Assembly (NCBI GenBank): GCA_951406725.2
Contig: OX597821.1
Location: forward strand, 53,940,001 to 54,004,000
Direction: 5' to 3'
DNA from: Octopus vulgaris
Taxonomy: Eukaryota
DNA: 64,000 nt
In this document: piece by piece, positions 1 through 64,000 of the stretch
How the letters are laid out: each line of letters opens with the position of its first letter
Position numbering within the stretch: the stretch's first letter is position 1
Notes under the pieces: model-generated
Seen by the model: only the letters and a program-made list of their open reading frames with translations
Told to the model about the DNA's origin: nothing
Database searches by the model: none
Program-made: the position numbers and the translations under genes

Positions 1-331
1 GTGTGTGTGTTATTATTATTGTTGTTGTTGTTATAATTATTATTATTATTATGAAAACAGTCCAACCCATGCCCAGCATGAAGCAGACGTTAAGCAATGA
101 TGATGATTTGGCAGAAGTAACAGAGTGACTCAAGGGCTGAGAGTTTCATGCATTAGTTTGATTAGTACTAAAGCACAAAACTCCTGGCCTTTGAGTCCCA
201 CTGTCACTTTCGCTACATATATTACACACACACACACGTGCACACACGCACACGCACATGCACACACACACATATGCATACAAGCATAAACATATATTCA
301 TCTATACATACATATATACATGTGTATATAG

Positions 332-465
332 CGTTAGGAAGGGCATCCAGCCGTAGAAACACTGCCAGATTTGACTGGGCCTGATGAAGCCTTCTGGCTT
401 CACAGACCCCAGTAGAACCGTCCAACCCATGCTAGCATGGAAAACGGACGCTAAACGATGATGAT
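332..465 (+). mobile_element. 3' part of a retroposon (LINE-tail/SINE family C) ending in a (GAT)n tail
   Basis: gttaggaagggcatccagccgtagaaa...ccgtccaacccatgctagcatggaaaacggacgctaaacgatgatgatg; the same tail recurs at ~57-107, 26108-26390(-), 29930-29990(-), 31220-31670 and 51895-52160(-). Confidence 0.8.
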
Positions 466-481
466 GTGTGTGTGTGTGCGT

Positions 482-513
<32 letters not shown>

Positions 514-805
514 TATATTCTGCTGTTACTGTAGTTGTAGTACACTGCTGAAACTCTAGATTTAGTTACTAACATCGATGACAGTAAATAATGCAGTAAA
601 ATAAGATAAATGGTGTAAACGTAAAGTTTCAGGAGAGTTTAGATGTAACTGGAATCATAACAAATTTATCTTTATGCTAAAGGAATAGCTAAATTTTGAC
701 GTGTGAGTATCTCAGTCTACATGAATGATATTAATGACAAGAAAGACTACAGCCCAGTTAAGTCTCCTAAAAGCAAATTTTACCAAACATCACTTACACA
801 GTTTA

Positions 806-1847
806 TACAATGGTGGGCTGAAATGTTCACAGGCTGACAGTGAAGGAAATATGCTAGAGCTGCGAGATTTTGTATGCATTAATTTTATCCTTTCTTATCA
901 ATAAATGCATTGTTTCTTTCAAGGTAAACTGACATCTTAATAATTCAAAGAAGACTTCTGGATGTCCTGCAACTGCCTCCACAAAGGAAAACATTAATCA
1001 TGTTCATCACATTGTGATGGATGACTGGCAGTTAACTATAAATCAAACAGCATCTCCAATGAGTGAACTAAGAATATTCTGCACAATGAACTTGGCCTGA
1101 CGAAGGTTTCTGCTCAGTGACTGATACATCATCTGACACCTGATCAAAAGTTCACCCAAATGATTGCATCATCAGATCTAGATGCTTTCTTTGAGTGTTC
1201 CCTAAGCCAGAATTAGTGTTGGTTTCATCACTTTGAGCTAGTGAAAAAGTGACAATCCATGCAGTGGAAACACCCTTCCTGACCTGCTCCAAAGAAGGCC
1301 AACAATGTTTCCTCTGCATGGAAGGTAATAGTTTCAATTTTGGGGGGATGCAAAAAACATGATGTTTATTGATTGCTTTCAAAACGGCCACCATCATCAA
1401 CAGAGATTACTATGCCGACATGCTGAGGCAGTTATGAAAGGCTTTCAGGACCAACCAGCCAAGAAAACTGACAAAACGGGTTTTATTTCATCAGAACAAT
1501 GCTCCAGTATACAAATTCTTGCTTTTAATGGCTGCTGTGTGTGGCTGTGGCTTTATCACTCTCCCTAATCTTCGGATTTGGCTCCTTCTGACTATTATCT
1601 GTTCCCCAACATGAAGAATCATTTGGCTGAGAACCAGTACCACAGTGATGATGACATCAAATCTGCTGTTTATTACTTTTTTGATGAGCAGGATGAAAAC
1701 TTTTTCACCAACGGGATCCAAGTACTGCAACATGGATGAATGAAGTATGTAGACTGCAAGGTGATCTATGTAGAAAAATAAACTACATTTGTCACATTCC
1801 ATGAGCCTATCTTGGTCAACCTACAAACTTTTCGGCTGACCTTTGCA
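806..1847 (+). mobile_element. Degraded mariner (DD34D-type) transposon
   Basis: Degenerate 33-bp TIRs (806-838 vs 1815-1847, about 23/33 matches); decayed transposase motifs FHQNNAPV (~1487-1510) and HSP*SSDLAPSDYYLFPNMK (~1557-1616). Confidence 0.85.
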
Positions 1848-3227
1848 CCACAGCATTACATAAAACTTATAGAGTTATGCTATTTCAAGGATTTCTTGGC
1901 ATTCATTAGGAACAGCCTGTACAGGAAAGAATCTGAAGGAGATGGACTTGGATATCTTCAAATGCTCAACACAAAAATGAAATTGACTACATCTTGTTCA
2001 GTAGACAGTGCCATTCTACTGTCTCAATAGTAGTGCCATTCAACATAGGCATTGATCATTGCTTGCTAAGCACAAAGATCATGTTCAATGAAATCAGAGA
2101 GAATAAAGCCTCTGCGTGTCTCAATCAAGAATCAACATGCCAAAGTCTTGAAGTGAAATAGTTGCAGGAAGCTATCAAGAAGGAAATGTGGAGTCAATTT
2201 GAGGAGCTAGATGAGGATTACAATTATCTAGTCCAGAAAATTGAAAACTGGATATGGAAAGCAAATACTGCAAGCTAGCAGATGGAAGAATATCAGAGGA
2301 GACAGAAACTGCTAGAGAAATGGGAAACTGACAAGGAACACAAAAGATCACCTTGAGTATTCCATTCTCTACACAGCAATCGGAAAACATCTCAGAAATG
2401 ATTTTGAGAATTATAGACTGAATAATCTGATGAAGGCTGCAGAGGAAAGGAAAAGTTAAAAAAAACTGTAGAAGGCTGGAACTCTATAGATCAGAAGTGA
2501 TGGTATTTAACTACAAGGATGGGTTCATGGTGTGAGACAAAGGAGAGATGGAAGAGGTATGCAAAATCTTCTTCACTAACCTTTTATAATCATCAGTGAA
2601 GCTTGATTGCCTATAGCCACAAATAGTGGAAGACGTACCACCTACTCTGCCCAGTGACATTGAAAATGCCCCCAAACTAATGTAAACAGACAAAGCCCCT
2701 GGGAAAGATGGTATCACAACAAAGATATCAAAATGTGTAAAATCCTCATATTACACTTCAATTGCTATCTGAAGGAGGATAGAATACTGTAGAAAGAGTC
2801 AAATACCATCCTGCTTCATAAGAAAGGTGATAAAGAAGATTTAAAACACTATTTCCCCACATACTTCTTGTCTTACCCCTATAAATTGATTACAAAGGTC
2901 ATAGTCATCAGATTATCAAAACACCTCAATGGTCAACAGCAGAGGAAGCAAGCAGGTTTCCATATGAACTATTGTATGAGAGCCCACATATTCAATCTAA
3001 CATAGCTCAAAGAACAAGCTTCCTCTGTGTATTGCTTTTGTGGATTACAAATACACCTTTAGTAGCTTTGAGATGAGCACAGTATTGAAATCTTTAGAAA
3101 TGCAAGATGTTGAGTTACAATACATCAAAATGCTCAGCGATATGAACACTGGATGCACAATATATACAGCTCTGTTGTCACTGCCAGTAAGATAGCGACT
3201 GAGAAGGGTGTCAAGTAAAGATATACC

Positions 3228-3459
3228 TATTTCTTTATTACCCACAAGGGGCTAAACATAGAGGGGATAAACATGGACAGACATAGGTATTAAGTCGATT
3301 ATATCGACCCCAGTGCGTCACTGGTACTTAATTTATCGACCCCGAAAGGATGAAAGGCAAAGTCGACCTCGGCAGAATTTGAACTCACAACGTAACAGCA
3401 GCGAAATACCGCTAAGGATTTCGCCCGACGTGCCAATGATTCTGCCAGCTCGCCGCCTT
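3228..3459 (-). mobile_element. tRNA-derived SINE family B, full length, with 17-bp TSD
   Basis: Minus strand begins GGCGGCGAGCTGGCAGAAT (A-box-like) and has GAGTTCAAATTC (B-box); TSD tcaagtaaagatatacc at 3211-3227 and 3463-3479. Confidence 0.92.
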
Positions 3460-4002
3460 ATATCAAGTAAAGATATACCATCACTTCAAAGCTTCTTACT
3501 GTATATCCAGAAATGGTCATCAAGGATATTGACTGGACAGGTGACATGAACATCAATGGTGAGCAAGTAACACACTTTCAATCCACAGATGACACTGTAC
3601 TCATCACTGAATCTACACACAAACTGCAGATTATGCTAACAGAGCAAGACATGCAGAACTTAGCAGTAGGTCTTTAAATGAACCACATAAAAACAAAATG
3701 TACACGGTCAGAAGATGTAGCAGGAGGCTAAGCTGAGGTAGGAAGCAATGAAATCAAGGAGGTAAAAGGATTAGTTTTACTTAAAGATATGGATGCTGAC
3801 GTTTCAAGGAGCATAAGGGTAGGATAGAAGGCCTTCAGCTCAATAAAGGATATGCCCAAAACAAAGATAGACAAATCATACATGCCAGACTCTTCAATAA
3901 CACCATCTTACCTGTGCTCTTATACACAAGTAGGCATGAGCTGCTACAAAGAAGATAGAACATGACAGGCTACAATGCAAGGGACCAAAAGTTGAAACCA
4001 TT

Positions 4003-4134
4003 ATCATCATCATCATCATCATCATCACCACCACCACCACCACCATCATCATCACCACCATCATCATCATCATCATCATCACCATCATCATCATCACCAT
4101 CATCATCACCACCATCATCATCATCATCATCACC

Positions 4135-4195
<61 letters not shown>

Positions 4196-4205
4196 CCATC
4201 ATCAT
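4003..4205. repeat. (CAT/CAC)n trinucleotide microsatellite
   Basis: About 200 bp of CAT with interspersed CAC; source of the poly-Met and poly-Ser ORFs. Confidence 0.97.
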
Positions 4206-5093
4206 CTCAGATCTATGCAAGGAATATCATTTGAGAACATATTTGAAATGAGATAATTTAAAAACAGAGCAGAGTGAACATAGTCACAGAATACAAAAAT
4301 TGCAAAATTCACAGACAATAGGTGGACTCATACAAAGGTATCCAAAAGATTGGAAAAGGCTACTTGAAAGGCTTCTATGACTGTAGGAAGGTAATTTAGT
4401 TAACCAATCTGGGTCAAGCTGGAAAAGAATGATGCAATCAAGACAGAATTGGAAGCACATTGTGACCAGTGGTGTCCAACAGTATCTAAGGATCTGAGTG
4501 ATACTGCGATACTGTATATGCATATAAAAGTATGCTTGTATGTAGGCAAGTATGTGTACACACTTTCACATGCTCATTCATGTACGCATCGAGATTTTGG
4601 TTACTGAATTTGCAATTAGTGTATACGATTCTCCAAGAACATAAATATGTTATGTTATGTCATTTATTAATATACCTATTAATTTAAAACCTGAATTATG
4701 AAACTATAGCATTGTTGTTGCTGGTTACGTGTTTCTAATAATTGATTAATGGTATGCTGTATTTCCATGAAAATAAAATGAATATTTGCAGCTCCATTCA
4801 AGAGAGTACAGATTTTTCATAAATCATTTGTCTCCTCCAGCAAATGATACACACATATACATATAGACATAAACCATCACACACATGTATTCACATATAG
4901 AATTTTTGTTGTATGGTATTTCACATACTGGTACTTCTCTATGCTATTGAAATACATGTCACTGACCACTTCAGGTCATTTCTCTCAGCACACACATACC
5001 TCATATATACCTTTTTTTGTATAATTGTATGTGCATGTGTGTGTGTATAAACAGATAGATAGATACATATATACATACATACACATACATATA

Positions 5094-5308
5094 TTTCTTT
5101 ACTACCCACAAGGAGCTACACACAGAGGGGACAAACAAGGACAGACAAAGGGATTAAGACGATTACATCGACCCCAGTGCGTAAGTGGTACTTAATTTAT
5201 CGACCCCGAAAGGATGAAAGGCAAAGTCGACCTTGGAACGTAATGACAGACAAACCACAGCTACGCATATTGCCCGGCATGCTAACGTTTCTGCCAGCTC
5301 GCAGCCTT
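5094..5308 (-). mobile_element. SINE family B with a small internal deletion
   Basis: Matches 3228-3459; most of the B-box segment is missing; sits in a (CATA)n tract. Confidence 0.88.
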
Positions 5309-6310
5309 ACACATACATAGACACACATGCACACATACACACGTGCACACGCACATACACACACCATACATATATCCATCAGTCTGACCTAATGTACATA
5401 TATATATATATATATACATACATACATATGGGTATATGGACACACATTAATATAAAATTGTTCATCCATATCAAATATTTGAATATTACTGTTTCTAAAA
5501 TGGTTTTGTAGTGTGGAGGCAAATAATTTTTCACTGAAACAGGTAAAATAGGATAGATGAAAAAAATATAGGGTACAAAAGGTTTGCTATGATTTATCAA
5601 ATGGGTAACCAAAATAGCGGGTGAACTAAGGATAATTTAGAACATATGCTTAATTTAGATGTAACATCTGATGAGCCTCATTGCCTGAATGTCTCCATTT
5701 GGATTTATAATGCCTCATTGTCTAACAACAATCTCCAGACACCACAAATGTTTGATAATTATCATGATAGTGACAAGAAGAAGAGACGAAGCAGAGATAC
5801 AAATACTCACTCACACACAAACACTAGTATGTACCTACAAGAATGAGTAAGAATTTGTTGAAGAAACATAATGAGAATCTAAGCCAATACATAAAAGAAG
5901 CAGCTGGTTTCTTTTGTATGTAAACATATAGGAGAGAGAGAAGCCAGTCTTGTAGTCTGAAAATGTGATCTGTTCTTTGAGTGCAATAGGATTATATGTG
6001 AAGAGGGGAGAATACGAATTCATAATTCATGCTAAGCATATGAAATAGAATGAATAAAATGTAAAACAGGAAATTATTATGTCACACGAAACCAGATATA
6101 TTCGATATTTTGTCTAAACGAATGCAATGAAAGTTTATATCATAACTATATTCTTATTATATAACTTATTCAAATTTTATTTTCAAAAGGGATTTTTTTT
6201 TTTCAGTATCTAAGAAAAGAAATAAATATGAGTAAAATAATCTGAATTTTCTATTAAATGTCAATTTCTTGTACATATGTATGCATGTATGTATTTATGT
6301 GTACATATAG

Positions 6311-6630
6311 TGAAGGTGCATGGCTTATTGGTTAGGGTATTAGGCTCACAGTTGTAAGGTCGTGAGTTTGATTCCCAACAATGCATTGTGTCCTTGAGCA
6401 AGACACTTTATTTCATGTTGCTCTTGTCCACTCAGCTGGCAAATATGAGTAGTACCTGTATTTCAAAGGGTCAACCTTGTCACATTGTGTTAGCAGAAGC
6501 CCCCTGAGAACTGTGTTAAATGTACACATGTCTGTGGAATGCTCAGCCACTTGCATGTTAATTTCACAAGCAGGCCGTTCTGTTGATCGATCAAATGGAA
6601 CCTTCATCATCGTAACCAATGGAGTGCCAG
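6311..6630 (+). mobile_element. tRNA-derived SINE family D
   Basis: A-box tggcttattggttagg and B-box gagtttgattcc, followed by ttgtgtccttgagcaagacacttta; a partial inverted copy lies at 50752-50860. Confidence 0.75.
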
Positions 6631-6794
6631 TTATACATGCAAGCATTCATGTTGGGTATGAATGTATGTCTGTTATGTGTGCATGCATGTGAATAAGCAA
6701 GTGTGTATGTAAGCATGTATTTATGCATGCATGTATGTATGTTCATATGTATGAGTGTTCAGCACCACCCCTCATCCGGCCCACTGAAATCCAC

Positions 6795-6961
6795 ATGTGT
6801 TTTTCATTCTCTCTCTGTTTATTTCCTCTTATTCCTTTCTGTTGAAGAGCATAGGCTCGAAATGTAAAAGACTTTTTCATTTTTCCTGAGCATCAAACTA
6901 ATACATTTGCTTGTTGTTCATACACCTGTCTTCATCTCTTGTTTTTCTATAAATTTCAACT
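6795..6961 (+). mobile_element. Short pseudo-LTR-like element with a degenerate hammerhead-like fold (same family as 36783-37243)
   Basis: Reverse-complement similarity to both copies at 36.8-37.2 kb; motif cttt-CTGTTGAA-gagc atag gctc-GAAA-tg-TA-aaag at 6835-6870. Confidence 0.65.
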
Positions 6962-6991
6962 AGACATATATATTCACACACACAAGCACAT

Positions 6992-7061
<70 letters not shown>

Positions 7062-7889
7062 TGTTGTTGTTTGAGATGGTCATATATTTTGCCAAATAAA
7101 CTCACGCATTATATATTCGTTCTTCACGTGTTTATTACTGTTCTTATTCTAACCTATGTCCATCACGTCTGCAGCTTCTTCAGTGACACTTTCCATCTTC
7201 GAGTGTGCCCTTGCTCTGTTTATTCCATTCTGTTCTTCTATGATGTGTATCCTCATATGCATGTGCATACATGAGTGTATGTGTGTGTGTGATAGTTCTT
7301 AGTAGCACTATGACCCTTCCCTAAGCCCCCTCCCCTCCCCTTTGCCACTGCTGCTGCCGTTGAACCCGATTTTTGGTACTGTTCCTGTATCCCTCTGTCT
7401 TTGCGTGTTCACCCATACTGCTGCCATCATGGTAGTTGTTGTTGTTGCCATTGTTTTTAATGTTGTTGCTGTTGTCATTTTTGGTCGCATTGTTAATATT
7501 GTTGCAGTCGTCTGTGAAGTTACTGTACGTGTGTTTGTATGTGTATATGGTTTTACTTCCTACATTGTTTGTATCTGTGCCCTTAATACAGTTTTCTTTT
7601 TTTTTTATCTGTCTCTATTTCTCTATTTCTTATATCTATCATCGGTATGTGCATATTTGTCTATTGTGTGTGTATTACATTGTTTGTATCTGTCTTTATC
7701 CATCAAGTCGTGGGGGTATGGTGGTGGTTGTAATTGTTCCATTTGTATTTTCTGTTGAGGCTCAGTCTGTCTATTACTATATTTGTAGCCTCTGTGATCT
7801 ATCATCATCACTGTTCGACCGTGGTCGAGACAATGAAATTTACTGTGTAAATTTAATGAAATTCCTCATCACTCTCACTAAGTTTGCTA

Positions 7890-8275
7890 TAAGAATTTGA
7901 ACTTGGCATTGTCCGCAATAGCTGTGTTCTTGTGGGCTGGGTATCTAGCGGCCATGAGTTTGGCATAATGGGAGTGAAGGATCTGGTCACACTTGCAGTG
8001 GGTACGAGTACCAAAATCACATTCAAGGGCCGCATATTTAAGTTTAATAACAAGATATGCATCCAAGAGGAAGGTGCAGCCATCAGTGTCAGTATCACTG
8101 GCAATGTGGCTAACTTATTCATAGGATAGGAATCTCAATGGTGACCTAGAAGCTAACACTATGGAGGACATCCAGTAAATAGCTAACTCCATTCAGCAAA
8201 GTATTAAAGTAAAGATAGACTACCCTAATAAGCACCCGAACTATAGCCTACCAGTTTTAGGCATGAAGCTATTCA
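7890..8275 (+). mobile_element. Decayed Penelope-like reverse transcriptase fragment (family distinct from the neighbouring Naiad)
   Basis: IFKFNNKICIQEEGAAISVSITGNVANLFI resembles the PLE F-x-F-N-G-K-x-Y-x-Q-x-x-G-x-A-[IM]-G...ANLFM motif; downstream SIKVKIDYPNKHPNYSLPVLG resembles the LPFLD motif; ends at a (TA)n tract. Confidence 0.65.
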
Positions 8276-8304
8276 TATATATATATGTCAATATATATAT
8301 ATAC

Positions 8305-8357
<53 letters not shown>

Positions 8358-8485
8358 TATATCAATATATATATATTTTATATATATTGATAAAACGGTA
8401 AGATAACAAAAGAAAGAAAGAGACCTCAATATTATGTAAATAGAGGAAATTTATCTATACAATATGTTACATTACTCGGTAGTCA

Positions 8486-8548
8486 ATATAAAACTCTGAG
8501 TTTCAGATGCCGAAGTGGAAATCCACAACACCATCTCTTCGGTTATCT
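8486..8548 (-). ncRNA. Minimal type I hammerhead-like ribozyme in the PLE 3' pLTR (sense to the element)
   Basis: agataa-CCGAAGA-gatg...catc-t-GAAA-ctc a gag-TT-ttatat; one stem I mismatch relative to the inverted copy. Confidence 0.6.
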
Positions 8549-8742
8549 GGCTATTTGAAAACGTTATGAAAAAATACCGTTAAAAATGAAGGGAAATTAC
8601 TCTGTTATAACTCTGCTTTGCCTGCGTACTTATACATCGCTCGCATTTTTTGTCATAAAAATTATATAAAAATACATAAAAATATATAAAAATATATAAA
8701 AATATATAAAATCTTCTTGGGACATAACACAGAAAGCATGTT

Positions 8743-10090
8743 CTATCCGTTTTCTTTAGGGGACCAAAAACGTAACAGAAATTTAGTCACATGTGGGCAT
8801 GATCCGAAAAGCTCTGTCCTTGTATTTAGACATGTGGTAGGGTCTAAGCTGCTTTTCCAGATAAGCCATCTCTCCATGTCGCATAAACCGCACCTTCCGC
8901 TGCCGTTAGTATAGGGCTTACATCTGGCCAAAATCTTCCATTGTATGTTATAATCGACACCTTTATCTCTTAAAGACCAAATATGATTGGATAATTGTGT
9001 CACTTTTCTTTTGTTCCAGTGCCTAAAGCTCAAAGTGTGGTTATTGAACCTGGCCTTGAAATTACCCTCTGTCAGGCCCACGTATTTCTTCGTCGAAACG
9101 GTGTCTTTAGTGGTTATAGAGTTTACGGTAGCTTCATATATGATGGTCTTGGACATGCAAGCTCCATTTAGCGGGCACAATTCTTTATTCCTGCATGAAC
9201 AGCTGTTTTCTTCTTGTGTTTTTTGTATGTTATGATTGATTATGTTTTTAAAATTGGTAGTTGAACTAAAACTAATTTTTAAATTGTGTCTATTGAAGAG
9301 TTTCCTATAAGCATGGTTAACTGGAAAATGTCTATCTATCAGTGCTAGGAAATATTTACCTATATTGAAGGCCACCTCGGGTGAGTAAGGGGCGTAAACC
9401 AGATGACCTTCCTATTTCTATTATTCCTTTTCCTTATTGTTGGGCTGGTGATAGGTGTATATTTTATTTTTTCGCTAAAACCACTATCTTTTAAAGCTTT
9501 ATTATAAACTGGGGCAACGCTATTGAAGATGTCCTCATTAGATGAGAGGCTAGAAATCCTCTTACTAATATTTTTAACTAAATTTTTGAATACTATAGGG
9601 GGATGGCATGAACCTACATTAATATAACTTAGTCTATCATTGGGCTTCCTATAAGGCTTATAAATATTATTATTAAGATCTAAGGAAACGTCTAAGAAAT
9701 TGACAACCGTCAGGTTAGTGTCTATAGTTATACTAAGTCCGAAGTGTTTCATTAACTGGATAATATCCTTCCTAAAACGATCTTGTGCTGGTCCATTTGT
9801 ATTAGCTGTTAAGGCGAGGGCATCATCTTTGTAGATGGCGAAATGTACGTTAGGGAATGTCTTACTGAAGGTATCTAGGAGAAAGAGTCCAATTAGATCA
9901 CAGATGCCTGCCCCATCATATGAACCCATGCTCACATCGAAAGCGCCCTCCGTGTCGGTGTTTTTTACCCACTTTGCATTCTCACTGAAAAGTAATGTCT
10001 TTCTAGCATGGAAGATTATATCCTTATCATTGGTACTAATTTCTATGAAGTCACTAGCGAAGATTAGGGCTTTATCTAGCAGTTCTAGAA
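8743..10090 (-). pseudogene. PLE RT (partial) + GIY-YIG endonuclease ORF with one frameshift near 9390
   Basis: FDVSMGSYDGAGICDLIG, AIYKDDAL, VNFLDVSLDL, YINVGSCHPP, KVIWF; then CSCRNKELCPLNGAC, IIYEATV...KYVGLTE...FKARFNNH, CGLC and SCPH; the frame is open up to the truncation at ~10090. Confidence 0.92.
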
Positions 10091-10177
10091 GTATAAGTAC
10101 GCAGGCAAAGCAGAGTTATAACAGAGTAATTTCCCTTCATTTTTAACGGTATTTTTTCATAACGTTTTCAAATAGCC

Positions 10178-10240
10178 AGATAACCGAAGAGATGGTGTTG
10201 TGGATTTCCACTTCGGCATCTGAAACTCAGAGTTTTATCT
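10178..10240 (+). ncRNA. Minimal type I hammerhead-like ribozyme in the inverted pLTR
   Basis: Stem I agataa/ttatct (6 bp), core CCGAAGA, stem II gatg/catc enclosing a gtgga/tccac hairpin, GAAA, near-palindromic stem III actc-a-gagt, GUU cleavage triplet. Confidence 0.65.
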
Positions 10241-10279
10241 TGACTACCGAGTAATGTAACATATTGTATAGATATATTT

Positions 10280-10310
<31 letters not shown>

Positions 10311-11647
10311 ATTATTATATATATAATATATGTGAATATTATATATATTGATATAAATAAATGTATATGTATATATATATATATATATATACTCACATAT
10401 CAATACACATACACACAAACAAACATACACGCACAAACACACACAAACACACACACACACAAACACACACATGTATATACACACGCATATAACGAAAATC
10501 ATATATAACGTATGATTTTCTTTATATGGATGCTTTTGTTTTCATATAAACAATGTTGCAAATCCTAGTCAAAGTTTACTTAATAAAATGATAATCCTGT
10601 TTGGAACTCAGCCATAAATTTAAACCCAAAGAACAAGAAATATGCCAGCCTGTTAATCGTGTCAAATTTTTCTTCCAAAGGATTTCCATAGTTGCTTGTT
10701 GCTCAACTACTTTTCAACTACATAAGCAAATGTTGCAGATAATCTTGGAATGAAACACACACATATATGCATATGTATGTGTGTGTGTTAATACACACAT
10801 CTGTAGACATACATATATGTATAATTATGTGTATCTATATGTGTTCATGTTTATGTGTGCCTGTATAAGAGTATGATTGTGTTAGTGTATATAATCTGAA
10901 TATTAATCAGTACTGTATTCAGTGAAACATCACTGATGTTTGACATCAAAGTTCTTAGTTTATAATCAGGTTTGTAAATCTTACTTTTGGTTCACACGCT
11001 TTTGAGTTGAATGGTTTTAATTGGAAGATTTTATATTTCTATCCTCTTTCTATTTCACAGCAGAAAGAATATTAAAGACGACTTTGTCATGAAAAGAATA
11101 TAAAAAAAGAAATTTGCATTTCTAACAAAATGTTGATGTAATTATTAGTGGAAGTTTATGATAATATCATATGGCTTATGAGAATAAATTTTAGTTCTTG
11201 GTCCTCCCACCAAACACTAACTTATCTGTAATTCAAAAGTATATACAAACACATATGCATACATACTCTTACTTATTTCTTTATTGTTGTCCTTCACATC
11301 AGATGTTCACCAAAAAATTTGATATTTTGCAAGACACATAAACACTTACATAAGCATGCATTCAGTTATAAACCTCTGGTCTCAGAACAGATATGAAGAT
11401 GATGGCTGTAGCACCTTTTATCAAATCAACTGATTGAAATCATTATAAGCTAATAAAAGTGTCTCTATGTAATCACTTATATTTCTTATGAATCACACCA
11501 GACCATCTTAAAAAGTATATATTGGATAATGTTTTTGGGGAAAAGATGGCCCGTTTACAGCTGGAATCCCTTTGATCATTGGACCAAATAGTCAGAATTA
11601 ATCCAAGGCTAAACAATAACAGCAACATTAAAAAACTATACATGCAG

Positions 11648-12056
11648 GGTGCAGGAGTGGCTGTGTGGTAAGTAGCTTGTTTACGAACCACATGGTTCCG
11701 GGTTCAGTCCCACTGCGTGGCACCTTGGGCAAGTGTCTTCTACTATAGCCTTGGGCTGACCAAAGCCTTGTGAGTGGATTTGGTAGACAGAAACTGAAAG
11801 AAGCCCGTCGTATATATGTATATGTATATATATGCGTGTGTGTGTTTGTGTGTCTGTGTTTGTCCCCCTAGCATTGCTTGACAACCGATGCTGGTGTGTT
11901 TATGTCCCCATTACTTAGCGGTTCAGAAAAGAGACCAATAGAATAAGTCCTGGGCTTACAAAAGAATAATTCCCGGGGTCAAGTTGCTCGGTTAAAGGCG
12001 GTGCTCCAGCATGGCCGCAGTCAAATGACTGAAACAAGTAAAAGAGAATAAAAGAG
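11648..12056 (+). mobile_element. tRNA-derived SINE family A (internal TA/TG microsatellite), full length
   Basis: gcaggagtggctgtgtggtaag (A-box), ggttcagtccc (B-box), internal (TA)(TG) tract, 3' end gtcaaatgactgaaacaagtaaaagag; more than 15 copies in the window. Confidence 0.92.
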
Positions 12057-13440
12057 AGCATGTTAACAGTTAAGTTATTTGTCCAGACATTCTACTCTGA
12101 ATTATTTCAACTTCCCTTTCCATCAGACCTTGATCTCCAGATATTTAAGTTTAACATTGGCAGCATCAAAATCACCAGTCTCAGAATAATGAAAAGATGA
12201 TGGGCGCTGGCTCTTTTTGTCTCATTTAACCTATTAAACAAGAACTATACACACAAACACACACAATTTCATGCACACATACATACAGCAACACACACAC
12301 ACACACACACACATACATGCACATGAGGCCCATATCAGCTGTGCATATCTGACTTTCTCCCATCTGATTTGGCCTGCACACCCCTATGCATATATTTCTT
12401 AATTTGAAGCAGGTTTAATAATTGAACAAAAGAGTTGAAGCGAGGAATTTGTGATAGCTAAAGAAGTCATTCCCAACAATAATTCAATATGTTGTTCAAT
12501 AATTCTACACTTTGAAATGTGTTTATGAAGTTTACTTAATTTATCATTTGATACAGTAAATTGATGAAAATTTGAAGCAGACTGCAAGCTAAATTTTCTG
12601 CTAATAACTAAAAATAATGGGTTAGTTTTCAAATTTAGCTTCATTAAAAAAATTGGAGATTTCAAAATATTTTAAATATTTTAATTATTTTTAATGACTT
12701 ACTGTAGGGAAGAAGTGATGTGACTTTTTTTACAAGCCACTGTAATTTTGGAAAGAAAGAAGTAAGCTATCACTTGACCATAATGCTTACAGCATAGTGG
12801 CTTCATTTAACCAGATGACAGATAATGTCAACCACCAAAGAAACAATCTCTTCAACAGGCTTTGGCTGTGTCCAATGACCAGATTGTACTCATGAAGCAT
12901 TGGTTAAAGCAGTCTATAGATAATACATGTAATTACATACTTCAAGGCTACAAATGCAAAATTAATAAAAGTTCTTGTTTGAAAAGTGACTTCATACGAA
13001 ACTCTAAGAATCACATCACAGAGGAGTCAATTTTGTAATTTAGCAACAACACACAACCGTTATATTCACACATTTTAGTCATTAGTAATCATTTCCATTT
13101 TTTTTTTTAATAGTCAAGTTTGTTATGCCAAAAAGTTCTGTCGCACTTCTATGACCTGATCACTGATAGTTACTGACTAAAAGTCTCTTCCACAATATAA
13201 TTAATGACATTGGAAGGCTATCATTTGATGGATTGGTGTCAGATGGATAGTTTTAATTTTTGACCTATTCAAGAACTGATATTTAGCTGAATTACAAAAT
13301 AGAAATAGTTTTTGATTTTTAAAAAACAAGTTAAAATAGTATTTGCCATTTGGATATTAATTTTAATGAACAGAAATTGATATCATGATTTGAGCTGTCA
13401 GTTATATGATGTGTCCAAACATAATGAAGAAATTGATGTA

Positions 13441-14322
13441 TTAGGTAGGTCATCAAGTATGAAATTTGCAGAAAGGAAAAAAACAGTTTCCTAACGTTTT
13501 ATTAATACAAAGAATAGTTTTATTCATCAAAGTATGCAGCCATATTATCAATACACTTTTGCCATTTCAGCAGTAGCTTGTCCAAGAGTCAGTAAAATCT
13601 TGGAAGGCTTGTTTTACAGCATCATTGGAATTAAATTTTTCTCCAATCAAAATGTTATCCAAATTCTGGAAGAAGTGGTGGTCAGTGGGGGAAAGATCAG
13701 ATGAGTAAGGTGGATAATGGAGAACTTCCAACATTGTGACGATAAAGTAGCATAATGCAGGCTTCCAAACGTTGCTGTTTCTGATTTTCATTGAGTTCAT
13801 GGGGAACCCACCTATCCAACTTTTTCACTTTACAGATTTGAACTAAGTGAGTCAATATTGTTCGCTTGTTAGCACCAAACAACAACAATAATTCACGGGC
13901 ACTTTGAGATGCTTTCAGTTTGTCACTATCCACCTTTGTTTCCAGTCGACTGCATTGCTCATTTATGCGGTCAAAGTTACCAGACTGAAATATTGAAAAC
14001 CAATTTGATACTGTCTGCTTTGTAATAACATCAGAATGAAATACTCCATTGATATTCCAAGCTGTCTGTGATGCTGAATTTCCTAGAAAGAACTCATATT
14101 TCAAAACTGTATGAATTTCTGACTTAGCCATCTCTAAACAAAAATAGCAAAAAACGATTTATAAATACTTTATAAAGTGCAAAATGAGTTAGAATAAAGA
14201 AATAGATGTACCAGCTTTCTAACAAAAAAATAAAGATTTTTAAAATATAATAATGGCGCAAAATGAGCAGCTGTCAAAGTTTACCATTTACTTTACTACA
14301 AATTTCATACATGACGACCTAA
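13441..14322 (-). mobile_element. Internally deleted mariner transposon
   Basis: TIRs ttaggtc(a/g)tca(a/t)gtatgaaatttg with TA flanks; N-terminal HTH ORF 13697-14131 with WVPHEL joined by deletion to LHYPPYSSDLSPTDHHFF. Confidence 0.92.
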
Positions 14323-15102
14323 TAAAGAAGGAAAATGTCTGTCTATTAAAAACTAGCTTAAAAGCTGCCCGATAAGAGGTCTCTTCATTGGGCCTTGGAC
14401 CTAACAATAACACTTCATGCATTGAGCACGTATTCAATTTTATTAAACTTGAACAATATTTTTCAGGCAATGAACAATTTTCATCAAAACAATGATAAAA
14501 TTTGTCAACTTAGAACTTAATGCAAAACTTCATGATAAGCAACATTTTCTGTCTTCTCATTCAGGGATCAGTACAATTTTTTTCTGTCTAACCTCTTTCT
14601 TTCTTTCACTCTCTCTCTTTCTGTTTTCAACTGTCACTATCACCAGTACCACCACCACCATTGCTACCACAACTGCCATACACACATCATTCAGACTTCT
14701 GACGCCACCACCTTTGACTTCACCGCCTTCCCCTCCACCACTGTCTTTCACATTTCTTACTATCACCATTGTCCATGACTGCTTCAGCTACTACCACCAA
14801 CATCATCACCGTCGCCGCTGCCTCTGCCTCTATCACAACTACAGCTCATACTATTACTACCACCCCGTTACCATTACATCTGCCAATCTACTACCATCTC
14901 TATGCCTACTATTACTCTTACCCCAACATGAGCAATAGTAGGAGTGTCAATGAATAGTGAGAGAGGGGGGAGCTGGAATGTGACACACTGACACACAGAA
15001 ATTAGTTTTCACATTTACTATATTAGATTAACACAAATAATGAAAACTACTAGGTTGTTGTTATATATAAGTAAATTTAAACAGGACTATGATTAAAAGA
15101 TT

Positions 15103-15370
15103 TCTTCTTCTTCTAACCGCTCAGTCGAAGTCGACTCTCGGTCACTCGTTGGATGAGTGTCCTCCAGTCGGTTCTATCCTGGGCCGCTTCTTTCAGATTG
15201 GCTATGTCCATTCTGGTATCACTCTTGATGGTGTCAAGCCAGCGGGTTCTTGGTCAGCCTCTTCCTCTCTTGCCACTGACCATTCTGAGCATGATGTCCT
15301 CCTCCAGGGATTTTCTCAGCATAATATGACCGAAATATGCCAATCTATGCTTGGTGATCCTAGCTTCTAG
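15103..15370 (-). mobile_element. 3' end of an RTE LINE with an (AAG)n tail
   Basis: LAYFGHIMLRKSLEEDIMLRMVSGKRGRG*PRTRWLD...AAQDRTDWR then agaagaagaa. Confidence 0.88.
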
Positions 15371-16454
15371 TGACATTTTACAAAAACTCAAATAATAGTC
15401 AAGGAAATATGTAGAAGGTACACTGGAATTTTGGATGCTATAATACATTTTCCATGATGCACTCTAGGATATATCTTATAGATTTTTAATGAAGACTGAG
15501 CATTTAGACAAATGTAAACAACTTGTTTTTGTAGAATATTTTATGTTGCTGGATTAATGAACCTGTTTCAGTCTTTCTATCAAGACTTCATCAGTGTCTG
15601 TGTAGCCTCATTAACTTTTCACAGATATACTGCTTATAAAGCCATATTGATTAATGCTTCAGAAAATGATGAATAAATTAACATATCCTTGGCATCACTC
15701 AGAGGCGTCAGTTTGATTAATAAATAACTAGTGCATCAACACTACTACTACTGTGTTATGATGCTAAGATGTGCAGAGAGATATCATTAGATGAGTTGTA
15801 CACATCTGTCAATATATATTGTTTTGGCTAAAAATCTCAAGAATTATTCTTTAATATACCATAACATCATAAAAATAACATTGTAAATACACCAGTGATT
15901 TAAAAGATATAAAGTTTGTACAAAACATGTCAGATAGATTTAATTATATTTATATAAAATAAAGAGAAGAAATACTTTTGCTTCAAATATTCAAAGTCAG
16001 TTACATTCATTTAAATTTCACAATAATTACAGGACAGCAATGATTCTCTTAAATATTCTATGACTTGCTTCAATAGCTGCTTTCTACGGTTAACAAGTTT
16101 TTTGAGATAATCAAACAATATGTGTTCATCATCAGCAGGAGCCTTCACTGATCAGATGGAATTTGCTGAGACAAATTTTTCTGTGGCTGGATGTTATTTG
16201 TGTTGCTGGTACTCACCTGTTTGTAAGGTGGGTAATATTTCCCCATGATCAGATAAGGTTTTCACAGAAGAGTGGAAATGAACAGCATTGCTTGTGTAAT
16301 GTTGTTGCTTGTTTACAGCCATCATGTGATGTCCCAGACACACACACATATATACATGCACACACACTCACACACACACATATATACATATATATAACAT
16401 GAGTTTGAACAGTGGATAGCATATTGGCTACATGCACACACACACGTATATAAC

Positions 16455-16613
16455 AGAATTCTTTCAGTTTCCATCTACCAAGTGCAGTTCCAAGGATTCA
16501 GTCAGCATGGAGCTATAGTAAAATACACCTGTTCAAGCTGCAACACAGTGGAACTGAACCCAAGAACACACAGTTGAGAAGCAAGCTTTTTAACCACACA
16601 ACCATTCCTGCAC
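16455..16613 (-). mobile_element. Diverged 5' half of SINE family A
   Basis: Similarity to the family A head (ggaactgaaccc...accacacaaccattcctgcac). Confidence 0.7.
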
Positions 16614-17522
16614 TTATTCAATATAACAGAATTTAAATGTAATTAAAGATAACTTAATAATAACTTTATAATAACTAAATATGCTGTCCTTTCTCAGATA
16701 TATAATCTTCCATTGAAATGAGTCCTTGAGCTACACTGAGATTTTTAGTAATTGAGTATACGTATCAGAAAAACCAGCTTTACACTTATTGATTGTCATC
16801 TTCCAATTAGTTCTAATATTCTGTTGAGAAGATGATAGCTTGTAGCTCTTTGGAAATGCGGTTTATTTGTTCAAGTGGTTAATTTAATTTACATATTGCT
16901 GTTAGTTAAGTAACTGTTAAACACTCACTTCACTCATACCACAACATGTTTCAAACTAAAACTTCACCATATTGAGATTAATCAGAAACAGACGTGTAAC
17001 AATAACTGTGAAATGTATCTTTTACTTCTGGACACATATAAGGACAAACTCAGATAGAAATAGCACATATGGTGTATTTTTTTTTATTTTGCCTTTTCAG
17101 ATTTTCATTTATAAGATTGTGGACATGCTGGTGTACTACTTTTGAAGATTTTTGCCAATTATATCAACAAGTGTTTATTTCAGTTTGGTAGTTTATTTAT
17201 CACCTATTATTGAAAGACTCAGCAAATTTATTTCCATAAAAACTCAACAGTTTTAACATGTAGCTTTACACCTGTATACTTTATATACTCTCACCCACTT
17301 GTATATATATATATGTATGCATATATACTTATATACATTTGTACTTATACACACACATACATATATAACATATATACACATACATACATCATACATATGT
17401 AATATAGATGTACATATATGGAACATAACACATCTTAATTCTTCTTGAGTTAATTCATAAAAAAATTTGCTCAACAAATACTTAACAATAATAAAAGATT
17501 TCAAAGCTTTGTCATCATTATA

Positions 17523-18130
17523 GGTGCAGGAGTGGCTGTGTGGTAAGTAGATTGCTTACCAACCACATGGTTCCAGGTTCAGTCCCATTGCATGGCACCT
17601 TGGGCAAGTGTCTTCTACTATAGCCTCGGGCCGACCAAAACCTTGTGAGTGGATTTGGTACACAGAAACTGAAAGAAGCCCGTCGTATATATGTATATGT
17701 ATATATATGCGTGTGTGTGTTTGTGTAATATACAGGGATGGTATTGCTAGTGATAAAATCAGAGCTGATGTATAGGAAAAGTGTATATCCAAAAAGCAAT
17801 TAGATTTAATAGTAGTAATATATGTATATATATATATATATATACACACATGTATGCTCTCAAAAAATGAATGAGACAGGCAGACACCCATCCACTCACA
17901 CTGATACACACACACATATACTCACAGATACATATACGTATATATATATATATATATACGTATATATATATATATCGCTTGACAACCGATGCTGGTATGT
18001 TTACGACCCCGTAACTTAGCAGTTTGGCAAAAGAGACCAATAGAATAAGTACTAGGCTTACAAAGAATAAGTCCTGCAGTCGATTTGCTCCAGCATGGCC
18101 ACAGTCCAATGACTGAAACAAATAAAAGAG
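17523..18130 (+). mobile_element. SINE family A interrupted by a ~255-bp templated insertion
   Basis: 5' half 17523-17719 and 3' half 17976-18130 match family A; the middle duplicates 18685-18982. Confidence 0.9.
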
Positions 18131-18157
18131 TAATATACATGATACAACATGGAAAAG

Positions 18158-18261
18158 ATCACATTGAAGGTATCAGTTACTGTCTGATCACTTAAGTTAA
18201 ACAATACCAAGCCTAGTTAATACTTAGATGGGGGACTACTTGGGAAACCTAAATGCTGTAA
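18158..18261 (+). pseudogene. Decayed 5S rRNA-derived sequence (pseudogene or SINE3 head)
   Basis: atcacattgaa...gtctgatcacttaagttaaacaataccaagcctagttaatacttagatgggggactacttgggaaacctaaatgctgta aligns colinearly with animal 5S rRNA (box A aagttaagca, box C ttggatgggtgacc), with many transitions. Confidence 0.85.
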
Positions 18262-18783
18262 TCATTAGATGCAATTAGATGTAAAAAGAAGCACCATATG
18301 TCATGACAGTGCTTCTGAGCCTCCATCAAGAGTAGAGGTTTGAAAGGAGAAAGAAAAAGCATGTATATATATATATATGCATGTTTATGCGTAGATTTCT
18401 ATGTATATCTCCATTTGAGGATGTATGACTTGTTCTTATGTTTTCCGGGTATGTTGTGTGTGATGTGTTTGTGTATAATGTGTGTTCGGAATTATTTGTA
18501 CATATAATCATTTAAGAAAAAGAGATGATAAAGGAAAAAGATGGCTATATTATGAATTTCATTGGCTTTCAACTGTTTCTGATATATGATGCAGTGTACT
18601 CATATTTAAGTGCCTGAATAATGTTCTGTTATTTCATTGGAGCCTTGAATATGAAGTGCAATTTATTTTGTAAAAAGAATTACATTTGTGTAATATACAG
18701 GGATGGTATTGCCAGTGATAAAATCAGAGCTGATGTATATGAAAAGTGTATATCCAAAAAGCAATTAGATTTAATAGTAGTAA

Positions 18784-18855
<72 letters not shown>

Positions 18856-18942
18856 TGTATGCTCTCAAAAAATGAATGAGACAGGCAGACACCCATCCAC
18901 TCACACTGATACACACACACATATACTCACAGATACATATAC

Positions 18943-18985
<43 letters not shown>

Positions 18986-21882
18986 TAAACATATACATGT
19001 CATCTTCTTTTTTTATTACCACTCTGTACTTGTCTAATACTTCATTCTGATGCATATGTATATTGAGTTCTACACCAGATTATTAGTCTCACAATGCTTA
19101 AGCAAAATATATAATCATTTATATAAAATTTGGGTGCAGCACTTTGGGTGAGTGCCGTGTGTTATGATCCTGGGTTGACCAGTATGTTGAGAGGGAATTT
19201 TGAATGGCAGCAATTGTCCATGTGTGTTCATGTGCATATTTATGGATGGGTGTACATGCATCTTTGTGTTTTTCACTGGTTGATAACTGGTATTATTTAC
19301 ATATTTACATATTTGTAACTTAGAAGTTCAACTAACAGAGACAAATAGAATAAGTATCATATTTAGAAAAGAAGTACTGGCATGGATGTGATCAACTAAA
19401 TCCATCAAAGTAATGCTCCATCATGTCCACAGTCCACTGCATGAAACTAGAAGTCAGATGAAATAAACATACGTGCAAATATCTGCTGGTGTTAGTTACT
19501 GAATCTTCCTAGCCATTCCCTTCATTGTAAATCTTTTGAACTGTATTTGGTCCGGTAACGAAATTGTAACCACCAAAGATATCATTTATAAAACTTGATA
19601 TAAAATAAGATAGTTTGCCTATATTTTTAATGGGTAAATCAGAAAGATATGATAGGCTTTAGTAAAAAAAGAATTAGTAATTCTCTTGGTTTTATGAAAC
19701 TCAATGCTGATTTCCAAAGCACTGATATGGATCACTGGGCCCCCAGTGAGAGGAAGATGGATATAGCTAAGTGTCTTGTAGTTCTAGAGATGTAAGGGAT
19801 TTGTCTTAAAAGATTAAAATTAATATTTATTAAGAATAACGAGGAGATAATAAGTGAAAATCCTCCCAAGTTATTTCTGAAAGATTGGATGATTTGAATA
19901 TTAATAATTTGTTTTGGGATTATGAATGAGGAATTAATAAATGATGTATCACTGCAATAGTAGATACTTACTCAAGATACTACCTAGTGGAATGACATCC
20001 AGAGACTGAAGGCTAAGAGGCAAATTTCTTAACAACTCTGCCATTAGTCACAATGTGTTGTGTGTATATAATGTACCAAATAATTTATAAGAACCTACTC
20101 TTTAAAACTAATCATTTGAATTAGCAAGCAAAGCTACTTTGAATTTTAGCATCTAAGCTCATCTGATGCTACAATAACAACAACAACAAAGTTTGTTGTG
20201 ATAATGATTTTTTTTATATACAAATTAGAAAGAATGCATTCATTGGAAGAAAAAAATATAAATGCAGATATTTGAAGAACATATTCTCTAGCCTTTTGTC
20301 TCTTACTTTAGTATTCACACACACACACACATAACTTTGACAATGTCTCGTTTACATATTAACCCATTGAAGTCTACATCTTGTAAATATATATCTCACG
20401 ATCAAACATCTCACAGTCATACAAGTTACAAATATTTATGTCTGCGATATAAATATCACATATATTTCACAAAGGTATATTTTACAGACTTATATCATTT
20501 AAACTTACATTGCATATATCTCACAGGCATACATCACACAAACATCTCATAGATGTACATCTCACAAAGACAGCTAACCGACAGAAAATAAATCAATACT
20601 ATCACATCTTAGCCAATCAGTTACAACATTTAATGTAACAGTGTGGTGATAAAAAGTACAACTGAAAGTGAATAACAATATCTATGAAGTTTATAGACTT
20701 TTCTAAATTCTTGAAGCCAAATCAGCAGAAATATCACCAATTTATCGTATATTTAGTTATCATTCCTTAGATAAAACAATGTTATTGATATAAATATTTA
20801 TTATTCTAATATTTGTCTCAGAAATATATTGATCTTAGTATACGAGACGGAAACTGATTTCTTTTAAGTAGGCACAAAGTCAATAGAGTCGTTTTAAGGA
20901 AACTTACACTCAAAACACATCATTACATAAATTCCTATTGGGTTTTATCTATCTTGCTGTGTTTGCAACATTGCTTTTCTCTTTTTTAAACTTTAAATGG
21001 ATTTATAATTAACAATTGTATCTCTTTAGATCTATAAAGCAATCGATGATTATTGCATGAATACTAATCTTTGATAGTTGCAAAGAAAATTGTTACAATT
21101 ACTTTAGCAAATCAACAAACAATTGATTAAACCCTCTTGTCAATAGAAGATCAATCAGCTGAGAAATAATGATAAATATTTTTCAATTTTCTTATCTTCT
21201 TTATTTATAATTTTGTGATAATTTCCTTTGCCTTGCAGGCAATTACTTTAATGAAAATAATTTATAACCATTCCAAATTAAATATATAACATTTTGTTTG
21301 GAGGTATTTCAATTCTACAGAGTAAATATATTAGAAAAATGATAGTTTATTAAACATTAAAATAAAAATACAAAATAAAATACTAAAATGTGATACAAGA
21401 TAATATGGAATTATAATTAACACATTTCTTTTTTTTAATTAGTAAGAAAAAGTTAATAACTTTGACAATGTCTCGTTTACATATTAACCCATTGAAGTCT
21501 AACTGTATTTAAATTTAAGCCTAGAGGAAAACACTCTACAAAGTTACTAGGAATCTAACATAAACAGATTTCCCAGGAAGTTTGTATTGATGTATTGATT
21601 CCAGTTTAGGATTTGAAAAATAATACTGATTTCATACGTTCACCAAAAATATGATAGGAAATGATATAGACATTGTATGCTACACCAATGTATTTCAAAG
21701 TCAACTCTAATGGGATATGAAGGGATATAACTAAAGTTAAGAAAACATTTAGTCTGGTATGCAGCTCCTTCTGCTACACAAATCCACAACAAAATCAATA
21801 ATAATTTTATATATTGTCACAAAATCTCAAATATTCGGAAGACGTAGTTTTTATATGTAGTTTCTATACATGCATATATATG

Positions 21883-21914
<32 letters not shown>

Positions 21915-21917
21915 TAT

Positions 21918-22022
21918 CGATAGGCTTCCTTCAGTTTCAGTCTACTGGATCCACTTGCAAGGCTTTGGTCAGCCCACAGTTATAGTAGAAGAAATTACCC
22001 AAGATGACATACAATGGGACTC
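21918..22022 (-). mobile_element. SINE family A fragment
   Basis: ggcttccttcagtttcagtctac...tatagtagaagaaattacccaag. Confidence 0.7.
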
Positions 22023-23009
22023 TTACACTGCGTGCCACTGTGCGATACCACCATGGGGCTCCAACTGAAGACCTTAGCCCAGAAGACAATAGGCAAACTC
22101 CGTGAGCCAACTTGGTTTGAGTGGAAGAAACAGTAGTTACAGAAATCAGAAGAGTTGGCAATAGCAAACAAAACCGTTGAGTATAAGCAAAATGCGCGAA
22201 TTTTAATTAAAAGGCAAATAAACAGTTCTTTGGAGAGGTTTTAGAGGGTTCTTTCATTTACTTCTGAAAGGTGCAGATTTCTTTTGGTGAGCTCTTCTTT
22301 TATTCACCAGTCTAACAATTTATTTTCTATCTCTTTTTTTTATCCTTCTTTTTGACTGGAATCTGTTGTTACTTCCAAATTTATATTAGTCCAGTAATCA
22401 TTCTGAATTTTTTACATTGCCAAGTTCACACTGACTGTTTTTGCAGAAAGTTCAAAATTGTCCACTGTTCACATTAACCGCAGACATTCACCATCACATT
22501 GAACTGACTTATAACAGTTCTCCTCATAGCAAAGATGCCACTGTTGGCATTAACCAGTGACAATCACTATTGCAATACACATCACACTTCTGACACCTAT
22601 TACTGTGTCAACTGTTCAACACAATCTGCTCAAACTCAACCACCTTGCATCGACTGTGTGGCACCGACCTTGGACAAACTATTCTCATAAACCACTCTTG
22701 CTGACTTCCATTACATCGTCTTCCAGCAGACTCCAAACCAACAGCCTCACACGTCAATGTCACACATCAGCTCCCAGCACAGACTCACTTGCCACATGTT
22801 CAACAGCAGTATTTATAGTTCGCCCTTAGAGTAGTAAAAAGCCAGCCAAATCACATTACCTATGCCTCAAACAATCACTTGACCACAATGAATTTTTTTT
22901 TTGTCTTACCTTGCAAAACCAAAGAGTGGTGTTCTATTTCAGGTCGTACAAAAGAGAAATTATCAGAATATATATTTTTCGTTCATAACATATATATATA
23001 TATATATTG

Positions 23010-23160
23010 ACAAGCTTCCTTCAGTTTCTGACTACCAGATCCACTTGCAAGGCTTTGGTCAGCCCAAGGTTATAGTAGAAGACTCTTGTCCTAGATTGCA
23101 TGCAATGGGACTGAACCTAGAACATTGTGATGGAAAGCAAGCTTCTTACCACACCTGCAC
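23010..23160 (-). mobile_element. SINE family A 5' half
   Basis: Family A head on the minus strand (gggactgaacc...cttcttaccacac). Confidence 0.75.
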
Positions 23161-23179
23161 CAATATCCATAAGCAGACT

Positions 23180-23870
23180 CTATGATAAAATTAGGAAAGA
23201 AATCTCAGGTGTAGAAGGAAAATTAAAATCAATAGGCCTTAAAGTTAAATCAGCAATGACCAAAGTTTTAGTCAGCAGGAAATCAGACAGGACTCTATTC
23301 CCATCACATAAATGGCCTAGTTCAGTCTGTAGGAAAGATGTTGTCAGGAATTTTATGCTGTGTACACACAAGAGGTTCAGCCGAATCACAGAAAGCCTGG
23401 CAGAAAAAGTAATGTTTATATATAGAAGATGCACAAGAGTAATGAATACTAAGGACACAGAAAATAGATTTTTTTCAGTTGCTTTGGATGCTCCCAGAAA
23501 TAGTAGGTAATTTCTATTGCCTAAGTAACCTAATTAGCAGTAGGGGTGAATATTCGGAAAGCTAGAAGCTAGAATAGGAATACGATGGCAAAAGTTCAGA
23601 GAGCTATTAGGTCTGTTGATAGTCTCTCTCAGAGTGAAAGGTAGATTTTATGATGCTGAGTACAAACGGTGGTGGTAGTGAAGTGTGACCCCTGTGTAAG
23701 AGCAGCAGTGGTAGCGAGATGTAGGCCCTGAATGCAGAGGATATATGAAAACTAGAGAAGAATGAAGCTAGCTTGCTTCATTGGATATGTCATGTCAGTG
23801 TGTCTGTATGACAAAGTGCTAATGTACTGAGATAAAAATTAAGCATAAGACGAAGCAGGTGTAGTGCTTT
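23180..23870 (+). mobile_element. Decayed RTE-type LINE fragment (post-RT region with a Cys-rich insert)
   Basis: KLKSIGLKVKSAMTKVLVS...KWPSSVCRKDVVRNFMLC; downstream ARIG..WQKFREL, LSLRVKGRFY and LEKNEASLLHWIC motifs. Confidence 0.75.
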
Positions 23871-24763
23871 CTCTGCATTAACCAGAGGGATGATACAAAA
23901 GATCTGAATTAATCTTGAAGACTTATTAGTAGTAATTACTTATGTTGGTTCGAAAGAGAGGACATTGATTATCATGATGTTCGCTTTTTTCATAAACGTC
24001 CTTTCTTTGTGACATTTATGATATCTGTTATAGCAGGAAAGATTAACTTAAATTTTGGGAGAAATGTTTAAATTACTTGTGATCTAACACTTAAATATTT
24101 CCCATGATTCAAAAAGCATTACATGTTTCCATGAAATTCAATGCTGTTTGACAGTTTTCCTTAGGCTAAATACTTTTCAGAATTATTCAGAAAGAAGTTA
24201 ATTCAATCTGTTTTAGCTGGTGATGTAATGTGAAACCGAAGCCGAAATTTTCCACTTTTTATGTTTGAATCAGTATGACATTAAATTATTTATCATTTAT
24301 ATAATATGCTCAACATGTCAATGTTATTCACAATACTTGCCAGTTTGCTTAGTTAATATGGAAACATTTAGCTTGCATACTTTTCGTTGTTTTTGAATCA
24401 AGAAAGTTAATGACTGATATAAAAATAAATCTGTAAGCTTTGACCCAAAAAACATGTCATTTTGCCACTGCAACTTTATATATGGAAACATCTCATTATA
24501 TGTAATTCTCTATTTCTGTGATTGTAAAAACCACTTTGCAAAAACACACACAGTAAAACTGCTGTATGTAAACATTTGTTGAGGAAAAATAAAATTTTGT
24601 ATACTTACTTTCATATATATATATATAGATATAAAATGGAAATATTTACTGCCTATCTTAAAAATAAAACTGGTTTTATCTAAATATATATATATATATA
24701 TATATGTAAAATTTTAGCATGTTTCAACTCTTTCTTATCTTCTTTACCTATATATATATATAT

Positions 24764-24992
24764 TATTAACACCATATACTTAATGTATATGCTTTGTGTG
24801 TTTTCTGGCGGCTGCAACACCATGGAGGAGTATATATACTCTAAAAGTGCTGGGTGTAAAACACCTCAGCATCATAGATAGGTGAGATAACTCACCCTCA
24901 ATCCCATTCAAGAGAGATGGACACCGGGTGTTTCACCATTTTTGTGGCTTTTCAACATCTGCCTAGGTATACTACAGCTGCTTTTATTCAAT
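24764..24992 (-). mobile_element. Short structured element between (TA)n tracts carrying a hammerhead fold (pLTR/retrozyme-like)
   Basis: Island richer in GC than its flanks, bounded by TA repeats; three hairpins (24828-24841, 24848-24871, 24881-24896) plus a hammerhead at 24915-24960. Confidence 0.7.
24915..24960 (-). ncRNA. Type I hammerhead ribozyme, U3:A8 core variant
   Basis: Minus strand: agatg-TTGAAAA-gcca caaaaa tggt-GAAA-cacc c ggtg-TC-catct; 5-bp stem I, 4-bp stem II, near-palindromic stem III, GUC triplet. Confidence 0.7.
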
Positions 24993-25018
24993 ATATAAAT
25001 ATATATACATATACATAC

Positions 25019-25127
<109 letters not shown>

Positions 25128-25918
25128 GTATATATATAATGGTAATGCTTCAAAATGATCCTTTCACCAATCCTCACCTGTTTCCAAACAAGTTAGTATT
25201 TTCTCATGGGCAGTCACGGTATGAGAGTAATGCTCGTTTACAATGTCAAGAAGAGGAGACACAAACATACATGCATACATACTTGCATACACACATATAT
25301 TCATACGTATATACATACTTTTAAAGATGGTGATTTGCTGAAAACACATATATTTGCATTGTCCTGAAACTGTCTAAGGAAATCTCTCAGAAAATGGGAA
25401 ATCAAAATTGAAACAACTCTGATGGAAATGCTGTATATTATAAAATTGATATATTTGACTGAAAGAATATCTTTTATCAAAAAGGAAAAAAAATATGAGG
25501 CTTAAGTACATTCAAAATTTTCAACAAGACCAAGTGTGTATGAAAACTTTGAAAATTCTCAAAACAAAAAATTGAAGTTCTCAAATTGTGGTAAAAATTT
25601 CAGTTTCTTAAAATATAAACTGTAACAAATGTGTGTATGCAATTTTCATTTTATTCAATTCTTGAAAATTATAAAATGGCGAAATCTTATGGTAAGATCG
25701 TTTTCATTCTATTTACATGTTGCACATTCTTGTGTTGATAGCTTTCATATTATTATAAACAAATAGGCTTCACATACATATATTTGCACATTATCAGGGA
25801 TAACAGTAATTAAATAATTAATTACATACATTTTCCATGATTATCAAGGGAGATGTACATTTCTTTCTTTTCATTGTGTTGAAACATCATCTCTATCTAT
25901 CTATGATTCTGTCTGCTT

Positions 25919-26093
<175 letters not shown>

Positions 26094-26107
26094 GTATGTA
26101 TATATGT

Positions 26108-26390
26108 ATCATCATCATCATCATCATCATCATCGTTTAACGTCTTTTTTCCTTGCTAGCATGGGCTGGACAGTTCGACCGGGGTCTGGGAAGCCAGGAG
26201 GCTGCACACCAGGCTCCAGTCTGATCTGGCAGTGTTTTTACAGCTTCATGCCCACCCTAATACCAACCACTCCATGATTGTAGTGGGTGCTTTTTATGTG
26301 CCATTGGCACGGAAGCCAGTCAAGACGGCGCTGGCATCAGCCACGTTCGGATGGTGCTTTTTACATGCCACCAGCACAGGTATCATAACT
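26108..26390 (-). mobile_element. Retroposon family C 3' part with a (GAT)n tail
   Basis: Reverse complement of the 332-465 motif plus upstream ggcac-containing repeats. Confidence 0.8.
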
Positions 26391-26694
26391 ACAATTTCCA
26401 TTTGATTTTTATTTTGATGTTGGTGTACTTAACTTGATAGGTCCCCTCAAGCATAGCAGGTCACCCTACGATCCAAGGTAAGCACAGCAGGTCGTCCTAT
26501 GATCCAAAGTACTTTTGAATGGGCTGGGGCTGTAGGGTATTTGGGAAATTAATTTTTTCTTTCCCAAAATTAGACTTTAATTAACAATATTTTGTGAGGA
26601 ATTCTGTAGGTTACAGTTGAGTTGTATGCTAATATTTCTCAATCTTATTTGGTTTTTATATTGCATTGCAATTCCGATGTTGTTGTAAACTTTT

Positions 26695-26726
<32 letters not shown>

Positions 26727-26929
26727 GCGTGCGTGTGTGTGTTAGTACTATATGTATTGTTATAAGTAGTGTTAGTGCTATATGTTCTGGTTATATGTAA
26801 CCCAGTACAACCTGTTGCATTGCTACCCATTTCCTCATTCACAACCAGTTGGTGCCCAATAGTTTAGATTTGCTGTCTTCTTGAATTTAATATTCTTGTC
26901 ATATGAACTATGAACATATCTAAGTATTG

Positions 26930-27290
26930 TATTTGTTCTCAGTAAAAATACTGAAGAGTTATTTTCAAGTTCAAAGTAAGACATTCATTAACCTCTTAGA
27001 GACTTAAAGACTCCTTTTTCTATTTTATAATGTATTAATATTCTCATAATAAGTACATATTTAAGTGTTGTATGGTTGTAACTATAAATTCTCAAGTATT
27101 GTTTTCAAGTTTTAAGTAAAATTTTCATTAGCCTCTCTGAGACTTAGAGACTACTTTCCTTAGTTTATAATGTATTAATATTCGTGTAATATATCTGAGA
27201 GCTTATTTGTTCTAAATAAAAAAATTTGAAGCATTATTTTCAAATTCTAAGATAGTCATTAATTTGTCAGAGACTTCAGATTCCAACTTT
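26930..27290. repeat. Diverged tandem repeat, about three units of 130-140 bp
   Basis: tattttcaagtt...ttcatta..gagactt recurs with gagactt at 26999, 27139 and 27270. Confidence 0.75.
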
Positions 27291-27314
27291 TTTAATTAAA
27301 ACTTGTCAACATCC

Positions 27315-27440
27315 AACCCGTGTTCTGAGTTCAAATTCCATCAAGGTTGTCTTTGCGTTTCACCTTTTTGAGGTCAATAAAATAAGTACCAGTTGAACAC
27401 TGGGATTGATGTAATTGCTGGTCTTGTACCAAAATTGAAA
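27315..27440 (+). mobile_element. SINE family B-related fragment
   Basis: gttctgagttcaaattcc...aataagtaccagttgaacactggg. Confidence 0.7.
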
Positions 27441-27759
27441 TGAATATTAATATGTGTGTATCTGCTAATATGCAAGAGCAGTTTGCCTGCCAATCATAAG
27501 CCTTTTTTTCTCAGATTCTGAAAGCTTCCAATCCAGTTCACAAACTCTGGACAGCCACAATCAATATATGAACCATGAAAGGCAGGTTTGGTGAAACAGT
27601 TGAGGTGCTAGAACAGAGACATAGATGTGCACCACATGCAAGAGGTATGATGTAGGTTAGCCACAGACAAAACATTTCACAGGTAAAGGTATAAATTCTT
27701 CCAAGTGAGCAACAGTGGTAATGTGAGATGTGTAAGAATACATTTAGCAGAAACACAGG

Positions 27760-28950
27760 TAAAGTGAACAAGACTAGCTTAGACTAGTCTAGAAAAATAC
27801 ATCAGCAGCCATTATCTCTCCGTATGCTCCTCAGTGAGAAACATCTCCAACACCTGTCTGACTTCTGTTACAACATCATCAACTTTAGATGGCCTTTAAC
27901 AGTGATTGGCATGAGGGATTGTGGCTGATGATGAAGAATTACAACTTTGACAACAATCTCATCAAAGTACTCCAATTATTGTATGAAAACTCAATCAGTT
28001 TCGTTCACCTGGACAATACTGGAGATTCGCTTTGGACAACAATGAGTGTTCAACAAGGATGTCTCATCTCACTAATGTTTTTCAACATCTTCTTGGAGAA
28101 CACCAAGCAGAAGACACTGAAGACTTTCACCCTTCTATTTCCATAGGAGGATGGCCCATTTCCAACTTACACTTTGCAGATATTAACCTGTTAGGAAGCA
28201 GTGAAGTAGAACTACAGGAGCTCACCACCAGACTGGAAAAATATCAGGAACATATGAGATGGAGATCTTCCCTGAAAAGAACAAGATCCTGGTTAATAGT
28301 AACAAAACACAGCAGTCTACATCATGCTGGATTGAAAGAGACTTGATAAAGTGAACACATTTGAATATCTAAGATCCACTTTGACCAAGGATGGCAGATC
28401 CCAAAGGAGATAACAAGACTTTTGCTGCCATGATGAAGCTGAACAACAATTCCATTAGTTTTCAATCAAGATTCAGAGTGTACGAGATTCTGGTGACTTT
28501 GATCCTTTTGCATGGGTGTAAGAGCTGGACTCTTATAGCTGACATCGAGTGAAGAATCCAGGCATTTGAGCACCAGTGCTTCAGAAGGTTATTACACATC
28601 CTGTACACTGAGCATGAAATGAACAGCTTTGCCAGGCAGCAAATCAACAAATACTCTGGCAAACAGAAACTACTCCCTGCATATGAAAAAACAAAAAGAA
28701 ATTTGTCTTGGTACATTCATGTATCCAGGCATAACCCCCTGCCCAAAATCATTCTTCAGGGCACAGTTGAGGAAGGGTGAACAAGGGGCAGACAAAGAAA
28801 ATCCTAGTTTGACAACATCAAGGACTGGACAGTCACAACACATTGACCCTGCTGTGCACAACAAAGAATGGAGTCCAGTGGTGACAGTTGACTATGGAAG
28901 CATCTAGAGTGGCATCCCAATGACTAGCTGCATCAGTTACGGAATCTTTA
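27760..28950 (+). mobile_element. Decayed RTE LINE RT and 3' end with a (GAT)n tail
   Basis: AFNSDWHEGLW, VQQGCLISLMFFNIFLE, ISNLHFADINLL, FEYLRS, GCKSWTL, IQAFEHQCFRRLL. Confidence 0.85.
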
Positions 28951-29257
28951 TGATGATGATGATGATGATGATGCTCCCCAACTGGATTGCCAGCCAAAAA
29001 AATAAACGTTTTTATAACAATTCTTTTTTTTACAGACTCTTCATGATAAATTACAGTGGCGTTAATTTCATGGCTGGTCCCTTCAGTGGATATGTTGGGC
29101 AGCTGCATCCTGGTGGGTTCTGCAGTGTGACTAAGGCTATGGATCTGATTCTCAAAATGAGGAGGGAATGAGGCTCTTGAAGTTCTGGGATGCAAACGAT
29201 CATATGTGGTTGAGATGCAATCTTCTCAAACACACAGCCACACCAGCACTGCCCATA

Positions 29258-29301
<44 letters not shown>

Positions 29302-29310
29302 AAATATATA

Positions 29311-29490
29311 GGGTAGCGAATATTTTTAGAAATTTCACTACCAGTGGCCTAGCATGTATAAAAAGTTAATAGACAATATATTCTCAATATGTAGTTTCTC
29401 TTGTATTGAAATGTACCATATTTTATGTTGAGAATATGCTATCTATTGACAGGTCGCTGGTATTGAAATTTCTATAAATATTAGCTACCC
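29311..29490. mobile_element. Palindromic MITE with TA flanks
   Basis: gggtagcgaatatttttagaaatttcactaccagtggcct pairs with aggtcgctggtattgaaatttctataaatattagctaccc; a second inner arm aatagacaatatattctcaa / ttgagaatatgctatctatt. Confidence 0.85.
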
Positions 29491-29868
29491 TATATATATT
29501 ACGTATATGATTTTAGCTTTTTGACAATCAGTTCAGCATTTTTCATTTACTGCCGACTGAAACTGCGCTTGCATGGTGAATTTCAAAAATTATAACATAT
29601 AATGATGAGACATGTATTATTTGTCCCTAAATTAGATGTTAATGTTATGGCACGGTTACTGATAAGAATTTCGCCTGGCAAATTATTTTATTTGCCAAAG
29701 AAATTGGAAACCTATGTATAACCGTAAAAAAAATAACAAGGTAAAAGTTTTTATTTTTCATTCCCTTCGAAATTGCTCTTAAGTGTGGTTTCAGTCATTT
29801 TGACTGCTTCTTCTAGCGTGTAAAATTACCTGTTAAAGGTAGTTTCTCTTGTGTTCAAATGTACATTA

Positions 29869-29909
<41 letters not shown>

Positions 29910-31219
29910 CATCATCATTGGCATCATCATCATCATCGTTTAACATCCTCCATCCATGCTGGTATGGGTTGGATGGTTTGACAGGAACTGGCCAATATAT
30001 ATATATATATGGCAAGAGAGACTGACAGACTGACAGACAGACAGAGTCAGACAGAAACAGAGAGAGAGAGGTACAAATATATTTGAATAAGGAGTGAAAC
30101 CAATTATTGGTATTTTGAATGCATTTAATGACGTTCACTTTTCAAGTGATTACATTGGTTATGCACTGAATGGTTACATAGTTATCCACTTTCCTCAGAC
30201 ATTTCAAGCAAAATATATTTGTAATTTCAAATTTTCCTCTATATATAGCTGAATGCTTCAGTAAAAGCACAGGAAGGCCATGGTGCAAAAAGGAAAAGAA
30301 AAAAAAACAGAGGAAGTTCAAAAAACGAAAAAGAGAGGAAATTCAGAAAAAATGGGAAGAAAGAGAAAAAAGATAAATAGAAAGAAGATAAAAGAAAGAA
30401 TATACTTGTACAAAGTATTCAAGGAAGTAGAGAAGTTAATACTAACTTTCCAGCATTACTGTTGGGGAAAATGGTTAGCATTACCATTAACTATTCTAGA
30501 TATCCCTTTCCCATCATCCTCCTAGTTTCCTTCCTCTCTTCCCATCCTACAACACTTTACTCATGTTTTATTTTGTTTCTATTCTTAACAACTACCATAG
30601 AATGAAACCAAGATCAAACTATCCTAAATTATTACCACACGAATTTCCTAACCTTATACACTCCTACTGTCACTCTCTTTCTTTACTTAACACCTTCAGG
30701 CAACTCCTGAGTCCTTTCACAACACTTTCTAGCACAGAAGTTCTGTATATTCCATTCGAATGAAATCATTGATCTTCTGCTCATAGACACAGCTAATATA
30801 TAATATATTATTTTGAAAAACTGCTGAATACTATGTCTTGAATGCTATTTACGTTTTATAGAAGTTAAGCATTACTTGCGCTATCAGTGAAAAAAGATAA
30901 ATAAATTATGTGTGAAACTTTCTAAGTCTAGTCTCACATTAGCACTTTCCAATTGTATGCAATTATTTTTCTACAATTCTTCTCAGAATTATACATTTGA
31001 GGCACTGTTTCATTAATCTGAACTCTTACAGCTGTTGAAATAAAGGGATATATGAATAATTTCTTGTTGTGTTATATTTTAAGCACTTTATTATATTTAT
31101 AATTATATGTAATACTTTATTTAAATTCTTTGTTTTCCCTTTGCTGATGATTATCCATTTTTAATGATGTGCTTATGAAGACATACTATTCATCTATTTT
31201 TTTTTTTGTATGTATTGGA

Positions 31220-31670
31220 GACTGGTGCAGCCTTCTGGCTCACCAGCCCTCAGTCAAGCCGTCCAACCCATGCCAGCATGGAAAGCGGTTGTTAAATGAT
31301 GACGACGACAATGATGATGATAATGATGATGATGATAATATATGTATGTACCTGTATTCCACAGCAGAAGTGTTAAGGCTGCGTCCCTTAGTGAAGAGGA
31401 TTGATCTACAAGAGATCTTTGCCAGTGTCACATAAAAAGCATTCATGCTAGTGCCATGTAATAGCATTCTTGTCGTGTTATGCTGGTGCCATGTTAAAAG
31501 CACCCAGTAAACATTGCAAAGTGGTTGACATTAGGAAGGGCATCCAACCATAGATAAGTAGACTGGAAACCAAGCCTAAGTAGACTGGAGTCTGGTGCAT
31601 TCTGTGGCTTACCACCTCTGGTCAAACCATCCAACCCATATCAGCATGGAAAATGGATGGTAAAGGATGC
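31220..31670 (+). mobile_element. Two family C retroposon 3' fragments
   Basis: ccgtccaacccatgccagcatggaaagcgg...gatgacgac, and a second copy ending ccatccaacccatatcagcatggaaaatgg. Confidence 0.75.
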
Positions 31671-32219
31671 TTTGCTTGTTACTTTTGTAATTATTTATTA
31701 TACCTCTCCCTCCATCACCACATATACATATACATTTGTTTACTTAATTAATGGTTAGATTCTGTATCTACTTCATTTACTCAATTATAAACTATTCACA
31801 AATTATCTAACACAAATCATTATACCTAGGGATGACACAACATTTATTTTCTTCTGATTCATAAATTGACCAATCAATCAGAAGTTAGGCATCAATTTAG
31901 TCAATTTTTTTAGCATATATTTAGTATAATACTGGCCACATTATCCTTTAGTAGTAATATTACTATCGTTACAGTTCTATTATTATTATTATTATTATTA
32001 TTATCATTATTGTTGTTGTTGTTAGTACTGTTATCATTGTAAGCATCATTATCCTTGTTATTATTTATAATAATAACAGTAATATATATGTTTGTATTAC
32101 TATAATTATTTTTATTTTACAATCATTTTTCATTACTATTAACATTGTTTTATCAGTATCATTAATAGTTATTGTTTTTATTATTATTATTATCATCATC
32201 ATCATCATCATTATTATTA

Positions 32220-32578
32220 GAGAGAGGGGAAAGTTCGCCCCCCCACAGTAAATTTGTTGAAAGGTAGGTGAATGTGGCAAGGATGGCCCATGTGAATGGG
32301 CCTACTCTGAACTTTCGTTAATAAACCGGTGGAGTTTGGGAAGGAGAGGGGTGCCTGCTGAGGTGCATCTCGTGGTTGGGTATAACCAGAATGTGTGGGG
32401 TTTCTTGGTTGACTCTGTGAAGAACTCCCCACTTTTGATCAATTTTATTGTTTAATTGTTTTATTAATTGCTTTTGTTACTTATTGTATACAGGGCATTG
32501 TTCAACACCCCACTTGTCCCTTGTATTGTATTGACCCTGTTTGTTTTTTGTTTGGGCCTTGTGGCCAATAAATTAAAG
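32220..32578 (+). mobile_element. Probable LINE 3' end/UTR inserted in an (ATT)n tract
   Basis: Island richer in GC than its flanks, ending ttgtggccAATAAAttaaag, then (TAT)n; family not identified. Confidence 0.4.
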
Positions 32579-32589
32579 TATTTTTATTA

Positions 32590-32623
<34 letters not shown>

Positions 32624-33559
32624 CATCATTATTATTAGGTTATAGTTAGTATTTTTTAATAATACAATTACTGTTGTCATCATATTGGTGTTGGCTTTGT
32701 CTGTTACTTTTGTAATTAATTCAGATACCTCTCCCTCCACCACCACATTTCCAATTAATATGTTACAGTGTATTTGACCAGCACAATTATTTATCTGCAT
32801 ATCAATTTACCAGCCTACAGCTGACCACTATTGTTAAGGCCTAATAAGTATGTTCTGGTATTTGAAGGTGTCACCGTCTAGACAATACAGTATAAATTTT
32901 TTAAGATCATTATCTGCAAATGGTTGATACCATTTAAACAGCTTTAGAATTTACTGTCTTGTGTTTGACACTATAATTTATTATTACCTACTTATGTCAC
33001 GGCCCTTCTGAAGTTTATTATATAAATTTTTTAGCGTTCATAACAGTGTTATCTACCCCTTCACTTCCTTGGTTACATGTGCAAATATATTTTCTTCTTT
33101 CTCCTTTTGAGTTTTCTTTTTCTTTTTATTTAATCTGTCATTTTTTCTTTCATTTTCCTTTCTCTCTTCTCTTTCCATTTTTGTAATCTTTTTCTCCATT
33201 TCACTTGTGGTTTTACTAATGTATACAAATATGTATACGGTGAAATTTGAAACTATAGATGTATTTTGCTTGAAAATGAAAAAGGAAAGTGGATGACATA
33301 ACCATTCATTATGTAATCACTTGAAACGTGCATATCACTAAATGTATTTGAAATACCAATGAATAGTTTCATTCAATATTCAAATATTACGAGGCTTAAG
33401 TTTCAGAAAATTAGCATGGATAATGAAATTACAATGCAATACGAGTATAAATGAAATATCAATCTAAACATTGAGTCTCAAATATCTGGTAACATGCATT
33501 GCATTAAGCTAATTTAATGTGTGCACATTGTTTATGTGTGTTTATGCTCATGTATCTCT

Positions 33560-33745
33560 GCCACCACCACTTGGAATTTGTTTCTTTATCTCTCTGTAAA
33601 TTATCAGTTTGGCAGAAAGGATCCAAAAGAAAGAGTACCAAGCTTCGAAAAATAAGTACTGGGGTTGATTTGTTCAACTAAACTTTAAAGGTGATGTCTC
33701 AGCATGGCTGCACTCCAATGACTGAAACAAGTAAAAGATAAAAGA
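33560..33745 (+). mobile_element. SINE family A 3' half (diverged)
   Basis: aataagtactggggttgatttgttcaactaa...aatgactgaaacaagtaaaagat. Confidence 0.7.
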
Positions 33746-33759
33746 TGTGCCATTCATGT

Positions 33760-35170
33760 CGCAAGGTTCATAGATGTTCGGTGGATCCATGCAGTTGTTG
33801 AGTGGCACCCATGTGAACAGAAGAGAGCACTCTGAAGACCTCTAATCAGGTGTGAAGAAGATTTAAGAGGTTTTCCCTTACTTCATATCTTTAATCGCTT
33901 TATCAATCAGGGTACTATCAATTTGGGTAGCTGGTCCCTCAACTTGGTCAGCATTTGGCAGGTTCTCCTCTTCCCACTCATTCTTTACATTCAGCGTGGC
34001 ATCTCCAGGCCTCTTTCTTTCATTAAACGCAAGTGCACCATAATCCATGTGGACACATTTTTCTCCTCTGACATTACAATTCTCTCAGACACTGTCTTGC
34101 AATCCAAAATACTTCAGTTCTTGGATCCTAACATCACTGAACATTGGCAAACTTCTTTTCTGCTTCTCTCTTAGTGATATAAACTTGTTTCCTAGTCTCC
34201 CTTCTGACTATCTGGTACAGTTCCCTCCCTGCTACCCCCATTCCTCCACCACTACATGATCCTAGGTCTGGAAGGGACTTAGCACCAGCCACAGATATGG
34301 TCTGTGGTGCTCAGTAAGCTATCATGCAGGAATTTCCAGTTACCTCTATGTTGCAAGTCTGTAGCTCCTCCTCCCTCTCATGAAATTTCTCAATGAGGAT
34401 GTCCCTAAATCTCTGACCATGTGAAAGGTTCTTAAGCTTCAAAATCCTTCTTTTCTGGATTGGTATGCTTTTTAGTATCCTTCTGACTTGAGTCTATAGT
34501 CACTGATGACTAGTCTATACTGGATGGTGAGGATGAAATCAATCTCGCAAGCAGAGTCACCTGTTTGATAGGTTATCAGTTGGTTGGCTGGCTTCCTGAA
34601 GTTGGTGTTGCAGATTAATAGGTCGCTTCATTACCTAGCCAAGTTACCTCATCATTTTGGGAACCAGTTCAATGGCCCTCAGGATCACCATGGAAGATAC
34701 CAGATTGCTGTCCAGCATGCCCTTAAAATCTCCAGCCACAAAGATGAGGTCATTGTCACTCATCTTTGAGGTAGCCTGTAGAAGGATATCATAAAAGTGG
34801 TCCTTCTGATAATTTGGTAGGTCCACTTGGGGAGCATAGGCAGAGATAATTGTAGCTATATTATTCTGCATGACTAGCCTAAACTTAAGCACTCTATAGC
34901 ACACCCTCACTACCTCTATGATCTTATCCACCCATTTCTCTGCAATGAGTATGCCTGCACCCCTACTCTGTCATTGTTACCTTCCCAGAAGATTTTATAC
35001 CTATGTGCCTTGCCTGTGAGGATCCTGGCCGAAGCTCAGCTCCACCTTACCTTGTGTATGCAGCATACATCAACACGTCTCCGTTGAAGCATCTCTACAA
35101 TCTCACTAGACCTACATTTCAATGTGCCTACATTGACAGTGCCAACTCTAAAAACTGGGAAAGGAATGTG
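33760..35170 (-). mobile_element. Decayed RTE-type LINE APE endonuclease and linker region
   Basis: GTLKCRSSEIVEML, IISAYAPQVDL, LIFVAGDFKG, NTNFRKPANQLITY, IDFIL, QYRLVISD motifs. Confidence 0.85.
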
Positions 35171-35705
35171 GGAGGAAACTTAGGAAAGGGAGATGTTGTT
35201 CAGCACCTGAAAAGAAGGTTTCCTTGTTTGTTTGATAGACATGCTAAACCTGTTCTCACTTTTGACCTGTCATTATTCAAATCCTTCAAGCATGTTAAGA
35301 TTGTTGCCCCTTGTGGGGTAAAAGTATGTGTTAGCGACAGTGTAAGTATAAGCATTATGAGTATTGTAAATATAAGCATTATTGGTGCTGCAGATATAAA
35401 TAGAAATAAATAAGAGTAAATATGATTATGAATATGCCAATGCTAGATTAAGTAGGTGGGCTACTAAAGTGACTGTGTTAGTCCTGGGAAAGAGAGAGGA
35501 GGGAGGTGAGACTGCAAGTATGATAGAGGAGACCACCAGTGAGGGAGGGGGTTTCCAATGAGAGAAACGAGATATCTGGTATTAGTGGTGGGGTCAGGGA
35601 TTGGCAAGGATTATTTAAGAGATAGTACAAAAGATATTTTGCCAACATGAAAACACAGAGAAAAGCAGAAGCAAGGATTAAGAGATAGTATGAAAAAAAT
35701 ATGAT

Positions 35706-35845
35706 AGGCTTCTTTTAGTTTCCTTCTATCATATCTACTAGCAAAACTTTTGTCGACCTGACACTATATTAGAAGACACTTGCCCATGGTGCCATGCAGT
35801 GGGACTGAACCCAGAACCATATGCTTGGGAAGCAAGCTTCTTACT

Positions 35846-35846
<1 letters not shown>
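35706..35846 (-). mobile_element. SINE family A 5' half, truncated at a (CA)n tract
   Basis: agaagacacttgccc...gggactgaacccagaacc...cttactacacac. Confidence 0.75.
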
Positions 35847-35865
<19 letters not shown>

Positions 35866-35884
<19 letters not shown>

Positions 35885-36315
35885 GTTATTTGGCTTTATG
35901 CTATGCATGTTACCAGATATTTCAAACTCGATGTTTAGATTGAAATTTGATGCCTAAACCTATTTTGCATTGTGTGTGTGTGTGAATGTGTTTGTGTTTA
36001 TATATATATGAATTATCTGGATGATTAGTGATTGGAGAAATTGACAACAACATTGTATGCTATCCTTCCATATAAATGATTGCAGAAGTAAACAAACACA
36101 CAGACATAAACTCATGTACAGACAAATACATACACCTCTCTCTTTCTCTCTCTCTCTCTCTGTATACATATATATATATATAAACACAAACACATTCACA
36201 CACACACACAATGCAAAATAGGTTTAGGCATCAAATTTCAATCTAAACATCGAGTTTGAAATATCTGGTAACATGCATAGCATAAAGCCAAATAACTATA
36301 TATATATATATGTGT
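35866..36315. repeat. Perfect inverted duplication (arms ~35866-36010 and ~36167-36315)
   Basis: The unique ~115-bp core (35885-36000 vs 36181-36296) is an exact reverse complement, including (CA)7. Confidence 0.95.
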
Positions 36316-36782
36316 CTATTTGTCTGTCTCCGTCTCTCCCTCTACAGACACACACACATATCAGGCATGAGCCATCAGTAATTACCAAGAGTAAGCAGTT
36401 GGCAACTTTTATGTAATAAAACACACAAAAAATAAGCGAGACACAAGCATGCGACTAAGTTGAAGGCAGATCTATTTCTGCCTTTATAGCATGTATAAAA
36501 AAACGGTGTTGTAGAAATGTACGCAGTATATCTACATCAGCAGTACTATGCATAACTTAAATACTAAGATTGAAAAGCAGGGGCAAATTATTCCTACCTA
36601 ATCTATAAAAAATAAAACATTTTGCATTTTATGCATAGTAATCAGACTAACCTTCATAATTTTATTGAATTAGGTGCTTATTTTGCCATGAGAGGAAAAT
36701 GTTGCTACCAATCCATTTTATTCAAGGTAGGCACTGCCTACCTTGCCTACCAAAGTGGCACATCCCTGATAAATATGTATAT

Positions 36783-37240
36783 ATAGGAGAGTTTACAAAA
36801 AAAACAAAAGACGAAGACAGGTGGTGTACAAAACAAACAGATGTATTAGTATAACGCTTAGGAATAGAAAAAAGTCTTTTACGTTTCAAGCCTACACTCT
36901 TGTACAGAAAGGGACACAGAAAAAACAAGAAGAGAAAAAAATGTGTGTAGGGGCTAATAATCTATTATGGCAACTGCCATGATATATATATATATATATA
37001 TATATAACGGGAAGCTTTATGAAAATAGACAAAAGACGAAGGCAGGTTTACGGAAATAAACAAAAGACGAAGGCAGGTGGAATACAGACAAACAATTGTA
37101 TTAGTATGGCGCTCAGGAAATATAAATAAAACAAGTCTTTAACGTTTCGAGCCTACGCTCTTGTACAGAAAGGGACACAGAAAAAACAAGGAGAGAAAAA
37201 AATGTGTGTAATGGCTAATAATATATCATGGCAACCACCA

Positions 37241-37243
<3 letters not shown>
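36783..37243 (-). mobile_element. Two tandem ~200-240-bp pLTR-like elements with hammerhead-like folds, separated by (TA)n
   Basis: Copies at 36783-36982 and 37006-37243; minus-strand motif cttt-CTGTACAA-gagc gtag gctc-GAAA-cg-TT-aaag at 37137-37172 and a variant at 36876-36911. Confidence 0.7.
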
Positions 37244-37279
<36 letters not shown>

Positions 37280-38369
37280 CTGATAAGTCAGCATGTAACA
37301 TCTTAAGATATTTCTTTTTTTTTTTTCAGATGAAATTATGCTCATAGCATATTAATGCAAATTTAATGCACAAATTTGTAATTTAATTATTGAGTATTAA
37401 TGGAAACAGCTGTGAGAAGTAAAGATTACCAATTTGTTAATGATAAATAATTATTAACTTTCAACTCTCCATTTTCTTTTCTTCATCTAACTATATATAT
37501 GTGTGTGTGCATGTGTCTACGTGTATATGGCTCAAAAGCTGTGTAGAGTTATTACCTTTCACTGACTGACATGCTATATATAACCGCTTTTTAGATACTG
37601 GTTCTCACATCCTTAGACATTCAGTTATATTCGAGGAAAGACCCCAACTCCTAATTAGCTAGCAAGACCATTCCCAACCCCAGCTAAAACCTTTACAAGG
37701 AGAGCCTGTTATTATGCATCTAGATGGATCAAAAGGGGGATACCTCAAAGAAATAACAGGAAAATGGTGTTTCCAAAAGCAAAAGGCATGGATAAAGCCT
37801 ATGATCTCAATGGCTGAACTGGCAGAAGACAAAATCAAACTGGCTAAGAAGCTACACCTGGGCTCATAACATTCCTTAGTAGTTTCATTGCTTGATCCTA
37901 CATACCACATTTCACATGTGCTGCAGGGGATGTCTTTGAGACAATATTGCATAGGTGACTTCCTGGTATGTTGCTTTTCACCTGAATCGAAACCACTCCA
38001 CCAGTATTTCTCCACTGATTTTCTTTTCTTGTTTTTCATCCTCTTTTTATAAAATCCAACAGTGATAGGACAAGGATGACAGGGGCAGTTTTGGTGAAAC
38101 AAGGAGCTCCTAATCTGGACCAACATGTTTTTGGCTGAAGTGTGATAATTGCCTTTCTCGACCCCATAGCCACTCAAATATCCACATCTCGTATTACTTT
38201 ATTAGGAATACCACTGCCCACTTCAGATAGAAAAGGTTCTGCAAAATGTGGGCTAAGCATAGGATTCCAGTTGAAATCTGACTGGGAAAAGGCATCCTTG
38301 TGGTTACCTTGTATGTGATCAAAATAAAAAGGAATATCTCAGTCGCCCTACTGTTATGTCTATCAGAAC

Positions 38370-39494
38370 ATAGAATGTCAAAATCTTGCTCAACTTAAAA
38401 GAAAATGATAGCCAATCTGAAAAAAGAACAGCTCTCTTGGCTCAAGAGCTGGCAGGACTGAACGTTGATGTTGCTGCTTTGAATATGTAATGAGACTTCC
38501 AAGAGAAAGAATAATTGAAGAATTCGGTTCAGGTTGCACCATCTTTTGGAATGCAAAGGAAAGAGAATGTAATTTACTTGGAAATAGTTTTAATGAAAGG
38601 AGAAGGCTGGGGCTGGTGAGGGACTATCAACTCACTCCAGCAGCCACCAATGAAAGATTTATAACTCTTTGTGTCTCATCTCTGGAGATAGCTTCATCAC
38701 TTTCACATACTCTCAACACTCATGAAGATATTGATCAGTTTTACCAGTAACTAAACACTTCCCTTTCTAAAGTGCTGCCTGAAGACAAGCTCATCTTGCT
38801 TGGTGATTTCAATACCAGAGTAGTAAAGAATTGCTTACTGCAGAAAAAATGTTATGGGTAAGCATGCCATCAGAATTTGCAATGAAAACAGACAATAAAT
38901 TCTCGGACTCAGCACAGAGCATGAACTCTTCATTACAACACTCAAATCTAGCTCCAAAATCGATTTATAACTATAACATTTACCCATACTGGACACACAC
39001 CATTACTAAGCATTCACATATACTAGACTACATCATTACTGAGCAATGTGATAAGAAAGACATTATTATCACCAAGGCAGCAAGAAAGACAGATGACTGT
39101 TCGATGGACAACAAACTCTTCATCAGCTGATTCAGAATTTCTGTCTTCTTAAGGTATCCTCTTCAAGAGTCTGCCAAGAAGAAAGTTCAATACATCAAAA
39201 CCAAGCCAAGAATTACATCAAAGGTTGGCAGACAAAGAGCTCCACCAACGAAGTGCACAACTATTCTTTTAATTATTTCAGTCACTTGACTGGGCGATGC
39301 TGGAGTACTGCCTTAAAGGGTGTTTTAGTCAAAGGAAATGACTCCAGGACCTATTCTTTACAAGCCTGGTACTTATTTTATTGGCCTCCTTTGCTGAACT
39401 GGTAAGTTACAGGGATGTAAACACATCAACATTGGTTGTCAAGTGATGGGAGTGGGGACAAACACAGAAACAGAGGCACACAGAAATATATACT

Positions 39495-39525
<31 letters not shown>

Positions 39526-40270
39526 AGGCTTCTTTCAGTTTCTGTCTACCAAATCCACTCACAAGGCTTTGGTGGACCCAAGGCTATAGAAGAAGACACT
39601 TGCCCAAAATGCCACACAGTGGGACTGAACCCAGAGCCATCTGGTTGGGAAACAAGCATCTTACCACACAGACATGCCTGCAGCTTATCTGAAATGTTAT
39701 TTACAAAGCAGCTGAGGACTCCATTGGCTTCACATAAAGGATTGGTTAGATGAAAGCATCAAATAAATCTCAGAAGAGATACTTGCCTCTTCTTTGAACA
39801 ATAATTTACCTTGATCATAAAGAAAAAATGTTTCCAAGGTCTCACATAGGCGTGTAAAACTCATATTAAGGAGATTAAAAACAAGTGGTGGTCAGAAAAC
39901 ACTACTGAAGTCCAACAATGTGCAGATACTGTGGATCTTAGAAATTTCTACATCTGTACCAATGAGTTACACAGCCCAATCCCAAACTTCAATGGATATT
40001 TTGAAGAATGCCTATGTCAACATTATTACTGACATTTTGAGCCACTTATGTCTTCTAAATAGGACTTCAGTGCAGCAGCAGATTTTCTTAGAACTGTGCC
40101 TCAATATCCTCCTTAATCATGAATGTCGAACCCTCATGAAGTCAGTGATACCATCAAAATATCCAAACAAGGAAATCATCTGTTCCAGACATGATCCCTC
40201 TAGTATTTGTTCATAATGTTGGCCATCTTAAAGAATGTAACTACTTAAACTCATCTTGAGAATGTGGGAA
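38370..40270 (+). mobile_element. Decayed RTE LINE (APE domain and start of RT), split by a SINE
   Basis: RTALLAQELAGLNVDVAAL, KLILLGDFNTRV, HSHILDYII; continues after 39682 with IKNKWW-like sequence. Confidence 0.75.
39264..39682 (-). mobile_element. SINE family A, near full length
   Basis: Reverse complement of the 11648-12056 consensus with an internal (TA)n tract. Confidence 0.88.
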
Positions 40271-40311
40271 ACCAAATGGTACTTGAAAAGAAAAGTCAGC
40301 CTTAGCTGGAT

Positions 40312-40541
40312 TTAACCTTTTTTTTACCATATTTCTGTAGAGATATTCTGAGTTTCTTTCAATTAATTTTAAATATAACAAAGAATTTCGTAAAATAACC
40401 CAGTTATCATTAAGCTAGTGTTAGAAATATAAATTATGACTAAGGTTTGCTGGAAGATTTTAATTCAGAACTTTTGAAAACACGACATTTGCACTACAGA
40501 GCCAGAAGCAATTTAAGCTGGATTGGTATCAAAATGGTTAA
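40312..40541. mobile_element. TTAA-flanked (piggyBac-like) MITE
   Basis: ttaacc...tacca at left and tggtatcaaaatggttaa at right. Confidence 0.6.
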
Positions 40542-43466
40542 ACACATGAGAAAGAGCTGAAACAAATACTACCAGGGAATTTTCTCATGCCCTAACATTC
40601 TAACTTAACTAAAAGGTGATATATATATATATATATATATTGGAATTAGTTAGAGATATGGATTATGATCGAGTTTGTATTTTAAATATCATTTTCATCA
40701 TTTTCAGATGAGAAATAAAAGAAAATATTTGTTTTGTTCTTAATTTATTAATATTTTAGTGTCTATACTCAAATATTTCCATAGAAGACTTATATTTCAT
40801 TCTTCTTAAATAAATATAAATAGTGCCAGCATAGGTTCAAGTTCAGTTTTTATAAGACATTTTCTCAAAACTTTACATCAAAGTATCAACTAACATTAAA
40901 AAAATCAATATGTGTTTCTGTTTTCATAGACTGGAAAAGCTGACTAAATATTGGAGATAGACATCTTCAGAATGAAATGTTGATAACAAAATCAGTCACA
41001 TTTCTTCTTTAGAGATCTTTAGATTTGTGGTGGTTCTACAAATGATACGAGCATGTGTAACTTATATTTAAAAGGGATAATAGCTGTTCCTTTTAGAGAA
41101 GATACAAAAGATTGTTAAGTAATCTTTGCTTGATATAGAATGCGGACAATTACACATGCAAAATCAATTTAGCAGTCAAGAAACTGTTCTTTTTACTATT
41201 ATTACATACACCTAATGAATATGGAATTGACTCTACCCATGTAATGTTATTCACAAATATAATATCCCTCTCAAATAAATATAAATTAAGCTGCCAAGCT
41301 TATCATCTCTTCTGCTTACAACAATTAATAAAAAGGCAAGAAAAAAGTCATTGATTGAAATAGAACGTGAAACAGTAGAGAGAAAATTCACAAGAAAGAA
41401 TGAGATATTTTAAAGTTTACAATCTGCCTCTAAGAATATCTTTCTACTAACAAGGGGAAATAAAAAAAAAAAAGGTTTCAAGAAAACAAATTTTCTTTCT
41501 TGATTGAGTAAAACATACATAAATGAACATATGTAGATAATGTAAAAAATATTATATACATATAATGTATTAATAAATGACAGAAAAATGAAGTATTATT
41601 AAAATATTCAGCTTTCAAATTTCAGTTAAGTGCTTTTAAAATGCATTTAACTTTACCTGAGAATAATTTCTGAATTTTATAGTTTTCTTATCTTTATGAT
41701 CATTTTCTTTTTTTTTTTTTTTTGTAATACCACCAGCATCACCATGATCATCATATCTTAGTTTTTATTTAAATTCTAAGCTTTCAAATCAATCATTAAC
41801 TTTAGGCTTCCTACGAAGTGTCCTTGAAGAAATTATACTACATTTCCTACAATAAGGTAAAAACTGTGAAAGTAGAAGATTACTAACAAGGTTCGTAGAA
41901 TTGATGTGATAGGCTATCATCACAGTAACTAAAATGAATAGATAAATTTCATATGATGTAGGGAGGCGGATGGTAAATAAAATCTATGAGTGTTCTAGTT
42001 TAAATTTAATTGAAAGCTTCACTGATTGTATGATGCAGATAATACCATCAGTGAAAGTGTAATTAAGATAATGTTCAGGTATAGAACTTCAAGATACAAA
42101 TTCATGTATCAAGAGAAGTCATTCATGAATTGTGTTGTCTCTGAGAAGCAGTACAATTGATTACATGATTATAATGAATTGTAATGTTGTTATAGTGAAG
42201 CAGTGCTATTCGCTACACGACTACCAGTTCTACCTCTCTACATATTCTGTACAGTTTCCATCTGTGCTGTGTTTCTTAACAACCAATATATACCAACTGC
42301 ACTGTATTTTTAAAAAGCTCAATGTCTATAATGCTGTACCTCTTAGCAACCCCTTTATACTTATTGCATTGTTTCTCTCAGAAATTTGATAGAAATAGTA
42401 GCTAAATTTCCATCAAATCATATCTTGACATTAAAATAAAAAAGACAAACACGTTAGATAATTTTTTTCAAGATATGATTGTATTTTACACTGATTTGAT
42501 CCATTCAAACTGCCAGAGGCAATATTTACAATGTGTGTAAAATATGTCCAGTGAAATGACCAACTTTTTGACATTTTTACTGGACATTTAGACAAAGCTG
42601 TGTTTCATTCAATCCATCTCTTATTTTGGTTGATTTCTGTTCTTTATGACTAAGAACATGAAATCCCATAGCTTGGAAGATGGCTAACTTAGCTCAACTT
42701 CACTGATGCTATCACTTTAATTGCAGCCAGTTGCACACACAGTATGACAGTCTTCAGTGAAGCAGCACTAAAATCGCATTTCAAAAGATTTATCTCTTTG
42801 AAGAGCCACCCATCAAGACAGGAGATCAACAAATAGATGCTATAAAGATCATTTATCAGAGCGGTACAGTTGATAGTAAAATACAGTTTGGTAGAGAAGA
42901 CAAAATTAGTAAAACTTAAAGCTGTTTTATTCACATCATGTTGCTAGTTTAGAAATCCAACAAGATCGATATAAAGATAAAAAAAAAATCTTAAAGGATA
43001 AAGTTCTTTCAGCATCCATTTATGCTAATGAAACCAGGAAAAGAAGAGCAAAGATATTCCCTGGCATTAAATTATACAACCCAAAATATCATCAGAAATT
43101 GCTTTAAAATGTAAAAGAGATTAAATGAATAGAAAGAAGTCTTTTTATCTTTTTATTTGGGAAGGTCATATTGGTTTATATGCAATCCAATAATCAGGTT
43201 GTATCAAAAACATAATTATTAAACATATGAAAAATGTAATTATAGATAGATATTGTGAAAACTAAGGTTTTAATAATAGATATGATGTCATACCAAATCT
43301 ATCACATGATATATCAATTAGTAAAAATAGATGAGGATGAAAGAAAATGTTAACAAGAATCAATAAACTATTATAAACTATTATCTTTTCTTACCAGAAC
43401 CAGATTAGGAATGTATAAACATATCAGAAATGATGAAATACGTTAATAAACAAGTATTCTCTTGGT

Positions 43467-44307
43467 TGTGATTGCTCAACCATTTTTTATCTATGGATCC
43501 CTTTGATTACTATTTTATTTTGGTGGACCACACCCCATAGCCACATGAAGTTTAAAAACTAGTTTTATAGAAACTTCTTTCAAAATTCCTCAGGTTCACT
43601 CACACCATGTTGCACATAGGGCAAGTGCCTCCTACTGTAGTCTTCAACTGCCTTGTGAGTGAATCGGATTGACAGAATCTGAAAGAAGCTCATAGTATAT
43701 GTGTGTATGTATACATATACAGATGTATGTATGTTGTGCCTATATTTTAGCTCTGTAGCACACCAACAGATGACAGTACATAGCTGTGTATACAGTGAGA
43801 GTTAGCAGTAACCTTCATGAGGCAGTGTGCCAAGTGACATCACTGTTTCTTATTTCTTTACTGCCCACTAGGGGCTGATCATAGAGAGGACAAACAAGGA
43901 CGGACAAAGGGATTAAGTCGATTATATCGACCCCAGTGCATATCTGGTACTTAATTTATTGATCCCGAAAGGATGAAAAGCAAAGTCGACCTCAGCGGAA
44001 TTTGAACTCAGAACTTAGTGGCAGACGAAATACCACTATGCATTTCGCACAAGCACTTCAAAAGTGGAAGAACGTCCCTGAAAGATGATAGAAACTTCTT
44101 TCAAAATTCCTGTTTTGTTTTTCGCACATTAACTTAGGTAGGTTGAAAATGTTAGAGAAAGAAACCTAACTGTTACTTGCAATACATACCACTACATACA
44201 TCTAAAGCAAAATTCTTTCAGGGGCCCTTAAAATGCTTGGATCCCTAATTTACTATTTTGTTATATGGACCCTCAGGGTTCATAAGGACCCTGGTTGAGA
44301 ATTACTG
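43467..44307. mobile_element. hAT-like MITE split in two halves (43467-43590 and 44088-44307)
   Basis: Ends tgtgattgctcaacc / ggttgagaattactg; 24-bp duplication atagaaacttctttcaaaattcct at the break. Confidence 0.55.
43851..44050 (-). mobile_element. SINE family B, 5'-truncated
   Basis: Matches 3228-3420. Confidence 0.88.
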
Positions 44308-44384
44308 CTTTAACATTTAAAAAGGCCAAAATATTCTTTGTTTTATGCTCCAATAGGCCAGATCTAACCTCTCACACTTGGAAG

Positions 44385-45045
44385 CACAGCCACAGGCATC
44401 CCTCCACCACACCCCACCGGAAATGAGGAGAAAATTCATCAGCTTGTCCATGAGGGTCGTCGGATGAAAATCAACAACATTGCTAATGTTGTTGGTCTGT
44501 CATATAGTTCCAGGCAGGCAATCCTAACATCTGGATTCTTCATGACGACAATGCACCTTCACTGAGCTCACCTCACTTGTGAGTTTCTTACTAAAAACAA
44601 TTTGTTATCACTTCCACACCCACTATATTTGCCAGATTTAGCACTTGCAGATTTCCATCTCTTCTGGAAGATGAAAACACAGCTCAAAGGTCGCTGTTTT
44701 AACACCATTGTCAAAATCAAGAGTGAATCGCAAAAGGTCCTCAACTTCTTTATGGAAAATGACTTCCAAGCCAGATGTTTTGTTGCAGGAATGTTGAGAC
44801 TGGTGACTATTTTGAAGAAACTGATGTTAAACTTAGGTAATTAAGTTATTTTTTGTTAAAAATGAATTAATCCCCGTAACATTAGTGGTTCGGCAAAAGA
44901 GACCTGTAGAATAAGTACTAGGCTTACAAAGAATAAGTCCTGAGGTCGATTTGCTCAACTAAAAGGCAGTGCTCCAGCACGGCCACAGTCAAATGACTGA
45001 AACAAGTAAAAGAGTAATCCAGGAACTCTTTGATACCACCTCATG
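44385..45045 (+). mobile_element. Decayed, internally deleted mariner (5' piece at ~44050-44087)
   Basis: KIHQLVHEGRRMKINNIA, WILHDDNAPS, HPLYLPDLALADFHLFWKMKTQLKGRCF; TIR-like ggaactctttgataccacctc; a SINE A 3' half is inserted at 44872-45015. Confidence 0.8.
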
Positions 45046-45889
45046 TATGTGTGTCTGTGTGTGTGCGTGTGTGTGTGTGTGTTAAAGCAGTGAGGAAAGG
45101 CAAACAATTAAGCAAGACATGTCAAGAATATTTAATTTAAATTAATTCAGTCTAATCTAGCTACATAACGAATGGTTAAAGATAGGAAAAAACATTGTTT
45201 ATGACAGCTGTCTCTGCGATATCTCAGTTATTGGAGAATTATATTGAGCAAAGATTCTGTAAGTTGGGTATTCCATAATTGGAGAGATATAAGTAAGACA
45301 GTGGAAGAAAGTTCTCAATCAATGATATTTGTTGTAGTTCATTATGTCCAGGAAGGTGGAAGGGTCTAATTAAACCCAGTTAGATTGGGTGTTTTTTCAG
45401 TAAATCCATGATCAGAAAGCATGGTTATGTAGAACACCATGGATCTAAGAATATGAGATCTTTCAGCTATGAATAAGCTGCATTTCTTACACCCATTATC
45501 ATATAGCTTGGATTTCTCCACAATTATCCCCTTAATTTTATGTGGTGTGGAGTTGATCTCCACACACATCCAGCTAACTCAGTTGCATTACTTTTGTTGA
45601 TGTGCTAGAAAGATAGGTGGCTGGCATACATATTTTTGAAACCAACTTCACATAACCCAATGTAATTCTTCTTTCCAATGAAGTTATCTTGAGAGTTTAT
45701 CATATATACCTTGACATGTGGGCAAGACTCAGGACCATAAAAGTTACAAATGGAAGTGGGCTGTTGGTGATTTTCATGAGTTATAATATTCTTGATATTG
45801 AGGTATCAGTTCTATGACATTTTAAATAAGCATGCACACACTTATACAAGCATACAGATAGATAGATATGCATACACACACATATATAT

Positions 45890-46042
45890 GGAGCAGCTGT
45901 CTGGTAAGAAGCTTGCTTCCCAACTACATGGGTCCAGATTTGGTCCCACTGCATTCCACCTTGGTAATTATCTTCTACTATAGCCTCGGGCCAATCGAAT
46001 CCTTGTGAATGGATTTGGTAGAAGGAAACTGAAAGAAGCTTG

Positions 46043-46091
<49 letters not shown>

Positions 46092-46340
46092 TACACACAC
46101 ACATATATACATATATATATATTTGTATGTGTGTGTGTCTGTGTTTGTTCCCAACCATCACTTGACAACTGGTGTTGGTGTGTTTATGTCCCCATAACTT
46201 AACAGTTTGACAAAACTGACTGACTGACAGAATAAGTACTAGGTTTACAAACAATAAGCCCTGGGGTCGATTTTTTCAACTAAAGGCGATGCTCCAGCTC
46301 GGCCACAGTCAAATGACTGAAACAAGTAAAAGAATAAAAG
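45890..46340 (+). mobile_element. SINE family A, near full length
   Basis: Family A consensus with an expanded internal (TA)n tract. Confidence 0.88.
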
Positions 46341-46672
46341 AATATATATGATGTATGTGTGTAAGTGTGAATATATCTGCATGTATTTGTGTCTATGTCT
46401 GTGTTGGAGTAAAGTCTTTCTATGTCCTGTAACTTAGTAGTCCCCAAACAAAGATCAATATTACCAGACTGAATTATAATTAGTTTTGTTATGATTGACA
46501 CAGCCCTTGAAAGCAAGCCCCCGGGATGTTGAATCAGTCTTTTACTAAAGACTAGCTATTAGTATATGTTTAAAATGAATTTCTTATACTACTAACAAAT
46601 AGCATTTCAAGATTAAAATCACTTCAAGTATTCAACTATTATATATACATATACTTATACATACTTATACAT

Positions 46673-46723
<51 letters not shown>

Positions 46724-46767
46724 TATACTTATACATACACATATATATATGTGTGTGTGTATATATA

Positions 46768-46836
<69 letters not shown>

Positions 46837-49656
46837 ATATAAACTAAAATAAGAATCATTATTCAACTGAGTCAATACATTTAACGACAGTAAATCACGA
46901 AGTAGGCCCTGTTGAAAGATATTAGAATATCTATGAATTTATTTAGTAAAGAATATTTTATAAGTAAATAATAATAATTCTAATTATCAAAAGGAATTTT
47001 AGATAGGCAAATAATGAATCTCTTTATCAAAAATAGGCAAACAAATATTCCAAAATAAATTATGGAACAGTTTCTATTAGTTTTGTCTCATTATAAAGAG
47101 AAGATTTAATCATGCTATATCTTATTATTGTTAAATTCTTTAACAAGAATCAAAATCTTCTCAGACTTCCTATTAAGCTTTGTTGCAAAACTTGAATAGG
47201 ATATAGGAAAATCATAGAAAGAATTGCCATTGAACAATACTGCAATTGTGAATAAATTATCAAGTAACAAATAATTCACATCACATTTGTGTGTGTATAG
47301 AAGTTAAGAAGATTATCCCAAAATATTTCAAAGAAAGTGAAATCTTCTGGTGAAGCTAAACGTTTTCTCAGAGGTCAGCTAAAAGGAATCATTCAGAAAC
47401 CTGTGTCACAACTACAGGAGAAATAGATGCAATATCTGATAGATTAGATAGTAAAAGAAAAAAAAAAAACGTATTTTACTAAGAGTAAAACTGAGAAAAT
47501 AAACGATGACAGTGCTTGATGATGTAGGGTAGCCATAGTAATCTCTTTGCTTCTGTTAGATTTATAGCAGAGATCTGTCATGAACAGAACCAATAAAACA
47601 TCTGAGATATTTATTTATTTTCTTTACCAATGAAGAAATACAATTTTTATGTGTTGCCATTTAGCCCCTGGTCAGCTCTGAGATAGGTGATCTACAGTCA
47701 AAGACAACCCAATCATGATTGCTCTAACTCTTTATTGGGTAGAGGAGGTAAAATCTAGCAGTGGCTGTTATTACAGGATGGGTTACTGTATTGCACATAA
47801 AACTCTGGCATAAGTATTGGCATGGGCAAATTGCAATGACTGAAACAAGTGAAAAAAAAAAAAAAAATTTCAGATAATTACTATGACTAATACAACTTGA
47901 GTATGACTTAATTAGTATTTCTGAGCATGCATTATTAGATTTGAAAAAAATTTCAACCAGATTCAATTATAAACTTGTAAGAACAAAATGATTATAAAGA
48001 AACATTTCCACCTTTGGTAGGTATATAGAACTCAGGAAAACCAATAGAATATATACATGGTAATTAGATTGAATTATCTGTTTCTTTCCCTTATTTTAAG
48101 ACAATGAGATAAGATTTGAATGCGGTTTGGCGACTGTTCCTAGAGCATTGACTTGCCATATATAATGTTGTTCATAAGTTTATTAGTTCTCCAACAGAGT
48201 CACCTAATCTAAGCTATGTCAGTGGTATTGGTCAGAATATGAATCACTGGTAGGCCCAGTTATAAGGATTAGTATCATGGGTTAGTGTTAAATGTTATAT
48301 AGTAGTCAGTAGTAGATGTGTGTGGCATTGGTCTGTGTAATTGGTCAGTGGTAAGTATCAGTCACATGGCTTAATGATAGTGGTCAGTGATAGAAATCAT
48401 TGGTAGTAGAGATATGATTGAATGGTATATGTTAGTGGAATAATTCAGTAGTTGTAATCAGAGTATGGGTAAATGGTAGAAATCAGTTGGTACAATTCAA
48501 TGGTCACAGATTAGTGGTATTAGTATTACTCATATTCAGTTTTGATTTATTTATTAGTTTTAATCCTTCAAAGAAACATAAAATCAGACTACATAATTGT
48601 GCAGGAGTGTCAAACGTATGGCTTATAAGCTAGATCCAGCCTAGATCAATGTTTAGTCTAACCTATAGCTCAATTTTATGTAAAAAAATATATATATATT
48701 ATTGTTATATAAATTTTAGAATATTTATCAATAGTATGCAATCAGGGTTGGAATCTTACTAGTGTCATGATTAACATTGTTTTTTTTGCTTTTTTTTAAA
48801 ATAAAAATCAGTGGTCCTGAGGAAATCCTTAATCTCAACTAAAAGGAAAAGAAGCTTATTAATCTATGTCCTAAAAATTACTTATTCCTCCTTCATTTTG
48901 CTTACACATGACAAGCCAAACTAAAGAAGGGTTTTTGTTGTTATTTTGTATCAATTTTACATTTTTTGTCACAATGGGTTCTAGCGGTATGAATGATACT
49001 GGAAGATCAGAGTAAGCTTTCTACCAAGCATTGATTTTTTTCAATAAAAGTATGCTACCATTTCAATAATTTCTATCAATTCTCACTCTAAGGACTCTTA
49101 CTTTACAGGACTGTATATATACTACATGGATGAGATTTTCTGCACACAAATTTTGCTAACATGCTATATTCTTTACTTCATTTATTTGTTAATATTGTTA
49201 AAGTTATAATCTATGTTGGCTTGCATTATGAATAGGGTTTTTAGAAATCATTGTCTTTTATCTGGTTTGCAAAATTTTGTTTATGCTTCAAACTGGATCA
49301 AAATGCCAAATGAGTTGGAAACACTTTTACTATAATATGGAGTATATCTAATGTAAAGGAAGTACAAGATTTTACAGGAGACTGTATATACAAAGAAATA
49401 TTGTAGACCAAGGCCTAAGCAAATGTTTTAAAAGTTTTTTTTCATGAGCAGAAAAAGAGGCAGTGTTTTCCCTTTGACTGCCTGGGGAGAAATTGTATCA
49501 ATATTTATTTATAACAATCTATTTTGTCCAATTTCACAGAAAGTGTAAAATAAAAGCTGGAGCCACAGTTATGATAGTTATACTCTTTAGTAAATATTTA
49601 ATTGTCAAAACAACCTGCTTAGCATATCAGTAATTACTTAATAATTGCAGATATTT

Positions 49657-50030
49657 TGTGTGGTAAGTAGCTTGCTAACCAACCACTTGGTTCCGGGTTC
49701 AGTCCCACTGCGTGGTACCTTGGGCAAGTGTCTTCTGCTATAGCCCCGGGCCGACCAATGCCTTGTGAGTGGATTTGGTTGACGGAAACTGAAAGAAGCC
49801 TGTCGTATATATGTATATATATGTATGTGTGTGTCTGTGTTTGTCCCCCTAGCATAGCTTGACAACCGATGCTGGTGTGTTTATGTCCCTGTCACTTAGC
49901 AGTTCGGCAAAAGAGACCGATAGAATAAGTACTAGGCTTACAAAGAATAAGTCCCGGGATCGATTTGCTCGACTAAAGGCGGTGCTCCAGCATGGCCACA
50001 GTCAAATGACTGAAACAACTAAAAAGAGTA
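49657..50030 (+). mobile_element. SINE family A (slightly 5'-truncated)
   Basis: High similarity to 11648-12056. Confidence 0.92.
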
Positions 50031-50250
50031 AATACAGAAGAAAAAGAAAGAGATGTATGGCAGAACATCAAGAAATGTATGCGTATTAAGCTTGTGTATG
50101 TGTGCAAGTGTTTTTACGTATGTATGTTTGCATGTACAAATGTTTCTATATGAGTAGATATAAATCTATCATGGACTCTCCAGTTGTTAGACGACATGTG
50201 GGTTCAGTAATTTCTTTCCAAACAAGATGATTTGCTTATAGTGATCAAAC

Positions 50251-50645
50251 ACTCTTTACTCTTTTACTTGTTTCAGTCATTTGACTGTGGCCATGCTGGA
50301 GCACTGCCTTTAGTCAAGCAAATCGACCCCAGGACTTATTCTTTGTAAGCCTAGTACTAATTCTATTGGCTATTTTTCCCGAACCGCTAAGTTACAGCGA
50401 CGTAAAGACACCAGCATCGGTTGTCAAGTGATGTTTGGGGGACAAACACAGACACACAAACATATATATATATACATATATACGACGGGCTTTTCTCAGC
50501 TTCTGTCAACCAAATCTACTCACAAGGCTTTGGTTGACCTGAGGCTATAGTAGAAGACACTTGCCCAAGGTACCACACAGTGGGACTGAACCCAGAACCA
50601 TGCGGTTGGTAAGCAAGCTACTTACCACACAGCCACTCCTGTGCC
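50251..50645 (-). mobile_element. SINE family A, full length, inverted relative to 49657-50030
   Basis: Reverse complement of the consensus; tail-to-tail with the previous copy across a ~220-bp gap. Confidence 0.92.
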
Positions 50646-50911
50646 TATGCTTGTGTTCACATAAGCTCACTCCATCCTTCAAATCAACATTATCTGAATA
50701 GTTGCACAGTGTGCCACATATCAGATGATGAAATGATTGCATAGCAATCTGAAATGAAGTGTTTTGCTCAAGAACACAATGCAACGCTCGGTCTGGGAAT
50801 CAAACCCATGATTTCACAATCATAAATGCAACACCCTAACTACTAATCCATGTGCCTTCACATATAAATCTATATGCATATACATATATATAAATATATT
50901 GTGTATATGTA

Positions 50912-51756
50912 CAGGGTGTGATGGGTAAATTGTCATTATTTCATATTTTTAATTTCACACATGCACATTGTTTGATTTTTGATTTTGTTGACTATACAGT
51001 ATAGTAGGGTTAGTTGGGCACTGTCTGTTAGGAAAACAGTACCATGACACAATTCACTCTGCTAGAAATTTGGAAACAAAATGCTGTACAGCTTGGCATT
51101 CAGGGTTGAAGCTCCAATATGAACATTTCAGTGTTTGGGTGTCAATCTCAGGACAGTACAAACTGAGAATATGTACTGAAAGTTATAAAAATCAAACATC
51201 CAGTCAACATCATGGTGTTTGGCATTATGCCTCCATTCACCCTTCCACATCGTCTCAGACTCAACATGGAGGCCTACATCAAGTGCCTGGAGGAGGTAGT
51301 GATGCCCTGGATCAAGAGGGTAGATGCTGGAACACCCAATGTCTGGCAACAGGACCCTGCACCATTCCACAGAGGCAGGAGAACCCAGTCATGGCTGTCA
51401 GACAATTTCTTCTACTACATCATCACTAATATCTGACCAGACTGCAGCCTCTTGATTATTATGCAATTGAGTGAGAGACCAACAAAACTCTTTGTAATGC
51501 CAAAGATGAACTGAAAGCAAGAATTATGGTAGCATTCACCAACTTAAACAATTAGACCATCCACAAGAGTTGCAGGAGACTCTGAAGTTGTCTGGAGGCT
51601 CTGGTTGAAACCAATGGGGATTTTATTGAATAAATTAACACTTTAGTATTTCAAGATAATTCTATGTAATTTTGGTAAATATATCTGTTATAATGAGATG
51701 TCAGTGTTATTTTCATTTTTGCGTTATTTAAATAACAGTTTATTCACTGCTCCCTG
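50912..51756 (+). mobile_element. Decayed maT/DD37D-type Tc1-mariner transposon
   Basis: TA-flanked degenerate TIRs cagggtgtgatgggtaaattgtcatt / aataacagtttattcactgctccctg; KHPVNIMVFG..MPPF..LNMEAYIKCLEEVVMPWI..VWQQDPAPFH..TQSWL..PDCSLL. Confidence 0.85.
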
Positions 51757-51894
51757 TATATATTTATGAATGTATTTGCAAATATGTAAGTATATATTGT
51801 GCTTACTATATAGATTAGCAAATCAATCCTAACCTGGATGAGTTGCTTAGGCTGCAGTAAACAATCTGGAAAATCAATTTGTCATTATTGTTAT

Positions 51895-52160
51895 CATCAT
51901 GTAATGTCTGTTTTCCGTGCTGGCATAAGGTAGACAGTCTGACTGGAACTAGTAAGCTGGAGAGTTGTATCATGCTCCAGTCTGTTTTGGAATGATTTCT
52001 GTGGTTGGATGCCCTTATTAATGCCAACCACTCCAAGAGTGTACTGGGTGCCTTTAACGTATCACTGGCATGAGTGCTTTTTACATGTCACCAGCACCAG
52101 TGCTTTTAACATGTCACTGGCAACGGGTGCCTTTCATGCATTACCAGCACTGGCCATAAC
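51895..52160 (-). mobile_element. Family C retroposon fragment
   Basis: tcatcatgtaatgtctgttttccgtgctggcat...ggttggatgccctt. Confidence 0.72.
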
Positions 52161-52713
52161 AATGGTTCAATTAAATTTGATGTATCTTCTCAAGCACAGA
52201 AAATCACCAGTATCGAAATTCTATATCAATTGACTAATTTTTGTTAGCACCAGTGTATGGCACTACCATATCATGTGATTTCACCATATTGCAGATTATC
52301 AGCAGCTGGAAGCCAAGCACCAAAAGCCAGAGAGAAAATCAGTCAAATCTATATAATAGAATACTGGCCAAACAGCCAGTAATGTAGTGAAAAGCTGACA
52401 GGCTGTGTATAAATTAGCTATTAGTGACAGAATTAGCCTTTATAATATATATTAATTAGCACATTGAAATTAACCTGGAAAGATTAATTTTCAAATTTCT
52501 GTCAGCTTATCAATATTCTAATGGCACATATACATACAATCTGTATTAACTTACCAGTGAAGAATCAAGAGAAATGAGCTTCTGTAAACTACATGTGTGG
52601 GCATGTAGGCATCTGTTATAGTGTTACACATCGTGAGACAGTTGTAACAGTACAAATGTAGTTAATAGTTACAGATGAATGGAAAATTAGTGATGGTAGT
52701 TGATGTTTAAGCC

Positions 52714-52937
52714 TTAACCCTTTAGCATTTAAAACAGCCACATCTGGCCCATATATTATGTCTATTTTATGATCAAGCGGGCCAGATCTGGCATTGTATA
52801 CCTACCCTACAATGTCATTCTAAAAATATACACTGACATCATTGAAATCTTTAAGGTACAAGACAATGCCTGAGTAATTCAAAACAATATAAATAAGGAT
52901 CACATTTGAGAAAGTAATCTGAATACCAAAGGGTTAA
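52714..52937. mobile_element. TTAA-flanked (piggyBac-like) MITE
   Basis: ttaaccctttagcatt ... aataccaaagggttaa. Confidence 0.75.
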
Positions 52938-53157
52938 ATCAGCTTTGATGAAACAGATCAACAATCTCTCATAATACATCCCAGCCATGACTATCACAAG
53001 GATCTTTTTACAAAGATGGTATATCTAGGAGGACATTACCCAATGCATCTTTCTTATTTGAAATTGAAGGATGAGATTTAAGGCTGATTTGGCATGCATT
53101 TTGTATTTCTGGAAATTCAATAAACACATAGAAGCTCCTTATTTACCTTTTTATTAG

Positions 53158-53512
53158 TGCAGGCATGGCTATGTGGTAAGAAGCTTGCTTTCCAACCATA
53201 TGGTTCCAGGTTCAGTTCCACTGCATGGCACCTTAGGAAAGTGTCTTTTACTATAGCCTCAGGCTAACCATAAGTGTATTAGGTAGACGGAAGCTGAAAG
53301 AATCCCAACATGTGTGTGTGTGTGTGTGTTTTTTTTTTTGTGTCTGTGTTTGTCCCAACCACCGCTTGAAAACTGATGTTGTTGTGTTTACGTCCCTATA
53401 ACTTAGCAGTTCAGCAAAAGAGACTGACAGAGTAAGTATGGGGCTTAAAAAAGAAAGTACTGGAATTGATACATTCAGCTAAAACTTATTCCAGGTAGTG
53501 CCCCAGCATGAC
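53158..53512 (+). mobile_element. SINE family A (diverged)
   Basis: Head, internal (TG)n tract and 3' body all recognisable. Confidence 0.82.
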
Positions 53513-53537
53513 CAATAATAATAATAATAATAATATC

Positions 53538-53700
53538 ATCAGCAAACCAAGTACCTTAGGAATGAGAACCCAGAATTAGGTTCAAAATTCCACCAGTACA
53601 CTTGATGAAGGCTGAGTAAATCCACTGAAACGTGGTAACAACAAGATGAGGACACATATCCGTCTAATGTAAATAATATACAGAATTCCTCATCATAAGA
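53538..53700 (+). mobile_element. Short pLTR-like element with a decayed hammerhead-like motif
   Basis: acac-TTGATGA-aggctg...-GAAA-cgt at 53598-53636; follows an (AAT)n tract. Confidence 0.45.
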
Positions 53701-53711
53701 AAAAATATAGA

Positions 53712-53863
53712 ACAGGCTTCTTTCAGTTTCCATCAACCAAATCCACTCACAAGGTTTTGGTCGACCCAAGGCTATACTAGAAAACACTTGCGCAAGGTGT
53801 CACACAGTGGGACTGAACCGGGAAGCATGTGTTTGGGAAGCAAGCTTCTTACCACACAGCCAC
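53712..53863 (-). mobile_element. SINE family A 5' half
   Basis: ggcttctttcagtttcc...gggactgaaccggg...cttaccacacagcca. Confidence 0.8.
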
Positions 53864-54341
53864 AACCTCTGCATAGTACATTATTTTCTAACCCTGAATG
53901 TATACAAAACAAAGGGAAATGTTGGCTTTGGCAGAATATGAACTAAGAATGTAAAGAACTAGAACAAAATACCCCAAGGCATTTTTGATGTTCTAATGAT
54001 TTTGCTAATTCCCAGCATTTTCTATTAATAATTCAGTATAATTGCCATGTTAAAGAAAAGGATGTTGAAAGTAGTTGCATCTGTTTGAGACAGAAATATC
54101 AGCACTTCAAGAATTTCTGCAGAAAGCCTCGCTTTCAGACACACAATTGTGTCAATAGAAAGATTAATTTTCAAATTTCTGTCAGTTTATTAATATTCTA
54201 ATGGCAGAAATAAATCTAATCTGTATAAACTTTCCAATGAGGAATCAAACAAATGAGCTTATACAAAGTCAATCAGTCTACTAGAAATAGCAACAAATTG
54301 TTGCTCAAATCATACAACTCAACAGATCAAGTCCCTACATT

Positions 54342-54577
54342 CTTATTTCAATATTGCCCACAAGGGGCTAAACATAGAGGGGGACAAACAAGAACAGACA
54401 AAGGGATTAAGTTGATTAGATTGACCCCAGTGCGTAACTAGTACTTAATTTATCGACCCCGAAAGGATGAAAGGCAAAATCGAGGTTGGTGGAATTTGAA
54501 CTCAGAACGTAACAGCAGACAAAATACCACTAAGCATTTTGCCCGGCGTGCTAACGTTTCTGCCAGCTCGTCGCCTT
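54342..54577 (-). mobile_element. SINE family B, full length, with a 16-bp TSD (one mismatch)
   Basis: TSD atcaagtccctacatt 54326-54341 / atcaactccctacatt 54578-54593. Confidence 0.9.
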
Positions 54578-54719
54578 ATCAACTCCCTACATTGTCAATC
54601 AAACTGCTTCTAGTAGTATCAACTTCTCACTTGAGTCATACAAGTCTACAAAAGCCTCTATGTGATTGCTTGCCCTGCTAAACATAGCAGTAAAATCTTC
54701 CTCAAACTATTACATCATA

Positions 54720-54907
54720 TTACATATCCCATGTTTGAATGACCACTGGGACACAACTGATGACTTTGCAGCCAGATCCCTTCACTCGTCTCTGTCTTCT
54801 ACCTCTCGCACTGTGTCTTGCTTCTTTAGGCCTGTCCACTCACAGATGTTGTTTTCCCACGTCTTTTTCTGTCTGCCTCTGCATTTTCCACCTTTAACAG
54901 TTCCCTG
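54720..54907 (-). mobile_element. RTE LINE 3' end fragment
   Basis: QGTVKGGKCRGRQKKTWENNICEWTGL...VEDREE*RDLAAKSSVV. Confidence 0.8.
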
Positions 54908-55095
54908 AATGGGTAATGCGAAGGAGAAGTGAAAACTGTCCTGAAGGACAATACATAGGAGAGGTAGAGCAAGGAGCTCAGAAAATCATGTCCAGTACAG
55001 TTGAAGGCAATGCGGAAAAGAATGACACCGCCTTAGGTTGGCATGGGTCATGTGATAGTGGGAGGAGGGTAACAGATAAAGACACAGAGTGAAAA

Positions 55096-55146
<51 letters not shown>

Positions 55147-55950
55147 AAGGAAATTAAGAGAAGCAAAGTAAAGGGAAGAGACAGAATGACACGAAAAATA
55201 TTCCCATCCACTAATGGTCTCATCTCGAGCCCATTTTGTTTTGTTATGTTTAGGTCCCATTCCCAGCAAGTTTCTTGTCGGTCCCTCCAGAGTGGAGACT
55301 GAAATTGCATTTGACCCTCTGACCAATAACTGATGAAGAATTGGTGACCTTCTGTGTTTTCTGTCCATCTGTGTATTTAGTATATGTTTATTTGTTTATT
55401 TACTACACATTTTTTTAAATTATATTTATAGGAAGGTCATATTTTCCTTTAGTTATCTTTTTATTTAATCCTGAAAAAGTACATATATATATGTATAGCC
55501 ATAACAGCAAAGAGACAGTTAGATGGACTAGTAGAAAAGAAGCACCAGAGTAAAATATCAAGTTGCTAGAAGGAAGCTAGTCATCAGGTATATCTAACAA
55601 GAGGAGAGACAAGAAAGAAGAGGTTTGTGCATGTTCTGTGACATGAGGTTCACAGGTTTGAGTTGGGCCACAATATTAGATTGTATGAAAAAGAAAATAG
55701 TGATATTGTCCTGGAGGAATATATATAAAATGATAATGGTATATTTGGTCTCAATGATGCTGTAAAAAAGAAACATGAATACACTACTGTAAAAGGCTGC
55801 TGAGTGTGAAAAATGCATGATAGAGGAACCTGCCAACCAAGATGACAATATAATAAGTAGAACAATAAGGAAATTGAAACTAAGGAAGGCAATTGGGCTT
55901 TCAGTGATAGTTGTCCGGATGCTCAAAGTATTATTATGAAAATTACATGA

Positions 55951-56122
55951 AGGCACAGGAGTGGCTGTGTGGTAAGTAGCTTGCTTCCCCAACACATGGT
56001 TCCAGGTTCATTCCCATTGTGTGGCACCTTGGGCAAGTGTCTTCTGCTATAGCCTTGGGCCAACCAAAGCCTTGTGAGTGGATTTGGTAGACGGAATCTG
56101 AAAGAAGACTGTCGTATATATG

Positions 56123-56187
<65 letters not shown>

Positions 56188-56420
56188 CATGTATGTGTGT
56201 GTATATATTTGTGTGTCTGTGTTTGTCCCCCCAACATCACTTGACAACTGATGCTGGTGTGTTTACATCCCTGTAACTTAGCCGTTTGACAAAAAGAGAC
56301 CGATAGAATAAGTACTAGGCTCACAAAGAATAATTCCTGGGGTCAATTAGCTCGACTACAGGCAGCGCTACAGCATGGCCGCAGTCAAATGACTGAGACA
56401 AGTAAAAGAGAGTAAAAGAG
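55951..56420 (+). mobile_element. SINE family A, full length
   Basis: Consensus match with an expanded internal (TA)n tract. Confidence 0.92.
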
Positions 56421-56449
56421 AGATATAAAAAGGGTCATTACACAACTAA

Positions 56450-57230
56450 TTAAGGAGAGAAGTCTAGACGAAATATAGTTCAACTTTCTCCTCTGAAGAG
56501 GTGCTACTGATACCGTATTCCTTGAAAGGCAACTGTAAAAGAAATACAAGGTTAGGAATAAACATCAATAACTAGTACTTGTTCACCTGGAGAAGGCCTT
56601 TCATAGAGTTCCTTGCACTGTGATTAGCTATTTTCTAAGGAAAATATGAATGGACAAATAACATGTAAGGACCATGCAAGCTATGTACATAGATAGAAGC
56701 AGTTAGCAAGGTGAGAATCAGCAAGGAGTTCAGTGATGACTATAGGGTGCAGAATAGAGTTCATCAGAACTCAGTTCTGAGCACATTCCTGTTTATCATT
56801 GTCCTCCAAGCTATAATAAAGGAATTTAAAACCGGCTGCTCTTGGAAACTCCTATATGCAGGCAACTCATCTCTTATAGCAGTCTGAATAGAAATGTCTT
56901 TCAGCAAACTTAGGAAAAAGTAAAATTTTACTTGGTAGGATATCAGGATACTTATAACTTCAGGAAATTGGACATGGTCCATTTGCAGAAATGAGATTGT
57001 AGATATTCTATAAGATAGGCCAAGTGTAAACAATAAATTTGTAAGAGGGCAAACTCCATGATATTTGTGTCTGGAGTACATTATTGCACATCAAGGAGAC
57101 ATGAGCTTAGAATGCAAAAGACATGTGAAGACTAAAATGAAATGAGGTTAGCATGCTTGGGTGGATCTGCCTTGTTAGGATGTATGAACGATGAAGTAGG
57201 AATAAACTGAGTGACAGAATACTACATGGG
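56450..57230 (+). mobile_element. Decayed RTE-type RT fragment
   Basis: VLVHLEKAFHRVP, VHQNSVLSTFLFIIVL, WKLLYAG motifs. Confidence 0.75.
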
Positions 57231-57475
57231 ATTCCTTGCAGAACCTGTTCTATTCCTTTGCTTTTGGAGTCCAAATTCCTAACATTGTTCTCTACATGGT
57301 AAAGTATCTGTCAACAGTACCCAGTAGGTGGTCCAGAATCAGATAGAGAGATATGTTTGCAGTACATCTTGGTAACATCAATACAAAAGCCAGTGAGGGC
57401 TCAAATGACATGGAATAAACGGTAGGACCAAAAAAAACCCAAAAGAAACAAGAATGTGATGGGATAAATACATCA

Positions 57476-57740
57476 CTGGCTCATTAGTTATGCTAATTAT
57501 TGGCTCATTTAATTATGTTGATTCTTGTACCCGTGATTGTTAATTATTATTTCACTAATTATGTTTACTCTTGGCTCAGTAATAATGCTGCCTATTGATT
57601 CAATAATTGTTTTAACTGTAGGCTCAATAATTATTTTAACTGTTGGTTCAATAATCATATTAGCTGGTAGCTTAATATTTATGCTTAGTATTTGTTCAGT
57701 TACTATGTTAAGTCTTGGTTCAATAATTATAATGCTATCA
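57476..57740. repeat. Degenerate 24-bp minisatellite
   Basis: Units such as tggctcaataattattttaactgt repeated about 10 times. Confidence 0.8.
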
Positions 57741-58383
57741 TTGGACTTGTTAATTCTCTCTAAATATTCCACTTACAGATGAGTACTAATTGATTCTGTA
57801 ATTATCTGTCTGCAATGTTTTTCACTGCAGGGGAAGTACAGTTTCACATGAAAATTGCTCGTTTACAGTTTGCAAAAGTTTTAATAAATATTTCTTCTGA
57901 AATCATTTTTTTTTTTGTGTTAGAATTCTTTCTCTTTCTCTTTTTTTTTTTCTATTTCTCATTCCAGAATTTTTTGAGTGTCAACAGAATATGCATTTAT
58001 ATTGACAGATACATTATTATATTGTAGGAATGATGTTTGTTACTATGTAATCTTCATAAACTATATTCACTGACATAAATATTCATATCCTTAGTTTTTG
58101 TTGGACTAGTCATATCAATCTCAACTAAAGTATTATCATATAAATCATCATACTAATCCTATTATATACACATACAAATGTGTCTTACATTTAATGTGCA
58201 TGTATACACTTAGGTAAAAAGAAATTGACAGGCATTATACTCACAGTCTTTGTTAATTTTAAAAAGTATATAATACATACACTTGTCCTCATTGTAATAT
58301 ACAACTACTTCTCAATATCAACAATGTTGCTACTGTTGATATAGATTTTATCTCACAATTACTGAGACAACATATAATCAGTT

Positions 58384-58417
<34 letters not shown>

Positions 58418-58671
58418 TTATATACACACATATATAGATACGCATACACTCCCAGGAACACACACAAACACATACACACACATATGCACATACACTCAGC
58501 AGCATTTTTTTATGCTGGCATAGGCTGCATGGTTTTCTGAGGTGGTGTTTTAGAAGGTGAATTGCAATATGCAAGGTACCTACACAAAATCTTGATATCT
58601 TATATTGGCTCAAGCTTTGTCAGCATAGAAAGGGGGCAGGAATAAAATGATAATATGTATTATACATGTGA

Positions 58672-58860
58672 GGTGGTGAGCTGGCAAAATGCTTAGTGGC
58701 ATTTCAACCGTGTTTCTGTCCTGAGTTCAGATTACACAAAGATTGATTTTACCTTTCATTCTTTCAGGGTCAATAAAATAAGTACTGGTTGAGCACTGAG
58801 TTTGATGTAATCGAATTACTGCCTACTCTTTAAATTGTTGGTCTTGTGCCAAAACTTTAA
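58672..58860 (+). mobile_element. SINE family B-related copy (diverged)
   Basis: ggtggtgagctggcaaaat...ctgagttcagatt...aataagtactggttgagcactg. Confidence 0.75.
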
Positions 58861-58864
58861 AATA

Positions 58865-59431
58865 TTATGTTGTCCGGAAAGTTCGTACCGATTTATAGTA
58901 GCTTACATTTCGAATTATTTTAGAACATGGTTGAGTCCATAAAATAGGATTTGACTACACCTTCATTTAGAGCACAGTTTAAGCTATCTTTCTGTGGAAG
59001 AATGTTTATGTTTCTATAAGCTGTGTTAATTCTGTAACCCTTTTAAAATGGAAGATAAGAAAGTTTATTTTCGGCACTTGATACTTTGGGAACCAGACAA
59101 AAATTGCTGTAGCTCGGCTGGGATGAGTTACCCCACCCTCCATATTCACCAGATATTGCTCCTTTGGATTTCCACTTATTCAGGTCTCTGCAGAATAATC
59201 TTAATGGTAAAAATTTCAATTCCTTGGATGACATAAACAGATACCTTGAGGAATTCGTTGCCATGAAACCACCTCAATTCTGGGAAGAGGGTATTTTCAA
59301 GTTAAAGGAAAGATGGAGACCCATTATGCAACAAAATGGTTCATATTTGGTTGATTAAAAATGTAATGACAAGTATTTATTGACCTTTTCCTTTCCTTTA
59401 AAAATCAGCACGAACTTCCCGGACAACCCAA
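58865..59431 (+). mobile_element. Internally deleted mariner (non-autonomous)
   Basis: TA-flanked TIRs ttatgttgtccggaaagttcgtaccgattt / aaatcagcacgaacttcccggacaacccaa; MEDKKVYFRHLILWE fused to LGWDELPHPPYSPDIAPLDFHLFRSLQN...WEEGIFKLKERW. Confidence 0.93.
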
Positions 59432-59479
59432 TATTATACATATGTATGTGATGTGTTTAGTGTCAGCAGGTATGACCTT

Positions 59480-60450
59480 GAAATATTTTCAGAAGACTCT
59501 TCACTAAAAGGCACCTGTTTTGTGAGAATCCTTGCCAAGGAAGTTTTGTTTTGATCTTGTTGTAAGAATAACATCTGCTGTGACTGTAGAGACCCACATG
59601 TGAGTGAGAGTCCTGGCTACAGTGATTTTATTTGAAGCACTGTCTACCAGCTTTATTCTGATGCTAATTTCCTATTGATTTTGTTTTTTTTCGTTTTTTT
59701 TGTCATCTTTTTAAACCCTTGCCAGTTGCCAGTGGGAGTGATCGCCAACAATATTTTCCCACATTTCAACATTCATGGAAGTAAACATTGTGTCTCTCTT
59801 ATTGATATCTTTGGAACAAAGATGGGACTGCACTTGTGTTCTCTTGCCAGAGACCAGTTCCCCATGCCACATGCTTTTCTAAAATCCTCCCATCTTGCAT
59901 GCAGTATATATGTCCAGCCAATGGGGAAGTAACTGTTATAGTAGCATAAGAAGGCTTGGTACTTTGGCATGTGCCAGGATCTCACTGTTGGTGACTTGGT
60001 CATTTCCCTTGATATTCAGAATCTGTCTCAGATATTCAGCTGGAAGTCATTGAGATGCTGCTCTTGTCTGAAATAGATGTTTTACACTATCATAAAGCAG
60101 TGTTCTGAGAGTGCAAGTTCTGTAGACTGCAGCTTTTACATGCACTGTTAGCCTACTTTTCTCCCAGACATTTGCTGCTAGCCTGGCTAAAACTGAAAGT
60201 AACTTTTACAGTTTGTCTGTTGATCTCAGACTCAAGAATGATATTGTCTATGGTTGAGTGGCCAAGGATTACCCTGAGCTTAGAATTTCCTCCACCTCCC
60301 TTCTTCTTATTCTTCTTGTTGCAACTGTAGTTGTTGATGGTAGAGGTAAGAGATTGCTCAGTACCTTGTCCCAGAATGATAGTCACGTCATGTTGAAGTT
60401 TTTTACAGACTTGTGTGGAAGTCTTACCATTTACATAAATGCTTCAATGT
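59480..60450 (-). mobile_element. Decayed RTE LINE post-RT/3' region
   Basis: LGHSTIDNIILESEINRQTVKVTFSFSQ (YLGS..EI..R..KA..F.RL-like) and downstream RTE-like motifs. Confidence 0.65.
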
Positions 60451-61892
60451 GATTCTCTGAAGAGACAAGTTAGTATAATTTTTTGAAGAAGTTTTTAAAA
60501 GAAGAAAACTTTTAAGAAATAATTAAATCAATTCCTATTTAACCAATTAATTCAAAGTGATCAATAATAAAATCAATTCCCATTTAACCAATTATTTCAA
60601 TCAAAATTATAATTCACAATTATTATAACATGAAAAAAACTTTTTGTTGAATGATAAAAATATACAATGGCAAACATAAAACCAATTTATTTATTTCATT
60701 TTTTTTTCTTATTTCAGAGTAATTCCCCAATGATCACACAGACAAATAATTACATATACACGAATACACTCACAAATAGATACTTTATCATAGTGTGGAA
60801 GTGTAGAATGGATAGCAGAATTTCTAAATCTTCTTAAGAATTGTTGGAGCAAAAATATTGTTTTTTTCTTTTCACTTCTGTATATAATTCCTTTACTGAG
60901 CTGCTCAACCATGAAGACAAAATGGCTCCTATTTTTACTCCAAGTTTATGGAATGCATAAAATTTAGAATCAGCAATGTATGAAGTAGTTGTCTCTCTGG
61001 AAGGGAGATGTCAGGACCAGACTGCTGCAGAAAATGTCAATGCTAACTAGGTCTTATGGATTAATATGGTAGTAATCCATCAATTACAGCAAACTATGAG
61101 ATGGAGAAAAGTCATTCCAGAGAAGAAAGAAGATGGTGGAGGCGGAGAAGGAGGAGGAGAAGAATGAAGTGGTGGTGGAGAGGGAGGGGAGCGATGAGAA
61201 GAGGAGGTGTAGCCGGGTTGCTGAGAGGAAGAAGAAAAGAGAGAGAGAGAGGAAGAAGAAGAAGAAGAAGAAGAAGAAGAAGGAGTTACCTGTACCTCAC
61301 ACTAAGATATATATGTGTGTGCATATATGTTCATATGTAAATGCATATGCATGTGTGAGTAGACAGGTGTACTGGAATTGAATTTCGCTGATAGCCCAAT
61401 CTGTTAAAAATAGCAAGCAAATTTTCCACCATCTAATACATCTAATATTAGATATCTAAAATAATTCACCATCACTGTCATAATCTTTTAAGATAATGTA
61501 CTCCTAAATACATCTATATAGTTAGGAAGGTCCTTATAATTAGAAAAGTTTTGATGATAGTTTACTAGAATGAGGTTTTCCAAGTGCTAAATAACAACAA
61601 TGTACTTCACTTCAAATAAAATAATAAGCTTCATTCTATTTGTAACTCATCAGTATGAATGAGACAACAAAGGAAAACAACATGTGACAAGATGCTGGGT
61701 TTCAGAGATGACCAATCAAATCCTTGCACATGTGGAAAAATTAAGGTAGTGGTAGCAGTGGGGACAGTGACTTTGATAATGATGACAGGATGGGGTGAGA
61801 AGAGAAAGGGGAGGGGGGAAGTTGTAGGAAGAAGGATGAAAAGCACGATTGACTTTCACAGGATTTGAGCTCCAGGCAAATGTAGCTGGAAT

Positions 61893-62257
61893 TTACTTGT
61901 TTCATTCATTTGACTGCAGGCATGCTGGAGTACCACCTTTAGTAGAGCAAATCGACACTAGGACTTATTCTTTGTAAGCCTAGTACTTATTCTATCGGTC
62001 TCTTTTGCCAAACTGCTAAGTTATGGGGACATAAACACACCACCATCGATTGGGGGGACAAACATATACACACACATACATATATACATATATACGACTG
62101 GCTTCTTTCAGTTTCCATCTACCAAATCCACTCACAAGGCTTTGGTCAGCCTGAGGCTATAGTAGAAGACACTTGCCCAAGGTGCCACACAGTGGGACTG
62201 AACTCGGAACCATGTGGTTTGTAAGCAAGCTACTTACCACACAGCCACTCCTGCGCC
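61893..62257 (-). mobile_element. SINE family A, full length
   Basis: Reverse complement of the consensus ending cacacagccactcctgcgcc. Confidence 0.92.
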
Positions 62258-62724
62258 GCAAGAATATATACCACAAAGAATTCTATCTAACTGTTTGTTC
62301 TACCTTTGACATTTCTTTGAAATAATATTTCAATCTCGTTAATTTAATAACGATCATATATAAATCTAATTAAACATAACTTTCCATTTATATGCTAAGC
62401 ATAATCCCTCAACACTCCTTACAATTGCATGGGATAAATTATTATTCAGTATTATATATTCTGGACATGACATAATACCAGAAGATTTATACTTCAAACT
62501 GTTACTCTTGTCCAACACTTTAGATGCTTCTCTTGCTATCACTAAGCCAATCCCATTATTATTATGCATATACGTATGTTTTATATGTATGTATATGTGT
62601 ATATATGTATCTCTATGTGTATCCGACTTAGAGCAGCGTGGAAAAGTGAATTTAAAATGATCATTACGAGGATGCTGATATGTGGGTGTGTCTTTGTATT
62701 TATGTCTGTTTGTAAGCATCACAT

Positions 62725-62905
62725 GACAACTGGTGCTAGTTTGTTTATATCATTGTAACTTAGCAGTTCAGCAAAAGAGGCTAACAGAATAAGTAACAGA
62801 CTTAAAGAATAAATACTGAGGTCAATTCATTTGACTAAAACCCTTCAAGGTGGTGCCCCAGTATGGCCACAATTCAATGACTGAAGCAAATAAAAGATAA
62901 AAGAT
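62725..62905 (+). mobile_element. SINE family A 3' half (diverged)
   Basis: gacaactggtgctagtttg...aatgactgaagcaaataaaagat. Confidence 0.75.
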
Positions 62906-63811
62906 GTGCTCTTGCACACACACACATAAACACATACGTGTGTGTGTGTATGTATATGTGTGTGTGAATGCAAGTGTGCAAATATTTGCATCATATGACA
63001 GTTATGAATAATTGTCACTATCATGAAAGCAGTGCCATTCATTTCCAATATTCCACAAGAACCTGTCCAAGGGTGGGGGAAATTACCTTGCTTGGAAATG
63101 AGTGAGCAATGGTGACAATAAAGGCATCTGGCTGTAGGAAGTCTATGATCCATTGATGCTAAAGCGACTCCTTTAATTGATTAAGGAAAACATTACATTA
63201 TTGCAAAGAAACCATTTTCATCAAATGACTGGATAGTCTTCAGACACAAAGGACAAACCAACTGCTTTAACATATTCATATCAACCAATGGAGTTCAAAT
63301 ATTTACATTGATTCTAATGCTGTATCTTTGGCAGAATGAGTTTGTAGTGTTGAACCCACTAGAATTTAGAGGTTAGTAGAGGTTGTAGTAGTGGGAGTAA
63401 TAATTGACAGTAGTGACCAAGTTACTTACACCTTGAAAATATTTTCTTTGTATTAATGTAATGTTTGCATTAATCAATTAAAGGAGTCACTTGAAACGGC
63501 CGTAATGAATTTACACCTGTACATCTTTATTACCTATTTCTATTTCATTCACTTACCCTGGAATCTGCACTTTAGAAATTTTATAGAAAGTATTTTTTGT
63601 ATTTTTATATAAAGTACATGTCTGAACAATCAGGAGTGGATCTCTTCACTAAGTTGGGTCGTGCTATCTGCATACACTGCAAGAATATCAAATACAAACA
63701 CTTCTGCGCAGAGTTTGATATTCGCCTGATATTGTCTGGGTGTGTAAATTAGATCGTCCTAGCAAGGTACCTCAATTTAAGCAACTAATTCAACTGAATC
63801 TTAATTTTATA

Positions 63812-63858
<47 letters not shown>

Positions 63859-64000
63859 GAGAAATTGTACAAAATCTATAAAAGGATGATGAGTAAAGCA
63901 CCAGCAGTTTCGATTACCTGTTGTTATCCATAGAAATATATATATGTATGTATGTATATATATATATATATATATGTGTATTTTTGTATGTTTGTATGTG

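What the first reader, a model, noticed from the sequence alone, without database searches (positions are those of the whole stretch)
24764..24992. Hairpin-rich ~230-nt element with a hammerhead whose core has the compensatory U3:A8 pair
Seen (minus strand): AGAUG-UUGAAAA-GCCA(CAAAAA)UGGU-GAAA-CACC(C)GGUG-UC-CAUCU, with predicted cleavage after GUC between 24920 and 24919. Three more hairpins follow, the unit is bracketed by (TA)n, and there is no ORF. Known: C3-G8 is a Watson-Crick tertiary pair required for hammerhead catalysis, and U3-A8 is a rare tolerated swap. Inference: the two core deviations are exactly the compensating pair, suggesting selection for activity in a small non-coding ribozyme retroelement or a solo pLTR of an unrecognised PLE family.
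Basis: partly seen in the sequence, partly recalled or inferred. Interest (0 to 1): 0.75.

Follow-up and report, generated by a model that had tools for sequence, protein, structure and literature searches.

The report
Fossil hammerhead retrozyme with Penelope footprints
This stretch is a worn, back-to-back copy of a scattered 346-base non-coding repeat whose predicted self-cutting (hammerhead) RNA carries an already known base swap, and the ends of its copies suggest that Penelope-type jumping genes likely spread it.

Summary
The hammerhead-like motif, its U3/A8 core and the GUC site (24920|24919) are there as described. The stretch is one decayed copy of a dispersed, protein-free, 346-nt circularly permuted repeat (116 distinct loci examined; copies at most 91% like their majority, so apparently extinct). 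U3-A8 is the family norm (92 of 126 cores), inherited, not selected at this locus. A C3·A8 mismatch lineage also spread (21 of 126), and this copy lost part of helix I. Copies end at two sites about 35 nt apart beside microsatellites and pair up 5'-to-5' inverted (35 of 40): the Penelope footprint. The insertion is really 24760-25000, with a 33-nt inverted arm. It is not a solo pLTR: 69 of 156 fragments exceed one unit and none flanks a PLE ORF as its pLTR. Genome-wide, 686 of 931 canonical-geometry hammerhead cores are U3-A8 and 14 are C3-G8; intact Penelope pLTRs also carry U3-A8. U3-A8 is published (Perreault 2011; Cervera 2014). Best reading: a non-LTR retrozyme-like element copied by Penelope enzymes, likely from an RNA circle. 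Cleavage and circles are untested. This scan reported the same kind earlier on other DNA, in this genome and others.

The parts
24760..25000 (.). Whole insertion: two arms of one repeat family joined 5'-to-5', each 3' end running into (TA)n
   Evidence: outer limits are ambiguous by a few bases inside the AT runs
24760..24959 (-). Main arm, unit positions 1-199, about 84% identical to the family majority; ends at the family's short 3' end
24915..24960 (-). Type I hammerhead-like motif (helix I 4 inherited pairs plus 1 chance pair, helix II 4 bp with CAAAAA loop, near-palindromic helix III); predicted cut 24920|24919
   Evidence: cleavage untested
24949..24955 (-). Core strand UUGAAAA with U3 (24955) and A8 (24950) in place of C3-G8; N7 = A here, C or U in most copies
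24960..24967 (-). Probable 8-nt remnant of the unit just upstream of the hammerhead, followed by a 7-nt deletion that removes the bulge and outer 5' strand of helix I
   Evidence: inference; 6 of 8 match, weak; not recovered by the local alignment
24968..25000 (+). Inverted short arm, unit positions about 204-236 (the 'tail'), ending at the family's long 3' end
   Evidence: 29 of 33 identical to the subfamily majority
24880..24897 (-). Local hairpin in this copy; in the full unit this strand is predicted to pair with the part upstream of the hammerhead in a long rod
24848..24871 (-). Predicted hairpin
24828..24841 (-). Predicted hairpin (14-nt palindrome)
24773..24791 (-). Predicted AU-rich hairpin just before the short 3' end
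25001..25138 (.). (TA)n array, likely the insertion target
24750..24759 (.). Short (TA)n on the other side

Best explanation
This is a decayed copy of a dispersed, protein-free, 346-nt circularly permuted repeat with a U3-A8 type I hammerhead motif, likely a non-LTR retrozyme that was copied into (TA)n by the reverse transcriptase-endonuclease of a Penelope-like element (PLE). Shown: unit length and permutation, the family-wide U3-A8 core, two fixed 3' ends about 35 nt apart, 5'-to-5' inverted arms, microsatellite neighbours, and intact PLEs in the same genome. Inferred: more-than-unit transcripts self-cleaved (probably as dimers, through the palindromic helix III) and closed into a strongly self-paired circle; the PLE protein cut AT-rich DNA and primed cDNA from both target strands at either of two internal start sites; the two cDNAs joined at their 5' ends. 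This copy has a 200-nt arm from the short start and a 33-nt arm from the long start. It lost part of helix I, stands alone and is likely inactive. The family appears extinct.
For: 346-nt profile that closes on itself. 69 of 156 fragments exceed one unit, longest 671 nt, 3 hold two hammerheads. 3' ends: 72 of 156 at unit 181-210 and 39 of 156 at 221-240; the same two peaks in loci fetched with the other half of the unit (18 and 14 of 41). 35 of 40 adjacent pairs are 5'-to-5' inverted, none 3'-to-3'. Microsatellite within 40 nt of 61 of 115 such ends, against 384 of 3000 random positions. The 30-40 bp tail, the two RT starts, extension of both strands and AT-rich targets are PLE properties (PMC11167929); inverted 5'-truncated copies likewise (10.1101/2021.04.23.441226). 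Majority unit folded as a circle: -124.9 kcal/mol, z -9.35 on 100 shuffles. Subfamily differences break fewer predicted pairs than random placement (A1 against B: 9 against 17.5, P 0.0008; all six comparisons P at most 0.014). Geometry matches Rfam HH9 (6-bp helix I after a 4-nt bulge, 4-bp helix II, identical loop). Helix III self-duplex -12.9 to -16.9 kcal/mol against about 0 as a hairpin. Intact 781-aa RT + GIY-YIG ORFs with 456-nt pLTRs exist; 15 of the 30 GIY loci carry a pLTR-type minimal hammerhead with U3-A8.
Against: No cleavage or circle was observed. No tandem array of this family was found (longest 1.9 units among 116 loci). Direct homology to a PLE pLTR was not found in 50 GIY loci; the likeness of the 3' tails is weak: not significant in a local test (22 to 291 of 300 shuffles) and 0, 0, 9 and 22 of 2000 only in a global test on segments chosen afterwards. 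RNAalifold on 44 near-full copies gave no consensus fold. In one search the slid controls show as many two-sided changes (19-27 pairs) as the structure (24), so copy-level covariation is weak. The hammerhead fold lies 2.8-6.1 kcal/mol above the minimum-energy fold in all four subfamily majorities. The C3·A8 lineage amplified with a mismatched core. 5' ends thin out near the upstream cut site (only 2 of 116 run more than 10 nt past it), which also fits a linear template.
Confidence: 0.62

Rival explanations
1. ORF-less mini-PLE copied from linear partial-tandem transcripts. The PLE protein is still the carrier, but no circle forms; the hammerhead is weak or dispensable, or only trims the 5' end of the RNA.
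For: Most long copies stop at or before the upstream cut site, and L031 starts exactly at it. No long arrays. Mismatched cores amplified. Hammerhead mutants did not affect insertion by a PLE in vitro (PMC11167929).
Against: L048, L068 and L146 run past two cut sites. The long rod that brings the two cleaved ends together is kept across subfamilies. 5' ends do not pile up at the first cut site.
Confidence: 0.25
2. Solo pLTR or terminal fragment of an unrecognised autonomous PLE family.
For: PLE-type ends and inversions. Most PLE hammerheads occur as single truncated copies, and U3-A8 is known in them (PMC4209133).
Against: The sequence upstream of the hammerhead is the unit's own 3' part with a 346-nt period. 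PLE protein matches 1 of 116 loci, separated by (TA)n and another repeat. The hammerhead has canonical geometry, not the minimal pLTR type.
Confidence: 0.05
3. SINE-like element carried by a LINE, with the TA run as its tail.
For: Dispersed, short, non-coding, microsatellite at the 3' end.
Against: No fixed 5' end; circular permutation; two internal 3' ends; inverted pairs with both 3' ends facing out. No tRNA or 5S match over the element in Rfam.
Confidence: 0.04
4. A ribozyme kept active by selection at this locus, or a chance motif.
For: Both core changes in this copy are complementary, and the other core letters are intact.
Against: The pair is inherited; the copy lost helix I parts and has G-U at the base of helix II; cores decay in copies (whole core intact in 15 of 42 and 7 of 30). 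Chance is excluded by hundreds of candidates in the genome.
Confidence: 0.03

Closest known systems
Metazoan non-LTR retrozymes (Cervera and de la Pena 2020, PMC7229834; Li, Clavereau and Pollet 2026, bioRxiv 10.64898/2026.07.22.740005)
   Same: 150-450 bp unit, under 50% GC (42% here), no ORF, canonical-geometry type I hammerhead, strongly self-paired predicted circle, PLEs present in the same genome.
   Different: Core U3-A8 (and C3·A8) instead of C3-G8; dispersed copies of at most about two units rather than arrays; PLE-type paired 3' ends and inverted arms; no young copies; expression and circles not shown.
PLE pLTR minimal hammerheads, including the U3-A8 variant of Schistosoma mansoni Cercyon elements (Cervera and de la Pena 2014, PMC4209133)
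   Same: U3-A8 covariation (about 1,300 hits there), palindromic helix III suited to dimers, mostly single copies, some in opposite orientation 100-700 bp apart.
   Different: There helix II is 7-8 bp and helix I 4-5 bp with an extra base before helix II; here 4 bp and 6 bp with the HH9-like loop. Here no ORF lies between repeats.
Poseidon PLE of Anolis carolinensis, PAc (Frangieh et al. 2024, PMC11167929)
   Same: Two internal RT start sites that give a 30-40 bp tail, AT-rich targets, both strands extended; hammerhead activity not needed for insertion in vitro.
   Different: PAc is autonomous with a C3-G8 hammerhead over its start codon; this family encodes nothing.
Natural U3-A8 core variants (Perreault et al. 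2011, PMC3088659) and Rfam Hammerhead_HH9 (RF02275)
   Same: U3-A8 reported in several natural hammerheads and as active in vitro; HH9 helix sizes and loop 2 match.
   Different: Score 19-20 bits against a 52-bit cut-off; there a rare variant, here the majority state of a genome.

Membership tests
Type I hammerhead ribozyme | Three helices around the conserved core, helix I open | tested here: met
   (helices I, II, III 88%, 88%, 91% paired in 44 copies)
Type I hammerhead ribozyme | Watson-Crick pair at positions 3 and 8 | tested here: met
   U3-A8 in this copy and in 92 of 126 cores; mismatched in 21 C3·A8 cores
Type I hammerhead ribozyme | Self-cleavage after the NUH triplet | not testable with these tools
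   no raw RNA reads were available
Rfam Hammerhead_HH9 | Score at or above 52 bits | tested here: not met
   20 bits, 19.1 bits for copy L056
Non-LTR retrozyme | Short (150-450 bp), low-GC, ORF-less unit with a type I hammerhead, no LTR | tested here: met
   346 nt, 42% GC
Non-LTR retrozyme | Head-to-tail repeats, dimers or more | tested here: inconclusive
   69 of 156 fragments exceed one unit and 3 hold two hammerheads, but the longest is 1.9 units; a sibling family has a 360-nt trimer
Non-LTR retrozyme | Stable self-paired circular fold | tested here: met
   predicted only: z -9.35 for the majority, fold kept across subfamilies; RNAalifold on decayed copies gave none
Non-LTR retrozyme | Abundant linear and circular monomer RNA in vivo | not testable with these tools
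   no RNA holder on record; contigs only
PLE-mobilised insertion | Optional 30-40 bp tail (two 3' ends), inverted 5'-truncated arm, AT-rich or microsatellite target | tested here: met
Autonomous PLE or its solo pLTR | Repeat flanks an RT + GIY-YIG ORF | tested here: not met
   1 of 116 loci has PLE protein sequence, a separate insertion; no unit match in the pLTRs of 50 GIY loci. The samples are not exhaustive.
PLE minimal hammerhead | Long helix II (6-8 bp), short helix I | tested here: not met
   helix II 4 bp, helix I 6 bp

The most novel reading that the evidence does not exclude
In this animal the whole Penelope-dependent system, autonomous pLTRs and at least four unrelated mini-circle families, has left the textbook C3-G8 pair for U3-A8, and source lineages with U3·G8 and C3·A8 kept spreading. 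The hammerhead fold would then be kept as a protein-assisted or recognition module whose 3-8 pair is nearly free, and the PLE enzyme would copy an RNA circle from two fixed starts on both strands of one cut. Searches that require CUGANGA would miss most such elements.
Probability: 0.25. Interest if true: 0.7.

Novelty: new variant of a known kind. Interest (0 to 1): 0.42.

Why it matters
Retrozymes are proposed to borrow PLE enzymes, but the papers read argue from co-occurrence and pLTR likeness. Here the copies carry the PLE's mechanistic footprint (two starts about 35 nt apart, inverted arms), and intact PLE ORFs in the same genome make the partnership testable in a tube. The natural series U-A, U·G, C·A, C-G at positions 3-8 tests whether self-cleavage is needed for spread. 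This particular copy is a fossil; the younger sibling families are better test material.

Tried and rejected
Rfam over the whole window lists only microsatellite-driven miRNA hits and no hammerhead. No second copy in the window. No young copies: best non-self identity 86% with an A-type query and 81% with a B-type query; only 40 candidates are scored per search. CpG decay of a C3-G8 source as the origin of C3·A8 was rejected: among 21 C3 cores in family A, 17 read C7-A8, 2 C7-G8 and none U7-G8, whereas another CpG guanine changes in 11 of 77. The GIY-YIG match 3 kb from L044 and the PLE beside L150 are independent insertions. Sibling families share only the hammerhead with this unit. Expression: no RNA holder listed; laid records were contigs of runs only guessed to be RNA, at low depth; this is no evidence either way. 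One search listed only two variable positions and could not give 3/8 frequencies. A pile-up of 5' ends at the cut site was looked for and not seen clearly. Core positions change a little less than the rest in family A (19 of 375 against 981 of 10531, p 0.003) and not significantly in B (21 of 267 against 766 of 6963, p 0.11); this may be subfamily variation outside the core or search bias, so it is not taken as selection on copies. The protein search confirmed RT/GIY relatives but gave no clade name. Look-ups of earlier findings by sequence found nothing.

Full report
Observation. The motif is on the minus strand as described: U3 at 24955, A8 at 24950, predicted cut 24920|24919. The 229-nt stretch folds better than shuffles (z -3.45), but the 56-nt hammerhead alone does not (z +0.61). 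Rfam HH9 matches at 20 bits, below its 52-bit cut-off. A descriptor set at the motif's own thresholds finds it once in the window and in 0 of 30 shuffles.

The family. The genome is 2.8 Gb in 227 contigs; an octopus-like host is my inference, not tested. The stretch has 584 first-look candidates, of which 40 were scored, mostly 76-84% identical; other queries gave 83, 869 and 1023 candidates, which are not copy numbers. From 75 distinct loci the repeat resolves to a 346-nt unit whose end runs back into its start. With all 145 family loci (116 distinct; 29 duplicates dropped) there are 156 fragments of 60 nt or more: 69 exceed one unit, the longest is 671 nt, 3 hold two hammerheads, and identity to the own-subfamily majority is 83% at the median and 91% at most. 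The family looks extinct. Two main groups (A, B; 83% identical majorities) and subgroups were set by eye from a weakly supported tree and the pattern hits.

Insertion anatomy. 3' ends fall at unit 181-210 (72 of 156) or 221-240 (39 of 156); 5' ends are spread around the unit. Loci fetched with the other half of the unit show the same two peaks (18 and 14 of 41). A microsatellite follows 61 of 115 such ends, against 384 of 3000 random positions. Of 40 adjacent fragment pairs, 35 are 5'-to-5' inverted. The window copy has this form: a 200-nt arm on the minus strand ending at the short end (24760), and a 33-nt arm on the plus strand (24968-25000, 29 of 33 identical) ending at the long end, both in (TA)n. 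A PLE protein in vitro starts at two internal sites that match the 30-40 bp genomic tail, extends both strands and prefers AT-rich DNA (PMC11167929, abstract and main text read). Inverted 5'-truncated copies and the tail are PLE hallmarks (10.1101/2021.04.23.441226, passages).

The hammerhead. In the majority it has a 6-bp helix I after a 4-nt bulge, a 4-bp helix II and the same loop as HH9, so canonical, not minimal, geometry. Helix III is a palindrome in two compensated versions (positions 32/35: U-A 43, C-G 10, U-G 14, C-A 7, other 8 of 82); it is stable as a self-duplex and not as a hairpin, as expected of dimer-acting hammerheads (PMC4209133, parts 1-2 of 4 read). Of 126 cores, 92 are U3/A8, 21 C3/A8, 4 U3/G8, 2 C3/G8 and 7 other. 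In loci not picked by the core pattern, 54 of 72 are U3/A8. An exact C3-G8 pattern in the family context finds nothing. C3 is far above the U-to-C background, goes with C7 (19 of 21 against 22 of 55, p 7e-5) and clusters on a 59-row tree built without positions 3, 7 and 8 (8 changes against 15.6, 0 of 500 shuffles; only 2 of 56 branches starred). So a mismatched C3·A8 source amplified. Group B and most of A are U3-A8, so U3-A8 is likely ancestral (inference; the root was not tested). The window copy lacks the bulge and outer 5' strand of helix I, its fifth pair is accidental, and helix II starts with G-U; it is likely inactive.

Circle fold. The majority folded as a circle gives -124.9 kcal/mol, z -9.35 (antisense -7.01; 100 shuffles), with a rod of about 29 bp that extends helix I and brings the cleaved ends together. 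Differences between subfamily majorities break fewer pairs than random placement in all six comparisons. Against this: RNAalifold on 44 near-full copies found no consensus; on 44 copies (38 of the 42 segments plus 6 added B copies) 85% of cells pair, but slid controls show as many two-sided changes; and the active fold is 2.8-6.1 kcal/mol above the minimum.

The PLE partner. The genome has many GIY-YIG matches (148 of 150 scored, 6136 candidates), among them intact 781-aa RT + GIY-YIG ORFs at about 98% identity with 456-nt pLTRs. 15 of the 30 loci carry a pLTR-type minimal hammerhead with U3-A8, though helix I there is only 2-4 A-U pairs. The unit has no alignment to these pLTRs. Its tail resembles the pLTR end only weakly. 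PLE protein matches 1 of 116 family loci, as a separate insertion. So the carrier class is inferred from footprints; the partner family is not identified.

Genome-wide context. A generic canonical-geometry pattern has 931 exact matches, control 0: C3-G8 14, C3·A8 75, U3·G8 156, hence U3-A8 686. Most belong to at least three sibling groups, some young (95-98% pairwise), unrelated to this unit outside the hammerhead. One is a C3·A8 trimer with a 360-nt period whose first two units are 99% identical. The pattern fixes helix II at 4 bp and the loop, so it says nothing of other hammerhead types. I ran it after reading earlier notes of this scan, which report the same kind of element on other DNA.

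Mechanism. Shown: unit, permutation, core states, ends, inversions, targets, intact PLEs. Inferred: transcription beyond one unit, dimer-assisted cleavage, circle closure, copying by a PLE protein from two starts on both strands. The main rival is the same carrier acting on linear partial tandems, with the ribozyme dispensable; 5' ends thin out near the upstream cut site, yet L048, L068 and L146 pass two sites.

Known and new. Non-LTR retrozymes and the proposed PLE carrier are published (PMC7229834, passages, part 2 of 6 and discussion read; 10.64898/2026.07.22.740005, parts 1-3 of 5). U3-A8 is published as natural and active in vitro (PMC3088659, passages) and in about 1,300 Schistosoma PLE motifs; a natural U3 with G8 is cited in PMC7151607 (one passage). 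Seven searches found no report of cephalopod retrozymes or of U3-A8 in a canonical retrozyme hammerhead; a 2026 octopus repeat annotation does not use the words hammerhead or ribozyme (PMC13282606, passages). The library lacks most subscription papers, I read no supplements (those of PMC4209133 and PMC7229834 could hold such cases), and Lunse et al. 2017 on small PLE hammerheads is recalled, not read.

Verdict. A real feature: a fossil copy of a retrozyme-like, PLE-mobilised family; a new variant of a known kind. Interest 0.42.

Noticed in passing
G000 genome-wide; L195-L224, L226:950-2170: At least three sibling mini-element groups with canonical-geometry hammerheads and U3-A8, U3·G8 or C3·A8 cores, some young, period about 360 nt; L226 is a C3·A8 trimer.
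   Followed up: partly
L116:430-5672 (also L118, L129, L130, L131): Young PLE family with a 781-aa RT + GIY-YIG ORF, an extra upstream frame of 359-479 aa without Pfam match, 456-nt pLTRs with a U3-A8 minimal hammerhead and two 3' ends about 37 nt apart.
   Followed up: partly
L115:1659-1992: Near-perfect inverted repeat carrying a C3-G8 hammerhead-like motif with palindromic helix III on each arm.
   Followed up: no
L115:7103 and 8275 (+); L117:5730 (-): Further hammerhead-like motifs of other families followed by AT-rich tails: two U3-A8, one C3-G8.
   Followed up: no
family majority, hammerhead core: Core letters 5-8 are predicted to pair with the cleavage triplet region in the minimum-energy fold, an inactive form that might keep a circle closed. 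Speculative.
   Followed up: no
window 18145-18264 (+): Weak full-length 5S rRNA-like match, 32.3 bits against a 38-bit cut-off; possibly a 5S-derived SINE head or pseudogene.
   Followed up: no
window 9528-9746 (-): Small decayed PLE protein fragment, E 4e-7.
   Followed up: no
window 27889-28907 (+): Broken frames that look like a LINE reverse transcriptase by eye; not searched.
   Followed up: no
runs X7 and X8: Contigs of two runs under other organism labels hold many B-like relatives of the unit, with joints going back about 340 nt in X7.
   Followed up: partly
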